NCBI GenBank assembly: GCA_963737155.1
Contig: CAVTRN010000002.1
Location: forward strand, 1,408,001 to 1,472,000
Reading direction: 5' to 3'
Origin: Nitrospirota bacterium
GTDB taxonomy: Bacteria > Nitrospirota > UBA9217
DNA: 64,000 nt
The notes under the pieces were generated by a model. It was not told the DNA's origin. It made no database searches and saw nothing but the letters and a program-made list of their open reading frames with translations. Of this stretch, positions 1-64,000 are shown in pieces; the stretch's first letter is position 1; each line of letters starts with the position of its first letter. Both the position numbers and the translations under genes were made by a program.

Positions 1-485
1 GCCGTTACCACGCAGATATTGGGGCCCTTTGCGCCATACCTGATGGAAAGAATACCGGCCGCTTCGTTGATAATGAGCATGGGGATGAAGAATGGGGTGA
101 TTTTCCGGTATCCGCGTTCGAGGTATATCTTGTGATATTTCTCGATGGCAGGAAGTCCGCCCATGCCGGAGCTGACCATGATACCGACGCGTTCGGCGTT
201 CTCCGGCGTGATTTTGATCCCCGAAGTATCCACGGCCATCTGGCTTGCGGCGATCGCCAGATGGATAAAGCGGTCCATTTTCTTTATTTCTTTCAGCTCG
301 ATATAATTTTCCGGCACAAAACCATGGATATCGCCGGCAATCTGCGTCGGAATGCTTTTGTCATCGAACCGAGTTATAGGACCGATTCCCGAATTCCCGT
401 TGATCAAGCCCGTCCAGCTTGTTTCCGTGTCAAGCCCGACCGGCGTGATCATGCCGATGCCGGTGACCACTACTCTTCTCTTCAA
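1..485 (-). CDS. fabF: Beta-ketoacyl-ACP synthase II (5' part; runs off the window)
   Basis: Not in ORF track. Manual translation from TTG at 485 (RBS CAGGAGG upstream): MKRRVVVTGIGMITPVG...RKITPFFIPMLIINEAAG...GAKGPNICVVTA; follows acpP. Confidence 0.95.
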   Translation of the reverse strand, partial: MKRRVVVTGIGMITPVGLDTETSWTGLINGNSGIGPITRFDDKSIPTQIAGDIHGFVPENYIELKEIKKMDRFIHLAIAASQMAVDTSGIKITPENAERVGIMVSSGMGGLPAIEKYHKIYLERGYRKITPFFIPMLIINEAAGILSIRYGAKGPNICVVT

Positions 486-509
486 CGATGAATCCTCCTG
501 GATAAAAAT

Positions 510-566
510 CCGAAAAGCCAAAAAATCCGCTCTCGCGTTTGCGGGATGGGTCTTCTGGCTTTTGGA
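510..566 (-). terminator. Probable intrinsic terminator/attenuating hairpin between acpP and fabF
   Basis: AAAAGCCA...CCGC-loop-GCGG...TGGCTTTT imperfect stem with T-runs on the minus strand. Confidence 0.45.
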
Positions 567-611
567 ATTTCGTACGAGATGATTATTTGGTAATTGGTAC
601 TACGAACGCCG

Positions 612-848
612 TTATTTTTGTTTTGCCTTGATGTAATCCGCTGCATTCTGGACAGTTGCGATCTTTTCAGCATCTTCATCAGGAATTTCGATGCCGAATT
701 CCTCTTCAAGTGCCATAACCAGTTCCACTGTGTCGAGTGAATCGGCACCAAGATCGTTCACGAATGAGGCCTCAGGTTTCACATCTCCTTCGGGTACGCC
801 GAGCTGCTCAGAAATGATTTTTTTTACTTTTGCGTCTATATCTGCCAT
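612..848 (-). CDS. acpP: Acyl carrier protein
   Basis: [20 protein letters not shown] phosphopantetheine motif; start set at ATG 848, 6 nt from AGGAGG. Confidence 0.97.
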
Positions 849-924
849 TGTCATCCTCCTCCGGTAATGTGTCTATCTATGAGCCTCATGTATTTGATTC
901 ATATTATTTAAATTAGATGGACTT

Positions 925-1665
925 CTACATGTACATTCCACCGTTCACGTGGATGACCTGACCGGTGATGTACGATGCCCACGGAGAAGCTAGGAAGCGG
1001 ACCGCGTTCGCGACATCTTCCGGCGTACCGAGTTTCCCCATGGGGATCTGTTTTGCGAGTTCCTGCCGGACATTCTCGGTTAGGGCTTGCGTCATTGCGG
1101 TTTCAATAAACCCCGGTGCAACGGCATTGGCCGTGATATTGCGGTTTGCATATTCCCGGGCAATAGTCTTGGTAAGACCGATGAGGCCGGCTTTGGATGC
1201 AACGTAATTCGCCTGGCCCGCGTTCCCCATGGCACCGACGATAGAGGCGATGTTAATGATGGTGCCTGATCTCTGTTTTGTCATGTATTTCAGAGCGGCT
1301 TTCGCGCAAAGAAAGGCGCCTTTCAAATTTATGCTGAGCACCAGATCCCAATCTTCGTCCTTCATCCGGAGAATGAGACCGTCGCGGGTGATACCAGCGT
1401 TGTTCACCAAGATGTCCACCCTGCCGAAATTTTCTACGACCTGTTCCATCATAGCGGTTACATCCGCGGACACGGCAACATTGGCCTTGAGAGCCAAGGT
1501 TTTTTTCCCTTTAGCCGCTATGTCCGCAGCGGTCTTTTGCGCCGCCTCGAGGTTGACGTCGCAAAGCGCGACATCGGCGCCATCATTCGCGAGCGCGAGC
1601 GTGATATCCCTGCCGATCCCCTGTGCCGCACCTGTGACAAGAGCTACTTTTCCGCTGAGACTCAT
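925..1665 (-). CDS. fabG: 3-oxoacyl-ACP reductase
   Basis: TGAAQGIG, NNAGITRD, YVASK and ITGQVIHVNGGM SDR motifs; fab operon context. Confidence 0.97.
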   Translation of the reverse strand: MSLSGKVALVTGAAQGIGRDITLALANDGADVALCDVNLEAAQKTAADIAAKGKKTLALKANVAVSADVTAMMEQVVENFGRVDILVNNAGITRDGLILRMKDEDWDLVLSINLKGAFLCAKAALKYMTKQRSGTIINIASIVGAMGNAGQANYVASKAGLIGLTKTIAREYANRNITANAVAPGFIETAMTQALTENVRQELAKQIPMGKLGTPEDVANAVRFLASPWASYITGQVIHVNGGMYM

Positions 1666-1740
1666 TGTTGCTCCATAAATACAGCGGTCATGGCTAAGAT
1701 CATATCCCTAACCCGTGTTGCTTAACCACTGGCATTATTT

Positions 1741-2673
1741 TTAAATTCCCAGAGCGCCAAGCGTGACATTCATGCTCTTTCTGTCTTCCACGTTCAACAC
1801 TTTTGCATCTTGTGCAATTTTTTTCACCAGGGAGGAGAGCACCTTGCCGGGCCCGATTTCGATGAAGGTGTCGAATCCCCGGGAAATCATGTTCCTGATT
1901 GAATCTTCCCAGTAAAGCGGCGAACTGATCTGCTTTATGAGCGATTGCCGTAGATCGGAGGCTTTCTCCAAAAACTTGGCATCCGCGTTGTTCACAATCG
2001 GAATGTTGAGGTCGCTGAGAACGACTTTTTCAAGTTCTTTTTCGAGCCGTTCACTGGCTTTTTTCATCATTATGCTATGCGATGGAACGCTTACCATCAA
2101 AGGGACTACTTTTTTTGCTCCTGCGGCTTTGGCGAGTTCCATGGCTTTTTCCACGGCCTGCTTTTCACCGGCAATGACGATCTGGCCAGGCGAGTTGTAA
2201 TTTGCAGGGGCAACTATACCATTTTTGGCAGCTTCAAGGCAAGTTTTTTCTACGTCGCTTCGCTCCATGCCCAGAATTGCGGCCATGAGTCCTGCTCCCG
2301 ATGGCACGGCTTCCTGCATGTACCTGCCTCGCTTTCTGACCAGCGCAATTGCGTCTTTGAGCTCAAATCCGCCCGCAGCGGTAATTGCCGTAAATTCTCC
2401 GAGACTATGGCCGACGGCCGCTTCAGCGGTTAAGCCTCTACGTTCTAGGGGCCTCAGGATCGCAATGCTTGCCGCGAGAATCGCCGGCTGAGTGTTTTCT
2501 GTCATGTTCAGCTGCTCAAGAGGTCCGGCCATGCACAGATGAACAAGATCATAACCTAGTACGGTACTGGCAACGTCGAATACCTCTTTCGACTCGCGGT
2601 AATATTCGATGAATTCCTTTGCCATGCCAGCATACTGAGATCCTTGGCCGGGGAACATAAACGCAATTTTCAT
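1741..2673 (-). CDS. fabD: Malonyl-CoA:ACP transacylase
   Basis: FPGQGSQ, GHSLGE, ANYNSPGQ, EIGPGKVL motifs. Confidence 0.97.
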   Translation of the reverse strand: MKIAFMFPGQGSQYAGMAKEFIEYYRESKEVFDVASTVLGYDLVHLCMAGPLEQLNMTENTQPAILAASIAILRPLERRGLTAEAAVGHSLGEFTAITAAGGFELKDAIALVRKRGRYMQEAVPSGAGLMAAILGMERSDVEKTCLEAAKNGIVAPANYNSPGQIVIAGEKQAVEKAMELAKAAGAKKVVPLMVSVPSHSIMMKKASERLEKELEKVVLSDLNIPIVNNADAKFLEKASDLRQSLIKQISSPLYWEDSIRNMISRGFDTFIEIGPGKVLSSLVKKIAQDAKVLNVEDRKSMNVTLGALGI

Positions 2674-2694
2674 GAAATAACCCTGATATTAATT

Positions 2695-2765
2695 CAGCCG
2701 CAGATTTATACAGGTGCACGCAGATTTCCTTCGTTCCGACAGTCATTTTCTGCGGTTATCTGCTG
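2695..2765. repeat. Intergenic inverted short tandem repeat (CGCAGATTT type)
   Basis: CGCAGATTT at 2699 and 2719 facing TCTGCGG/ATCTGCTG at 2749-2765. Confidence 0.5.
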
Positions 2766-2776
2766 CCAAAAAATTC

Positions 2777-3967
2777 TCATCCTCTCATTTCACGGATTTT
2801 CTTGATCATGATCGGAACAACTTCATGCACATCGCCAACAATGCCATAAGTGGCGACGTTAAAGATAGGCGCATCGGGATCCCTATTGATAGCCACGATG
2901 ACATCTGATGACTGCATACCGGCGACATGCTGGACTGCTCCGGAGATTCCGCAGGCGATATAGAGTTTGGGACAGACGGTTTTTCCTGTCTGTCCCACCT
3001 GGTGGGGATAAGGGATCCATCCTTCATCCACCGCTCCCCTAGTGGCTGCAACAGCGCCTCCTAGCACTTTTGCCAGCTCTTCAATCAGCTGGAAATTCGC
3101 GGCATTGCCGAGGCCGCGCCCTCCGGCCACGATGATGTCTGCCTCGCAGATGTTCACGGTTTCGCCCAGTGCTTCCACCGTTTTAATGACCTTGGTGCGC
3201 AGATTGTCTGACTGTGAGTACTTGATATCGATAATGTCACCTGTCCGGGAATCATCGCGAGGCGAGGGTTTCATAACTTTATGTCTGACTGTTGCCATTT
3301 GGGGGCGATGATTCGGTGTGACGATGGTAGCCATAATATTGCCGCCGAAGGCCGGGCGGGTCTGATGCAAGTTTCCGGTTTCCGCATCGATGTCGAGCAT
3401 GGTGCAATCGGCGGTAAGGCCGGTGCCAAGTGCTGAAGCGACTTTAGGAAAGAATGACCGGCCAATGGCTGTCGCGCCGGCGAGGATGATCTCGGGTTTG
3501 TGCTGTTTCGCGAGAGTGGTTAGGATCGCGGCATAGGAGTCATCATTGAAATCCTTCAGTGCAGCGTTGTCCGCTACATAGACGATGTCGGCTCCGTGCG
3601 CTATAAGGTCCTTAACCTGTCCCTTAATTCCGTGGCCGATAAAGACAGCGGATAGTTTGGTTTCCTTTTTGCCGGCGAGCTTCCTACCTTCCCCGAGAAG
3701 TTCCAGCGCGACGCTTGAGATGTCTCCCTTATGTTGTTCGGCGAAAACCCATACGCCCTTGTATGCCGAATGATCGACAGCAGGCGTTGCATCCTCACCG
3801 GTTCGCTCAATGGCCTTGAATTCGCAGACTTCAATGCAGGCACCGCACATGGTGCATGCTTCGGTAATATAGGCCTTGCCGTCGCGCATCTCGATTGCGC
3901 CAAACGGGCATGCAATTACGCACTTTTCGCAGGCTGTGCAGGTATCGGATATAATACGAACACTCAC
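2777..3967 (-). CDS. etfA: Electron transfer flavoprotein alpha subunit with N-terminal 2x[4Fe-4S] ferredoxin domain
   Basis: CTACEKCVIACP and CTMCGACIEVC motifs, then GLTADC, RPAFGGN, PQMATVR, QVGQTG, GISGAVQH; GTG 3967 with AAGGAG RBS. Confidence 0.95.
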   Translation of the reverse strand: MSVRIISDTCTACEKCVIACPFGAIEMRDGKAYITEACTMCGACIEVCEFKAIERTGEDATPAVDHSAYKGVWVFAEQHKGDISSVALELLGEGRKLAGKKETKLSAVFIGHGIKGQVKDLIAHGADIVYVADNAALKDFNDDSYAAILTTLAKQHKPEIILAGATAIGRSFFPKVASALGTGLTADCTMLDIDAETGNLHQTRPAFGGNIMATIVTPNHRPQMATVRHKVMKPSPRDDSRTGDIIDIKYSQSDNLRTKVIKTVEALGETVNICEADIIVAGGRGLGNAANFQLIEELAKVLGGAVAATRGAVDEGWIPYPHQVGQTGKTVCPKLYIACGISGAVQHVAGMQSSDVIVAINRDPDAPIFNVATYGIVGDVHEVVPIMIKKIREMRG

Positions 3968-4060
3968 TGGGAACTCCTTGAAATTAGAATGCATCTAGCG
4001 GATTGCAGATGAAAGCCTGAAACGTTTTGCATCCAAGGTTTTGGCTTTATATGTCTTCTG

Positions 4061-4846
4061 CTAAATCAGCGACTGCTCTTTCAACTTCCGGACGAGCGTC
4101 GTTATCTGATCTTCCATATTTCCGGTCAGTATTTCTCTCTGTCCGCGGGGAGCAGGAGGGAATATCCTGACAACTTTCGTCGGCGACCCTTTCAACCCGC
4201 ATTTGTTCTCGTCCGCATTTATGTCTTTTGCGTTCCAAATCGTCACTTTGAGGCTTTTTGCTTTCATCTTGCCCCTGAGCGAGGGAACTCTAGGCTGGTT
4301 GATCTCCTTCACGACTGAAATAAGCGCGGGCAGGGACGTCTCAACCACGTCATGACCTTCGTCCATGAGACGCTCGACCACCATCTTATATCCCTTGACC
4401 TGTTCGATCTTCCTTATATAAGCGACAAAGGGGATGCCGAGCATGTCGGCGGTCTCGGGACCGACTTGAGCTGTATCGCCATCGATGGCCTGCTTACCGG
4501 CGATGATGAGGTCGAAGTCACCCAATTTTCTGATCCCCTGAGAAAGGGCGTAGGACGTGGCCCACGTATCGGCTCCCGCAAAGGACCTGTCGGACAGAAG
4601 AACCGCGTCGTCAACGCCCAGGGAGACGGCTTCCTTGAGCGCCTCTGCAGCCTGAGGCGGGCCCATAGTGAATGCGGTTACTTTGCCGCCATGTTTTTCA
4701 CGGAGTCGAAGGGCCTCTTCGATGGCATACATATCATAGGGATTGATGATGCTCGGCACACCATCGCGTATGAGCGTATTGGTTTCACGGTTGATCTTAA
4801 CTTCCGATGTATCCGGTACCTGTTTGACAAGTACTACGATATGCAT
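4061..4846 (-). CDS. etfB: Electron transfer flavoprotein beta subunit
   Basis: KQVPDT, DRSFAGADTWATSYAL, GKQAIDGDTAQVGP, GLKGSPTKV. Confidence 0.96.
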   Translation of the reverse strand: MHIVVLVKQVPDTSEVKINRETNTLIRDGVPSIINPYDMYAIEEALRLREKHGGKVTAFTMGPPQAAEALKEAVSLGVDDAVLLSDRSFAGADTWATSYALSQGIRKLGDFDLIIAGKQAIDGDTAQVGPETADMLGIPFVAYIRKIEQVKGYKMVVERLMDEGHDVVETSLPALISVVKEINQPRVPSLRGKMKAKSLKVTIWNAKDINADENKCGLKGSPTKVVRIFPPAPRGQREILTGNMEDQITTLVRKLKEQSLI

Positions 4847-4863
4847 GCGATTTCTCCGAAATC

Positions 4864-4933
4864 GAGCTTGAAAAGTCTAATGAGTCTAATGTATTGTTCG
4901 TTTTTATTACTCTTCAGACTCTATGAATTCTCA
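4864..4933. repeat. Intergenic inverted nonamer repeat (GAGTCTAAT type)
   Basis: gagcttgaa-aagtctaat-gagtctaat facing ttactcttc-agactctat-gaattctca. Confidence 0.5.
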
Positions 4934-4947
4934 GATGTTCGACTCCT

Positions 4948-6105
4948 TTACTTCTGCCTTGTAACTTCCTTGATCATGTCGAGCGCAATGACGTTCCGCT
5001 GAATCTGGTTGGTGCCCTCATATATCTGTAGGATTTTCGCGTCGCGCATCATTTTCTCGACGGGGTATTCCCTCATATAACCTGAACCACCCATGATCTG
5101 GACCGCATCAGTCGTTACTTTCATCGCAGTGTCTGTTGCAAAGAGCTTGGCCATGGCTGAAGCACGGGAGACATCTTTGGCGCCGGTGTCCACGAAGCGT
5201 GCCACCGAATAGACGAGCGACCGGGCCGCTTCGGTCATGGTTTGCATGTCTGCCAGCATGTGCTGGATGGCTTGGAAGGACGTAATAGGCTGGCCGAACT
5301 GGACTCGCTGTTTGGCAAACTTGATCGCTTCGTCGATGGCCCCCTGAGCTACACCAACTCCCTGGGCGCCTACACCTGTCCGGGAACTGTCAAGGGTCTT
5401 CATGGCGACGATGAAACCCATGCCTTCCTTTGCGATGAGATTTTCCTTGGGGATACGGCAATTGCTGAAAATGAGTTCGGTTGTGGATGAAGCCCGGATT
5501 CCCATTTTGTTCTCTTTTTTCCCGAAGGTGAATCCAGGAGTGCCCTTTTCGACGATGAAGGCCGATGCTCCCCGGGCGCCCTTCGATCTGTCGGTAATGG
5601 CAATGATAGTGTAAATTCCTGCCTCGCCGCCGTTCGTGATCCACTGTTTGGTGCCATTTAGCACATACTCATTTCCTTCGAGATTCGCAGTGGTTTGAAC
5701 GCCACCGGCGTCGCTGCCGGCATTCGCCTCGGTGAGGCCGAAGGCTACGAAACGCTTCCCCGATGCGATATCGGGAAGATATTTCTTCTTATGCGCATCT
5801 GTTCCATAGAGCAGAATGGGGTAGGTGCCGAGTGCGTTTGCCGCATAGCTCGTCGAGACGCCGACACATGCCTTGGAAAGCTCCTCAACGGTGATGCAGA
5901 GTTCCAGGGATTTTTTACCCAGCCCTCCGTACTCTTCGGGGATGTAGAGTGCGAGAAGGTCGGCCTGTGCCAGTGCCTTCATGATGTCCGAAGGGAATTT
6001 GTTGTGTTCGTCGAGCTCGGCGCGTACGGGAACGACCTTCTCAACGGCGATTTGCCGGGCGAGGTCGCGTATCATGATCTGTTCTTCAGTCAGCAAATAG
6101 TCCAT
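4948..6105 (-). CDS. Acyl-CoA dehydrogenase, butyryl-CoA dehydrogenase-like
   Basis: FGLTEANAGSDA, GTKQWITNG, KMGIRAS, RVQFGQPI, QIYEGTNQIQR (catalytic Glu). Confidence 0.93.
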   Translation of the reverse strand: MDYLLTEEQIMIRDLARQIAVEKVVPVRAELDEHNKFPSDIMKALAQADLLALYIPEEYGGLGKKSLELCITVEELSKACVGVSTSYAANALGTYPILLYGTDAHKKKYLPDIASGKRFVAFGLTEANAGSDAGGVQTTANLEGNEYVLNGTKQWITNGGEAGIYTIIAITDRSKGARGASAFIVEKGTPGFTFGKKENKMGIRASSTTELIFSNCRIPKENLIAKEGMGFIVAMKTLDSSRTGVGAQGVGVAQGAIDEAIKFAKQRVQFGQPITSFQAIQHMLADMQTMTEAARSLVYSVARFVDTGAKDVSRASAMAKLFATDTAMKVTTDAVQIMGGSGYMREYPVEKMMRDAKILQIYEGTNQIQRNVIALDMIKEVTRQK

Positions 6106-6147
6106 GGAGCCCTCCGATAACTATGAAAATGAACGATAAGAATACTG

Positions 6148-7128
6148 TTACCATCTCACCAGGGCAGATGCCCAGGTGAGACCTCCACCGAAAGCTTCAA
6201 ACAGGAGGAGATGGTTTTCTTTTATCCTGCCATCGCGGACTGCTTCATCAAGAGCCATCGGAATCGACGCTGCGGACGTATTCCCGTATTTGGGAAGTGT
6301 GAGAACGACTTTTTCCATCGGCATATTGAGACGCTGCGCCATGGCCTTTATGATTCTAAGATTCGCTTGGTGCGGCACGAGGTAGTCGATCTCTTCGGGC
6401 TTGACCTTGTTGTACTCAAGGGCTTCCTGCACGACACCCTCAAGCGCCCGTACAGCAGTTTTGAAAGTTTCGTTGCCTTTCATTTTTATAAAGTGCATCC
6501 GCCTACGGATAGTATCATGGGATGCTGGGTGCTGGGCGCCGCCGGCGGAAACATGAATCAAATCCTGAAGAGAACCATCGGAATGAAGATGGGTCGAGAG
6601 TATTCCTCGCTTGCCGGCATGCCGCTGTATCACGACCGCACCCGCACCGTCTCCGAAAAGAATGCATGTTGTGCGGTCCTCCCAGTCTGTGAACCGCGAA
6701 AGAACTTCTGCCCCGACGAGAAGGATGTTATTATACATGCCGGCGACGATGAATGCACTTGCAACGGACATTCCGTAGATGAACCCGGAGCAGGCAGCAT
6801 AGATGTCGAATGCGGCCGCTTTTTTTGCACCGAGCTTTTCCTGGAGCACGCAGCCCAAGCTTGGCAGGATCATGTCGGGCGTCATCGTGGCCACAAGAAC
6901 AAGGTCAAGTTCGTCCGGACCGAGTCCTGCAGCCTTGAGGGCCTTTTTGCTAGCTTCGTAAGCCAGGTCCGAGGTCGTCTGTCCTTTTTCGGCGATTCTT
7001 CGTTCCTTAATGCCGGTGCGTTCGGTGATCCATTGATCGCTGGTATCTACGAGCTTTTCCAGATCGTGATTGGAAATGACTTTTTTTGGTGCATAGGACC
7101 CGGTTCCTGTTATCAGTGCGTGGACCAT
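6148..7128 (-). CDS. fabH: Beta-ketoacyl-ACP synthase III
   Basis: WITERTGIKERR, AACSGF, PHQANLRI, GNTSAAS, FGGGLTW. Confidence 0.97.
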   Translation of the reverse strand: MVHALITGTGSYAPKKVISNHDLEKLVDTSDQWITERTGIKERRIAEKGQTTSDLAYEASKKALKAAGLGPDELDLVLVATMTPDMILPSLGCVLQEKLGAKKAAAFDIYAACSGFIYGMSVASAFIVAGMYNNILLVGAEVLSRFTDWEDRTTCILFGDGAGAVVIQRHAGKRGILSTHLHSDGSLQDLIHVSAGGAQHPASHDTIRRRMHFIKMKGNETFKTAVRALEGVVQEALEYNKVKPEEIDYLVPHQANLRIIKAMAQRLNMPMEKVVLTLPKYGNTSAASIPMALDEAVRDGRIKENHLLLFEAFGGGLTWASALVRW

Positions 7129-8138
7129 TTGGTTTTGGTAAGCTCCATATTCTTTCCGATGTCATCGCGTATGCGTTTATTGACCTCGCTCATTGCGAGT
7201 TCGGTGGCAACACGGATTGCGTTTTTAATAGCTCGAGCGGACGAGCGGCCGTGACTGATGATGCTGATACCGTTTATGCCGATGAGGGGCGCCCCGCCGT
7301 ATTCCGCGTAATCGACGCGGTGTCTGAGTGAGTTGAAGGCCGGCCGCATCAGCAGATAGCCGAGTTTGTTGATTAAGCTCTTTTCAATGTCCTTGCGGAG
7401 AAACGTCCCAATTGCTTCAGCGACAGCCTCGGAGACCTTGAGGACGACATTTCCGATGAAACCATCGCAAACGATCACGTCCGCTTTACCTGACATGACA
7501 TCGCGTCCTTCGACGTTCCCGATGAAATTCAACGAAGTTTCGGTAAGGAGCTTGAATGCTTCCTTGGTTAATTCGTTACCCTTCGTTTCCTCTTCACCAA
7601 TGGACAAAAGCCCAACTCGAGGATTCGGATTTTTCAGGAGGTACCTGGCATATACATCACCCATGACCGCGAACTGCAAAAGGTGATTCGGTTTGCAATC
7701 AACATTTGCACCCATGTCGAGGATGATGGATGTTCCCGTGATCGTCGGCATGAAAGTGGCTATGGCAGGACGCTCCACGCCTTCAATCCTGCCAAGTACA
7801 AAGAGCGACGTCGACATGGCCGCACCGGTATGGCCCGCGCTGATGACTGCGGATGCTTCTCCGTTTTTCACCAATTCATTGGCTACTCGGATAGATGAGT
7901 CTTTCTTTCTGCGAAAGACCGTGGCGGGAGAATCATGCATGTCCACCACTTCCGTTGCATTCAGAATTTCAAGAGGGAGTACTTTCGCGGACGGGTACTT
8001 GTCGAGTTCTTGCCGGACAAGCTGTTCAATGCCGACAAGGATGATGCCAACTCCCAACTCCTGAGCGGCCAGTACCGAACCCGCAACAATGGCCTGTGGT
8101 GCGTTGTCTCCCCCCATCGTATCAACGGCAATCTTCAT
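7113..8138 (-). CDS. plsX: Phosphate acyltransferase
   Basis: IAVDTMGGDNAP, SAGHTGA, IERPA-like motif, CDGFIGN, YGGAPL, SHGRS. Confidence 0.97.
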   Translation of the reverse strand: MKIAVDTMGGDNAPQAIVAGSVLAAQELGVGIILVGIEQLVRQELDKYPSAKVLPLEILNATEVVDMHDSPATVFRRKKDSSIRVANELVKNGEASAVISAGHTGAAMSTSLFVLGRIEGVERPAIATFMPTITGTSIILDMGANVDCKPNHLLQFAVMGDVYARYLLKNPNPRVGLLSIGEEETKGNELTKEAFKLLTETSLNFIGNVEGRDVMSGKADVIVCDGFIGNVVLKVSEAVAEAIGTFLRKDIEKSLINKLGYLLMRPAFNSLRHRVDYAEYGGAPLIGINGISIISHGRSSARAIKNAIRVATELAMSEVNKRIRDDIGKNMELTKTKWSTH

Positions 8139-8156
8139 ATAGACTTTCTACAATAT

Positions 8157-8202
8157 AAAAGGCAAAGGAATATACCGAAAAGATAGTATCTCCCTTTGCC
8201 TT
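8157..8202 (-). terminator. Intrinsic terminator after rpmF
   Basis: Minus strand AAGGCAAAGG...CCTTTGCCTT stem followed by a T-run, just after the rpmF stop. Confidence 0.65.
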
Positions 8203-8215
8203 CAAGCAAGCGTCG

Positions 8216-8398
8216 TTATATCTGTTGAACAGTTACGATCTCGCGGCCATTGTAGGTGCCGCATGACATGCAGGCATGGTGAGGCTTTTTAACTTCCTGA
8301 CACTGTGGGCAGGCCGTTAGATTCGGGGCCTTGAGGTGTTTATGAGTGCGCCTCTTGTCCCGTCGTGATTTGGAATGTCTGTGTTTTGGATTTGCCAT
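8216..8398 (-). CDS. rpmF: 50S ribosomal protein L32 (Zn-binding form)
   Basis: MANPKHRHSKSRRDKRR, CPQC...CMSCG. Confidence 0.97.
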   Translation of the reverse strand: MANPKHRHSKSRRDKRRTHKHLKAPNLTACPQCQEVKKPHHACMSCGTYNGREIVTVQQI

Positions 8399-8417
8399 GA
8401 TTGTAGAGTGCTCCTTT

Positions 8418-8933
8418 TTATTTTTTTAGTAAATCTTTTAACGCTGAAAATGCACCGAAGTCTCCCGGTGCATTTCGCTGATGACCACATTCTGTTTTAT
8501 TTAGGTCCGTCCCACAGACACTGCAAAGTCCTTTACACCCGGGATTATGCAGCGGTACCATGGGAATGGATATCATCAACTGTTCTTTGATGATATCCAA
8601 AGGTTCAATTTCATCGCCATCGTAAAACTCCATGTCCATTTCGCCGCTGACAAGTTCATATTCGCCATCGGTGTCAATGGAATTTATCGGTGCAAGGTCG
8701 AAATTTAATTCCGTATCAATGTCAAAAGTGAAGCGCTCCAAGCATCGGCTGCATTCCAGTAGGGGCTGGGCCTTTACCTGCCCTGAGATATGCAGAATGC
8801 CGCCTTTCATCGGTTTGATGCTGAAAACAGCTGTAAATGAAGTAGATTTTGTCCCAGTATCGAATAGATCGATCGGCTGCCCAAGCTTCAGTGTTAGCCC
8901 TTGCGGCGGTATATCATTGATATTGATTACCAT
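8418..8933 (-). CDS. yceD: DUF177/YceD family protein
   Basis: CSRCL and CKGLCSVCG motifs; classic position upstream of rpmF. Confidence 0.9.
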   Translation of the reverse strand: MVININDIPPQGLTLKLGQPIDLFDTGTKSTSFTAVFSIKPMKGGILHISGQVKAQPLLECSRCLERFTFDIDTELNFDLAPINSIDTDGEYELVSGEMDMEFYDGDEIEPLDIIKEQLMISIPMVPLHNPGCKGLCSVCGTDLNKTECGHQRNAPGDFGAFSALKDLLKK

Positions 8934-8963
8934 TTCTTTTACTCCAAGGGCTGTAAGTGACGA

Positions 8964-8992
8964 ATTATATAGAGAAGCTCCCGATTTGTCAA
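8964..8992 (-). promoter_or_regulatory. Sigma70 promoter of the yceD-rpmF-plsX-fab operon
   Basis: Perfect TTGACA-17 nt-TATAAT on the minus strand, 30 nt upstream of yceD. Confidence 0.8.
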
Positions 8993-9494
8993 GAAAAAAT
9001 AAAAAATGCCGATATCCTTATTGATCAATGTCTCGATTTGTCGAAAGTGAAATACCGCCAAGTCAGGAACCATCAATGTTCCACGTCTGGCAATCTCCAA
9101 CGAATCGGAAGCCTTTCTTGAATAGATCCCTGCGCGAAACAAGTGCTTTTGACTAGAGCATGCTCGTATCGGCAAAGATTGTTGCCAGCGATGTGTTTGT
9201 CTTTATCATTTTGGGAATCCTTGATACAGACCGTAAAGGGCTGTTTCTAAAGTGCATGTCGTATTGATGGGGGGCATGTTCGTGCAATTGCATTATGCTC
9301 ATGCAGGTTATGTTCCCATGTCTTCTCAACCGCAAGGCATAAAATAGATGCGGTCTAACTGCCGGACGAGGGAAAAAGGGAAAAACCGCACGAGCGGCGA
9401 AAGACCTTGACCACACTCGCCGATTAGGCAGAACAGTCTCAACGTGTACCCGGAGAAAATAGCGCGGAGGGAAAAGAATAACACCCGGCAGAAA

Positions 9495-10880
9495 TCAGTT
9501 TTTTTCTGTAACATCCCGAATAGCGTTGGCGATGATTCTCACCATGCTCTTCAGATCTTTCAGAGTGACGGAGAGCGGCGGCATCAGCACGATTACATTG
9601 CCAAGCGGCCTGATAATAAGGCCCTGCCTGCGGCATTCCAGATTAACTTTGTTGCCAATCTTGTCTTCAACCGGATAAGGTTCTCCTGTAGTCTTGTCTT
9701 TCACTAATTCAATCCCGACCATGAACCCTCGTTGTCTCACTTCGCCGACGTGCGAGAACTTTTTAAAAGCCGCCAACTCTTTTGACAGCAATTTGATCTT
9801 TGGCTGAAGTTTTGTAAGCGTCTTCTCCTTCTTGAATAGGTCGATGCTAGCAAGAGCGGCGGCGCAGGCCAGGGGGTTACCGGTGTACGTATGGCCATGG
9901 AAAAAAGTTTTGGATTCCCGGTATTCGCCAAGGAAGCCTTGGAAAATGTCATCCGTTGTTAACGTTGCGGCAAGTGGGAGATATCCGCCGGTGAGACCCT
10001 TCGCTATGCACAGGATATCCGGCGCGACCTCCTCGTGTTCGCAAGCGAACATTTTGCCGGTCCTCCCGAATCCTGTGGCGACCTCGTCCGCGATCATGAG
10101 GATACCGTAAGCAGAGCACAGCTCCCGAATCTTCTTCAAATATCCGGGCGGCTGCAGGAGCATGCCTGCGGCGCCCTGTACTAATGGCTCAATGATGAGT
10201 GCGGCGGTTTCAGATGCATATTTCTGGATCGTTCTTTCGGCATGGGTAAGGCAGGTTTTGAGGCATCCGTGGCGAGTCTGTATGTGTTTGCAGCGGTAAC
10301 AGTTAGGAGTTTCGATCTTGCGGGTCTGAAACAGAAGCGGCTTATATATTCTATGGAATAGATCTATGCCTCCAACGCTTACGGATCCGATGGTGTCACC
10401 GTGATAAGCCTCGGTGAGGGAAAGGAAACCGGTTTTGTGCTGATATTCTGGACCTTTCTGCTGCCAGTATTGGAATGCGATCTTGAGCGCGATCTCCACG
10501 GCCGTCGATCCGCTATCGGAATAAAAGATTTTTGAGAGGCCTTTCGGCGCTATTTTGGAAAGTTTTTCAGCTAGGCGCAATGCAGGGACGTTTGAAAGCC
10601 CCAGCAGAGTTGTGTGCCCGATTTTTTTGAGCTGTGCAACGATGGCAGCGTCGATTTCTTTTTTCCCATGTCCATGAACCGTTACCCAGAGCGACGATAC
10701 CCCATCTAGATATACGCTGCCGTGTATGTCGGTGAGTAAACTTCCTTTCCCGCTTTCGATGATAATCTGCTGTTCCTTATCCCAATCCTGCATCTGAGTG
10801 AAGGGATGCCACAGGTACATCTTGTCCAGTTTTTCAAGGTGGTTCCCTGCAGCCTGTCTTTGCATTTTTCGCGGCGTCAA
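9495..10880 (-). CDS. bioA: Adenosylmethionine-8-amino-7-oxononanoate transaminase
   Basis: LWHPFTQM, SSLWVTVHGH, SGSTAVEIALK, DEVATGFGRTG, AKGLTGGY, HGHTYTGNP; start may be ATG 10865. Confidence 0.95.
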   Translation of the reverse strand: MTPRKMQRQAAGNHLEKLDKMYLWHPFTQMQDWDKEQQIIIESGKGSLLTDIHGSVYLDGVSSLWVTVHGHGKKEIDAAIVAQLKKIGHTTLLGLSNVPALRLAEKLSKIAPKGLSKIFYSDSGSTAVEIALKIAFQYWQQKGPEYQHKTGFLSLTEAYHGDTIGSVSVGGIDLFHRIYKPLLFQTRKIETPNCYRCKHIQTRHGCLKTCLTHAERTIQKYASETAALIIEPLVQGAAGMLLQPPGYLKKIRELCSAYGILMIADEVATGFGRTGKMFACEHEEVAPDILCIAKGLTGGYLPLAATLTTDDIFQGFLGEYRESKTFFHGHTYTGNPLACAAALASIDLFKKEKTLTKLQPKIKLLSKELAAFKKFSHVGEVRQRGFMVGIELVKDKTTGEPYPVEDKIGNKVNLECRRQGLIIRPLGNVIVLMPPLSVTLKDLKSMVRIIANAIRDVTEKN

Positions 10881-10924
10881 AGAAGAGTCTCCCCTGTTTT
10901 TCGTTAAGAACTTCGGTGATTGTT

Positions 10925-10952
10925 ATTATAATGTCCACATGTTTTTTGTCAA
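10925..10952 (-). promoter_or_regulatory. Sigma70 promoter of bioA
   Basis: TTGACA-16 nt-TATAAT on the minus strand. Confidence 0.65.
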
Positions 10953-10965
10953 TCATAAAAAGGGC

Positions 10966-10995
10966 TTGAAAACACTAGCTTCTTTCTGGTAGAAT
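10966..10995 (+). promoter_or_regulatory. Probable promoter of degP
   Basis: TTGAAA-18 nt-TAGAAT with TG extended -10. Confidence 0.45.
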
Positions 10996-11086
10996 AGTAA
11001 GCTTAAACATTACGGCGCAGGACATTTTTCGCGATATATCCCGCACGGGCGAACCAACCCGCTGATCCCGGAGGTTTTTCAATAGC

Positions 11087-12586
11087 ATGATCAAAAAGAA
11101 GAGATTCCTTATTGCTGCTGCATTTTTAATCATGCTTGGCGTGATTGTCGGACTTTTATTGTCATCGCATCTCGATATCGTTTCACCGCTTCGGGCAAAA
11201 AGCCAGTTATCGCCCAAAACAGTGGAAATCCTCACGCAGCTGAGCGAAGCACAGTCTGAAGTGGCTGCAGTCGCCACTCCTTCAGTGGTTAATATATCGA
11301 CAACACGTGTGATTAGGTCGGGAGAAGAAATACCGGGCAATCTCTTTGAAGATCCTTTTTTCAGAAGATTTTTCGGAGATCAATTTTCCAATCCGAATGT
11401 TCCCAGAGAATACAAGGAACAGAGTCTGGGGTCCGGGGTCATCGTGACAGAGGACGGCTATATCGTTACGAACAACCATGTGATCGAGAAGGCCCAGGAA
11501 ATCAAGGTTTTGCTTTTGAACAAGAGGGACTATAAAGCAAAGGTTGTCGGAGTAGATCCTAAAACCGATATCGCTGTCATCAAGATTGACGCCAAGGGAT
11601 TACCGGCGCTGTCATGGGGGGATTCCAACAAACTCAAAGTGGGAGAGATCGTTTTTGCGATCGGGAACCCATTCGGATTGAACCAGACCGTAACGATGGG
11701 CGTGATCAGCGCCGTCGGACGTGCGAATGTAGGCATTGCAGATTACGAAGACTTCATTCAAACTGACGCAGCTATCAATCCTGGAAACTCGGGCGGAGCG
11801 CTTATTAATACACATGGCGAGTTGATCGGCATCAATACGGCCATCCTGTCGCGGTCCGGTGGTTACCAGGGAATCGGATTTGCCGTACCGAGCGGCATGG
11901 CCCAGCAAGTGATGGACGACTTGGTGAAGTATAAGAAAGTTGTTCGCGGTTGGCTCGGCGTTAGTATCCAAGACATTAACGAAGATCTTGCCGAGGAATT
12001 CGGCATTAAGGATCTCCAAGGCGCTTTGGTTAGCGGCGTGATGAAGGGGAGTCCTGCGGAAAAAGCCGGCATTAAGCAGGGAGATGTAATCCTTGACTAT
12101 GACGCCAAGGTGGTTGAGGATACGGGTCATCTCAGAAATATGGTAGCCCAGACCCCCATCGGCACGACGGTAAAAATCAGGCTACTGCGCCAAAAAAAAG
12201 AGTTTGTAGTTGAAGTGAAAATTGCCGAACTGTCGAAGAAAATCGCAAAGGCTTCGACCGGGGAAGAACTCTCTGAACAGGCAAAAGAGGGGGAAAGCAG
12301 TGCCTTGAGTGGATTGATCGTGCGCGAACTCACGCCGGAGCTTGCAAGCCATTTCGGCTATGACGAGCATGAAAAAGGCATCATCGTAGTGAAGGTTGAT
12401 GCTTCCAGTAGCGTTTTCGAAGCTGGAATCCGACCCGGTGATATAATCATCCAGCTCAATCAGAAAAGCATGACGACACTGGAGGCGTACAACAAAGCTG
12501 CATCCAGGATCAAAGGGAAAGACAGGATACTGCTTCTTGTACGCAGAAGGGGGCAGGATTTATTCGTCACTATTAAGCCGGAATAG
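11087..12586 (+). CDS. degP: Do/DegQ family periplasmic serine protease with 2 PDZ domains
   Basis: N-terminal hydrophobic segment, GSGVI, TNNHV, TDIAV, AINPGNSGG, two PDZ domains. Confidence 0.93.
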   Translation: MIKKKRFLIAAAFLIMLGVIVGLLLSSHLDIVSPLRAKSQLSPKTVEILTQLSEAQSEVAAVATPSVVNISTTRVIRSGEEIPGNLFEDPFFRRFFGDQFSNPNVPREYKEQSLGSGVIVTEDGYIVTNNHVIEKAQEIKVLLLNKRDYKAKVVGVDPKTDIAVIKIDAKGLPALSWGDSNKLKVGEIVFAIGNPFGLNQTVTMGVISAVGRANVGIADYEDFIQTDAAINPGNSGGALINTHGELIGINTAILSRSGGYQGIGFAVPSGMAQQVMDDLVKYKKVVRGWLGVSIQDINEDLAEEFGIKDLQGALVSGVMKGSPAEKAGIKQGDVILDYDAKVVEDTGHLRNMVAQTPIGTTVKIRLLRQKKEFVVEVKIAELSKKIAKASTGEELSEQAKEGESSALSGLIVRELTPELASHFGYDEHEKGIIVVKVDASSSVFEAGIRPGDIIIQLNQKSMTTLEAYNKAASRIKGKDRILLLVRRRGQDLFVTIKPE

Positions 12587-12677
12587 GGAAGTCTGTTGAA
12601 CGGTTTGCTGATTCGTCGGCTGTCACAGCTTATTCACGTTAGTATACTTTAAGCGTTCAGGAAAGGGGGTGAGAACG

Positions 12678-13697
12678 ATGGGACTGATACTTATAAGGAT
12701 ATTATTTATTTTATTAAGCACTCTGCTCGGTTATTATGTATCCACACAGCTCTATGATCAGGTCAGCAAACTTGAGGGAATGGCGGTGGGATTCAGTGTT
12801 GCAGTGTTGATCATCCTTACCGAATTCTTGTTCAGACGAGTCTCATTAAAGGTCATCATTGGCGGCATTCTCGGTTTTATCCTCGGCCTGACAGCTGCAA
12901 ATCTTATTGCTGCTCCCCTGAAACTCGTACCTCTTGAGCGGAGCATTGTCAATTTCATTCTGTTGCTTATGAACGGTTTTTTTGGATACATCGGCATCAC
13001 GATCGGCATCAGGGAGGGAGAACGTTTTAATCCTGCGAATATTAAAAAGTTGTTCAAAAGCGGTGCGGAAGAAAATATCAAAATCATGGATACCAGTGTT
13101 ATCATCGATGGCAGGATTGCCGATGTATGTGAGACTGAATTCCTGGACGGTACGATCATCATTCCCCAATTTATTTTACACGAGCTCCAGCATATCGCTG
13201 ACTCCTCGGATTCGCTGAAACGGGCCCGGGGACGAAGGGGCCTCGATATTCTGCATCGTATTCAGAAGATGAACCATATGGAAGTCCGTATTACCGAGGA
13301 AGACTTTCCGAAAATACGCGAAGTCGACAGCAAGCTGATAGCGCTGGCTAAAAAAGTGGGGGCAAAAGTCGTCACGAACGATTTTAATCTGAACAAAGTT
13401 GCAGAACTCCAGGGTGTCAAAGTGCTGAATATCAATGACCTCTCGAATGCGGTTAAGCCGGTTGCGCTTCCCGGCGAGAGTATGCGGGTCTTCGTGCTCA
13501 AGGAAGGCAAGGAAGTGGGGCAAGGCGTGGCATACTTGGATGATGGCACAATGATTGTTGTGGAAAACGGGCGGAAGTACATCAACAAAAACATTGATGT
13601 TGCAGTTACGAGCGTTCTGCAGACTGCGGCGGGCAGGATGATTTTCACGAAGCTGAAAGAAGACTTTGAACATGACCTACAACCGGCGGAGCGATAA
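12678..13697 (+). CDS. Membrane PIN/TRAM domain protein (YacL family)
   Basis: TM helices then [47 protein letters not shown]. Confidence 0.92.
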
Positions 13698-13813
13698 TTT
13701 AAAGAAGAAGGCAAACAGGATACGATAGATGGCGAATGTGGGAACAGGAGCAGGAAACCTTGCTGCGACTCCGGTTTGTCCCTTTAATCATATTCTTTAT
13801 CTCAGGAGGTTCA

Positions 13814-14557
13814 ATGTCAGGTCATTCGAAGTGGGCGACAACAAAACACAAAAAAGCCGCTACCGACGCGAAGCGCGGAAAGATATTCACCAAGCTTGCG
13901 AAAGAAATTACGGTTGCGGCAAAGCTTGGCGGCGGCGATCCCAGCGGGAACCCCCGTCTCAGAACGGCGATTGCCAAGGCAAAGAGCGTCAGTCTCCCCG
14001 CCGAAAATATCAAGCGCGCTATCCAGAAGGGCACGGGTGAACTGCCGGGCGTATCCTACGAGGAGATTATTTACGAGGGTTACGGGCCGGGAGGGGTAGC
14101 GGTCATCATCGAAGTTATGACTGACAACCGGAACAGGACGGTATCGGAAATTCGCAATATTTTCAGCAAAGCCGGCGGCAACATGGGGGAGGCAGGCTGT
14201 GTTTCCTGGATGTTTCACAAAAAAGGGTATATTGTAGTAAGCAGATCCAAGGCCGATGAGGATAAACTCATGTCACTGGCACTTGACGCAGGCGCCGAGG
14301 ACATGCAGACAGAGGACGATAATTTTTCGATTACGACGGCACTGAATGATTTCGAGCAAGTGAAGAAGGCGCTCGAGGACGCGGGGGTGGCTCTCGATGT
14401 AGCTGAAACCACCATGATCCCGCAAACCTACGTGAAACTCGACGGTAAGGAAGCGCAACAGATGCTGCGTCTCGTTGAAACACTGGAAGACAATGACGAT
14501 GTACAGAACGTGTACGCCAACTTTGATATTCCCGAGGAAATCATGAACGCCGAGTGA
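13814..14557 (+). CDS. yebC: YebC/PmpR family protein
   Basis: MSGHSKW start with [31 protein letters not shown]. Confidence 0.96.
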
Positions 14558-14649
14558 CGGGTTGTTTCCAGCTGTTCGTGATGAATGAACTCTGTAAAAT
14601 CAGCTGATCGCGAATAGATTGCGCATCTGGTTCTGGCGAGGGAGGAGTT

Positions 14650-15207
14650 ATGAGGGTACTAGGCATTGACCCGGGGACGCTGACAAGCGGGTATGGGATC
14701 GTAGCTGAAGAAGACCACAAGCTTTTTCATGTCGCCTCAGGCGGCATCAGTCCCTCTGTTAAACAGCCATTTCCGAAGCGGCTCAAAAAGATTTATGAGG
14801 AACTCGAGAAGATTATCGAAAAGTACAGGCCCAATGTCGTCGTGGTGGAAGACCTCTTTGTGTCGAAAAACATCAAATCGGCCCTCAAACTCGGCCACGC
14901 CAGGGGAGTCGCAATTCTTGCGGCAATGAACGCAGGGCTTCCAGTATTTGAATATGCCCCTCTGGAAGTGAAACAAGCTGTCGTGGGGTACGGAATGGCG
15001 GGTAAAAAACAGGTGCAATTAATGGTAAAAAACCTACTGGACCTTCAGAAAGTTCCCCATCCTGCCGATGCAGCCGATGCCCTTGCCGCGGCGATCTGTC
15101 ATATTCATTCATCACGGCTCCGAGAGATTCTCAAGTCTCCCTCGTCCCTGCGCCAGCCAGGAAGAGAAGTCGGCGTGGCGAGAGTCCGTAGGTCACAGGC
15201 AGGATAA
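14650..15207 (+). CDS. ruvC: Holliday junction resolvase
   Basis: LGIDPG, LGHARG, VKQAVVGYG, DAADALA. Confidence 0.96.
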   Translation: MRVLGIDPGTLTSGYGIVAEEDHKLFHVASGGISPSVKQPFPKRLKKIYEELEKIIEKYRPNVVVVEDLFVSKNIKSALKLGHARGVAILAAMNAGLPVFEYAPLEVKQAVVGYGMAGKKQVQLMVKNLLDLQKVPHPADAADALAAAICHIHSSRLREILKSPSSLRQPGREVGVARVRRSQAG

Positions 15208-15208
15208 G

Positions 15209-15808
15209 ATGATCGCCTTACTTACAGGGAGGCTCAGGCGTAAGGCCGTCGATCACCTTATTATCGATGTGTCCGGTGTGGGTTATCAGGTGCAGACGCC
15301 CTTATCCACCTATTACAAACTTCCGGATAGCGGAGAGGAAGTCACTCTTCATATTCACACGCATGTCCGCGAAGATACTCTGTCACTATACGGTTTTCTG
15401 GGGGAAGAGGAAAAGGATTTGTTCCTGCTGCTGATGGGAGTTTCAGGAATCGGTCCCCGCCTCGCCCTCGGCATGCTGTCTAGCCTGTCTGTCACGGATA
15501 TCGCTCAAGCCATACAAGCTTCCGATGATTCAAAACTCTGTAGCATCCCCGGTATAGGGAAGAAGACCGCCGCCCGACTAATTCTTGAACTGAAGGACAG
15601 GATGATACAGCTGTCTGTCACTGCTTCGACATCGGACCACAGGGCCGCAACAACAGACCATAGAGAAGATGCACTTTCGGCACTCATGAACTTGGGATAC
15701 AAAAAACAGCATGCGGAAGAAGCATTGAAGAAAGTGCTTCACGTTCAACCCGGCCTTACAATCGAGGCCCTAATCAGGGAAGGGCTTGCCGTTCTGATGA
15801 GGTGCTGA
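15209..15808 (+). CDS. ruvA: Holliday junction branch migration protein
   Basis: MIALLTG, GVGY, VRED, VSGIGP, PGIGKKTA; start re-set to ATG 15209. Confidence 0.96.
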   Translation: MIALLTGRLRRKAVDHLIIDVSGVGYQVQTPLSTYYKLPDSGEEVTLHIHTHVREDTLSLYGFLGEEEKDLFLLLMGVSGIGPRLALGMLSSLSVTDIAQAIQASDDSKLCSIPGIGKKTAARLILELKDRMIQLSVTASTSDHRAATTDHREDALSALMNLGYKKQHAEEALKKVLHVQPGLTIEALIREGLAVLMRC

Positions 15809-15857
15809 GAACCCCCCCAAGGGGCATGATGACCACCGCTATGTCATATAGACGTTT

Positions 15858-16889
15858 TTGAGGGTGAAATTGCAGGAGAGAATCATAGAGCCGGAACAAA
15901 ACGATGACGATGTTCAACTCGACAGGAGTCTGAGACCCCTTCACTTTGACGACTTTGTCGGTCAGGAACGGATCAAGGACAATCTGCATGTATATATCGA
16001 AGCGGCAAAGGGTAGAAGAGAGGCGTTGGATCATGTGCTTTTCTGCGGGCCGCCGGGGTTGGGAAAGACGACGTTAGCGAACATTATCGCGCATGAACTG
16101 GGCGTTAATATAAAAACTACGTCCGGCCCCGTACTCGAGCGCGCCGGCGACCTTGCCGCTATCCTCACGAATCTCCAGGAGCGCGATGTTTTATTCATCG
16201 ATGAAATCCACCGGCTTAACCGAATTGTCGAGGAAATTCTCTATCCCGCTATGGAGGATTTCCAGCTGGACATCATTATCGGACAGGGACCAGGTGCCCG
16301 TTCGATAAAGCTTGAACTCCCGCAATTTACTCTTGTCGGTGCCACGACACGTACGGGTTTGCTTACGTCCCCGCTCCGGGACCGCTTCGGCGTCATTGAC
16401 CGGCTCGGTTTTTATGACACAGATGAACTCAGGAAAATCGTCCAGCGATCTGCAGGGCTACTTCAGACCACGATTGATTCCCCCGCCGCCCTGGAAATTG
16501 CACGTCGCTCCCGGGGCACCCCCCGTATCGCCAATCGGTTGCTCCGGAGAGTTAGAGATTTTGCCCAAATCCAGGGCGATGGGACTGTTACTCCTGAGAT
16601 TGTTGCAAGCTCCATGAAAAGGCTCGAAGTCGATGAGAAGGGCTTTGACCACATGGATCGGAAACTTCTGCTCTCAATTATTGACAAATTCGATGGCGGA
16701 CCGGTAGGGCTTGAAACGCTCGCTGCGGCACTCAACGAGGAAAAGGACACCATCGAGGATGTTTATGAGCCGTTCCTGATCCAGGAAGGTTTCCTTGACA
16801 GGACGCCTCGGGGCAGGCAGGCCACGCGTCTTGCCTATGAGCATTTCGGCAGAAAAAGGCAGGCATCGACGCAGGGGAAATTGTTGTAA
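15858..16889 (+). CDS. ruvB: Holliday junction helicase
   Basis: [34 protein letters not shown]; exact start uncertain (15858-15870). Confidence 0.97.
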
Positions 16890-17012
16890 ATAAGGCTCAA
16901 TGAGACGCCGCTCAACTCCTCGTCATGCTCGGTTTTTCCGAAGTTTCTCGCACTAGTTGCAATACTCAAGGCTGGATTGGGTCAGCCGGAGCCACCACTC
17001 GGAGGCATATTC

Positions 17013-17549
17013 ATGAATGTCTTGCTCCATATCTGTTGTGCCCCCTGCGCGCTCTATCCCTACTTTCGGCTGAAGGAAGAAAGAATGGAGCCAACAGGCT
17101 ACTTTTACAATCCCAACATCCATCCTTATCAGGAATATCGCAGAAGGCTCGATACAGTCAAGGAATTTGCCGCACGGGTTGGTCTGGATGTGATGTACCG
17201 GGATGGATATGAACTTGATCCCTTCCTGCTCCGCGTTGCCGGCAAAGGGGCTCTTCGGTGTGAGCAGTGCTACCGGATGAGATTGGACGCAGCAGGAGCG
17301 GCTGCCCGGGAAAAAGGATTTAGGATTTTCACGACCTCTCTCCTTTATAGTAAGTACCAGAAACATGATCTGATTACGGGGGTAGCGAAAGAAATGGGTG
17401 CAGAGCACGGTGTGGAATTTTATTATGAGGACTTTCGCCGAGGCTGGCGAGAAGGAGTTGTTGAATCAAAAGCCATGGGTCTGTACCGCCAACAATACTG
17501 CGGATGTATATACAGCGAACATGACCGGTATAGAAAAGTAGCGGACTAG
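17013..17549 (+). CDS. queH: Epoxyqueuosine reductase QueH (DUF208)
   Basis: LLHICCAPC, FYNPNIHP, RCEQCY, LYRQQYCGCIYS; GGAGG RBS. Confidence 0.9.
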   Translation: MNVLLHICCAPCALYPYFRLKEERMEPTGYFYNPNIHPYQEYRRRLDTVKEFAARVGLDVMYRDGYELDPFLLRVAGKGALRCEQCYRMRLDAAGAAAREKGFRIFTTSLLYSKYQKHDLITGVAKEMGAEHGVEFYYEDFRRGWREGVVESKAMGLYRQQYCGCIYSEHDRYRKVAD

Positions 17550-18140
17550 GTTTGATCCCGGGCATAAGGGCTTTCGATTGTTATGCTGGCGAAAATAATT
17601 CTTTTACAGCATCTTCAGACGGCAGCCCGGAGCGTATACCGAGCTTGGCAGAATTTCGCAAACAGGGAAACGGATTGCTGCTCGTTGTCAGCGACTGGAC
17701 ACTGAAAATTACCTCCGAAGAGCACTAGTATCCGAGATTTTGCCTGCTAGGAATACGAGGTACTGATTGCGCGGCGGTCGCCGCGAGAACTTACACTTTG
17801 TGACAGAAGAGATTAGCGGGTTGTCGGCACAAACAGTTGTAGCCGACGTGAATCGTTAGGCTTATATATGCACCCAGAGGGGCCTTCGCAAGCGAATTAG
17901 GCGATAAAGGACCCCAGTATCGTTTTCGAATTGGAAATTGACGAGAGCGAAGTCGAATTTTAATGAAGAGGATTGGGTCAAGGTGTTAGGTGTCGGTCTG
18001 TGCTAATTGTTAGCCGATGTAATAGCGAAGAGGGGTGGATTAATATACCATTCATTTGCACCACGACTCGGGGAAAAAAGACACCTTCAGTTGCAGTGAT
18101 GTTTGTTACGGGTTTTTCCTGGGTCGCCAGATCATTTCTC

Positions 18141-18169
18141 TTGACTCGAACAGGCCACGCGGATAATAT
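18141..18169 (+). promoter_or_regulatory. Probable sigma70 promoter of the TPR gene
   Basis: TTGACT-17 nt-TAATAT. Confidence 0.45.
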
Positions 18170-18247
18170 TATACGATGCGCAGAGTTAATTCCGTTGTTC
18201 GTAAGATCAGCGTGAATGTCGGCATCGACGTATTTCAAGGAGCAAGT

Positions 18248-19090
18248 ATGGCACGTATGAAAAAGAAATCAAAACAACCGTCAAAACCAACATCAGCTGC
18301 CGCCGTGGCTGCAACGACAACAACGATAAGAAGAAGCGATACTTTTCTGGTTGTCATCCTGTCCTTGTCGCTACTGATTGCCGGAGCCTTGACTGTTGCA
18401 TCATATGTAAGGAACAGCATCTACCGGACCCAAGTTGCCCTGTGGCGCGACATAGTGAAACGTTCGCCTGACAAGCGAAGGGCTCATGAGAACTTAGGAC
18501 AGGCGTTGTCCACTGCCGGATCGATTGCGGGGAATCCGAAGGAAGCGATGGAACTCTACCAGGAGGCTCTGAAGCAGTTTGGGATGGTCCTGGCGCTCAA
18601 GGACGATGGCAGTGTGCCGATGCGGGACCTGTACCGCGAGACCGGCGTGGTCTATTTCCGCATGGGGATGTATAATGATGCGATTATTGCTTGGCAGACC
18701 GGGTTGCGGTACGCGCCTAACGATCCAAGCCTTTCAAACAATCTGTCGATTGTGCTTATGCAGAACGGAAGATACGATGAGGCCGCCGCGCAGGCTCAAA
18801 CGGCTCTTGCTATGGATCCCCGGATGCCGCAGGCCCTTAATACCATGGGCCAGGTGTATATGGCCAAACAAAATTTCAACAAGGCAGTCGAGTATTTTGA
18901 AAAGGCGCTTCAAAGCGAGCCGGATGTGCCTGCTCGGTATTGGAATGTTGCGCTCGCCCTGTCGCAGGCGAAGAAATACGATATCGCACTGCAATACGCG
19001 AACAAGTACGCCTCCATGGAGTCCGACCCCCAAGGTCGTAAACGCGCTGCAGAATTCATAGGTTATCTGCAGACTGCCATGAGACATTGA
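18248..19090 (+). CDS. Membrane-anchored tetratricopeptide repeat protein
   Basis: One TM helix, RNSIYRTQVALWRDIVKRSPDKRRAHENLG segment, several TPR repeats; AGGAG RBS. Confidence 0.8.
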   Translation: MARMKKKSKQPSKPTSAAAVAATTTTIRRSDTFLVVILSLSLLIAGALTVASYVRNSIYRTQVALWRDIVKRSPDKRRAHENLGQALSTAGSIAGNPKEAMELYQEALKQFGMVLALKDDGSVPMRDLYRETGVVYFRMGMYNDAIIAWQTGLRYAPNDPSLSNNLSIVLMQNGRYDEAAAQAQTALAMDPRMPQALNTMGQVYMAKQNFNKAVEYFEKALQSEPDVPARYWNVALALSQAKKYDIALQYANKYASMESDPQGRKRAAEFIGYLQTAMRH

Positions 19091-19306
19091 CCTCATGCAT
19101 GAAAAAAAACGATCGGGAATTGAACTGTACTCCGGGATGGCTCGTAACCGCGAAATTAAAAAATTGTAGCTGATGATGAAACAGATGAAATACCCGCCAC
19201 TAAGCCGAATTCACGGTCACAGAAGGTAGCAAACTGCAGGTGATCCCGAAGCCCGTCTTATGTCCTTCTCCTGCGTGCATTACTTTGGTTAGTTCCTGCC
19301 ATCGTG

Positions 19307-20500
19307 CTACTTCAACGCATTCAATGCTTTTTCAATTCTATTTATCCCTTTTTGAATATTCTCCATGGATGTCGCATAGGAAAGACGGATGTACGCATCG
19401 GCGCCGAAGGCGTCCCCTGATACAAGCGCTACCTGAGCATCGTCGAGAAAATAGGCGGCTAGGTCGGCCGAGTTCTGTATACATTTGCCCTTGGCACTTT
19501 TCCCGTAGAAGGACGAGACACGTGGGAAGGCGTAAAATGCACCTACCGGCATAAGACAGGAAACTCCCGCCATATCATTCAGCCGGGCCACCATGTATTT
19601 TCTTCTTTTGTCAAACTCTGCATTCATAGCCCCGATGAAATTCTGGGGTCCGCGGAGGGCTTCCACTGCTGCTTTCTGAGATATAGACGTGGGGTTTGAT
19701 GTGCTCTGGCTCTGGATGTTGGTCATGGCGGTTATTACGTCCCGAGGGCCTGCCGAATAGCCGATACGCCAGCCGGTCATCGCATGAGACTTGGATACGC
19801 CGTTCACTACAATAGTCAGGTTTTTTATCTCCGGGCTGAGCGAAGCAATGCTCGTGTGCGTGAATTCGTCATAAATCAGTTTCTCATAGATTTCGTCGGA
19901 AATAATATAAATATTGTGTTTGATGGCCACAGCGGCGATGTCCTCAAGCGTTTTTTTGTCATATGCAAGGCCGGTGGGATTCGAAGGGCTGTTCAGGATC
20001 ACCGCTTTGGTCTTTCCAGTGATGGCTTTTCCAAGCTTCTGCGCCGATAGCTTGAATCCCTCTTCTTCCGTCGTTTCCACGATTACCGGAATAGCATCGT
20101 TCAACAGCACCTGGTCGGGATAGGAAACCCAGTAGGGCGCGGGTATGATGACCTCGTCGCCAGGGTTGAATAAGGCCTCAGCTATATTGTAGAGACTATG
20201 CTTCGCGCCGCAGGAGATCAGAACTTGCGTTTTTTCATACTGGAGTCCGTTGTCGTTCCTGAATTTATCTATGACGGCTTCTTTTAACTCGTCTGTACCG
20301 CCAGCCGGAGTATATTTGGTGAATCCCGATTGAATCGCCTTGATGGCCGCCTGCTTTACATTTTCCGGTGTGTCGAAATCTGGTTCACCGACGCCGAAAT
20401 CCACCACATCGATCCCCTGGGCCTTCATCGTTTTTGCTTTTGCTGCGGTCGCCAGGGTGGGGGAAGGTTTAATGACCTGTGCCCGTTTTGCAATTCCCAT
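19307..20500 (-). CDS. Class I PLP aminotransferase (aspartate aminotransferase type)
   Basis: GEPDFDTP, PYWVSY, NSPSNPTG, SDEIY, NGVSKSHAMTGWRIG. Confidence 0.93.
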   Translation of the reverse strand: MGIAKRAQVIKPSPTLATAAKAKTMKAQGIDVVDFGVGEPDFDTPENVKQAAIKAIQSGFTKYTPAGGTDELKEAVIDKFRNDNGLQYEKTQVLISCGAKHSLYNIAEALFNPGDEVIIPAPYWVSYPDQVLLNDAIPVIVETTEEEGFKLSAQKLGKAITGKTKAVILNSPSNPTGLAYDKKTLEDIAAVAIKHNIYIISDEIYEKLIYDEFTHTSIASLSPEIKNLTIVVNGVSKSHAMTGWRIGYSAGPRDVITAMTNIQSQSTSNPTSISQKAAVEALRGPQNFIGAMNAEFDKRRKYMVARLNDMAGVSCLMPVGAFYAFPRVSSFYGKSAKGKCIQNSADLAAYFLDDAQVALVSGDAFGADAYIRLSYATSMENIQKGINRIEKALNALK

Positions 20501-20735
20501 TTTTCTTTAAAACCCTTTCTTATTATGAAGTCAATGCGCGTGATTTTATTAACACAGACGTAGCGTAAAGTCAACGGCTTTCTTGGCCGAAACGTGGTTG
20601 TCCCGAAAGCCAGCCTTGAACGGGGGTCTCTGCGCGAGTACGGGTGAATTTATGAATAGAAACGTCTCCGACTTGGTACGCTTGGGTTGCAATGTGATGG
20701 AAAGTATGATACTATTTTTTCATTCAGGAGGCTTC

Positions 20736-21137
20736 ATGTTTGGTTTTTTTCTGCGCTGGGCCATTAATCTGCTGGCTATGGTGATCGCCGGATCAATAAT
20801 CTCAGGTATCAGGATTCAGAGCATTGGGATAGGAATTATCGCCGCCGGAATTTTCGGCGTCGTGAACGCCGTTATAAGGCCGGTGGTTCTCATTCTTACG
20901 CTCCCGATCAATCTTCTTACCCTTGGTTTGTTTACCCTGGTGATTAACGCTGCGATGCTTGAGCTTGTGTCTGATGTTGTACCGGGGTTCACGATCGAAT
21001 CGTTTCGGGCAGCTTTTCTCGGCGCTTTGCTGATCAGTCTTATCAGCTGGCTGGTGAATATATTTGTCAGCGGCGACGGAACTTTTGTTTTCATTAAGCG
21101 GGTGCATAAAGATGATGACCGCCGGACGAGACGATGA
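20736..21137 (+). CDS. Phage holin family (YvlD-like, 4 TMS) membrane protein
   Basis: VNAVIRPVV..LTLPINLLTLGLFTLVINA signature; AGGAGG RBS before ATG 20736. Confidence 0.88.
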   Translation: MFGFFLRWAINLLAMVIAGSIISGIRIQSIGIGIIAAGIFGVVNAVIRPVVLILTLPINLLTLGLFTLVINAAMLELVSDVVPGFTIESFRAAFLGALLISLISWLVNIFVSGDGTFVFIKRVHKDDDRRTRR

Positions 21138-22170
21138 AATGCATGGCATGAACGCTTGGAGTAATGAGGTATGACGCATATGTGTTTACCGGGTGGGTCC
21201 CGCCAGGATGAGCATAGAACTGAAACGGGATGATCCAGCTTCACGGGGCAGTAAGAGCATCCATGTTGGTTGTCATGAGTCTGGATATCCTTTCGATAGA
21301 CCATAATACCAGGTTGTCCGTTGTCGCCGGCATGCTCTCGGGGCCGGCGCTCGGTTTTATCGCTGTGGATGAAACGAATCTTTAACTTGCGATCATGGGG
21401 CATGGCGGGGTGATGGCGATAGGACTCAATACTTTGCTTTTCGGCGCGGAAGCACATCCTCGGATATTCCCTATTTTTGTATTTTCCGATAAGACTGTCG
21501 GTTTTCTGGAGTGCCAGTATCGCTACAGTGCTGATTCTGTTCATTACGGACCGGCGTTCTTCTCGGAATGTCTTTGATCAGATCCTTTCCACCATTGTCT
21601 GGAAAAGATATTTCATTTGCACCGCGGAACTACGGGTATGGGAAAGAAAAACGAACATAATGATCGAGCATAATTTGGCGAAACTCGGAGTTCGACCGTT
21701 TCGTGACACAACTTGTCTTTAACTTTTTGGTGGAGAAAAACGGCAAGCCGGCCCGTGTCGGCGTTCTGTTCGTGCGGATGGAACTACTGATTCCGGATGA
21801 ATCATACAAGGGTCTTGCTATCTGCTCCTGGACGAATTCATTATCCTCATTAATGCGTATAACCGGGACGGCATGGCCATTATTAAGTTAACCAACAACC
21901 TGAACCTCGTGCTGCATTCCACCTCTGTGTCTATGCTCTGTCCGGGGGCACAGGTTAATTGCTTCCCCTTGGAACATATTCATGCAAGCCGATGCATTGA
22001 AGCCGTCTAATATTGATCCATCGGTGCTCAAGGAATTATTTTAAACTGAGGAAGTGCGGCATTGCCGTGGATGTTCCTAATACAGGTAAAACAGGCCGTG
22101 AATCACTTGGCTCGGCTTGTATACAACTGAATTGCCGGTATGCCGAACTCGGCTCGGAAAAGGAGGCAAC

Positions 22171-23427
22171 ATGCCGCAGGGCGGTCTTGGACAACGACAG
22201 CGAGTTATTATTCCACTTTTTGCGCTCTTATTCGCCGCCATGATCTGCATAGGTGTCGCTGCAGGATATTTTATTTTCAAGGGTGAGCGGATGGGTGTCA
22301 TCCTCTCCTTCGTTCTTCTGTTATTGAGTCCGGCGGTCGCCTATCTGCTGTATAAAAAGACCATTTTCCCTTCTTATCGCAGCTTGGAGGACGCAAACCT
22401 TGAACTTCATTTAAAGCAGGAAGAACTCCTGGATGTCAAAGATGACCTGTTTATAAAGTTTCTGGGCATGTATGACGTCAACTTTGCAGCGAATTCTCCG
22501 AAATTATTCTCAGAGCGTTTGAAGGATGTAGCTGATATCACCGCGAGGGTCATGGAAGCCGATGCCTGCTTTGTTTTTCTCTATGACCGGACGAAAGACG
22601 ACCTTGTTTTTTCGGCCTCCAACGGTATTCAGGAAGGCGCAATAGGGAAGGTTCGCATCCCTCTTGGTGAAGGTGTAGAGGGATGGGTTGGAAGACGGCT
22701 CGAGCCGCTCACATTAAGGGATTATAGAGCCGATTCGCGGTTCCGGGAGATCGCCGGTCTTTCGCTTATCGGGTATGTATCAGTCTATTGTCTTCCTCTT
22801 TATGTATATTCAAACGGAGTTCTTGTGGGCGTCATGGAGGTGTTTTACGGGAAGGCGAAGACATATTCAGACGAAGAGATTAATTTCTTCACGTCGTTGT
22901 CCGGGATCCTTTCAACGACGATTCAAAACGAACAGATGCAGTCTGAACTGCGGAAGATGAATATTGAACTCGAACAGTGGGTCACCGAAAAAATCGAGGA
23001 ACTCCGCGCATCGGAGGAGCGTTACCGAGTCCTGGTGGAGAATGCCTGCCAGTCGATCTTCCTTCTTGCCACGAATGGAGATATCCTCTTCGCAAATGAT
23101 CAGGCAGAGAAACTGACCAAATATGCGAAGTATGATCTCCTGCACAAAAACTTCTTTGAGCTTTTTGTTGTCGGCCCTAAAAATCCGAGGGAAATCCTGT
23201 CAGATGTTACCAAGGGGCAGCAGACAGTGATGCAGGGAGAACTCAGCCGCGCCGATGGCAGTGTCGTTCCCGTAGAGGTGAGCGGCGTGGAGCTCTCTCT
23301 CATGGGGAAGCGATTTGTTCAGGCTGTTGTTCAAGATGTCTCCACTCAGGTGCGTCTTGAACAGCTTCTCCTCAGAAAAGAACAGGAATTGGCCGAACTG
23401 AAGGCACGGCTAAACACCGGCGGGTAA
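22171..23427 (+). CDS. Membrane GAF-PAS sensory protein without output domain
   Basis: 2 TM helices, GAF (IPLGEGVEGWVG), coiled coil, PAS (SEERYRVLVENA...DGSVVPVEVS), short C-terminal coil; AAGGAGG RBS. Confidence 0.8.
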   Translation: MPQGGLGQRQRVIIPLFALLFAAMICIGVAAGYFIFKGERMGVILSFVLLLLSPAVAYLLYKKTIFPSYRSLEDANLELHLKQEELLDVKDDLFIKFLGMYDVNFAANSPKLFSERLKDVADITARVMEADACFVFLYDRTKDDLVFSASNGIQEGAIGKVRIPLGEGVEGWVGRRLEPLTLRDYRADSRFREIAGLSLIGYVSVYCLPLYVYSNGVLVGVMEVFYGKAKTYSDEEINFFTSLSGILSTTIQNEQMQSELRKMNIELEQWVTEKIEELRASEERYRVLVENACQSIFLLATNGDILFANDQAEKLTKYAKYDLLHKNFFELFVVGPKNPREILSDVTKGQQTVMQGELSRADGSVVPVEVSGVELSLMGKRFVQAVVQDVSTQVRLEQLLLRKEQELAELKARLNTGG

Positions 23428-23463
23428 TACCTCTAACCTTCCTTTCTCCGCGTGTTTTTTATC

Positions 23464-23492
23464 TTTACAGAAATTGGAACATATGGTATAAA
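23464..23492 (+). promoter_or_regulatory. Probable promoter of the lptCAB-rpoN operon
   Basis: TTTACA-17 nt-TATAAA with TG extended -10. Confidence 0.5.
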
Positions 23493-23529
23493 TTATGCAT
23501 GTGGCGGTCTGCGGTTGCCATATGCTTGT

Positions 23530-24111
23530 ATGACTATGAAAGTGAACAGAACACTAATCCAACTTTTTCTGATGTTTCTGATTGTCGGTGCCAGTGTTTA
23601 TGGCGGTTATCTGCTTATACGGGAAACAAGTGAAAGTAATATACCGTCCGTGTTGCAACCATCGGTCTCCGGTGTGCTGCGTCCGCTGATGAGCATGGAG
23701 GGATTCAGATTTGCTCAATCGGAAAACGGGGTTATTTCCTGGCGGATGAATGCAAGGAATGCCGTGCTTTTTGATAACAAGGAAGCTAAACTTAATGATG
23801 TGGAAATTGACTTCAAGAATCCCGACGGCAAAGAAGCGACTCTTTTCGGCGACACCGGGAATATGGACACAACGAGCGGAAATGCATCCGTCCATCGTAT
23901 ATCGCAGGACGTCAGGATTGCTACGGCTGATGGTTATCTTCTGACCACCAGTTCGCTTTTCTGGAAAGCCGGGGAACGGCTCGTCTCGACCCCCGACCCG
24001 TTTAAATTGCTGGGAAGCAAGATATACCTCGAGGGTGTGGGCATAACGGCGAATGTCGATTTGCATACCTTTGTGGTGGAAGACAATGTCAAAACCATAC
24101 TGCAGAAATAG
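23530..24111 (+). CDS. lptC: LPS export periplasmic protein LptC
   Basis: Single TM plus beta-jellyroll-like sequence; first gene before lptA-lptB-rpoN. Confidence 0.8.
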   Translation: MTMKVNRTLIQLFLMFLIVGASVYGGYLLIRETSESNIPSVLQPSVSGVLRPLMSMEGFRFAQSENGVISWRMNARNAVLFDNKEAKLNDVEIDFKNPDGKEATLFGDTGNMDTTSGNASVHRISQDVRIATADGYLLTTSSLFWKAGERLVSTPDPFKLLGSKIYLEGVGITANVDLHTFVVEDNVKTILQK

Positions 24112-24610
24112 TCTGTTTATACTGGTTGCAGTCGTACTTATGGCCGCAGCGTCTCCGTCCCAAGGTACAAAGCCGGAGAAAGCAGCGGAGGAACCTATAG
24201 TAATAACCTCGAACCGCATGGAAGCAGAGCAACTCGGGGATAAGGTGACGTTCACTGGGAATGTGCTGCTCAAAAAAGAAAAGATGACGCTGCAGTCCGA
24301 TTCTATGATCGTGTACTATGATACAAGTTCAAAGAATATTAAGGAGATAGATGCCTTCGGCAATGTCATCGTGCGGAAGGATGGTAGGATTGCGCTCGCG
24401 AAGGAAGCCTTCTATTACACAGGTGAAGAGAAAATCGTCCTAACCGGCGATGCGCGGATTATCGAGAACGATAATGAACTCGGCGGTAAAAAAATTACCT
24501 TGTTCTTGAAAGACGACCACAGCATCGTTGAGGGCGGTACGGTGTTGTTCTATCAGGACAAAACGGATAACAAAATGGAAAGACTGGAACAGGGGAATAA
24601 GCAGAAGTAA
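24086..24610 (+). CDS. lptA: LPS transport periplasmic protein LptA (OstA family)
   Basis: Signal peptide, [29 protein letters not shown]. Confidence 0.88.
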
Positions 24611-24623
24611 AAAAAAGGATCGC

Positions 24624-25346
24624 ATGCAGGCGCTTGAAGCGAAACGGCTAGAAAAGAGCTACCGCGGTAAAAAAATTGTACGTGGAGTAAGTCTACAGGT
24701 AAGGCAGGGGGAGGTCGTTGGACTTCTCGGACCGAACGGAGCAGGCAAGACTACGACATTTTATATGGTTGTCGGACTTGTGAGACCGGACCAAGGCAGG
24801 GTTCTTCTCGAAGGTACGGACATCACGAAAATGCCGATGTATCTGCGCGCGAAAAACGGCATAGGTTACCTGCCGCAGGAGCCCTCCGTTTTTAGAAAAC
24901 TGACTGTGGCCCAGAACCTTATGGCCGTTCTTGAGACCATGAGCCTCTCATCGGCCGAGAGAAAAGAGCGCAGGGACGGGTTGCTCGAGGAACTGGGGAT
25001 AGCTCATCTGGCTGACAGCATGGCGTATACGCTGTCGGGAGGGGAACGTAGACGGGTTGAAATAGCACGGGCGCTTACGCTGTCTCCGAAATTCATTCTT
25101 CTCGATGAGCCGTTTGCGGGCATCGATCCGCTCGCCGTGCAAGACATACAGGGTATCATCTCCTTTCTCAAGGGAAAAGGGATTGGTATTTTAATCACCG
25201 ACCACAATGTTCGCGAGACCCTCGCTATTACCGACCGTGCGTATATCATCAACGAAGGGAAGATCATTGAAGCAGGGACTTCGGCAGAAATCACGGCGAG
25301 CCCACGAGTACGGGAATTTTATTTGGGTGAAACTTTTCAATTATAA
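24624..25346 (+). CDS. lptB: LPS export ABC ATPase
   Basis: [46 protein letters not shown]. Confidence 0.96.
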
Positions 25347-25364
25347 TAAAGAAGAGAGAGGCGC

Positions 25365-25447
25365 AGTCAGGAACCAGGAGCCGGAAGCGGTGAGTTTGCT
25401 AAAAGGCGTTATGCCTTTCTTCCGATTTCTGACAACTGGCCCCCTAA
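25365..25447. repeat. Intergenic inverted heptamer repeat
   Basis: agtcagg-aaccagg-agccgga facing ttccgat-ttctgac-aactggc-cccctaa. Confidence 0.45.
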
Positions 25448-25460
25448 ATTCGGTTTAATT

Positions 25461-26930
25461 ATGGAAGCCCGGCTTGAACTAAAACTTTCTCAGAAACTTA
25501 TCATGACGCCTCAACTGCAGCAGGCGATTAAGTTGCTCCAACTGTCGCGGCTTGAGCTGGTGCAGTCTGTCTCCCAAGAGCTTATAGAAAACCCCGTTCT
25601 TGAGGAAGTTACTCCGGAAACTGCTGAAGATTCGTCGGAAGGTGATGAAGTCTCGGCCCCTGAAACGTCGCAGACTATGGAATCCGTTGCGGAGGCTCCG
25701 CCTGAGCAGGAACGGGCGGAAGAACTAAAGAGCGATCTTGCACTTGGCCCCGAATGGGATGAGTATCTGAACGAACTTGGGGATGGCCGGGATTACGGGA
25801 ATGCCGAAGCTGATGATAAGGAACTTCCGTCCTACGATCAAACGCTGACCAGGCTCCCGTCGCTGAGCGACCATCTGATGTGGCAGCTTCACCTATCGAC
25901 ATCGGACGCTGGCATCGTGAAGGCGGGAGAGTGGATAATCGGGAACATGGATGATGACGGGTATCTCCGCGCTACACTCGAGGAACTCTCGCAGCAATCA
26001 GACATGCCCATCGCTATCATGGAACGGGCGCATGACCTTATCCGAGGTTTCGACCCCTCCGGTGTAGGGGCGCGCGATCTCCGGGAGTGTTTGTTGATTC
26101 AAGCAAAGCAGCTGGATCTGCAGGGGACGCTCGTTGAAAAGATCATTGAAGCGCATCTTCCCGATCTGGAAAAGAGAAAATACGCGAACATCGCAAAAAC
26201 CCTGAACGTTACTCCACAGGAAGTAATGGAGGCATCACACGTAATCATCCATGAGCTAGAGCCGAAACCGGGCCGGCCCTTCCTTGCAGCCGATACGAAT
26301 TACGTAGTGCCCGATGTTTATGTAATAAAGATAGAAGACCGATATGTAGTGCAGCTCAATGAGGAAGGACTCCCGAGGGTGCGGATCAATTCATACTACC
26401 GGAAACTGCTGCACTCCAGGGAAACGGTCGACAAGGTAACCAAGGAATACGTGGAGGAACGCCTCCGCTCGGCGCAATGGCTTATCAAGGGAATGGAGCA
26501 GAGGAACAAAACGATTTACCGGGTTGCCGAAAGCATTGTGAAATTTCAGCGGGACTTTCTGGACAATGGTATTTCTCATCTGAAGCCGATGGTTCTCAAG
26601 GACGTGGCGGCGGACATCAGCATGCACGAGTCGACGATAAGCCGCGTCACCACAAACAAGTACATGCACACCCCCCAGGGTATTTCCCCGATGAAATACT
26701 TTTTCACGACAGGATTCATGGCCGGGACGGGCACCGAGGTTTCTTCGCTAACCGTCAAAGACGCTATTCAGAAAATGATCCAGGAAGAAGACCCGTCCTC
26801 ACCCTTGAAAGACCAGCAGATTGTCGATGCATTAAAAACCCGGGATGTAGATATTGCGCGCCGAACCGTAGCCAAGTACCGTGAGGAGCTGAGGATTCCA
26901 CCGACCAGTGTGAGAAAAAGGACCGGATGA
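25461..26930 (+). CDS. rpoN: RNA polymerase sigma-54 factor
   Basis: MTPQLQQAIKLLQL, HESTISR, RpoN box ARRTVAKYR. Confidence 0.98.
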   Translation: MEARLELKLSQKLIMTPQLQQAIKLLQLSRLELVQSVSQELIENPVLEEVTPETAEDSSEGDEVSAPETSQTMESVAEAPPEQERAEELKSDLALGPEWDEYLNELGDGRDYGNAEADDKELPSYDQTLTRLPSLSDHLMWQLHLSTSDAGIVKAGEWIIGNMDDDGYLRATLEELSQQSDMPIAIMERAHDLIRGFDPSGVGARDLRECLLIQAKQLDLQGTLVEKIIEAHLPDLEKRKYANIAKTLNVTPQEVMEASHVIIHELEPKPGRPFLAADTNYVVPDVYVIKIEDRYVVQLNEEGLPRVRINSYYRKLLHSRETVDKVTKEYVEERLRSAQWLIKGMEQRNKTIYRVAESIVKFQRDFLDNGISHLKPMVLKDVAADISMHESTISRVTTNKYMHTPQGISPMKYFFTTGFMAGTGTEVSSLTVKDAIQKMIQEEDPSSPLKDQQIVDALKTRDVDIARRTVAKYREELRIPPTSVRKRTG

Positions 26931-27152
26931 GGTTGGTGCGCATCTGCAACAAGGATGCCGACCTCAGGGAATCCTGGACAGGAGGGCTGGGACCGTATTC
27001 TATATCCGCACAATCATGAAGGTTGCAAATCGCTATAGCCTGAAGGAGGAACAGAGGATCTTTATATGCGCTTTGCTTCAGGCAGAACTTTACCCCGTTT
27101 AAAAAGGAATCATTTTTGCAAATATTTATGATCTGAGAGCAAGGAGGCTCCC

Positions 27153-27683
27153 ATGCAGGTAAGTGTTATCGGAAGGCACATTGAGGTCACAGAAGCGCTC
27201 AAGCTGTATGCTACGGAAAAATTCAACCGCTTGGGAAAATATCTTCCGAAGGCGCTGGATGTGGTAATTACCCTTTCAGTCGTAAAAAAAGTTCACCACA
27301 TCGCGGAGGCGGTTATTAAATCGAATGGTGTGCTGATCCAGGCGTCTGAAGAAACCGAGGAGATGTATTCAGCTATCGATCTGTTAATCGAGAAGATCGA
27401 AAGGCGCGTCAGACGGTACAAGGAAAAGCTGGTTGACCATAAACATCATGGTGGCAGAACCGAGGTTTCGGAGGGTTTGTCGTCCCATGCAGACGATCGC
27501 ATACCCCAAATCATCAAAACCAAACGCTTTGACCTCAAACCCATGCTGCCGGAGGAAGCGGTGATGCAGATGGAACTTTTGGACAAGGATTTTTTTATTT
27601 TTGCCAATGCTGGTAGCGGCCAGGTAAATGTTATTTATAAGAGAAGAGACGGCAACGTAGGACTCATTGAGCCCGCTAGATAG
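27153..27683 (+). CDS. hpf: Ribosome hibernation factor, long HPF/RaiA
   Basis: EMYSAID, C-terminal KPM..EEAVMQM..FFIF..NVIYKR.DG..GLIE domain. Confidence 0.93.
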   Translation: MQVSVIGRHIEVTEALKLYATEKFNRLGKYLPKALDVVITLSVVKKVHHIAEAVIKSNGVLIQASEETEEMYSAIDLLIEKIERRVRRYKEKLVDHKHHGGRTEVSEGLSSHADDRIPQIIKTKRFDLKPMLPEEAVMQMELLDKDFFIFANAGSGQVNVIYKRRDGNVGLIEPAR

Positions 27684-27701
27684 CAGGACGGACGCATCGA
27701 G

Positions 27702-28187
27702 ATGGCCACAATTAAGGATCTTTTGCAAGACGACCTGATCATTGAAGACATTGCAGCGACTGATAAAAATGGGGTGCTTCGAGAGTTCGCACGGCTGCTG
27801 AGGGTAAAAGGAAAAATTGAGGATGAAGAGGTTCTTGTCCGTGTACTAACGGAACGGGAGGCTTTTGGCAGCACGGGCATCGGTGACGGCGTGGCCATCC
27901 CACATGGTAAACTGGGCAATGTTCCGGGCATAATTGTTGCCTTCGGCAGGTCAAAGCGGGGGGTGGAGTATCAGTCGCTAGATGCAAAACCCGTTTTTCT
28001 CTTTTTCCTTCTCGTAACACCTGATGACAAACCCGGGGACCATTTAATGACCCTTGCGCGGATAACCAGAATTCTCAAAAACACCGCGCTGCGGACCAGC
28101 CTGAGGCGGGCTTCCGGGCGGCGAGAGATGCGGATACTCTTATTTGAAGAAGACAGTAAATATTTTCAACCCGTAACGCAAAGATGA
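27702..28187 (+). CDS. ptsN: PTS EIIA-Ntr-like protein
   Basis: ERE..GSTGIGDGVAIPH, FGRS..GV; rpoN operon. Confidence 0.9.
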   Translation: MATIKDLLQDDLIIEDIAATDKNGVLREFARLLRVKGKIEDEEVLVRVLTEREAFGSTGIGDGVAIPHGKLGNVPGIIVAFGRSKRGVEYQSLDAKPVFLFFLLVTPDDKPGDHLMTLARITRILKNTALRTSLRRASGRREMRILLFEEDSKYFQPVTQR

Positions 28188-29068
28188 TTGTTACCGTTGG
28201 AAATCTAGCCGGGGTCGCTAAGGTTATTGTGGGACACTCAGGTCTTGGGCGACGCATCCTCTCGCCACAGGTAATTTCGCTTGATTTGGGCTCACTAACG
28301 GCGGATCGCGCGAAAATATCGTGTGTACTGCATATCCGACCTAGTCAGTCAAACTATCTTTGCTCACTCCCTCTCAAAGACCGCACCGGCGTCGTCCGCG
28401 CCCTTATAAAACTGAGGCCTGCTTGCCTGCTGCTGACAGGTGGGAAGATCTGTCAGGAACTGCTCGCCAGGGCGGAAGCGGCCCGTATCCCTGTTCTGAA
28501 GACCACAAAACTGACGCAATTGACGCGGCTGCTTGCAGATCAGCTGGAAGCGCACATCAGCATGCACGGCGTCTTGGTTCAGATCTTCAGTCTTGGCACG
28601 TTGATCATCGGCGAAAGCGCCATCGGCAAAAGCGAAGCCGCTCTCGATCTCGTATTGCGTGGTCATAAACTGATAGCTGACGATGTGGTCATCATCGAGA
28701 AGACCGATGATGAAATCAGCGGGAAACCGACCGAGATGGGGGCGGACCTACTGCAGATCCGAGGGCTGGGAATCATCGATGTCCGGGCTCTTTATGGAGA
28801 GTCCGCTACCCTGAGTTCTTCGCGGATCGGGCTGGTGGTAGAGCTGGAAGAGTGGGGAAAAGGTCATCAGTACAGCCTGGTAGGCCTGCGTGAGCGTCGG
28901 TATCGCTTGCTCGGTGTCAATCTGCCCTACCTTAAGCTTCCGGTCAAACCTGGGCGGAACATGGCCACACTCATCGAAGTGGCCGCTAGGAATCAGATGC
29001 TGAAGAACCGCGGGATATTTACCGCAAAGGATTTGAATAAGCGGCTTCTCAAGAGGCTTTCAGGATGA
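28184..29068 (+). CDS. hprK: HPr kinase/phosphorylase
   Basis: HGVLV, GESAIGKSE, LIADD, IRGLGII, PVKPGRN. Confidence 0.92.
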   Translation: MIVTVGNLAGVAKVIVGHSGLGRRILSPQVISLDLGSLTADRAKISCVLHIRPSQSNYLCSLPLKDRTGVVRALIKLRPACLLLTGGKICQELLARAEAARIPVLKTTKLTQLTRLLADQLEAHISMHGVLVQIFSLGTLIIGESAIGKSEAALDLVLRGHKLIADDVVIIEKTDDEISGKPTEMGADLLQIRGLGIIDVRALYGESATLSSSRIGLVVELEEWGKGHQYSLVGLRERRYRLLGVNLPYLKLPVKPGRNMATLIEVAARNQMLKNRGIFTAKDLNKRLLKRLSG

Positions 29069-29934
29069 AAAAACCGCACATGATTGTCGTGACCGGACTC
29101 TCAGGTTCAGGTAGGAGTGCCGCACTTAAAGCCTTCGAGGATATTGGCTTTTATTGCGTCGATAATCTTCCTCTTATGCTGCTTCCCGCGTTTGTGGATT
29201 TTGCCTTTCAATCGGAACAGGCGTCCCGGTCCGCAATCGGTATCGATGTCAGGGAAAGGGGATTTCTTGAACGGTTTCCCGCTCTCTATGGGCAATTAAA
29301 GTCCCGCAGTCAGGGCATCGCCATCGAACTTCTATTCTTAGACGCATCGGACCAGACAATTGTTCGGAGGTTCAGCGAAACCCGGCGGCCCCATCCGCTT
29401 GCTCGCGGAGCAACTCCTCTTCTTGACGGCATCAGAGAAGAACGGGCGGAACTCGGTGCTGTCCGGAAACTTGCCGACCGGATCATTGAAACATCAGACT
29501 ACACAGTGCATGATCTGAGACAGACGATAGAACGCCAATACTCCGCTGACGACGCCGGTAGGCCTATGGTGATTACTCTTGTTACGTTCGGCTATAAATA
29601 TGGCGTTCCCTATGATCTTGATCTACTCTTCGATTTGCGTTTTTTGCCGAACCCGCATTTCGTCCCTCACCTGCGGCCTTTAACGGGAGAGGATGCAAGC
29701 GTTAGGGAGTATATTATGGAGCGTTCTGATTCCCTCGAATTTCTCGTGCGATTGCAGGAATTTCTCGAATATCTTCTCCCTCGCTATAGAAGCGAAGGCA
29801 AGAGCTATCTAACAATCGGGTTCGGTTGCACCGGCGGGCGACACCGATCTGTGGGATTCGCGTTGCTGGTTGCTGACCGTCTTAGACATAGCGGGTACGA
29901 AGTAAACATCAAACATCGGGACATAGGGATCTAA
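29065..29934 (+). CDS. rapZ: RNase adapter RapZ/YvcJ family
   Basis: TGLSGSG, CVDNLP, ETRRPHPL, FGYKYG, RFLPNP, GCTGGRHRSV. Confidence 0.94.
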   Translation: MKKPHMIVVTGLSGSGRSAALKAFEDIGFYCVDNLPLMLLPAFVDFAFQSEQASRSAIGIDVRERGFLERFPALYGQLKSRSQGIAIELLFLDASDQTIVRRFSETRRPHPLARGATPLLDGIREERAELGAVRKLADRIIETSDYTVHDLRQTIERQYSADDAGRPMVITLVTFGYKYGVPYDLDLLFDLRFLPNPHFVPHLRPLTGEDASVREYIMERSDSLEFLVRLQEFLEYLLPRYRSEGKSYLTIGFGCTGGRHRSVGFALLVADRLRHSGYEVNIKHRDIGI

Positions 29935-29935
29935 A

Positions 29936-30088
29936 GAGCCTTGAGAGTCTTGTGAGTTTGGTGGATTTACGGAGTTCATAACGTCTGAAGAAAAGCATCT
30001 GCGTTCGTGTCACCTAATAGACACTAAAGATCCTGTTGACCCCTTGTACTGCATAGACTCCATATACACAATGAACTCGAAGAACTCT
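29936..30088. repeat. Intergenic inverted nonamer repeat (GAGTC type)
   Basis: gagccttga-gagtcttgt-gagtttggt-ggatttacg-gagttcata facing atagactcc-atatacaca-atgaactcg-aagaactct. Confidence 0.6.
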
Positions 30089-30113
30089 TCAGAATTTAAA
30101 AGGAGATGCGGAA

Positions 30114-30515
30114 ATGATTGGACTGGTGGTAGTATGTCATGAGGATATGGGCTCTGAACTGGTCAAAGCCGCAGAAATGATTGTCGGAAAGATAGATGCC
30201 GTGGCGTCAATCAGTGTAAAAGAGGACAGTGCTCCGGAAGCGCTCAGGGATCAGATCCAAGCCGCCATTAAGAAGGTAGACCGGAAAAATGGCATCATGC
30301 TGCTCACTGATATGTTCGGTGGCACGCCGTCCAACATCGCTCTTGCCTTCCTTGGAGAGACCATAGAAGTTGTAACCGGCGTCAACTTGTCCATGCTGAT
30401 AAAGTTTGCGAACCACCGTGACGAAAAACCTCTTCCGGAACTCGCTAAACTTATTCAGGAGGCTGCACAGAAGAGTATCGTGATTGCGAGTCAGATGCTG
30501 AAAGGGAAAAAATAA
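30114..30515 (+). CDS. PTS mannose/fructose-family EIIA
   Basis: VVVCH phospho-His, TDMFGGTPSN, GVNLSML. Confidence 0.92.
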   Translation: MIGLVVVCHEDMGSELVKAAEMIVGKIDAVASISVKEDSAPEALRDQIQAAIKKVDRKNGIMLLTDMFGGTPSNIALAFLGETIEVVTGVNLSMLIKFANHRDEKPLPELAKLIQEAAQKSIVIASQMLKGKK

Positions 30516-30523
30516 AACCGGAA

Positions 30524-31015
30524 ATGATTGTTTTTATACGCATAGACGACCGCCTTATTCACGGGCAGGTTGTGGAGGGTTGGGTGAACTATCTGAAGGC
30601 ATCTTGCCTCCTTGTTGCCGACGATGCCGTCGCTTCAAACACGCTTCAGCGTTCTATCATGGAATTGGCGGTCCCGCAAGGGCTGAAGGTGATGATTGGC
30701 CCGGTGGAGGAAATTTGCAGGCGGCTGCGGACCCCGGAGCTGGATGCCGAACGGATCATGCTGCTGTTCTCCAACCCCGCCGACGTTCTCCGTGCGATCA
30801 AGGCGGGGATGGAGTGCCGCTCCCTGAACGTCGGCGGATTGCACTTCATCCCGGGCAAGCGCAAGCTTATGGATGTACTTGCGGTGAATGAAGAGGACTT
30901 GGATGCACTCAGAGAGATCGTCGGTAAAGGGATTAAAATCGATATTCAGACAGTGCCCACTCAACGTCCGATTCCACTCAGGAAAATTCTTGATGCCTGC
31001 GCGATAAAGAAATAA
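30524..31015 (+). CDS. PTS mannose/sorbose-family EIIB
   Basis: RIDDRLIHGQV, LNVGG. Confidence 0.92.
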   Translation: MIVFIRIDDRLIHGQVVEGWVNYLKASCLLVADDAVASNTLQRSIMELAVPQGLKVMIGPVEEICRRLRTPELDAERIMLLFSNPADVLRAIKAGMECRSLNVGGLHFIPGKRKLMDVLAVNEEDLDALREIVGKGIKIDIQTVPTQRPIPLRKILDACAIKK

Positions 31016-31032
31016 GTAAGTACAACTTGCAA

Positions 31033-31154
31033 TTCCCCGTGGTTTGCTGCAGGGTCACCGCATAGAGGGAAGAGTTTGAGAAACCGCCGGCTTCTCATAA
31101 GATAATCATCTTCCTTTTTATAGATACCCCGCAACTTGTTGCAGGAGGTTCATT
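31033..31154. mobile_element. Small non-autonomous palindromic element (IS200/IS605-end or REP-like)
   Basis: Two related imperfect palindromes CCCCGTGGTTTGCTGCAGGG and CCCCGCAACTTGTTGCAGG flanking a central stem, no ORF. Confidence 0.55.
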
Positions 31155-31204
31155 GAGCAGAGTTTGGAGTAAGGAGTACTGAAGGGGTTTGAAGGGGTAT
31201 TTCG

Positions 31205-31981
31205 ATGGCGGCGTTTAATATGCATACTGTTCTGGCAGTTCTCGGGATTGCGTTCGTCGGCGGGGCCATTGGACTCGACCGGACCGCAGCTGGCCAGTTT
31301 ATGATTTCCCAGCCCATCGTTGCCGGTCCCCTTACGGGGTGGATGCTTGGAGAACCCACAGCGGGGATTATTGTTGGAGCAACGCTAGAACTGATATGGG
31401 TTCTCGATATGCCGGTCGGAACTTTTGTTCCCGCGGACGCGACAATCGGGACGGTATCGGCAACGGCCATTGCGGCCCTCGGTGCCCCATCTGGCGCGCC
31501 GCTCCCTCTTATCGGCTTCAGCATACTTTTGTCAACGGCGATGGTGACAATGACCATGAAGGCTGAAGGGTTGGTACGAACCTGGAATTCACAGTTCACC
31601 GAAAAAGCGTTGTCTACATCAGGTCCGAATACAGGACCCGCGTTATTTCGTGCTCAGTCTTTAGGGCTTGCGCTGTTTTATCTGAAATCGTTTGTTCTTT
31701 ATTGTATCTTTATTCCCTTGGGGCTTGCGGCAACTGGGTTGTACAGGAATTTGCCGGATGCATTCCCGAGAGCATTGTCGTTGTTTGTCAAGCTGCTCCC
31801 CCTTTTGGGAGTGGCGTTGGTTGTGCGCAAAATCACAGTGAAGACATTCGATCAGTATGTTCTGGTCGGTTTTGCGACTGCTGTTCTTTTCGCAATGTTG
31901 ATACATGCTCCCGACTTTGTCGTGCTGCTCACGGCAGCCGTGGGGTGGATAGGAGCTAGGTACAGTGAACGGCAATCGTGA
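31205..31981 (+). CDS. PTS mannose-family EIIC
   Basis: QFMISQPIVAGPLTG..LG..TAGIIVGATLELIW, multiple TM helices. Confidence 0.88.
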   Translation: MAAFNMHTVLAVLGIAFVGGAIGLDRTAAGQFMISQPIVAGPLTGWMLGEPTAGIIVGATLELIWVLDMPVGTFVPADATIGTVSATAIAALGAPSGAPLPLIGFSILLSTAMVTMTMKAEGLVRTWNSQFTEKALSTSGPNTGPALFRAQSLGLALFYLKSFVLYCIFIPLGLAATGLYRNLPDAFPRALSLFVKLLPLLGVALVVRKITVKTFDQYVLVGFATAVLFAMLIHAPDFVVLLTAAVGWIGARYSERQS

Positions 31982-32744
31982 TACAATTGGTATTCGCGAT
32001 CTCCTCGTCGCATTTGTGAGAGCTTTATTTCTGCAGGCGTCGTGGAGTTTCGAGCGAATGCAAACTACGGGATTTGCCTACGCGATAGAACCGGCGCTCA
32101 AAAAACTCTATCCAGATCCGGCCGAATATGAAAGCAGGGTGAAGCTGCACATGGAATATTTTAATACTCAGCCTTACTTTGCTTCTTTTATACTAGGAGC
32201 GGCAATTAGGCTGGAACAGGACAGGGCATTAGGTCGGAATGCGGCGACTGATGTTTCAGGCCTCAAAGCGGCGCTTATGGCTCCTCTCGGTGCCCTCGGC
32301 GATAGTTTTTTCTGGGGTGCGCTCATGCCGATGGCTGCCGTGGCCGCGGTAGCCGTTGCGATTGTCGGTTCGTGGTGGGCGCCTGTTCTCTTCCTTGTCC
32401 TGTTCAATATTTGGCATCTCGGACTCAGGTTGGGCATGATGTTCTGGGGATATAGCAGCGGTGGAGATGCTGTTGCTCTTATGGCGCGATATCGCTTCAC
32501 GAAAATGGCCAAGCGCTTTAAAGTGATGTCGCTCGCCATGGTCGGCGGCATACTGGGTATGATACCGCTGTGGAGGGTGGAGTTCCGCCTCCCGTTGAGC
32601 AACCGGCCTGTGGCGCAGACTCTGTCCGGTTTATTCATAACACTGGTTTTAGTCGCAATCATGCGGAGAGGCGGCTCTCCGGTAAAACTCATGCTCGGGT
32701 TGGCCGTCTTCTGTCTTGCCCTGGCGTACGCGGGAGTAATTTAA
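31965..32744 (+). CDS. PTS mannose-family EIID
   Basis: QASWSFERMQ, FNTQPY, MAPLGALGDSFFW. Confidence 0.9.
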   Translation: MNGNRDTIGIRDLLVAFVRALFLQASWSFERMQTTGFAYAIEPALKKLYPDPAEYESRVKLHMEYFNTQPYFASFILGAAIRLEQDRALGRNAATDVSGLKAALMAPLGALGDSFFWGALMPMAAVAAVAVAIVGSWWAPVLFLVLFNIWHLGLRLGMMFWGYSSGGDAVALMARYRFTKMAKRFKVMSLAMVGGILGMIPLWRVEFRLPLSNRPVAQTLSGLFITLVLVAIMRRGGSPVKLMLGLAVFCLALAYAGVI

Positions 32745-33013
32745 TGAAGGAAAAAGAGCTCTTAATCGAAAACAAACTTGGCCTCCATGCGCGTGCAGCA
32801 GCACAGATCGTGAAAACAGCGAGTGCTTATTCGTCAAAGATCACCTTGGTGAAGGACGGTATGGAAATCGATGGCAAGAGCATCATGGGGATAATGATGC
32901 TTGCTGCGGGAAAAGGGAGCTCGGTATTGGTTATGGTGCGTGGCGAAGATGAAGAGAATGCCGTGGCAGGCCTTGAGAAACTGTTTAAGGAAAAATTCGG
33001 GGAGAAGGAATAG
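32744..33013 (+). CDS. ptsH: Phosphocarrier protein HPr
   Basis: GLHARAA (His15), DGKSIMG (Ser46); ATG overlaps the EIID stop. Confidence 0.95.
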   Translation: MKEKELLIENKLGLHARAAAQIVKTASAYSSKITLVKDGMEIDGKSIMGIMMLAAGKGSSVLVMVRGEDEENAVAGLEKLFKEKFGEKE

Positions 33014-33157
33014 AAAATTGATAAACTGTAGTTGGCAGACAATAGATGGACCTAATTGATAACGTTCAGAACATCGTTAACTATCAAGTACTTAGTACCT
33101 AAAGCTGAATATTGAGTAGACGATAAGGAACAACAGCGAAAAGGCAGGATCACAACA

Positions 33158-34912
33158 ATGCATGAAAAGATATATAAAGGCATTGTCGCATCACCGGGGA
33201 TCGTAATCGGTAGGGCCTATGTCCTCGACCGGCGAAAGGTGGTTGTAGCAGGTCGCCGGATTGAAGACGTCAGCGTCAAGGACGAGGTCGTGCGGTTCAA
33301 AAAAGCGCTGGAGGTTTCGAAGTCTCAGCTCGAAGATCTGAAAAAACGCATACCTAAGGGCCTTGGTAAATCCCACCTCTATATTTTGGAAACCCTCATT
33401 ATGTTGCTTGAGGACAAAATGCTTGTCGACGGGACGGTCAAGCGGATTAAGGAATCGTTCCTCAACGCCGAAGGAGCGCTCAAGGAGATAATCGCCGAAA
33501 TTAGCCTTAAATTCGACACTATCGAAGATGAATACCTTCGCGATCGCAAGCACGACGTCGAACAGGTCGGCGAGCGTGTTCTGCGCAACCTCGTTGGCCG
33601 CAAACAGGAGAGCCTTGCGGAAATCAACGAGGAAGCGATCATCATAGCGCACGACCTGGCTCCGACCGACACCCTTCTGATGCGTAAAGACAAGATCCTC
33701 GGTTTTGCCACCGATGCAGGCAGTCGAACATCCCATACTGCCATCCTGGCGCGCTCACTCGGCATTCCCGCAGCGGTTGGTCTCGAGAATATCACTGCGT
33801 CGGTAAAAACCGGAGATGTCGTCATTATTGACGGTATGCACGGAGTGGTGATTATTGATCCTGACGAGGAAACGTTCCTTGACTACCTCAAGAAACAGAG
33901 AAAATACAAATATTTCGAACAGGAGCTTGAGAAGCTCAAAACACTTCCCGCTATAACTATTGATGGTCATGTTGTTCAACTAGAAGGCAACATTGAATTA
34001 CCTGAGGAAGCGACATCCGCGGCCGAACACGGAGGAACGGGCATCGGGCTCTATCGGACGGAGTTTCTGTTCCTAAACCGTCAATCATTTCCAACCGAGG
34101 AGGAACACTACAACGCCTATCGTCAGGTTGCAGAGCGCGCGGCTCCCCATGAAGTTGTTATTCGCACACTCGACGTGGGGGGCGATAAAATCGGATTGTT
34201 CAACGAATTCGAGAAAGAGGCCAATCCCGCGCTCGGTTTGCGCGCAATCAGATTCTGTCTTCAAAAAAGTGATGTCTTCCGTATTCAGCTTCGCGGCATA
34301 CTTCGGGCAGCAGTCCATGGAAACATCAAGATGCTGATTCCCATGATATCAGGTCTGACGGAGATTTACGAAACGAAAAAGCTGCTCGAAGCGGTGAAGG
34401 CCGAGCTTCGGTCTGAGGGGAGCCGATTTCACGAATCGGTGCCGATCGGAGTCATGATCGAGATCCCTTCGGCGGCCCTGATTGCCGATCTTCTTGCAAA
34501 AGAAGTCGATTTTTTCAGCGTCGGTACAAACGACCTCATTCAGTACACGCTCGCCATAGACCGCCAGAATGAGCATGTCGCTTACATGTATGAGCCGCTG
34601 GATCCGGCAGTGCTCCGGCTGCTCAAGTACGTGGCCGACGCGGCGAAAGCGGCAAACATACCCCTTGCCATGTGCGGTGAGATGGCGGGCGACCCCCTCT
34701 ATGCCGCGATTCTTCTCGGTATTGGATTTCAGCAACTTAGCATGAACGTGGCGTCAATACCCTGGGTCAAGAAGGTTGTACGGTCGGTTCGCATGCAGGA
34801 CGCCATCGAACTCGCCTCTCTAGTGATGCTGCAACCGACGGCCACAATCGCCAGGAAAAAGGCTGAAAGTTTTATGGAAGAGCGTTTCCCAGACTTGGCT
34901 GCCGAGCTTTAG
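33158..34912 (+). CDS. ptsI: PTS enzyme I
   Basis: TSHTAILAR, GLYRTEF, RTLDVGGDK, NPALGLRAIR, SVGTNDLIQY, CGEMAG; no N-terminal GAF. Confidence 0.96.
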   Translation: MHEKIYKGIVASPGIVIGRAYVLDRRKVVVAGRRIEDVSVKDEVVRFKKALEVSKSQLEDLKKRIPKGLGKSHLYILETLIMLLEDKMLVDGTVKRIKESFLNAEGALKEIIAEISLKFDTIEDEYLRDRKHDVEQVGERVLRNLVGRKQESLAEINEEAIIIAHDLAPTDTLLMRKDKILGFATDAGSRTSHTAILARSLGIPAAVGLENITASVKTGDVVIIDGMHGVVIIDPDEETFLDYLKKQRKYKYFEQELEKLKTLPAITIDGHVVQLEGNIELPEEATSAAEHGGTGIGLYRTEFLFLNRQSFPTEEEHYNAYRQVAERAAPHEVVIRTLDVGGDKIGLFNEFEKEANPALGLRAIRFCLQKSDVFRIQLRGILRAAVHGNIKMLIPMISGLTEIYETKKLLEAVKAELRSEGSRFHESVPIGVMIEIPSAALIADLLAKEVDFFSVGTNDLIQYTLAIDRQNEHVAYMYEPLDPAVLRLLKYVADAAKAANIPLAMCGEMAGDPLYAAILLGIGFQQLSMNVASIPWVKKVVRSVRMQDAIELASLVMLQPTATIARKKAESFMEERFPDLAAEL

Positions 34913-34964
34913 GAACCATCTTAACATTCCTGCTTCAGAAGAATTAATATACGAGGAGTAATAC

Positions 34965-36092
34965 GTGCAAAATATGGAATACCATGTCGAAAGCTTCGTG
35001 AAAGAAGACAGCAGTTTCTTGCGAGCAGGACGGGCTCACGGCGGAAATATCTATGAAGCAGCGAAACGATTCGGCTTGGACGTCAAAAAGATTATTGATT
35101 TCAGCTCGAATGTAAACCCGTTTGGCCCTTCATCCATGGCGATGCGGGCGGCACGGAGGTCTCTCTCCATCACAAACCGTTATCCCGACCCGGATATGAT
35201 GGACCTTCGTCGTGCGATTGCGCGCTATTATGGAATCAAGGCCGAACAGGTCGCCTGCGGCAACGGGTCGAGCGGGCTCATTCATCTCATCCCACGCGTT
35301 TTCAAACCAAGCAAAGTTCTTATCCCGATCCCGACTTTTTCGGAATACGCCTCTGCAGCACGGGATGCCAACTGTGAGGTGAAGCCCTTTCCTCTCAAGG
35401 AGCGTGACGGTTTCCGGATGGACCCTGTTGAGATGTCCTTTGCCCTAAAGGGTGTGGATATGGCTTTTCTGTGTAATCCGAACAATCCAACCGGCCAAAT
35501 TGTTTCGAAGCAAGAGATGCTGGAGGTCATGAGTTATGCGCTCCAACAAGGTACAACGCTGGTTATCGACGAAGCCTTCATGGACTTCCTTGAGTCTGAA
35601 TCAATGGCCAAGGAAGCAGTGCAGGCATCGAAAATCATCTGTCTACGGGCGTTCGCAAATTTTTTTGGCATGCCGGGACTTCGTGTAGGTTATGCCATAT
35701 CCGATGAAACGACTATTGCGGAGCTGCGGGAATTTCAGGAACCCTGGACTGTCAATATCCCGGCAGAGCGCGCCGCAATCGCCGCGCTCGATGATTGGGA
35801 CTATATCAAGAAGACCAGGCGCGTTATAGGGATTGAGCGCGACCGCATGTTGTCGGCGCTACGTTTGTTGCCCGGTGTAGAAACCTACCACGGTTCTGCG
35901 AATTTTATCTTGTTCAAACTTGTCTCGGGAGATGCGCACACGCTGATACAAAAACTAGGATACCGCGGTATGCTGGTGCGTGATTGTACCGGATTTCCCG
36001 GTCTGGATAGCTGCTTTATCCGTGTTGCGATTAGGACCCGCCGCGAGAATAATCGTTTGATTAAGGCGCTGCGAGAACTGTTGATCCCATGA
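34965..36092 (+). CDS. CobD/HisC-like PLP-fold protein (threonine-phosphate decarboxylase-like); PLP lysine appears substituted
   Basis: HGGN, DFSSNVNP, YPDP, CNPNNPTG, DEAFMDF, GLRVGY, PWTVN; LRAFANFF where LRSxTKFF is expected. Confidence 0.8.
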   Translation: MQNMEYHVESFVKEDSSFLRAGRAHGGNIYEAAKRFGLDVKKIIDFSSNVNPFGPSSMAMRAARRSLSITNRYPDPDMMDLRRAIARYYGIKAEQVACGNGSSGLIHLIPRVFKPSKVLIPIPTFSEYASAARDANCEVKPFPLKERDGFRMDPVEMSFALKGVDMAFLCNPNNPTGQIVSKQEMLEVMSYALQQGTTLVIDEAFMDFLESESMAKEAVQASKIICLRAFANFFGMPGLRVGYAISDETTIAELREFQEPWTVNIPAERAAIAALDDWDYIKKTRRVIGIERDRMLSALRLLPGVETYHGSANFILFKLVSGDAHTLIQKLGYRGMLVRDCTGFPGLDSCFIRVAIRTRRENNRLIKALRELLIP

Positions 36093-36467
36093 CAGCAGGT
36101 CCAAAACCGGGTTGTGTACATGGTAGTTGAACCCCGATGCGGCTGTGATTGAATTATTAAACGAGCCGGGACCGATCAAGCCGGGGGGTGTTGATTCACC
36201 ATATTTCTCGGACGCCTTTCACGCCGAAGCGGGACTGCAGTAGACAACAAAAAAACATTTTGCAAAATGAATACCTCTGTGATAGAGTAATTCGAAATGT
36301 GTGAAATTATGATGAATTTACTGCGCTATACGATGAAACTGTTTGATGTAGATTTATTTGCATACATGCATCATCAAATGCTCGGTTCAGGCGGAACAAA
36401 AGCTCAATAATATTTTTCACCACCTCGACAGTACACTGCCGGACCGATGAAGGTTGGAGGATTGAAG

Positions 36468-36665
36468 ATGGAGCCGATTATGTGCCCCTTTTGCGGAGGC
36501 ACGAATCTCTTTCAAGAAGATGATTACAGTCTCGAGCTTGATTATGAATACTGGACTATACACCACTGGGAGTGTCTGGATTGCGCGCAGTCGTTCGACA
36601 AAATAGAGATTTTGCCGGCGTCAAATTCTTTCGAGGCGATCAATAATGAGAGCACCATTCACTGA
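36468..36665 (+). CDS. Small acidic zinc-ribbon protein
   Basis: CPFCG...ECLDC pair, GGAGG RBS before ATG 36468. Confidence 0.6.
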   Translation: MEPIMCPFCGGTNLFQEDDYSLELDYEYWTIHHWECLDCAQSFDKIEILPASNSFEAINNESTIH

Positions 36666-37823
36666 GCAGGGCATCGATACTTCCCATTCTCCGACCGCCG
36701 TGTTATCTGCCGCCAGCCGTCCCACAGCTGCCGTGATCAATCTTGGAGCTCTTGAACACAATTTTAATGAAGTTGTTCGACGCGCCGCGGGTAGAAAAAT
36801 CCTGGCCGTTGTCAAAGCGCAGGCTTATGGGCACGGCGCAGTAGCTGTATCCAGGCGCCTCCTGGGGCTTGGCGCTTCTATGCTCGCGGTTGCCCTAGTT
36901 GAAGAGGGGATGGAACTTCGCCGTGCCGGCATTGACGCTCCGATTTTGGTGATGGGTGCATTGTTTCCGGAACAGGCCGAGACACTTGCGGCGCTACGAT
37001 TGACGCCAGTTGTTTTCACCATGGATACCGCCCGAGCGTTATCCCGTGCGGCGCAAAAGGTGAAGACAACGGTTTCCGTACATGTGAAAATCGATACTGG
37101 CATGGGCAGAATCGGCATAGCGCCCGAGGAGGCCCCTGAATTCGTTACGCTGCTCCGAAGACTTTCGGGCATAGACGTTCAGGGTTTGATGACGCATTTT
37201 GCCGATGCCGATCTTCGCGAAAAAGAGTTCGCGTCTCAACAGATGGGCCGCTTCGGCGCTCTCGTGCGAAAACTGTCGGAAAGTGGCATACCAGTACCGC
37301 TGATCCATGCAGCAAACAGCGCTGCAGTACTCGATTATCAGCAGGCGCTATTTACGATGGTCAGGCCCGGCCTGATGCTCTATGGGTATAATCCGTTTGA
37401 GACCGGGGCCACGCAGGTTGATCTCTTGCCTGTTCTGTCGCTCGTGACGCGTATAGCCTTTCTCAAAAAGGTCGCCACCGGCATCCCCATCAGCTACGGG
37501 CGGACGTTTGTCACCCAGCGCGAGAGCCTCATTGCAACGCTGCCGATTGGGTATGCAGATGGGTTCAGCAGGGGACTTTCGAACAAGGGTGAAGTGCTGG
37601 TAAGGGGTAGAAATCTGCTCCGGTCGTCGGCCGGATATGCATGGACATGTGCATGGTGGATGTTACTGAGGTTTCCGGCGTTACCGAGGGGGACGACGTT
37701 GTGCTCATCGGAAGCCAGGGCGGAGGGCGGATCACGGCAGAGGATATCGCCGCGAAATCGGGAACCATCCCTTACGAGGTGCTCTGTGGAATCGGTAGTA
37801 GAGTCCCGAGGATTTATCTTTAA
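36646..37823 (+). pseudogene. alr: Alanine racemase with a frameshift near 37610 (or sequencing error)
   Basis: AVVKAQAYGHG, KIDTGMGRIG, SYG, GYADG in one frame; APVVGRICMDM...TIPYEVLCGIGSRVPRIY in the -1 frame from 37611. Confidence 0.85.
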
Positions 37824-38586
37824 AAGTCTGGAGTTCGTTGGCCGCAAAACCACGCTGATTATCTCCCACATCGGCGCCGTCCTTGTTTTTTCCGGACAGA
37901 CGCTCCAAGAGACCCTGAGCACCCCGTTCTACGTCAAGAACCTGGTGAAGCAGATGGAGCAGATTGGCTTTAATTCCGTCCCTGTGGTCCTCACCACCGC
38001 GCTCTCAACAGGGATGGTGCTTGCGTACCAAAGTTATACAGGGTTTAAACGCTTCGGAGCCGAGACGCTGATCGGGACGGTTGTGTCGCTCTCCATGACG
38101 CGGGAATTAGGGCCGGTGCTCACTGGGCTCATGGTTGCCGGCAGAGCAGGCGCTTCCATTGCAGCGGAGCTCGGTACCATGCGCGTGACCGAGCAAATCG
38201 ATGCGCTCTCGACGCTGGCTACGAACCCTATGAAGTATCTTGTGGTGCCACGTTTTCTTGCAAGCACCATTATGATGTTTTTCCTGACCTCGCTCGGCAT
38301 GTTCATCGGCATTACTGGCGGATATTTTGTGGGGGTTAAAGTACTCGGGACAAATCCTGTCACTTACATTAACAACAGTATCAACTATACCGAGGTTACC
38401 GACATCTGGTATGGCCTCGTAAAATCCCTGTTTTTCGGCGCCGTGGTGGGAATCATCAGTTGCTACAAGGGGTTCCACGCGGAAGGAGGCGCCGAGGGAG
38501 TGGGCAAGGCCACGACGGGCGCCGTGGTAGTCTCCTGTATGATGATTCTGATCTTGGATTATTTTCTGTCAGCGCTGTTATGGTGA
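37786..38586 (+). CDS. mlaE: MlaE family ABC permease
   Basis: RELGPVLTGLMVAGRAG, ELGTMRVTEQIDAL, GAEGVGKATT; GTG 37786 with GAGGT RBS inside the alr 3' end. Confidence 0.9.
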   Translation: MESVVESRGFIFKSLEFVGRKTTLIISHIGAVLVFSGQTLQETLSTPFYVKNLVKQMEQIGFNSVPVVLTTALSTGMVLAYQSYTGFKRFGAETLIGTVVSLSMTRELGPVLTGLMVAGRAGASIAAELGTMRVTEQIDALSTLATNPMKYLVVPRFLASTIMMFFLTSLGMFIGITGGYFVGVKVLGTNPVTYINNSINYTEVTDIWYGLVKSLFFGAVVGIISCYKGFHAEGGAEGVGKATTGAVVVSCMMILILDYFLSALLW

Positions 38587-38590
38587 CCCC

Positions 38591-39343
38591 ATGGCAATGA
38601 TCGAGGTCATCAACGTGCACAAGAATTTCGGCGATCTCCAAGTGCTCCGCGGCGTGAACCTTTCTGTGGAAAAGGGCGAGAGCATGACAGTGATCGGCGG
38701 CAGCGGCAGCGGTAAAAGTGTGCTCATAAAGCATATCATCGGGCTCCTATACCCGGAAAAAGGCCGCGTAATTGTCGATGGCCAGGTGTTGAATGACCTT
38801 GACGAACATGGCCTCAACGAAATGCGGAAAAAATTTGGCATGCTGTTCCAGATGGCAGCTCTTTTCGATTCCCTTTCTGTGTGGGAGAATGTGGGTTTTT
38901 CCCTCAAGCAGCATACCAAACTGCCGGAAAGGGAAATCAGGAAAATTGTGACCGAGAAACTGGCCCTTGTCGGACTCAAGGATGTCGAGAACAAGATGCC
39001 TTCGGAACTGTCGGGAGGCATGAAAAAGCGAGTCGGGCTTGCACGTGCCATATGTATGGATGCGGAGATCATTCTCTACGACGAGCCAACGACGGGCCTG
39101 GACCCGATCTCGGCGGATGCGATCAACGATCTGATCATCGATCTTAAGAAAAAGCTGGGTGTAACTTCCGTGGCTATTACTCATGATATGCACAGCGCAT
39201 ATAAAATATCGGACCGGATTGCCATGCTGTACAAAGGGGAAATTCTGGAAATCGGCACCCCTGACCAGATACGGAATACGACAAATCCCATTGTGCATCA
39301 ATTTATTACGGGAAGCGCTGTGGGACCGATCACGGCAGATTAG
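38591..39343 (+). CDS. mlaF: MlaF family ABC ATPase
   Basis: GGSGSGKS, MLFQ.AALFDSL, LSGGMKKR, DEPTTGLDP. Confidence 0.92.
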   Translation: MAMIEVINVHKNFGDLQVLRGVNLSVEKGESMTVIGGSGSGKSVLIKHIIGLLYPEKGRVIVDGQVLNDLDEHGLNEMRKKFGMLFQMAALFDSLSVWENVGFSLKQHTKLPEREIRKIVTEKLALVGLKDVENKMPSELSGGMKKRVGLARAICMDAEIILYDEPTTGLDPISADAINDLIIDLKKKLGVTSVAITHDMHSAYKISDRIAMLYKGEILEIGTPDQIRNTTNPIVHQFITGSAVGPITAD

Positions 39344-39452
39344 AAAATCCATTACTGTTTCAGCCCGTCGAGCTTTTTGTTTTGGCTATCACTGTTCATC
39401 TGTTGGAGAAAATCTGCTTGTCTGCAGTTGATGTCTCTTTTGGAGATTGTTC

Positions 39453-40856
39453 ATGGCGAAACTAAGTGCAGAGGCGAAGGTGGGCCTGCTGGTGATTGTG
39501 GGTTCATTAATCCTTCTATACATGACCTTGTCCGTCGGAAAGTTCGAGTTTGGAGAAAAAAAAGGATATATTCTACAGGCAACCTTTGATTCCGTCGACG
39601 GAATCGATGCCAAGTCCGCAGTGCGTATGGCCGGAGTAAATATCGGTATCGTTGAAAAGGTCGGCCTCGCGGGCAGCCGCGCCCTCGTCACCATGCGTAT
39701 CGAGCCGAACGTGCATATCCCGCGTACCACTGAAGCGGTGATAAAAACCATGGGCCTTCTCGGCGATAAATATGTGGAATTTGTGCCAGTCAAAACAGAA
39801 TTGGCCATTGCGGGGCAGCATCCCTACTACGAGAACGGCGACAAGGTCCAGATTACCGTTTCACCGAGCGATGTAGACAAGCTTATCAACCAGCTTTCCG
39901 ACATTTCTGACGACGTCAAGCACATAACGGGTTCACTCCGGCAAGTCATCGGGACCGAGAATGGTACGCGGTCCATGGAAGACATACTGAACGACGTGCG
40001 TCAGACAACGGCAAACATAAAGGATTTTTCGTCCACTCTGCAGACCAATGGCAGTGAACTTGTCATGCGGCTTAATGAGCTGGCTGAAAATCTTAACGGC
40101 ACCGTGACCGAAAACCGCGATAACCTTCGGGTGACCATGGAGAACGTCCGGGAAGCGTCGAAAAATGCCGAGACGGCACTGACCTCCATTGATAACGCGG
40201 CACGGAAAATTGACAGCGGCGAAGGCACTCTTGGTAAGCTCATAAGTGATGATAGCATGTACAACAACATCAACAGCGCTGCCGCTGGACTTGATGATTA
40301 CCTCTCACGCGTTCAGCGAATGCAAACGATCGTCGGGTTCCGGACCGAGTATATGTTCCCCCAGTCACAGAGTTATGCGACCCTGGAGCTAAAACCGCGT
40401 CCGGATACATATTACATATTTGAACTAACGGACGACCCATTCGGGAGCTTTACGAGAACGGTGACATCCAACACGCCGCCCGGCACCACGGTGGTGCAGG
40501 AAACCTATGAGGACAAATACAAATTCAGTGTTGAATTCGCAAAGCGGTGGGGGAATCTTGCGCTCCGTCTCGGGCTTATCGAATCCACCGGTGGCGCCGG
40601 GGCCGATTATTTTGCTTTTGATGACCGGCTAAAGTTCAGTGTTGACGCTTTTAACTTCAACAGCACGGAACCCGAAAATTTACACGCCCATGTGAAGTTG
40701 ACAGCCAATTACAGCCTAAATAAAACCCTGTTCCTGAATGCCGGCTATGATAACATACTGAACGTCCGCCGTGCTTTGCCTTTTGTTGGACTCGGCCTGC
40801 GATTCGATGATGAAGATCTGAAGTATTTAATGGGAAGCGTGCCGATACCTAAGTAG
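39453..40856 (+). CDS. mlaD: MCE/MlaD protein with long helical region and C-terminal beta-rich domain
   Basis: EAKVG TM, VRMAGVNIG, GLLGDKYVE, EGTLGKLI, alternating beta-strand C-terminus. Confidence 0.88.
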   Translation: MAKLSAEAKVGLLVIVGSLILLYMTLSVGKFEFGEKKGYILQATFDSVDGIDAKSAVRMAGVNIGIVEKVGLAGSRALVTMRIEPNVHIPRTTEAVIKTMGLLGDKYVEFVPVKTELAIAGQHPYYENGDKVQITVSPSDVDKLINQLSDISDDVKHITGSLRQVIGTENGTRSMEDILNDVRQTTANIKDFSSTLQTNGSELVMRLNELAENLNGTVTENRDNLRVTMENVREASKNAETALTSIDNAARKIDSGEGTLGKLISDDSMYNNINSAAAGLDDYLSRVQRMQTIVGFRTEYMFPQSQSYATLELKPRPDTYYIFELTDDPFGSFTRTVTSNTPPGTTVVQETYEDKYKFSVEFAKRWGNLALRLGLIESTGGAGADYFAFDDRLKFSVDAFNFNSTEPENLHAHVKLTANYSLNKTLFLNAGYDNILNVRRALPFVGLGLRFDDEDLKYLMGSVPIPK

Positions 40857-40881
40857 CTGCCAGTCCCGCCCTTATCTTACC

Positions 40882-40910
40882 TTGACATTTATGGTGCAGT
40901 TTCATAGAAT
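40882..40910 (+). promoter_or_regulatory. Sigma70 promoter of galU(-lon)
   Basis: TTGACA-17 nt-TAGAAT. Confidence 0.7.
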
Positions 40911-40928
40911 GCTTTCGAGGAGAGAACT

Positions 40929-41798
40929 GTGAAGAATTTGATTACGAAAGCGGTTTTTCCCGCTGCGGGTTTAGGTACGCGTTTTTTGCCTGCAACCAAG
41001 GCATCACCAAAGGAGATGATGCCGCTTGTGGACAAACCGCTCATTCAATATGTCGTGGAAGAGGCGGTTGCGTCTGGTATCGACCAGGTGGTTGTTGTTA
41101 CCGGCCGTAACAAACGCGCCATCGAGGATCACTTTGATGTCGCCTTTGAACTTGAGGAGGACCTCAAGGCGAAGGGGAAGTACAAACTACTCTCGGAGGT
41201 GCAGCGTATCGCGCACCTGGTGACGTTCTGCTATATTCGTCAGAAGCAAGCGCTTGGGCTGGGGCATGCCGTGCTGACAGCCAAACGTGTAGTCGGTCAC
41301 GAGCCCTTTGCCGTACTTCTGGGTGACGACATCATTGATGCTGAAACACCGGCGCTAAAACAAATGATGGAGGCTTTTAAATGCTACCCGGCGACCATTC
41401 TTGCGATCCAGAAAGTGCATAAATCACAGACCAAACACTATGGAATTATCGATGCAAAAAAAATCGAGGATCGCGTTTACCTCGTAAAAGATCTCGTGGA
41501 AAAACCTGCACCTGAAGAAGCACCATCCAATCTTGCGATCATCGGGCGCTATATTCTTGCCCCGGAAATATTTGAATGCCTTGAACACACTCAGCCTGGC
41601 AAGGGCGGAGAAATCCAGCTGACCGACGGGATTCGGCTTCTTATGGAGAAACAGCCGATATATGCCTACGAGTTTGACGGCATCCGCCATGATGCCGGCG
41701 ATAAGCTGGGATTCCTCAAGGCAACAGTGGAATTCGGACTGAAAAATACTGAATTTGGAGATGAATTCAGGAGTTATCTGAAAAAAATGAAGCTTTAA
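40929..41798 (+). CDS. galU: UTP-glucose-1-phosphate uridylyltransferase
   Basis: PAAGLGTRFLPATKASPKEM, LGLGHA, VEKP, EIQLTD. Confidence 0.96.
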   Translation: MKNLITKAVFPAAGLGTRFLPATKASPKEMMPLVDKPLIQYVVEEAVASGIDQVVVVTGRNKRAIEDHFDVAFELEEDLKAKGKYKLLSEVQRIAHLVTFCYIRQKQALGLGHAVLTAKRVVGHEPFAVLLGDDIIDAETPALKQMMEAFKCYPATILAIQKVHKSQTKHYGIIDAKKIEDRVYLVKDLVEKPAPEEAPSNLAIIGRYILAPEIFECLEHTQPGKGGEIQLTDGIRLLMEKQPIYAYEFDGIRHDAGDKLGFLKATVEFGLKNTEFGDEFRSYLKKMKL

Positions 41799-41855
41799 AA
41801 AAATGAGCGGGCGTGATTGTTGGTCGGGAAGAGCGTCTAAAATGAGGAGGATGGT

Positions 41856-44267
<2,412 letters not shown>

Positions 44268-44358
44268 GAAGCGATTATCGGAAGGCAGAAGACAAAGGCT
44301 CGCTCAACGCGGCCTGCGGCTCTCTCTGTAACTCCGGTTCTCCGCGGCAATAAATATC

Positions 44359-45387
44359 ATGAAAATTTCGAGTTTGGGTGAGTTCGGTCTGATCGAGAAG
44401 ATCAGAAAGTCGGCCATCCGCAGTTCCACTGCGGTGATAGTCGGCATAGGGGACGATGCAGCGGCGCTCAAGGTGTCCGCATCGGCATTATTACTTGCAA
44501 CGACTGACATGCTGGTCGAGGGTGTGCATTTTGATCTCGCCTATACTGATTTGTACTCACTCGGATGGAAGTCCGCCGCTGTCAATCTAAGTGATATCGC
44601 GGCAATGGGCGGCATACCCCGGTTTTGTTTAACCTCCCTTGGCATTCCTCCCGTTCTTTCCGTGGAACAGATCTCTGATTTTTATCAAGGGTTCAATGCT
44701 GTCCTCCGCGCACACCACACAGCTCTCGTAGGAGGGGATACCTGTTCTTCCAGACATGGGCTTACGGTAAGTGTAACCGTTCTCGGAGAAGTCGAGAAAA
44801 CACGCGTTTTGACTCGTGCAGGCGCGAAACCCGGAGACCGAATCTTCGTTACGGGGGAACTCGGGGATTCGGCGGCAGGGCTGGAAATCCTGAAATACAG
44901 GGCCAAAGGATGGAGGGCAAGGCGAACTTTAGCGGTTCCAAAAAGGTTGATTGAGACACATCTTCGGCCCACCCCGCGGATGGAATGGGGGAGAACAATC
45001 GCTCGCTCCCGTTGTGCTCATGCAATGATTGATATCAGCGATGGACTTTCGTCTGACCTTGGACATATTTGCGAGCAAAGCCGTGTCGGTGCGGTGATAG
45101 CGGCCGAGAAGATACCCTTATCCCTGGCGCTCCGCAAAGCGGCTGCTCATCTCGTTAACATACCGTTTCATTATGCCTTGTCTGGGGGAGAGGATTATGA
45201 ACTCCTGTTCACAGCTTCAGTTGAAAAGTTGAGAAAACTCAGGTCTCTCGAAGTTCCTCTGCACGAAATCGGTGAAATAACTCAAGATCGCGCTATGCTG
45301 ATTGTAGATCAAGACGGCAAACAAAAGCCACTCAGAGCAACGGGCTATACTCATTTTGCAAAGGAGTCCGAAGAAGCGCATTCGTAA
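44359..45387 (+). CDS. thiL: Thiamine-monophosphate kinase
   Basis: GEFGLI, GIGDDAA, NLSDIAAMG, GGDT, DISDGL, GGEDYELLFT. Confidence 0.95.
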   Translation: MKISSLGEFGLIEKIRKSAIRSSTAVIVGIGDDAAALKVSASALLLATTDMLVEGVHFDLAYTDLYSLGWKSAAVNLSDIAAMGGIPRFCLTSLGIPPVLSVEQISDFYQGFNAVLRAHHTALVGGDTCSSRHGLTVSVTVLGEVEKTRVLTRAGAKPGDRIFVTGELGDSAAGLEILKYRAKGWRARRTLAVPKRLIETHLRPTPRMEWGRTIARSRCAHAMIDISDGLSSDLGHICEQSRVGAVIAAEKIPLSLALRKAAAHLVNIPFHYALSGGEDYELLFTASVEKLRKLRSLEVPLHEIGEITQDRAMLIVDQDGKQKPLRATGYTHFAKESEEAHS

Positions 45388-45416
45388 CAGAGCTGACGAC
45401 GACCATGCCTGTAAGA

Positions 45417-45866
45417 ATGGTAAAAAAATACCTGCGGGATAGGCTTCATGCATTGATCAAACTCGATGAACCGCCACACGAACTTGCGCTTGCCTTTGCC
45501 CTTGGCGTTTTTGTTGCATTCAGCCCGACGATAGGGCTTCACGTGATTACGTGCCTCGTACTAGGGTGGATATTTCGGCTGAACAAACTCGTAATTGTAA
45601 CGGCGTCGTTTATCAATAATCCTTGGACCGTTGTTCCGATCTACGGGTTCTGTATATGGCTCGGCATCAATATTACCGGTGAAAATAGAGTCGTTCCCCG
45701 TATTGCGTGGGACCAACTCAGCTTTGGGAACTCATTCATTGTTTTAAAGCCCTACCTCTGGTCCTATGTAACCGGCACTCTGATCGTTGGCGCCGTTGCC
45801 GCTGTTATATCCTATATTTTCTTTTATTGTGTCATTGTCCGTTACCGCAGGGTGGAAAAAGGGTAA
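45417..45866 (+). CDS. DUF2062 domain membrane protein
   Basis: PHELALAFALGVFVAFSP, FRLNK, NNPWT. Confidence 0.85.
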   Translation: MVKKYLRDRLHALIKLDEPPHELALAFALGVFVAFSPTIGLHVITCLVLGWIFRLNKLVIVTASFINNPWTVVPIYGFCIWLGINITGENRVVPRIAWDQLSFGNSFIVLKPYLWSYVTGTLIVGAVAAVISYIFFYCVIVRYRRVEKG

Positions 45867-46105
45867 CTCGATCCTCAAACCCACCGCCGATGGATTTTCC
45901 TGACCTCGTCGCGGAAACAGCCCTCCGTGCCAGGGAAATTTCTCTTCAGAACCAGGATAACCTCCTAGTCAGTTACGGTGTAGTGCTGAATTGGGTCTGT
46001 CATGGCCCCAGTTTCCAATACCCGGATTCCCATTTCTTGACATTTGCGATTGCCCGGTGTATTAAATTCACAAGGCTGTGTGGAACATGCTACAAGAAGG
46101 CCGGT

Positions 46106-46375
46106 ATGACTATACTCAAAATATTATTGGCGCTCTTTTTTCTTTTTTTTGCTCCGGCAATAGGAATTGCAGATGAAGGACAAACAGGCAAGGAAAGCTT
46201 CAAAGAGGTTCACGAAGGCACGAAAAAAACGGTCAAATCCGTTGATAAAAAAGTTAATAAGAACTTGAAAGTCGCGGACAAGAAGGCAAAAGAATTTTGG
46301 AAGGCCGCGAATCGTGACGCGAAAAAGACCTGGAAGAAAATCATGCAGCATACAAAAAAGAGAACCAAGGACTGA
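46106..46375 (+). CDS. Small Lys-rich exported protein
   Basis: Signal-peptide-like MTILKILLALFFLFFAPAIGIA followed by an amphipathic basic helix. Confidence 0.6.
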   Translation: MTILKILLALFFLFFAPAIGIADEGQTGKESFKEVHEGTKKTVKSVDKKVNKNLKVADKKAKEFWKAANRDAKKTWKKIMQHTKKRTKD

Positions 46376-46438
46376 TAAGCCGATGCATCAAGGCTCCAGG
46401 TGTCAACTTTATCCCCTGCATCACTCCTCGCTTCTCAA

Positions 46439-46467
46439 TTGACATTGCGTCTTGACAATTATATTCT
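46439..46467 (+). promoter_or_regulatory. Probable sigma70 promoter about 200 nt upstream of the acyl-activating enzyme gene
   Basis: TTGACA-17 nt-TATTCT. Confidence 0.55.
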
Positions 46468-46672
46468 TTTAGTAGAAAAGTTCGTGACGGCAGAAGGGGA
46501 TTATTGTGCTTGTTGTGCGATTGTACTACCCGCTCTGCGGGCCGGTGACCAGAAGAAACGAGAACCTTTTTAAGAATATTCACGATTATCATCCCCATGC
46601 TCCCGTGATCCGGGAAGAAAGCTGTCGGACGGTATCGTATCGGCTGAGATCAATGAGAAAACGAGGTCTTGT

Positions 46673-49291
46673 ATGGTCCTGACCGAAATTCAGAAGGCTG
46701 CTGTGCGATATCCCGACCATATAGCCGTTCAAATGAAGGTCGGCGATCGATATGAACGCTATACCTATAGGGAGCTTATCAAAGCCATTGCTTCAGTGTC
46801 ACGGTCACTTTCGCAAAGGGGCATTAGCCGCGGTGACCGTCTTGTCCTGCTTTCTGAAAATCGAGTAGAATGGATGATCGCATACCTCGCGATCCTTTCG
46901 CTCGGCGCTGTTGCGGTGCCGCTTGATGCCCAACTGACTGACAAGGAAGTCAGACTTCTCGTGGCCTATTCCGACGCAAAAGCCGTCTTTGTGTCAGATC
47001 AGACACGTCAAAAGATTTTACGAGACAGCGGGCTTTTGATCATCGGATTTGATGAGGGGGAGGAGACGGCCTTTTCCAATTTCCTTGCCGCCTATCCATC
47101 TGCCGCTTTCCCAACTGCATCGGATGCTAGAGAATTTGCAGCGCTCCTGTACACCTCGGGAACCACTGGGGATCCGAAAGGTGTCATGCTATCGCAGGGC
47201 AACCTTGCATCTAATTGCGCGAGCTGTATCAAGCTCAAAATCGTCCAGCCCGATGATAATATGCTGCTGATCCTCCCTCTCCACCACACCTATCCCTCCA
47301 TGGCGTGCATGCTGCTGCCTTTTTCGGTAGGCGCTACCGTCACGATTCTGAACAGCATCAAGGGCCCAGATATTCTCGCATGCATGAAGGAAACGAATGT
47401 CAGTATCCTGCTCGGCGTGCCGCAGTTGTACTCAGGCATGCGTCGAGCTGTCTTTGATGGCATTCAAAAAAAATCCGCTCTCGTCCGTATTTTTATCAAA
47501 TTGCTCCTCACATTGAACGGGCAGCTCCGGCTGCGGCTGGGTGTAAATGTTGGGAAGGTTCTGTTCAGCAAGGTGCATGCCCAGTTCGGACCCAGCTTTA
47601 GGCTGTTTGCAAGCGGCGGCGCCCGGCTAGACGCGGACGTGTACACCGACATGACGAGGCTGGGGTTCACCATCATTGAGGGCTACGGTCTGACTGAAAC
47701 TTCACCGGTTTGCACGTTCAATCCCGTGACCAGACAGAAGGCGGGGTCTATCGGTATCCCGGTCCCCGGTGTGGAGGTACGAATAGTGGACCCCGATGGC
47801 AGTGGCCACGGCGAGCTTGCAATCCGTGGCGCAAACGTCATGCTTGGTTACTACAAAAAACCGCAGGAGACTGCGCAAGTTTTGCGGGATGGTTGGTTTT
47901 ATTCCGGTGACCTTGGATACCAGGACCGGGATGGATATTTTTTCGTCACCGGCCGGTCCAAAGAGATGATTGTGCTCGCGACTGGCAAAAAGATATTTCC
48001 CGAGGAATTGGAAAAGTACTATCGTCAGATTCCATCCATTAAAGAGATCTGCCTCATCCAGGGAGAGCGCGGACTCGAAGCCGCCGTGGTCCCGGACTTC
48101 GATTATCTCCGGAAGATGAACTTGTCCAATTCAAGAGAGACAATCGCCTTCGCAATCGAGGATATTGCCAAGGATCTTCCGTCGTACAAACGGATCACCG
48201 GATTAAAAATATTCAAGGAACCGCTGCCTGTAACGCGTCTTGGCAAAATCAGGCGGACCAAGGTGAAGGTACTGTACAGCCAGTCGGACAAACGGGTTGA
48301 GGAAAAGGTTCAGGCACCCGATACCTGGCCGCAGGCAGATCCGGTAATGAAGAAGCTGATTACCTGTCTTGAGCCATTTTCCGCGAAAAAACAGATCATC
48401 CCAGACGATAACCTGGAGATCGATCTAGGGCTCGATTCGCTTGCTCGTGTTGAAATGGTAGTCAGCATAGAAAAATCGTTCGGCATCAGTCTTCCTGATA
48501 CGTTTGGTTCCGAGGTTTTTACCGTGAAGGACGTTATCCTGAAGATCCAGCAGTTACTGGAAACCGCCGGTGTGGTCGAGTCGGGTAGCAACGTGAAAAT
48601 GACCTGGACCGAGATCCTGTCTCAGGTACCGTCGAAGGAAATTCTCTCACTACTCAAACTCGAACGCGGCGCGATAATTGATACTTTCCGGTATGTATTG
48701 CAGCTCATTCTCAGGATCGTTTTTGCAGTCTACGGCCGGTTGTCGGTGCACGGGCTAGAAAACCTTCCGGGGAAAGGCCCGTTTATCATCGCGCCGAACC
48801 ACCTTAGCCTCGTCGATGCACCGGCAGTAATGGCAGCATTGCCTTGGCCCATCGCATCGCAGACTTTCTCTCTCGGGACAACGGCTTACTTCGGTGGGCC
48901 GGTTTCCTCGAAGATAGCAAGGCTTGTGAATGTGATACCGGTTGACATGGATGCGCGACTCTATAGCGCGATGCAATTATCGGCATATGTACTTCGCCGG
49001 GGCAAGATCCTCTGCATATTTCCCGAAGGCGGTCGGTCACGCGATGGCGGCGTCAAGGATTTCAAAAAAGGAGTCGGCATCATTGCAAAGGAATTAAATA
49101 TCCCGCTCATTCCTGTCGCTATCCAGGGTACTTACGAAATGCTTCCCTCGGGAAAATATATACCGAAACCCGCAAGGGTAACCATCACCATCGGTAAGGC
49201 GATTTATCCCGATTCTATGGATTATGACGAGATCGTAAAAACCGTGTCTCAGGAGATTGTGAAGATGCTGGGACCGAGATCGCGTCCATAG
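46673..49291 (+). CDS. Long-chain acyl-activating (AMP-binding) / carrier domain / PlsC-type acyltransferase fusion
   Basis: YTSGTTGDPKG, EGYGLTE, SGDLG; DLGLDSL carrier motif; NHLSLVD and FPEGGRS acyltransferase motifs. Confidence 0.88.
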   Translation: MVLTEIQKAAVRYPDHIAVQMKVGDRYERYTYRELIKAIASVSRSLSQRGISRGDRLVLLSENRVEWMIAYLAILSLGAVAVPLDAQLTDKEVRLLVAYSDAKAVFVSDQTRQKILRDSGLLIIGFDEGEETAFSNFLAAYPSAAFPTASDAREFAALLYTSGTTGDPKGVMLSQGNLASNCASCIKLKIVQPDDNMLLILPLHHTYPSMACMLLPFSVGATVTILNSIKGPDILACMKETNVSILLGVPQLYSGMRRAVFDGIQKKSALVRIFIKLLLTLNGQLRLRLGVNVGKVLFSKVHAQFGPSFRLFASGGARLDADVYTDMTRLGFTIIEGYGLTETSPVCTFNPVTRQKAGSIGIPVPGVEVRIVDPDGSGHGELAIRGANVMLGYYKKPQETAQVLRDGWFYSGDLGYQDRDGYFFVTGRSKEMIVLATGKKIFPEELEKYYRQIPSIKEICLIQGERGLEAAVVPDFDYLRKMNLSNSRETIAFAIEDIAKDLPSYKRITGLKIFKEPLPVTRLGKIRRTKVKVLYSQSDKRVEEKVQAPDTWPQADPVMKKLITCLEPFSAKKQIIPDDNLEIDLGLDSLARVEMVVSIEKSFGISLPDTFGSEVFTVKDVILKIQQLLETAGVVESGSNVKMTWTEILSQVPSKEILSLLKLERGAIIDTFRYVLQLILRIVFAVYGRLSVHGLENLPGKGPFIIAPNHLSLVDAPAVMAALPWPIASQTFSLGTTAYFGGPVSSKIARLVNVIPVDMDARLYSAMQLSAYVLRRGKILCIFPEGGRSRDGGVKDFKKGVGIIAKELNIPLIPVAIQGTYEMLPSGKYIPKPARVTITIGKAIYPDSMDYDEIVKTVSQEIVKMLGPRSRP

Positions 49292-49318
49292 CGTCGATGC
49301 CGTTGCAAAGGTGAGCAT

Positions 49319-50170
49319 ATGCTGAAAAAAATGAAGATCATTCTCGAAATGATCAAGTTTGAACACACAATCTTTGCACTTCCTTTTGCGTTTACGGGAG
49401 CGGTGCTCGCTGCACGGGGGATCCCGACACTGAGGACAATCCTCTGGATAACGGTGGCCATGTTTGGCGCTCGGTCTGCGGCAATGGGCTTTAATCGCTG
49501 GGCTGATCGGAAGTTCGATGCCGCGAATCCAAGGACCAGAACCAGGGCACTTCCCGTGGGAATTGTTTCGCCGGGACAGGTGATCCTGTTTACGGTGGCA
49601 TCATCGGCGCTCCTCATCTTGGCGGCATACATGCTGAATCCGCTGTCCTTTTATCTTTCTCCGGTGGCGCTTGCCATCGTGTTCTTCTATTCCTACACAA
49701 AACGGTTTACCTATCTTTCACACCTGTTTCTCGGATTGGCAATTTCTGGCGCGCCCTTGGGCGCCTGGATAGCGGTTGCTGGCAGGGTTAGTGTCCCGGC
49801 ATTCGTTCTAGGCCTTGCTGTGCTTTTCTGGCTCATGGGCTTCGATACGCTCTACGCGCTCCAAGACATGGAATTCGACCACAGAGCCGGTCTTCATTCG
49901 ATACCGCAGCGCTTTGGTGTTCGGCGCTCGCTCTGGATATCACGGGCAGCGCATACGGTCACGATGGGTTCACTGTTCTGGCTTGGCGCACTACTCTCTC
50001 TCGGCTGGGTCTATTTCACCGGGGTCGGCATTTCCCTGGTTCTGATCGTTTATGAGCATACCCTCGTCAAAGAAAACGACCTTTCGAAACTGAATTTCGC
50101 ATTTTTTAATATGAACGGCTATATCAGCATGACGATTTTTATCTTTACGCTCTTCGGCCTGTTGGTGTGA
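49319..50170 (+). CDS. UbiA-family prenyltransferase (MqnP-like)
   Basis: MIKFEHTIFALPFA, NRWADRKFDAANPRT, YSYTKRFT, FDTLYALQD, AFFNMNG. Confidence 0.9.
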   Translation: MLKKMKIILEMIKFEHTIFALPFAFTGAVLAARGIPTLRTILWITVAMFGARSAAMGFNRWADRKFDAANPRTRTRALPVGIVSPGQVILFTVASSALLILAAYMLNPLSFYLSPVALAIVFFYSYTKRFTYLSHLFLGLAISGAPLGAWIAVAGRVSVPAFVLGLAVLFWLMGFDTLYALQDMEFDHRAGLHSIPQRFGVRRSLWISRAAHTVTMGSLFWLGALLSLGWVYFTGVGISLVLIVYEHTLVKENDLSKLNFAFFNMNGYISMTIFIFTLFGLLV

Positions 50171-50242
50171 TAATGGAGCAAAAAGGCCGCAGTTTGGCTG
50201 TTGCATGGCATGTATGTATCATGGACATCTGTAAAACTTCCC

Positions 50243-50271
50243 TTGACAATCATTGTCGTTCTAATTATATT
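50243..50271 (+). promoter_or_regulatory. Sigma70 promoter of tRNA-Leu
   Basis: TTGACA-17 nt-TATATT, 10 nt before the tRNA. Confidence 0.7.
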
Positions 50272-50281
50272 AATGCACTAT

Positions 50282-50368
50282 GCCGAAGTGGTGGAACTGG
50301 TAGACGCGCTGCGTTCAGGGCGCAGTGGGAGCAATCCCGTGGGGGTTCGAGTCCCCCCTTCGGCACCA
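50282..50368 (+). tRNA. tRNA-Leu(CAG)
   Basis: Acceptor GCCGAAG/CTTCGGC-ACCA, anticodon arm CTGCG-TTCAGGG-CGCAG, long variable arm, GGTTCGAGTCC T-arm. Confidence 0.97.
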
Positions 50369-50919
50369 TTTTGATATTCATAACTTTCGGGGATATAGCC
50401 CAGAAGAATATCATCAATTCCCCAAGTCTCTGAATGTGTCATAGAAGTAGAACTAGATAACGCTCTTATCCTTCATTATGCCTATCCTGTCAAAAAAATA
50501 ACCGACCATGTCTTCTCTTCCCCAAGTGTTTATTTGCATTTCTCCAAACATCCTTATGTTACTTGCCTATTCTTTGACACAGTCAAATAACGAAATTACA
50601 ACTTATTTGGATCTAGAGGGAAGTGTAGTGATATGAACCGTTTTCCTTCATGAAAGGTTCGGGTTTCGGAAATCTAAATGTTCAACAATAAGTTTCGTGG
50701 TCTTGTAGATAAGAACAGCACGTTGTATTACCCAGTTGATCTTTTTTTTCATAAACTCACGAAGGTTGTCGGCGATCTGATTCTGCCTGGGATGACTGGG
50801 TCTTCAAAACTTGACACTGCCTGATCTGTGCCAGTGACGTGATCAGAAAAGCGTGTTTTATAAGCATGGAGAAGAATATCCTGTTCGAAAGATCTCTTTA
50901 TCAAAAAACGTGCTGAAGA

Positions 50920-51441
50920 CCACGGGCGTATGCCTGTGGATGAAAGTGTACCAGCCTAGGCTGGTGATTTTTTTAACAATACAATGGCAATATGGAAATT
51001 CAACATAGTGCCCATGGAGCATATCTTCACCAAGACCACCTTGTATGGCTACCCTGGTATCAGAAGCGAATATTGAATGGAGCGTTGAAACAATTCGCAG
51101 AAAAGTGGTTGCAAGATATTGAAACGTATCATTCCGACATAGACATCTAGCGGTATGGCAGTCAAAAAGATCATGCCCACCTGATTATCGTGATACCGCC
51201 GAGATATTGGGTATTGACGATTTCGGGAAAAATAAAAACGAATTCGAGTAGTGCAGTAAGTAAATAGTTTGCTTGGATCAAGAATATATATTGGCGAGAT
51301 GAATTCTGGTCATTTGGGTTCTTTCTATCTACGATTGGATTACATGAAGAGATAATAAAGCTATACGTGGCATTTTAAGAAAAGGTTGATAAATGCAGGT
51401 GAAGTTAGGTTTTTGAAAGTGCCAAAGGCGCAAGCCCGTGG
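50920..51441 (+). mobile_element. tnpA: Decayed IS200-type element (tnpA pseudogene 50992-~51400 with terminal hairpins)
   Basis: MEIQHSAHGAY..HLVW, HUH motif DHAHLII, FWS.GFF.STIG...IIK.Y; in-frame stops at 51148, 51265, 51376; flanking CCACGGGCGTATGCCTGTGG and CCAAAGGCGCAAGCCCGTGG. Confidence 0.85.
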
Positions 51442-51666
51442 GTATGTACTGAAGAGCAAGTAGTCAGGGACGCTGCTAGGGAAATGTTTAACTAAAATTA
51501 TTCTCCGGTGTCATAAACATATTATATGATTCTAGCCCGGGTCGAAAATAGTTTGTGCTGGGAGTATTTCCCTTGTTCGATTAGAAAATAGGATTTATTG
51601 AGCATATTATGCATCGGTGTGTTTTTTGTACCGAGACTGACATAATGAAAGTCCATTGACCCTGGC

Positions 51667-52524
51667 CTAAAACTTATAGGTAATCAAAACGCCTCGTTCT
51701 TTCCCCTCTATCAATGGCACAAAGCCCAGGGTGCTCTTGTGAGAATGGGAGGCAACAACCGCTTTACCCGTAAAATACGCTATTGCGGACCCTACAAAGA
51801 CATCGGATGCCCAATGAGCATTCTCATGGAGCCGTTCGAAGCCTATGAGTAGAGAGGCCCCGTACACCAAGGGGGGGACAATCATGTTATTATACTCTGT
51901 AGCAACAACGGTGGCTATTGAAAATGCCGAAGCGGCATCACCTGAGGGGAATGACTGGTAGTCCCCGTTGGTCGTAAATCCAGTCCACGTATCGTGCGGG
52001 TCCCCTGTATAGGGGCGAGCCCTTCCCGCTGCGTGTTTCAAAACTTCAACAAAAGCGCCAGTAATAACAAAGCTTTCAGCAGACAGTAGAAATGTTGTCT
52101 TGGCTTTATCATCTGAAGCAATGTACCCGTAGGCACCGAGACCAACCACGACAGGCACAGAGTAAGTGCCTATCTTCTTGGCATCGTCTGAAAGGTTCTG
52201 AGTTGTTGCGTTATCGTGTTTTCGAAACCATGTCTTAATCTGCTCATCTTGCGTGTACAATCCCACAGCGACACCCGTAACGATGGACGCCTCCAGCCAG
52301 TCAGACGGGTTCCACCGTGCTGGCGATGTTAAGATATTCATGGTATCTGTCAAATAGCCGGTGAAATAAGCCTTGTTTAGATCAACCGATGTCGTCCCCG
52401 AGGATGACAATTGGGCACTTTCCGCAGGAACTAGCGAATTGTCCGTGGCAAGAGCAGATGAAGTTGCGGTAAGAACCAGAAGAGCGACAATACCATATGT
52501 TCTCAAAAAATGAATGGACGACAT
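51667..52524 (-). CDS. PAP2-family phosphatase with signal peptide
   Basis: KHAAGRARP, SFPSGD, ERLHENAHWASDV. Confidence 0.85.
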   Translation of the reverse strand: MSSIHFLRTYGIVALLVLTATSSALATDNSLVPAESAQLSSSGTTSVDLNKAYFTGYLTDTMNILTSPARWNPSDWLEASIVTGVAVGLYTQDEQIKTWFRKHDNATTQNLSDDAKKIGTYSVPVVVGLGAYGYIASDDKAKTTFLLSAESFVITGAFVEVLKHAAGRARPYTGDPHDTWTGFTTNGDYQSFPSGDAASAFSIATVVATEYNNMIVPPLVYGASLLIGFERLHENAHWASDVFVGSAIAYFTGKAVVASHSHKSTLGFVPLIEGKERGVLITYKF

Positions 52525-52684
52525 TTACAAACTCCTAAATAATGGAATTTCAAATTAAGACGGCACAGTATAGCGATTATTAATAGGCAAATCAACCTCA
52601 ATATCACATTTGAGTAAAGTTTTCCATCGTGGATACTGTGATATACTAGTAAAAAATGAAGAAGTAGTAGTAGGGGGACTAATT

Positions 52685-52890
52685 ATGAAAAACATATTTA
52701 CCATAGCTTTATATTTAATCAGTGCAACGGCACATGCAGCTTCAGGTTATCACGTTATCATCAAACTCTCATTTGGGGGGTAGTTGGTTGGGATAATTTC
52801 ACCGTGGACAGTGCTGCCCATCGGCTGTAGAGCACCTATGTGGGTCATAGACACCGTAACTGATTGGCTGATTGGTGATATACCCAAGTA
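52685..52890 (+). pseudogene. Remnant of a YncE/YVTN beta-propeller gene (5' part)
   Basis: MKNIFTIALYLISATAHAASGYHVI..GG*..GWDNFTVDSAAHRL*..VIDT with stops and frameshifts. Confidence 0.55.
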
Positions 52891-53570
52891 GTCTCCCGAT
52901 TGTTCGGGAAGAGACTGCAGCAACAGCCCAGTGGTAATCGTCTGAAACCGTCGCTGTTCGGCATCTGCGTGCTTTTCCGGATGAGAAAGGGCGGAAAGTA
53001 TATTTTGTTAGAGAAGTGCAGCTATTTTGATTGCAAAGCTGCGGATCTTTTAGTGCAGTATTCGGGCACTGAAAAGGTAGACGTTCTCACCGCTCAACTC
53101 CCTAGCTAAGGTAAAGATATTAAAAGAGCGAAGGCTGCATAAGACCTGCTAGGCATGCGCTTAGTGCAAAATATGGGCTCAGTCAATGTTAAAGTTCCCA
53201 GGTGATTGAATGGCCTGCATCCATAGCTCAGATTTTGTTTACGGTCGCTAAATGGTAAAGTCTTAGACGCATTACATTCGGTATAAGCCACAAACCCTGC
53301 AGGATTACCTTCCGAGGATGGTCGCAATGATCCTTGTTTTTCTGAATCTTTTATTGACTGTTCCTCGTTTACATGGTAAGTTGCTTAGCTTGATATCCCT
53401 TGTGGCCTTACTGTCACCTCACTCACCTCATTTTAGAAGGTAGAGTAAGGTATTTTAGTTGATAAACTTAATTTAATAATTCGTCAGCTAGCTGCGGAGT
53501 ATTTATTAGTGATATTAGTACTTCGGCTATGTAATTATTGCGGCTGTATTAAAGCGAGGACTTACTCAAG

Positions 53571-54965
53571 ATGACCCGGAATATTGAAATGGCAAACAAA
53601 CAGATGCTGTTGCAAGAATCAAAGTGTTTATCACCATCCTATTTCACTATGCGGACTAAATCAGTTCCCACATCTTGGGAGTGGCTGCTGCGCTGTCTTA
53701 TTCTTGTCAGCCTCCTGGTTATTTTTTATGCAAGCATTACCGGCAGGGTCTTTCAGCCTTTGTTTAGGTCTGCCGGGAGTAGCCACTGGGCTTCGATGCT
53801 TATTAGGCCGAGCATATTGTGGTCGGCTATGGGCATGTTACTGCTGTGCTTCAGGACCCTGCTTTGGTTTCGCTATCGCCCTATTGATCCGGCGGATCCG
53901 AATGATGCACCATCGCTCACGGTGATTATTCCGGCTTTCAATGAAGGACCCATGGTGGAGAAATCAATCGACTCAGTTGTTGCTGCGAACTATCCCTCCG
54001 ACCGTCTGGAAATCATTGTTATTGACGATGGTAGCACGGATAATACCTGGAACTATATTAAAGCCGCTGCCGATCGTCACCCTCAGTTGGTAACGCCGAT
54101 TCGTTTGCCGAAAAATAAAGGCAAGCGTGCTGCCCTTGAAACGGGTTTTCGCAGGGCCCGCGGTGAGGTTGTCGTTACAATAGATTCGGACAGCGTAATC
54201 GAACCCCAGACGCTTCTCGCGGTGATGGGGCCTTTTCGGAACCCGTCAATCGGGGCTGTCGCGGGCAAGGTCCTTGTTTATAATCGTGATAAGGGGCTCA
54301 TTCCTCGCATGCTGCATGTTCGTTTTGTCCTCTCCTTTGATTTTTTGCGCGCCGCCCAGTCAACATACGGCACGGTGTATTGCTGTCCCGGGGCGCTGTC
54401 TGCGTACCGCGCCAGCGTCGTCAGGGAAGTGCTTGACGCATGGGTCAACCAGACCTTTCTCGGCGAACCTTGTACATATGGCGAGGACCGTTCCTTGACG
54501 AACTTCATCCTTTCCCGTGGATACGATACCGTCTATCAACGGACAGCCGTAGTACATACTATTGCTCCCCGCACGTATGCAAAACTTTCCAGGATGTATC
54601 TCCGCTGGGATCGGAGTTATGTCAAGGAGGAGTTTCGCTTTGCACGTATCCTTTGGAAACGTCCGCTATTTGCCCGTATGATTGCCTTCTTGGATATTCT
54701 GGTAACAAACCTTCGTTATCCTATCAGCTATATTACTCTTACGCTCTTTATCTTAATCTCCGCGCAAGATCCTCACGCGATTTTGCGATTGTTGTTTGCG
54801 ATCGGGTTCATATCATCCCTCCATGCGCTCTATTATCTACACAGCGAACGTTCCTGGGATTTCGTCTATGGGATATTTTACGCCTATTACTCTTTCTTTA
54901 CTCTGTTCTGGATTTTTCCGACCGCCGTTCTCACAATACGTTCCCGCTCGTGGATGACCCGCTAG
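53571..54965 (+). CDS. Processive GT2 glycosyltransferase, hyaluronan synthase/NodC-like
   Basis: DDGSTD, KGKR, DSDS, CCPGALSAYR, TYGEDRSLTN, MYLRWDRS, flanking TM helices. Confidence 0.85.
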   Translation: MTRNIEMANKQMLLQESKCLSPSYFTMRTKSVPTSWEWLLRCLILVSLLVIFYASITGRVFQPLFRSAGSSHWASMLIRPSILWSAMGMLLLCFRTLLWFRYRPIDPADPNDAPSLTVIIPAFNEGPMVEKSIDSVVAANYPSDRLEIIVIDDGSTDNTWNYIKAAADRHPQLVTPIRLPKNKGKRAALETGFRRARGEVVVTIDSDSVIEPQTLLAVMGPFRNPSIGAVAGKVLVYNRDKGLIPRMLHVRFVLSFDFLRAAQSTYGTVYCCPGALSAYRASVVREVLDAWVNQTFLGEPCTYGEDRSLTNFILSRGYDTVYQRTAVVHTIAPRTYAKLSRMYLRWDRSYVKEEFRFARILWKRPLFARMIAFLDILVTNLRYPISYITLTLFILISAQDPHAILRLLFAIGFISSLHALYYLHSERSWDFVYGIFYAYYSFFTLFWIFPTAVLTIRSRSWMTR

Positions 54966-55092
54966 CTTTCCCGCCAGCATTTATCACCTTATATGGGAAG
55001 GGAGATTAGACTTGTATCCCATGAGGAAGATAACCAACAGGACCACTGTTGTCGGAGTGACTGGTCTCGAATGTGTAGGCGCGACGTCACTA

Positions 55093-55315
55093 TGGTATTC
55101 TCCTGCAAAAATCTTTCACCGAAAAGCGGTGAGTTCTGGTAAAATAAATCGCTGGAAGGATGATTTAACCATGAAGAATACGTAGTGTACGGAGGAACAG
55201 ATTGCCTTTCGCTTTGAAACAGGAAGAGGACAGGAACGTTTCTCCTGAACAGTATTTGGAAGATGGGGATTTCGTAGCAGACCCTTTGTCGCAGTTAAGA
55301 CGTATAGTGGTCTCA
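55093..55315 (+). mobile_element. IS3-family left-end/orfA relic
   Basis: From 55171: MKNT*CTEEQIAF..LKQ..KMGIS*QT...YSGL, matching an IS3 OrfA HTH; TG-initiated end upstream. Confidence 0.65.
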
Positions 55316-55608
55316 CTCAGATTATCAGGACTTTACAACTAAGGCTAGGAAGCGGTCTCAAATGGATTGCTACCAATCTATCATACCACAAAACAAAATG
55401 GGTTTATGACTAAAGTCTCATAAAAGTATGGCTTCGTTTATGATATTGTTGGATCTAATATGCTGATAAATTGAGAAATAAGAGAGCTTGCTAATTTTAG
55501 TCATTTTTTTTTGGTTTGCAAAACTTTATCATTTGTTTAGTTTTTTCCTCTGCGCTTTTCCATTATGCCAGTCCTGTAATCTGACTTGGATTAACGATTT
55601 TACCCCCC

Positions 55609-56399
55609 GTTGCCTCATAATAAATTGTGCCCGGAAGATACCTAGTACTTTGGTATTAAGTGTTTGAAGATCCTTTTCAGTTTCTGTCCTTCATGGTGTT
55701 TCTGAGGTCAAAAGAGCTCAAGGTTTTGTAAGACCCCTTGAGGGAATGCTTGTTTTCTTCAGAGATCTGGGGGGACTCCAGAACCATTTGCTAAGGTGTT
55801 TTGGGTTTATCATAGCGCTTCACCGTCTTCGTCCTTGAAGCAACCCGTTTCTTCTCGATCAGCTTCGCCGAGGGACAGAAGAGGTTAAAGACTAACCGCC
55901 ATCCGGAGTTGGAGAGGTCATCCATAAGAGGGGGAAAGCCCGGACGGTCCAAACGGTCATAACTAATCCATTGACGCACATGGATCCAGTTATTCTGTTC
56001 CACATGGGCATTATTGTCCTCATGGTAGGCCCGGCTTCTCGTGAGCTGAATCGTCTGGGTTCTGCTCTTAGTCAGATTGTGAAACAAGTGATAGATCATA
56101 GCTTGGCTTTTTGCCGCGTTTTGCCGAAGTTTTTTGCGTAAACCGCCAGTCGATCCGGAGTTAGCCGGAGCGCTTTCTTGTGGTGACAGCCGTAGGTGGA
56201 ACGGAATTCATTCATGATCGCTTTTTTTATCTACCGGGAGGCAGTCCGGTAGCGCTTGACGACGGCTGCCAAATCTTCCCGTTTTAATCGCAGGCGCAAA
56301 AGAATGTATCCTCCTTGTGGGGTATTGTTCCAGTAACATGAATCACGAGTCAACGATCTATTTCAAAATTCACTTGGGTAACATTTATTGTGTATCAAT
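55609..56399 (-). mobile_element. Internally deleted ISNCY-like DDE transposon relic
   Basis: C-terminal piece TRSRAYHEDNNAHVEQNNW.HVRQW..YDR..LFCPS..YDKPKTP abuts N-terminal piece KRYR.ASR*..MNEF..YG.H.K.A.R; imperfect IRs at 55609-55632 and 56376-56399. Confidence 0.7.
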
Positions 56400-56602
56400 T
56401 CGCCCAGAGACACGCGACATTTTTTAGGTAGCAAATTGAACTTAATTATGATATATTATTCCCTGTGAAATGGGGGTATTGTAAGTCGGTGCCCTTCCCC
56501 TATACCATCTTTCAGATAAAAAGTGCTGTGCGATATCGCAAGATTCGAACAGGTTTGGCTGCTGTGAATTATCCGCAATTCACACAAACGCATCCTTCCT
56601 TT

Positions 56603-57340
56603 ATGATGAAAAAATTACTTTCCCTAATGATTCTGGTTGTGATTGCTGGGTGTTCTGCAAAAAAAGAACCTCCTTATGATCCTGTCGTTTGGTTTAAAGA
56701 CGGGAACACATTCATGCAGGAAAAAAATTACGAGAAGGCTCGCAAAGAATATCAAGAGATCGAAGCGAAATCGCCGGACAAAAGCTATGATGCCGGCTTG
56801 ATGCTCCGAGTTGCCGATACCTACTATGGCGAAGAGCGGTACAGTGAGGCGCTTGTCGAATACCAGGCTTTCCTGAATTACCACCCCGTACACAAGGATG
56901 CCGCGTACGCTCAGTATCAGATCGCCATATGCAACTATAACGACCTTAAGAAGACCTTTGACCGTGATCCGGCACCGGCCTATGCTACCATCAGGGAAAT
57001 GAAAAAACTTCTTGAAAAGTATCCAAAGAGCGGATATAGGGAGCTTGCGGAAAAGTATATTGCGATCTGTACAGATTGGATAGCGGATTACGAGTTATAT
57101 GTAGCGAAGTTTTATTACAAGAAGGAATCATACAAAGCCGCCATCGGCAGGTGCGAAAAACTTATCAGTGAACACGCCGGGTCCTCAGCGGAAAAAGACG
57201 CGCTTTATTATGCAGGCATGTCCTACCAGAAACTGGGCGAGAAGGATCAGGCGCGCGCCATGTTCGAGACGCTCGCGGAAAAGTACCCTGCCATGAAGAA
57301 AACTGCGTTTGCTCACCTTGCGAAGCTCAAGACGTTATGA
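56603..57340 (+). CDS. bamD: Outer membrane assembly lipoprotein BamD
   Basis: Lipobox IAGC, TPR repeats, F..YHP, DRD, YP.S.Y, ELYVAKFYYK..YKAAIGR. Confidence 0.88.
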   Translation: MMKKLLSLMILVVIAGCSAKKEPPYDPVVWFKDGNTFMQEKNYEKARKEYQEIEAKSPDKSYDAGLMLRVADTYYGEERYSEALVEYQAFLNYHPVHKDAAYAQYQIAICNYNDLKKTFDRDPAPAYATIREMKKLLEKYPKSGYRELAEKYIAICTDWIADYELYVAKFYYKKESYKAAIGRCEKLISEHAGSSAEKDALYYAGMSYQKLGEKDQARAMFETLAEKYPAMKKTAFAHLAKLKTL

Positions 57341-57981
57341 AATTCTATCCCGCATATCTGGATCTTCGCGGACGATCGTGCCTGATCATCGGAGGTGGGT
57401 CTGTGGCCGAGCGGAAGGCTCTTTCCCTGCTTGAAGCGGGAGCCGACATAACCATCATAAGCCCTCTTCTTTCTCCCAAACTGACAGAACTTTCAGCATC
57501 GGGCAAAATATCCCATCGAAAAAAAAAATTCGAAGAAGAAGACCTTTTCGGTGCGTTCCTAGTCATTGCGGCTGCGGGTTTCCGTGAAGTAAACATCACC
57601 GTGGCTCGGGCCTGTAAGGAGCGTCACATGCTCGTGAATGTCGCCGTTCCACCTGAAGAGAGCACCTTTATCGTACCCTCGGTGGTGGAGCGTGGTGATC
57701 TCTTAATTGCCATTTCCACGAGCGGCGCTAGCCCTGGGTTGTCGAAAAAAGTAAGGCAGGAACTTGAAAAAATTTACGGCCCAGAGTACGGACTGTTTCT
57801 TGACAAACTTGCGGTAATTCGCAGGCGGGTCCTGAACGAGGTGGTGAACGAGCAGGAGCGGCACCAGATATTTCAGGCTATTCTTGATTCAGATGCTATT
57901 GAGCTGTTTCGGCAGGGAAAGAACCGTCAGGCTGAGGTTAGGATGATTGAAATGGCTGGACTTCACCAGTATCATAAGTAA
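57337..57981 (+). CDS. Precorrin-2 dehydrogenase/sirohydrochlorin ferrochelatase (CysG N-terminal, Met8/SirC type)
   Basis: YPAYLDL, IGGGSVAERK, FIVPSVVERGDL.IAISTSGASP. Confidence 0.9.
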   Translation: MKFYPAYLDLRGRSCLIIGGGSVAERKALSLLEAGADITIISPLLSPKLTELSASGKISHRKKKFEEEDLFGAFLVIAAAGFREVNITVARACKERHMLVNVAVPPEESTFIVPSVVERGDLLIAISTSGASPGLSKKVRQELEKIYGPEYGLFLDKLAVIRRRVLNEVVNEQERHQIFQAILDSDAIELFRQGKNRQAEVRMIEMAGLHQYHK

Positions 57982-58372
57982 TAAGGCTTATTTAGCATGC
58001 CAGCATGTTTAATGATTTTGCTCTGCGGAGAGATGAAAAACCGTTTCGATAATACATGTTGTATGTTTATCTTAATGCAGTAAATTCGAATAGAAGCTTA
58101 TCCGAGCTATAATGAAGTAATATTGAGATACTTTTCATTTCCTCTCCCATTTTCGCAGTTTCTGTTTTATAATCAGCCGATATTAAAAATAAAATACGAA
58201 TAATTACTCTGAAATCCAATCGGGAAGTCTTTGAGATGACCGTTGCGATATTGTGCAAGCGAATATTCATGTAATAGCTGTCAATTAGCCTTTGTATCAT
58301 ATTTCTAAAAATCAACCAATCTGACGAAAAAAAATGGTCGCAGACCGACGAAATCTCATTTTTATCTCAACT

Positions 58373-58831
58373 TTAATCTACTGCTTGGATCATAGTTCGG
58401 TCAATCCAGGATTCCAGTTCATTGTTCCTAACCGGCGCACCGTCAAATCGGGCAAGTTGCCGGCCGTTCCGGTACAGGATAAAGGTTGGCGTGGCTTTTA
58501 TTGTGAACCGCCGGGCAAGGACGGGCTCAGAATCCACATCGATCCTGACGATTTTGAGTCGGCCGGCCCGTTTTGCCGCGAGCTCGTTGATGAACGGTTC
58601 AATGGCGCGACAGTAGCCGCACCATTTTGCCCAAAACTCAGCCAATACGATTTCAGGCCAAACATTGACCTGGGTATCATAGCTTAAGGTAGTCACATTG
58701 ATGGGAGCATGGGGAAATTCGAGCGGCGTCCTGCATTGACCGCAAACTGGATGGCTTACGAGCTTTTCATCGGGAACGCGGTTCAGCGTTCTACATACCC
58801 TGCAGCGAAGTATTATGGGATTGTTGGACAA
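58373..58831 (-). CDS. trxC: Thioredoxin with N-terminal Zn finger (TrxC type)
   Basis: CRVC..NRVP..CGQC, FWAKWCGYC, TPT. Confidence 0.85.
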   Translation of the reverse strand: MSNNPIILRCRVCRTLNRVPDEKLVSHPVCGQCRTPLEFPHAPINVTTLSYDTQVNVWPEIVLAEFWAKWCGYCRAIEPFINELAAKRAGRLKIVRIDVDSEPVLARRFTIKATPTFILYRNGRQLARFDGAPVRNNELESWIDRTMIQAVD

Positions 58832-58920
58832 TTTATTTCCCCAAACAAAGAAGAATATTCGGTCAACCCGATCAAGTATAGCATAGATGGCCAGAAAAAT
58901 AAAACTGCCTACTTTCGTTC

Positions 58921-59295
58921 AAAGTCGGAAGCGGTACCCTAAGCGGTAACTATTCCTTCGGGTCGCGATTCGAGCAAGAAGCGGGAACAAACCCCGAAGA
59001 GTTGATCGGCGCGGCGCATGCAGGTTGTTTCAATATGGCTCTCACGATGATATTGGAACAATCGGGATATAACGTGGAGCACATTCACACCATTGCGAAA
59101 GTGAGCATCGACAAACTTGGCGGAGGGTATAAAATCGCGAATATCGAACTCGATACTGAAGGCAAGGTGCCGGGCTGTGATGAAAAGACGTTTATGGAAA
59201 AAGCTGAACTTGCAAAGAAGAACTGTCCCGTATCCATGGCATTGACAGGAGTTGTGATCGCGTTGCGGTCTCGGCTCATGAAAGCGGCCGCGTGA
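58921..59295 (+). pseudogene. osmC: 5'-truncated OsmC peroxiredoxin
   Basis: YSFGSRFE..GTNPEELIGAAHAGCF..AKKNCPVSMAL; in-frame TAA at 58900 and no start codon covering the conserved upstream residues. Confidence 0.75.
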
Positions 59296-59459
59296 CCCGA
59301 CAGGGACTCTGGATCCTTCCATAAATGCGTCCCGATAATGTTTTTCGAGACGCATTATTATTAAACACGAGAGGGTTCGCGGCGTCAGTTAATGAGTATT
59401 ATGGTGCATCGTTTCATCGTAAAAAAGAAACAATGTCGCCTTGTGGAAAGGGAAATGCC

Positions 59460-60685
59460 CTATAAGAGAGGCAGTCTCAACTTCATGCGTTTGATAATAT
59501 CGAAGGGGGAGAGATTGAAGGGCATTTTCAAGAGCAGCGGTCTATTGAGGCATGACATAAGGTAGTTGCGCTCCACGGCTTTTTTCAGGACAACCACCCA
59601 GGCTCCGGTCCGGAACCGATCCTCCCGGGCATAAATGCCGATTTCCCTGCCGATCGAAATCATCTGAGGTCTTGTTCGAGGCTGGTAAGTGATCAAGTCC
59701 TTGCCGTGGGAATGATAGGCAATGTTTAAGCCTGCAACGAATGCCTGATCCTGGGCATGGTAAGCAAGACGCTGGAGTGCAATCGGCCCTCTATCGTCAT
59801 GGATGCTCACTGCATCGCCGATGCCGAGATCCGCTCGTCAGCAGGCGAAGTAAGTCGGCCTGTCACGATTAGCCAGCCGGCTTCTTCCCGGGGAAGCGGT
59901 AGGTCCTCGATCAGGTGTGATGGTTTAATACCGCCGGTCCAAATGAGCATGGTAAAGGGAAGCTTAACGTTGGATCCGAGCATGAGCCACGTTTCCCGGA
60001 CGGTAGTGATGGATTGGCCGGTAATGATTTTGACCCCACGCTTCCGCAAGTAGTCACCGGCAAATTCGCTGGTTTCCCGTGAGAATCCTGGCAGTATCCT
60101 GGTCTCACGTTCGACGATGGTAACGGTTATCCTTTCCTGGGCAAGACCGTCCCTATATCCGTTGTCATGAATGAGATCCAGAATTTCTCCAGCCATCTCA
60201 ACACCTTCAGTTCCACCGCCTGCCAGTAGAAGGTGAATTGCTCTTTGATGTTCGGACAGAATGCGTTGGAGTGCGGCATAGATTCGTTCAGCGTTGCCGG
60301 GGGAGCGGAAACAATATGAATATTCCTCCGCGCCGGGGACATTAAAGAAATTATTTCTTGCTCCTGTTGCAAGAACCAGGTAATCGTAAGCCAAGACTCC
60401 GTCTCCGGTAACGACATGACGTCGGATCGGGTCTATTTCCCGCACAGAGTCCTGCTGAAAATTGATTCCTGCAGGAGACAGCACAGTTGCAAAGGGAATC
60501 TGGATGTCCCGCGCCGGAATCTTGCCAGAGCTGACTTCATGAAGGGAAGGGATGAAAGAGTGGGATGGATTCCGGTCGATCAATGTTATCCGTGCTGTGT
60601 CGCCGAACCGGCCCCGAAGCGTAAAAGCCGCCTCCATTCCGCCGAAACCGCCGCCTATGATAATAATCTTAACAGTCATTTTCAC
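59460..60685 (-). pseudogene. NDH-2-like FAD-dependent oxidoreductase with a 1-nt frameshift at ~59827
   Basis: IGGGFGG, YDYLVLATG, GGGTEGVEMAGE, IWTGG; I-(F)-GIGDA motif split between ORFs 59807..60685 and 59460..59810. Confidence 0.8.
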
Positions 60686-60808
60686 TCTTCAATTACTGTA
60701 GTATTGTAGCAAATTGCCGCGTTCATGATGAGCTTGTGCACGGGAGAATGCACATAAAAACTAAATTAGATGACGAGGATGATAGCAGCGTCATGGTTTA
60801 GATAAGAA

Positions 60809-62278
60809 CTATCCACCCACATTTTTCATGGCTTGTCTGAGTTCATCGGAATCCGGATGACGTTGAAGAGCATCCTGAAATAGGCTAAGAGCTTGCTTTT
60901 TCAAGCCGTTTCTCGAATAGAGATTTCCAAGTTCGAGATAGTACTCAATTTTTGAAGGAGCCATTTTTATAGCTTTCTGGAATAGTTTCTCGGCGTCATG
61001 GAGCCGGCGGGGCATATGCGTGAGTGCAAGACCATGATGGAACAGGTACTGCGCATTGGATGGGTCAAGGAGTACGGCCCAACGGAATGATTCCTCCGCC
61101 CCCCAAAAGTTTTGTCCCCGGTAGTGTTTCAGTCCTTCATTAAATTGTGACATGGCTGATCCTTTTTTAATGTTATCCTGCTGGTTCTTAGCCAGCGCGG
61201 TTGGCCAGCGTTTTTTGATCCTCTTAGCCAGCGAAAGGTCATATGCTTTCCGTTTATCATCCGCATTCAGGACATTGTAGGCTTCCGCGATTGTTGTGAA
61301 AATGGCCGCGAGCTGTTCTCTCATATCAGACAGCTCACTGTCCATGTGCCGGTCGGGATGGTACCTCATCGCGAGATGAAAATAAGCCTTTTTAATTTCC
61401 TGCAATGTTGCGTTGCGACCGACATCGAGAATCTGATAGTAATCCAGGTCAGCCATTTTCCCCATAGTTTGGCGAAGGAGCTCTCTTGTGACCTTTACCG
61501 TGGGTTCCTCTTTTTCTCGGCCGGCAGGAGCGGATCGATTGCGTTCTTGCGTTGTAGGCTCCGATTTAAGGCCAAGCAATTCGACGAGCCGTAGGGCATT
61601 TAATGCATATATCGCTTTGAGAGTGTTGAAATCGCCAATTTCTGATAAGGCGCAGATCTCTTCGATACTTCTGCTGCCGTCAATGAAGGAGAAAATTGTT
61701 TGCTGGTCTTGATCGAGTACAATGCCGTGGAGAAGAGAAGATGAATCCTTTTGTGCGCGGAGTACCATTTTGAGGGGCGGAAGGGACTTACGCACGAATC
61801 TCCAGTCAAGGTGGCGGATGCCCTCCAACAGCAGGTTGCCTGTGTCTATCTGGAGCGGAACAATTTCCGCGAGAAGCATGGGAGCGTTGTCAAACGTATA
61901 GCGGCCATCGCTCCACGAAAACAGACTTAATATAATTTGCGTGACCTGTAGTTTGGCCCCCTCTATGAGGTCCTTGGGCGTGATGAGACCTCGTTCTAAG
62001 AGCACAGCGCTGAGTTGCTTCCCGGTCTGTTTGGCAGCCTCTTCGGAGGCGGTACGCATTTCTTCCGTAAGTTTTCCACTCCGAAGCAGTGATGTGCCCA
62101 ACTGTTCCGCATCAAGATTTGAGGAGGCATAGATAATATCGCCGTTCCTGAAAAAAACTTTTTTGGTTTCCTTTTCACGAGATAGGACCACAATACCGGT
62201 CTTTTTTTGAGTTCTAAGGTCTTGGAGAAGCCAAGGGACAACCATGTTCTTGATATCGCCGGACATTACGTTCATCAT
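60809..62278 (-). CDS. DUF4388-like / J-domain / TPR protein
   Basis: KKVFFRNGDIIYASS, LFSWSDGRYTF; DYYQILDV..EIKKAY..RYHPDR; C-terminal TPRs. Confidence 0.85.
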   Translation of the reverse strand: MMNVMSGDIKNMVVPWLLQDLRTQKKTGIVVLSREKETKKVFFRNGDIIYASSNLDAEQLGTSLLRSGKLTEEMRTASEEAAKQTGKQLSAVLLERGLITPKDLIEGAKLQVTQIILSLFSWSDGRYTFDNAPMLLAEIVPLQIDTGNLLLEGIRHLDWRFVRKSLPPLKMVLRAQKDSSSLLHGIVLDQDQQTIFSFIDGSRSIEEICALSEIGDFNTLKAIYALNALRLVELLGLKSEPTTQERNRSAPAGREKEEPTVKVTRELLRQTMGKMADLDYYQILDVGRNATLQEIKKAYFHLAMRYHPDRHMDSELSDMREQLAAIFTTIAEAYNVLNADDKRKAYDLSLAKRIKKRWPTALAKNQQDNIKKGSAMSQFNEGLKHYRGQNFWGAEESFRWAVLLDPSNAQYLFHHGLALTHMPRRLHDAEKLFQKAIKMAPSKIEYYLELGNLYSRNGLKKQALSLFQDALQRHPDSDELRQAMKNVGG

Positions 62279-63444
62279 CTACTTGTAGTCCTTTAGAATC
62301 TGTTTTAACTTTTATTACTTGGCGCGGATCAATAGTTGATACGTTCTATGCTATTTTTATGAAATCCTTGAAAGCGAAACAAGGTTGATGCTTGTGACCC
62401 ACCGAATAATAATACTGCCGTGTCGCGATGATCCTGCATTGGCGGCCAAAAACTAATAGATTTAAAGCCAAAATGACTAATCCACACTACGCCATGATTG
62501 AGCTATGTATTTCAATGCGTGATATTATAGCATTTTCATCACGAATCGAAACATTATTTTTTATAATAGTGAGTTCATAATAAATTGCTCAATTGTTAGT
62601 TTACCATCCACAATGCTGGCTAAGCTTTGATAATTAATGTGCGATTTGAGTAAAATCGTGATATATTATGGCATGCAAAGCTTTCTTTTTATGCGAAAAA
62701 ATGAGAGGGAGCTTCCAAAACTGCATGGAACTATTGTTGTGCCGTAAACTAAATACGTAACATGATCATGCCGGCATGGTGGTTGTGTGGAAAACGTTCA
62801 GCTTTAGAAGCATTGTGGTAATTTACTGCAGGGTGTCATCATCAGATAATAAAAGTAATTTGGGTATCGCAGAACAACGGCTTCTTGGTTTCCGCGCTGC
62901 AAAGGTATATACGGTTTCCCTTGTTATCAAAAGTGAGGCAGAAGACTACGGTAATTAGCTCGTGGATGAATGCGTCCCTCGCTTATTCATCCCAGGAATG
63001 TTCCCTATACGGATATGTAGTCTACGGGAGTAAAACCACTCGATCAAAATTTAAATGTATGTGTTGTTATACCGGCATTCAGGCCGGTATAAATGAAGCT
63101 CGTAATTACCATGTCAGAAATTCTGGCAAGGTCATCGACGTATCAGATAGCGCGAAGTCCGTCCTCCGTATTCCGATCGATAAGTTCCCGTCACGCAGGG
63201 AGTATAATATATAAGCCACTATGGGATGGCTTCGGGTTTATTATTTTCGAATTTCTGTTTAGCTGGATCGTCGGCACAGCCCAAAGGATCTATAGCTAGG
63301 AGTATTTTTCTAATAAATTCATTCTATTGACTACGCTGTTTAAAATTATTATAATACTCATTCTCGTTGCGCTGGGAATTTGGTCTTTAAGCAGCATAGC
63401 TCTATCAGCTCTTTAAGCAAACGATTCAACCTAGGTGAAGGACT

Positions 63445-64000
63445 ATGCACAGGGAACTTTTTCTCGGCATTGATGTCGGCTCAGTAACAATCAAAACCGC
63501 AGTCCTTGATGCGGGTCGTTGCCTGCTTTCCGAATCCTACGACCGGATCAAAGGCGATCCGCTCGAAGTGCTTTTGCACCGCCTCCAGGCACTTAAAACA
63601 GAACATCCGGACAGCAGCATCAAGGCCGCCGCTGTCACTGGCAGTGGCGGGAAACAAGTTGCGAAAACAATCGGCGCCCTATTCATTAACGAAATCCTTG
63701 CCCAGTCTGCATTTATAGGGCGATACCACCCAAATGCACGGACTATTATCGAGATAGGTGGCGAAGATGCCAAACTCATCACGCTCGTTCCGGATAGCAC
63801 ATCAGGCGGCGTCAAGATTGAGGATTTCTCCATGAATGCGGCATGCGCCGCAGGCACCGGATCATTTCTCGATCAGCAGGCCACTCGTCTCCATCTGACC
63901 ATAGAACAGTTCAGCAACATAGCCCTCAAATCGAAAATGCCGCCTCGCGTCGCGGGCCGGTGCAGCGTATTTGCGAAGAGTGACATGATCCACCTTCAGC
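63445..64000 (+). CDS. CoA-substrate-specific enzyme activase (2-hydroxyacyl-CoA dehydratase activator, ASKHA ATPase), 5' part
   Basis: Not in ORF track. MHRELFLGIDVGSVTIK, VTGSGG, EIGGEDAK, MNAACAAGTGSFLDQQA, RCSVFAKSDMIHLQ. Confidence 0.9.
   Translation, partial: MHRELFLGIDVGSVTIKTAVLDAGRCLLSESYDRIKGDPLEVLLHRLQALKTEHPDSSIKAAAVTGSGGKQVAKTIGALFINEILAQSAFIGRYHPNARTIIEIGGEDAKLITLVPDSTSGGVKIEDFSMNAACAAGTGSFLDQQATRLHLTIEQFSNIALKSKMPPRVAGRCSVFAKSDMIHLQ

Follow-up and report, generated by a model that had tools for sequence, protein, structure and literature searches.

An ACAD-EtfB-EtfA trio within a fab operon

We analysed a 64-kb stretch of DNA (the window) from an anaerobic Nitrospirota bacterium whose genome is 100% complete on 2 contigs. 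At one end of the window, open reading frames and matches to Pfam and NCBIfam models identify a run of genes for fatty-acid synthesis, all on the minus strand, in the order promoter-yceD-rpmF-plsX-fabH-ACAD-etfB-etfA-fabD-fabG-acpP-fabF. The features, in the direction of transcription, are:

8964..8992, minus strand: sigma-70-type promoter-like site (TTGACA-17-TATAAT) upstream of yceD; 12/12 consensus, a consensus match only
8418..8933, minus strand: yceD, the operon's first gene (PF02620, 86 bits)
8216..8398, minus strand: rpmF, ribosomal protein L32 (TIGR01031, 79.8 bits, above cut-off)
7113..8138, minus strand: plsX, phosphate acyltransferase (TIGR00182, 397 bits, above cut-off)
6148..7128, minus strand: fabH, ketoacyl-ACP synthase III (TIGR00747, 449 bits, above cut-off)
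4948..6105, minus strand: ACAD-family flavoenzyme, 385 aa, with three ACAD Pfam domains; putative catalytic subunit of an enoyl-thioester (enoyl-ACP) reductase
4061..4846, minus strand: etfB, small Etf subunit of bifurcating type, 261 aa (PF01012)
2777..3994, minus strand: etfA, large Etf subunit with an N-terminal ferredoxin domain, 405 aa (ETF and ETF_alpha domains)
3809..3961, minus strand: 2x[4Fe-4S] ferredoxin domain of EtfA, residues 12-62 (Fer4 and Fer4_10 matches)
1741..2673, minus strand: fabD, malonyl-CoA:ACP transacylase (TIGR00128, 337 bits, above cut-off)
925..1665, minus strand: fabG, ketoacyl-ACP reductase (TIGR01830, 338 bits, above cut-off)
612..854, minus strand: acpP, acyl carrier protein (NF002149, 136 bits, above cut-off)
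3..521, minus strand: N-terminal part of fabF, cut by the window edge (TIGR03150 positions 1-159 of 407)

The range 1741-7128 runs from fabD to fabH, and the ACAD-etfB-etfA trio alone spans 2777-6105. A sequence-only reading of this DNA had described the same co-directional gene order behind a single consensus promoter, with gaps of about 40-100 nt and no clear terminator between fabH and the ACAD gene. All of this holds. The gaps around the trio are 42 nt (fabH-ACAD), 101 nt (ACAD-etfB), 66 nt (etfB-etfA), and 103 nt (etfA-fabD), and plsX and fabH overlap by 16 nt. The ATG of the ACAD gene is preceded by the ribosome-binding-site sequence GGAGGG, and etfB by GGAG. We found no intergenic terminator-like site in the operon; weak ones on the minus strand lie inside fabH and etfB, and a third lies upstream of yceD. 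Across the window, such sites are no more frequent than in shuffled sequence (11 promoter-like vs. 9.4 +/- 2.9; 11 terminator-like vs. 10.9 +/- 3.5). The remainder of the window contains no enoyl-ACP reductase, again as had been claimed, and there are no genes for crotonase, 3-hydroxyacyl-CoA dehydrogenase, or thiolase beside the trio, either here or where it occurs as stand-alone copies.

The subunits resemble bifurcating enoyl-thioester reductases

The ACAD exceeds the cut-offs of three domain models (PF02771, 119 bits; PF02770, 94 bits; PF00441, 176 bits). Its best solved relative is Bcd from C. difficile (5OL2_C, 418 bits), with roughly 57% identity as judged by eye from the alignment. IYEGTNQIQR in the ACAD aligns with IYEGTSEVQR in Bcd, which preserves the Glu of the YEGT motif; we take this residue to be the catalytic base in Bcd and SCAD. 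E363 of the ACAD is invariant in 30 orthologs. Scores to Bcd and SCAD (344-418 bits) are above the score to MCAD (326 bits), so the nearest characterised relatives are short-chain CoA enzymes. The ACAD does not reach any ACAD equivalog in NCBIfam (NF042972, AcrC, 473.7 bits vs. a cut-off of 640). Within the family, its orthologs are 86-96% identical, as compared to 75-94% for the adjoining FabH. For beta-oxidation, the genome has a distinct set of genes that includes other ACADs (32-35% identical) and another Etf pair.

The sequence-only reading had pointed to Etf motifs of bifurcating type. These are present in the translations, and presumably they act in bifurcation (second FAD, NADH site in EtfB). 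EtfB is far more similar to solved bifurcating Etfs (266 bits to CarD, 6FAH_B; 209-240 bits to 7KOE, 5OL2_B, 7QH2_B, and 4KPU_B) than to non-bifurcating ones (1EFV, 1EFP, 2A1T, and 1O94; 81-91 bits). The same is true of EtfA (289-409 bits vs. ~150 bits). The highest of these scores is to CarE (6FAH_A, 409 bits), in an alignment that runs from query residue 11 and CarE residue 2 and retains two CxxCxxCxxxC motifs in the N-terminal domain. The score to NF040731 was 325 bits, which is below its cut-off of 445. Judging from these similarities, the Etf is of the electron-bifurcating (group 2) type and is closest to CarDE.

No known enoyl-ACP reductase found in the genome

We searched the whole genome for known enoyl-ACP reductases, as had been suggested, and found no FabI, FabK, FabL, or FabV. 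The FabI model (NF006369) had 0 matches at E <= 1e-25, while FabI-bearing relatives score 296-357 bits. Of 15 places with SDRs, nine ORFs were scanned with NCBIfam, and none was FabI or FabL. For FabV (PF12241 and NF010177) there was no match in the genome, nor in any of 14 control genomes, so this search has no positive control. Nothing exceeded the 453-bit cut-off of the FabK model (TIGR03151); the best score, 138 bits, was from a domain in a 2792-aa PKS-like frame. A stand-alone NMO-family gene with a Cys cluster scored 76 bits against the same model. We rejected it as a FabK: it is FabX-like, and we identify it as an ortholog of FabX, an enzyme of unsaturated fatty-acid synthesis. The genome also contains seven MDR quinone-oxidoreductase-like proteins above the Pfam cut-off and an eighth place below it, none of which could be assigned to a specific family.

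Distribution in Nitrospirota and other phyla

If the trio replaces FabI and FabK, their distributions should be complementary, and the sequence-only reading had called for a survey of this kind. Among 41 Nitrospirota genomes, 28 contain an ortholog of the ACAD (72-100% identity) and neither FabI nor FabK, and 12 contain FabI (296-357 bits) and/or FabK above its cut-off and no ACAD ortholog. The remaining genome (G011) has none of the three. It lacks fabH as well, so the fab operon is missing from that assembly. Thus, the ACAD ortholog and curated-level FabI/FabK are mutually exclusive in 40 of 41 genomes. Because related genomes are not independent, this complementarity rests on few evolutionary events.

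Synteny of ACAD-etfBA with fab genes, which was also to be surveyed, is conserved within the family, and in other phyla the linkage reappears with the genes rearranged. Of 30 loci from relatives, 26 retain the arrangement plsX-fabH-ACAD-etfB-etfA. In G036 and G027, the ACAD gene has moved away and etfB-etfA-fabD are still together, encoding the only Etf found there with this query; in several Thermodesulfovibrionales, the Etf remains with fabD and the ACAD is elsewhere.

More broadly, 37 of 80 loci from public genomes link an ACAD ortholog to fab genes. The fab-linked MAGs are labelled Nitrospirota, Thermodesulfobacteriota, Margulisiibacteriota, Saganbacteria, Omnitrophota, Planctomycetia, Clostridia, and others. 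There are several gene orders, such as fabG-acpP-fabF-ACAD-etfB-x-etfA, and the trio is also found after acpP-fabF-rnc. Across phyla, the ACAD orthologs are 66-96% identical. In a phylogenetic tree, all 136 orthologs group together in a single clade (support 99), and those linked to fab genes occupy basal as well as derived branches.

Among 17 fab-linked genomes from other phyla, none (0/17) has FabI and none (0/17) has FabK above the cut-off; 11 of the 17 encode an NMO-family protein (141-320 bits). In 81 genomes from a second phylum, canonical FabI (at least 300 bits) or FabK (above its cut-off) is present in 12 of the 42 that lack the ACAD and in 0 of the 39 that have it. Lower-scoring matches in these ACAD-positive genomes were 154-239 bits to the FabI model (5 genomes) and 141-345 bits to TIGR03151 (17 genomes, including G147 at 345 and G146 at 319). 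The ortholog is not always the sole reductase: four Bacillota (G058, G061, G065, and G072) have it as a stand-alone ACAD-etfBA along with FabI, and G071 has it together with FabK.

A putative electron-bifurcating enoyl-ACP reductase

Since none of the usual enoyl reductases was found in the genome and the trio lies inside the fab operon, the trio probably performs the missing step, possibly in an energy-saving way. Specifically, we propose that ACAD-EtfB-EtfA is a Bcd-EtfAB/CarCDE-like complex that probably serves as the enoyl-ACP reductase of type II fatty-acid synthesis, in place of FabI or FabK. This replacement had been put forward from the sequence alone; comparative genomics supports it, and every proposed check that could be run was favourable.

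We infer that the substrate is an ACP thioester, that the reaction runs towards reduction, and that electrons are bifurcated to ferredoxin. NADH would reduce the FAD of EtfB. One electron would pass via the FAD of EtfA to the FAD of the ACAD, where trans-2-enoyl-ACP would be reduced to acyl-ACP; the other, at low potential, would reach ferredoxin by way of the 2x[4Fe-4S] clusters in EtfA's N-terminal domain. The net reaction would be 2 NADH + oxidised ferredoxin + enoyl-ACP -> 2 NAD+ + reduced ferredoxin + acyl-ACP. To fill this role, the enzyme would need to handle ACP-bound chains from C4 to C16-18, while its nearest characterised relatives are short-chain CoA enzymes.

To our knowledge, the four known classes of bacterial enoyl-ACP reductase are all single NAD(P)H-dependent proteins. 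The trio may represent a fifth, mechanistically unrelated class: a three-subunit bifurcating ACAD-EtfB-(ferredoxin)EtfA, driven by NADH, that yields reduced ferredoxin in each elongation cycle, is widespread in anaerobic phyla, and appears to have been linked to fab genes from early in the history of the clade. We hold this broader proposal tentatively, with a little less than even confidence. We found no paper proposing an Etf-linked enoyl-ACP reductase in a fab operon in the literature that we searched.

Alternative explanations

The trio might instead be tied to fatty-acid synthesis without acting as the enoyl reductase in general. One possibility is that it takes up electrons released by the FabX-type acyl-ACP dehydrogenase/isomerase in anaerobic unsaturated fatty-acid synthesis; another is that it dehydrogenates an acyl-ACP itself. 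In either case, an unrecognised enzyme would reduce the enoyl group. Within the lineage, 21 of 24 genomes of the family encode a conserved FabX ortholog (74-93% identity; E = 2e-66 to H. pylori FabX, 7E1Q), and three ACAD-Etf clusters have FabX-type genes with four Cys between acpP and fabF. Also, in the portion of the H. pylori FabX study available to us, oxygen is the only known electron acceptor (PMC8626469). But G025 encodes the FabX ortholog as well, together with FabK, and lacks an ACAD ortholog; FabX homologs in the ACAD-bearing families f3 and f4 are only 40-46% identical; and the FabX gene of the source genome has a 1-nt frameshift. Hence FabX does not track the ACAD, while FabI and FabK do, inversely. 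This explanation would also leave the enoyl-reduction step empty in 28 genomes, and we consider it unlikely.

Another idea, which we view as quite unlikely, is that enoyl reduction is carried out by an unrecognised reductase of another family, such as an MDR protein or a trans-acting ER domain of a PKS-like gene, which would leave the role of the trio open. The seven MDR proteins without a specific assignment and the NMO-type ER domain in the 2792-aa frame are candidates. However, the most enoyl-reductase-like MDR protein (C1:391929-392951, the only one of the seven that we profiled) was not found in the ACAD-bearing families f3, f4, and f11 and has homologs in the FabI-bearing families f5, f6, f8, and f9. 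A comparable NMO domain in a very long frame was seen in only 3 of 41 genomes (G000, G018, and G024).

The sequence-only reading had itself offered an alternative, in which the trio supplies the adjoining FabH with acyl-CoA primers that are saturated and short or branched (for instance butyryl-CoA, formed from crotonyl-CoA). This would fit the position of the trio directly downstream of fabH and the butyryl-CoA dehydrogenases among the closest solved relatives of the ACAD. It would not account for the trio lying after acpP-fabF-rnc or fabG-acpP-fabF, rather than fabH, in other phyla; for the Thermodesulfovibrionales with the Etf beside fabD and the ACAD elsewhere; or for the lack of adjoining crotonase, dehydrogenase, and thiolase genes. 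The genomes would still be without an enoyl-ACP reductase. We judge this very unlikely.

Finally, it is highly improbable that the trio is just a Bcd-EtfAB of energy metabolism, catabolic or fermentative, acting as enoyl-CoA reductase or acyl-CoA dehydrogenase, and that its position in the fab operon is functionally meaningless: this would suit its family membership, its similarity to C. difficile Bcd, and the orthologs that stand alone or alongside FabI, but not the recurrence of fab linkage across phyla in differing orders, the complementarity with FabI/FabK, the absence of butyrate-pathway neighbours, or the separate beta-oxidation ACADs and second Etf of this genome.

Implications

In bacterial fatty-acid synthesis, enoyl reduction is the step that pulls the pathway forward, and it is a classic target of antibiotics. 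If the trio is an enoyl-ACP reductase, it would account for the reductase that is missing from entire anaerobic lineages (Thermodesulfovibrionia, many Desulfobacterota-type genomes, Omnitrophota, Margulisbacteria, and others), and energy-limited cells would get low-potential electrons back from lipid synthesis as reduced ferredoxin. Genome-scale models would have to be revised, because these genes are now annotated as acyl-CoA dehydrogenases and counted as beta-oxidation or butyrate metabolism. The lipid hydrogen-isotope signals of such organisms might be read differently as well.

Comparison with known systems

CarCDE is the caffeyl-CoA reductase-Etf complex, which acts on a CoA ester in caffeate respiration. 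Like the trio, CarCDE from Acetobacterium woodii (PDB 6FAH) combines an ACAD-family reductase with EtfB and an EtfA that has an N-terminal two-cluster ferredoxin domain, and the matches to CarD and CarE are near full length. However, CarC (312 bits) is not the closest relative of the ACAD, as Bcd scores higher, and the trio is part of a fab operon, in genomes that lack an enoyl-ACP reductase.

Bcd-EtfAB (C. difficile 5OL2; A. fermentans 4L1F and 4KPU) contains the solved ACAD closest to that of the trio and shares with the trio the YEGT Glu and a bifurcating-type Etf, and it reduces trans-2-enoyl thioesters, as we propose for the trio. But the trio has no crt, hbd, or thl neighbours, and its EtfA has an extra ferredoxin domain that is absent from 5OL2_A and 4KPU_A, whose alignments begin at query residue 78-81. 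The ACAD orthologs also form their own clade, and the substrate we propose for them is acyl-ACP, whatever its chain length.

Substrates bound to ACP or PCP are within reach of the ACAD fold, as shown for example by the acyl-ACP dehydrogenase MbtN and by prolyl-PCP dehydrogenases such as PDB 4IRN. These are distant relatives (85 bits to the MbtN model vs. a cut-off of 700; 195 bits to 4IRN) and work as dehydrogenases in secondary metabolism.

H. pylori FabX is also a flavoenzyme, and it runs the enoyl-reductase step backwards on acyl-ACP. It differs from the trio in that it belongs to the NMO family, with FMN and a [4Fe-4S] cluster, and acts in unsaturated fatty-acid synthesis, according to the portion of the study available to us (PMC8626469). 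Its ortholog in this lineage lies inside some of the ACAD-Etf fab clusters and is no part of the trio.

With FabI, FabK, FabL, and FabV, the trio would share its reaction and its place in the pathway. In organisms with FabK, fabK takes a similar slot in the operon. In sequence it is unrelated to them: FabI, FabL, and FabV are SDRs, FabV being a long one, and FabK is an FMN protein with a TIM barrel. Whereas each of these acts as a single protein with NAD(P)H, the trio would be a three-subunit, three-FAD, iron-sulfur complex.

An ACAD-Etf trio inside the fatty acid synthesis operon

A sequence-only reading of the window described an operon for type II fatty acid synthesis in which an acyl-CoA-dehydrogenase-family gene (ACAD), etfB, and etfA lie between fabH and fabD. 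The presence of this trio in the fab operon is confirmed by an ORF listing, Pfam, and NCBIfam, and the order is as described, on the minus strand:

8418-8933, minus strand, yceD (ORF listing, Pfam, NCBIfam)
8216-8398, minus strand, rpmF (above the curated NCBIfam cut-off)
7113-8138, minus strand, plsX (ORF listing, Pfam, NCBIfam)
6148-7128, minus strand, fabH (above the curated cut-off)
4948-6105, minus strand, ACAD, 385 aa (ORF listing, Pfam)
4061-4846, minus strand, etfB, 261 aa (ORF listing, Pfam)
2777-3994, minus strand, etfA, 405 aa (ORF listing, Pfam)
1741-2673, minus strand, fabD (above the curated cut-off)
925-1665, minus strand, fabG (above the curated cut-off)
612-854, minus strand, acpP (ORF listing, Pfam, NCBIfam)
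3-521, minus strand, fabF, start of the gene only (ORF listing, Pfam, NCBIfam)

The curated cut-offs, which rpmF and every fab gene that is whole within the window pass, are those of equivalog or subfamily models. The gaps around the trio are short, as claimed (42, 101, 66, and 103 nt), and GGAG-type ribosome-binding sites precede ACAD and etfB. The reported consensus promoter is a perfect TTGACA-17-TATAAT upstream of yceD (8992-8964, minus strand), and no intergenic gap of the operon contains a minus-strand terminator-like site. The window's totals of promoter-like and terminator-like sites are not above those of shuffled sequence. The sequencing runs that we found for this genome are soil-metagenome DNA (shares of 0.24 or less), with no RNA run among them.

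Known enoyl-ACP reductases are not apparent in the genome

The trio had been proposed to replace FabI or FabK, given that no enoyl reductase was visible in the window. We also found no other candidate across the 64 kb. The genome (G000; 4.84 Mb in two contigs, C1 and C2) is 100% complete, and searching all of it with HMMs, as had been suggested, yielded no FabI or FabK, and no FabL among nine scanned SDR ORFs. No match reaches the 453-bit cut-off of the FabK model (TIGR03151); the top match, at 138 bits, is a domain within a 2792-aa PKS-like frame. The FabI model (NF006369) has zero matches, while the FabI proteins of related genomes score 296-357 bits. An SDR search located 15 places, and neither FabI nor FabL is among the top families of any of the nine ORFs scanned. 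The FabV models (PF12241 and NF010177) have no match in the genome, but control genomes were likewise silent, so the absence of FabV is weakly grounded.

The 2792-aa open frame (C2:1550084-1556170) resembles a PKS or polyunsaturated-fatty-acid-synthase-like gene. Its enoyl-reductase domain is of the NMO type, and it also has an SDR/KR domain and a region similar to acyltransferases. We found comparable frames in few relatives only (G024 and G018).

We considered several other candidates. One of the remaining SDR places, which might have been a decayed FabI (fragment C2:89341-89865; locus L022, C2:89326-89910), is the remnant of a classical SDR, with internal stops and without the N-terminal Rossmann nucleotide-binding motif. 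Seven MDR proteins are encoded in the genome, all of generic kinds (quinone oxidoreductase or alcohol dehydrogenase). We profiled one of the seven, the most enoyl-reductase-like, and rejected it as the true enoyl reductase, since its distribution is not complementary: three ACAD-bearing families (f3, f4, and f11) lack it, and families with FabI have homologs. Finally, separate genes serve beta-oxidation in this genome (two FadB-like genes, a second Etf pair, and ACADs with 32-35% identity), so the trio is not needed for that pathway.

The trio is linked to fab genes in diverse bacteria

The conserved synteny that the sequence-only reading wanted surveyed is present: plsX-fabH-ACAD-etfB-etfA is retained at 26 of the 30 loci that we compared in relatives. 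Among these genomes, ACAD is more conserved (86-96% identity) than FabH (75-94%). In two genomes from other families (G027 and G036), ACAD is 81% identical and has moved beside pmbA/tldD. There, etfB-etfA-fabD is still one block, and no other EtfA was found in either genome.

A scan with one genome per species gave more than 593 relatives, and fab genes lie no more than 7 kb away at 37 of the best 80 loci. The titles of the records name Nitrospirota, Thermodesulfobacteriota, Margulisiibacteriota, Saganbacteria, Omnitrophota, Planctomycetia, Clostridia, and others. Variant orders include plsX-fabH-fabD-fabG-acpP-fabF-rnc-ACAD-etfB-etfA; fabG-acpP-fabF-ACAD-etfB-x-etfA; and plsX-ACAD-fabG-acpP with a ferredoxin-fused Etf elsewhere in the genome.

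A group of Desulfobacterota-type genomes has the ACAD ortholog in the fab operon (for instance, plsX-ACAD-fabG-acpP) with no adjoining Etf genes (loci L108, L221, L226, L229, L230, L234-L238, L240, and L241). Nine of the 12 genomes that we checked encode a ferredoxin-fused EtfA with etfB elsewhere; in the other three, the top EtfA match has no ferredoxin domain.

We built a tree of 140 ACADs with FastTree. The 136 orthologs all group together in a single clade (support 99, stem 0.41), apart from the remaining ACADs of G000 and from those, 44-46% identical, of genomes with FabK. Fab-linked orthologs lie on both basal and derived branches. Across 138 loci, many with flanks of just 1.5 kb, the context is fab and etf in 70, fab in 17, etf in 19, and neither in 32.

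ACAD is largely complementary to FabI and FabK

If the trio replaces the known reductases, the two should anti-correlate. They do in Nitrospirota and in a second phylum (that of genome G051), but not in four Bacillota with FabI and one genome with FabK. Among 41 Nitrospirota genomes, 28 have the ACAD ortholog, none with FabI or FabK; 12 have FabI or FabK (9 FabI only, 2 FabK only, 1 both), none with the ortholog. The one genome with none of the three (G011, 90% complete) is not a real exception: it also lacks fabH, so the fab operon was not assembled there. In 17 fab-linked genomes from other phyla, the ortholog is present in all, FabI in none, and FabK above the cut-off in none; 11 of the 17 have an NMO-family match of 141-320 bits.

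For 81 genomes from the phylum of G051, we required at least 300 bits for FabI. The ortholog, at 59% identity or more, is in 39, and all 8 FabI and 4 FabK are among the 42 without it. Some results are less clear-cut. ACAD-positive genomes have intermediate matches to the FabI model (154-239 bits, 5 genomes) or to TIGR03151 (141-345 bits, 17 genomes). Also, 13 of the 42 ACAD-negative genomes have neither FabI at that threshold nor a TIGR03151 match at E ≤ 1e-40; these are either incomplete or use yet another reductase.

The five co-occurrences are among 15 genomes in which the ortholog lies apart from fab genes (FabI at 317-375 bits in the Bacillota). In these five, ACAD-etfBA has housekeeping neighbours and no butyrate genes, and four of the five orthologs fall in a single subclade. 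Since the sampled genomes are kin, all of these counts stand for few events.

An NMO-family gene is FabX rather than FabK

A stand-alone NMO gene in G000 (C1:1116430-1117560, loci L007/L192) might have been a hidden FabK. Relative to two close relatives it has a 1-nt deletion, which splits it into frames of 111 and 278 aa and may reflect either a mistake in the assembly or a genuine frameshift. Intact orthologs (373 aa, 74-93% identity) are found in 21 of 24 genomes of the family. They match FabX of H. pylori (7E1Q) over the full length with E = 2e-66, versus 1e-14 to 1e-16 for FabKs. As PMC8626469 describes it, FabX dehydrogenates and isomerises acyl-ACP in the synthesis of unsaturated fatty acids, with a [4Fe-4S] domain (C300, C304, C308, and C320) in place of FabK's NAD(P)H motif. 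At this position the orthologs have a Cys cluster, unlike the true FabKs in related genomes. Genes of this FabX type pair FMN with such a cluster. The full-length match and the Cys cluster rule out a hidden FabK; judged by sequence, the gene is FabX. An ortholog is also present in G025, which has FabK and no ACAD, so the distribution of FabX does not track ACAD. Its conservation suggests that these strict anaerobes make unsaturated fatty acids anaerobically by "backtracking."

In three ACAD-Etf clusters from Margulisbacteria-type MAGs, another NMO gene (320-326 aa) lies between acpP and fabF (L124:12197-13171, L139:6309-7271, and L104:12167-13147). It has four Cys like FabX (C-x2-C-x3-C-x4-C) and is about as similar to FabX (143 bits, partial) as to FabKs (127-137 bits, near full length). 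It may represent a shorter FabX-type subfamily.

Other genes in the window

A 646-aa ORF (36646-38586, plus strand) has alanine racemase domains (residues 31-323) and an MlaE permease domain (residues 434-643). Either two genes are fused here or one reads through into the next, and MlaF-like and MlaD-like genes come after the ORF. An 872-aa protein (46673-49291, plus strand) combines an AMP-binding domain with an acyltransferase domain at its C-terminus; it is an Aas-like acyl-ACP synthetase/acyltransferase, and a further lipid gene in the window.

A putative bifurcating enoyl-ACP reductase

The ACAD has all three ACAD domains in Pfam. Its closest solved structure is the Bcd-EtfAB butyryl-CoA dehydrogenase of C. 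difficile (5OL2_C, 418 bits), and it retains the YEGT catalytic-glutamate motif in the alignment. It reaches no NCBIfam equivalog cut-off (for the AcrC model, 474 bits versus 640 required). The Etf had been called bifurcating from its motifs, and comparison to solved structures bears this out: EtfB scores 209-266 bits against bifurcating Etfs and 81-91 bits against non-bifurcating ones, and EtfA scores 289-409 bits versus about 150. The nearest characterised ACADs are short-chain CoA enzymes, which counts against an enoyl-ACP reductase. A predicted complex of two ACADs with AcpP scored 0.00, but this was run without controls and is evidence neither way.

Gene content, linkage, and distribution are direct observations, and this comparative genomics supports the interpretation of the trio as an enoyl-ACP reductase. 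We consider this the best-supported reading and somewhat favour it. In full-text searches of papers open without subscription, we found none that puts forward an ACAD/Etf complex as enoyl-ACP reductase; PMC4916218 is unrelated to the idea. If we are correct, then a known enzyme architecture has a new essential role.

The trio would work like Bcd-EtfAB or CarCDE. NADH would reduce the flavin of EtfB; one electron would go through the flavin of EtfA to that of ACAD and from there to enoyl-ACP, and the other would pass through the iron-sulfur domain of EtfA to ferredoxin. We infer the ACP substrate, the direction of the reaction, and the bifurcation. EtfB and EtfA both have their top match in the caffeyl-CoA reductase complex (CarD and CarE, 6FAH), and the alignment of EtfA to CarE starts with the ferredoxin domain at the N-terminus of EtfA, which has two clusters. 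By the matches of ACAD, EtfB, and EtfA, the trio is an enoyl-thioester reductase module of the CarCDE/Bcd-EtfAB type.
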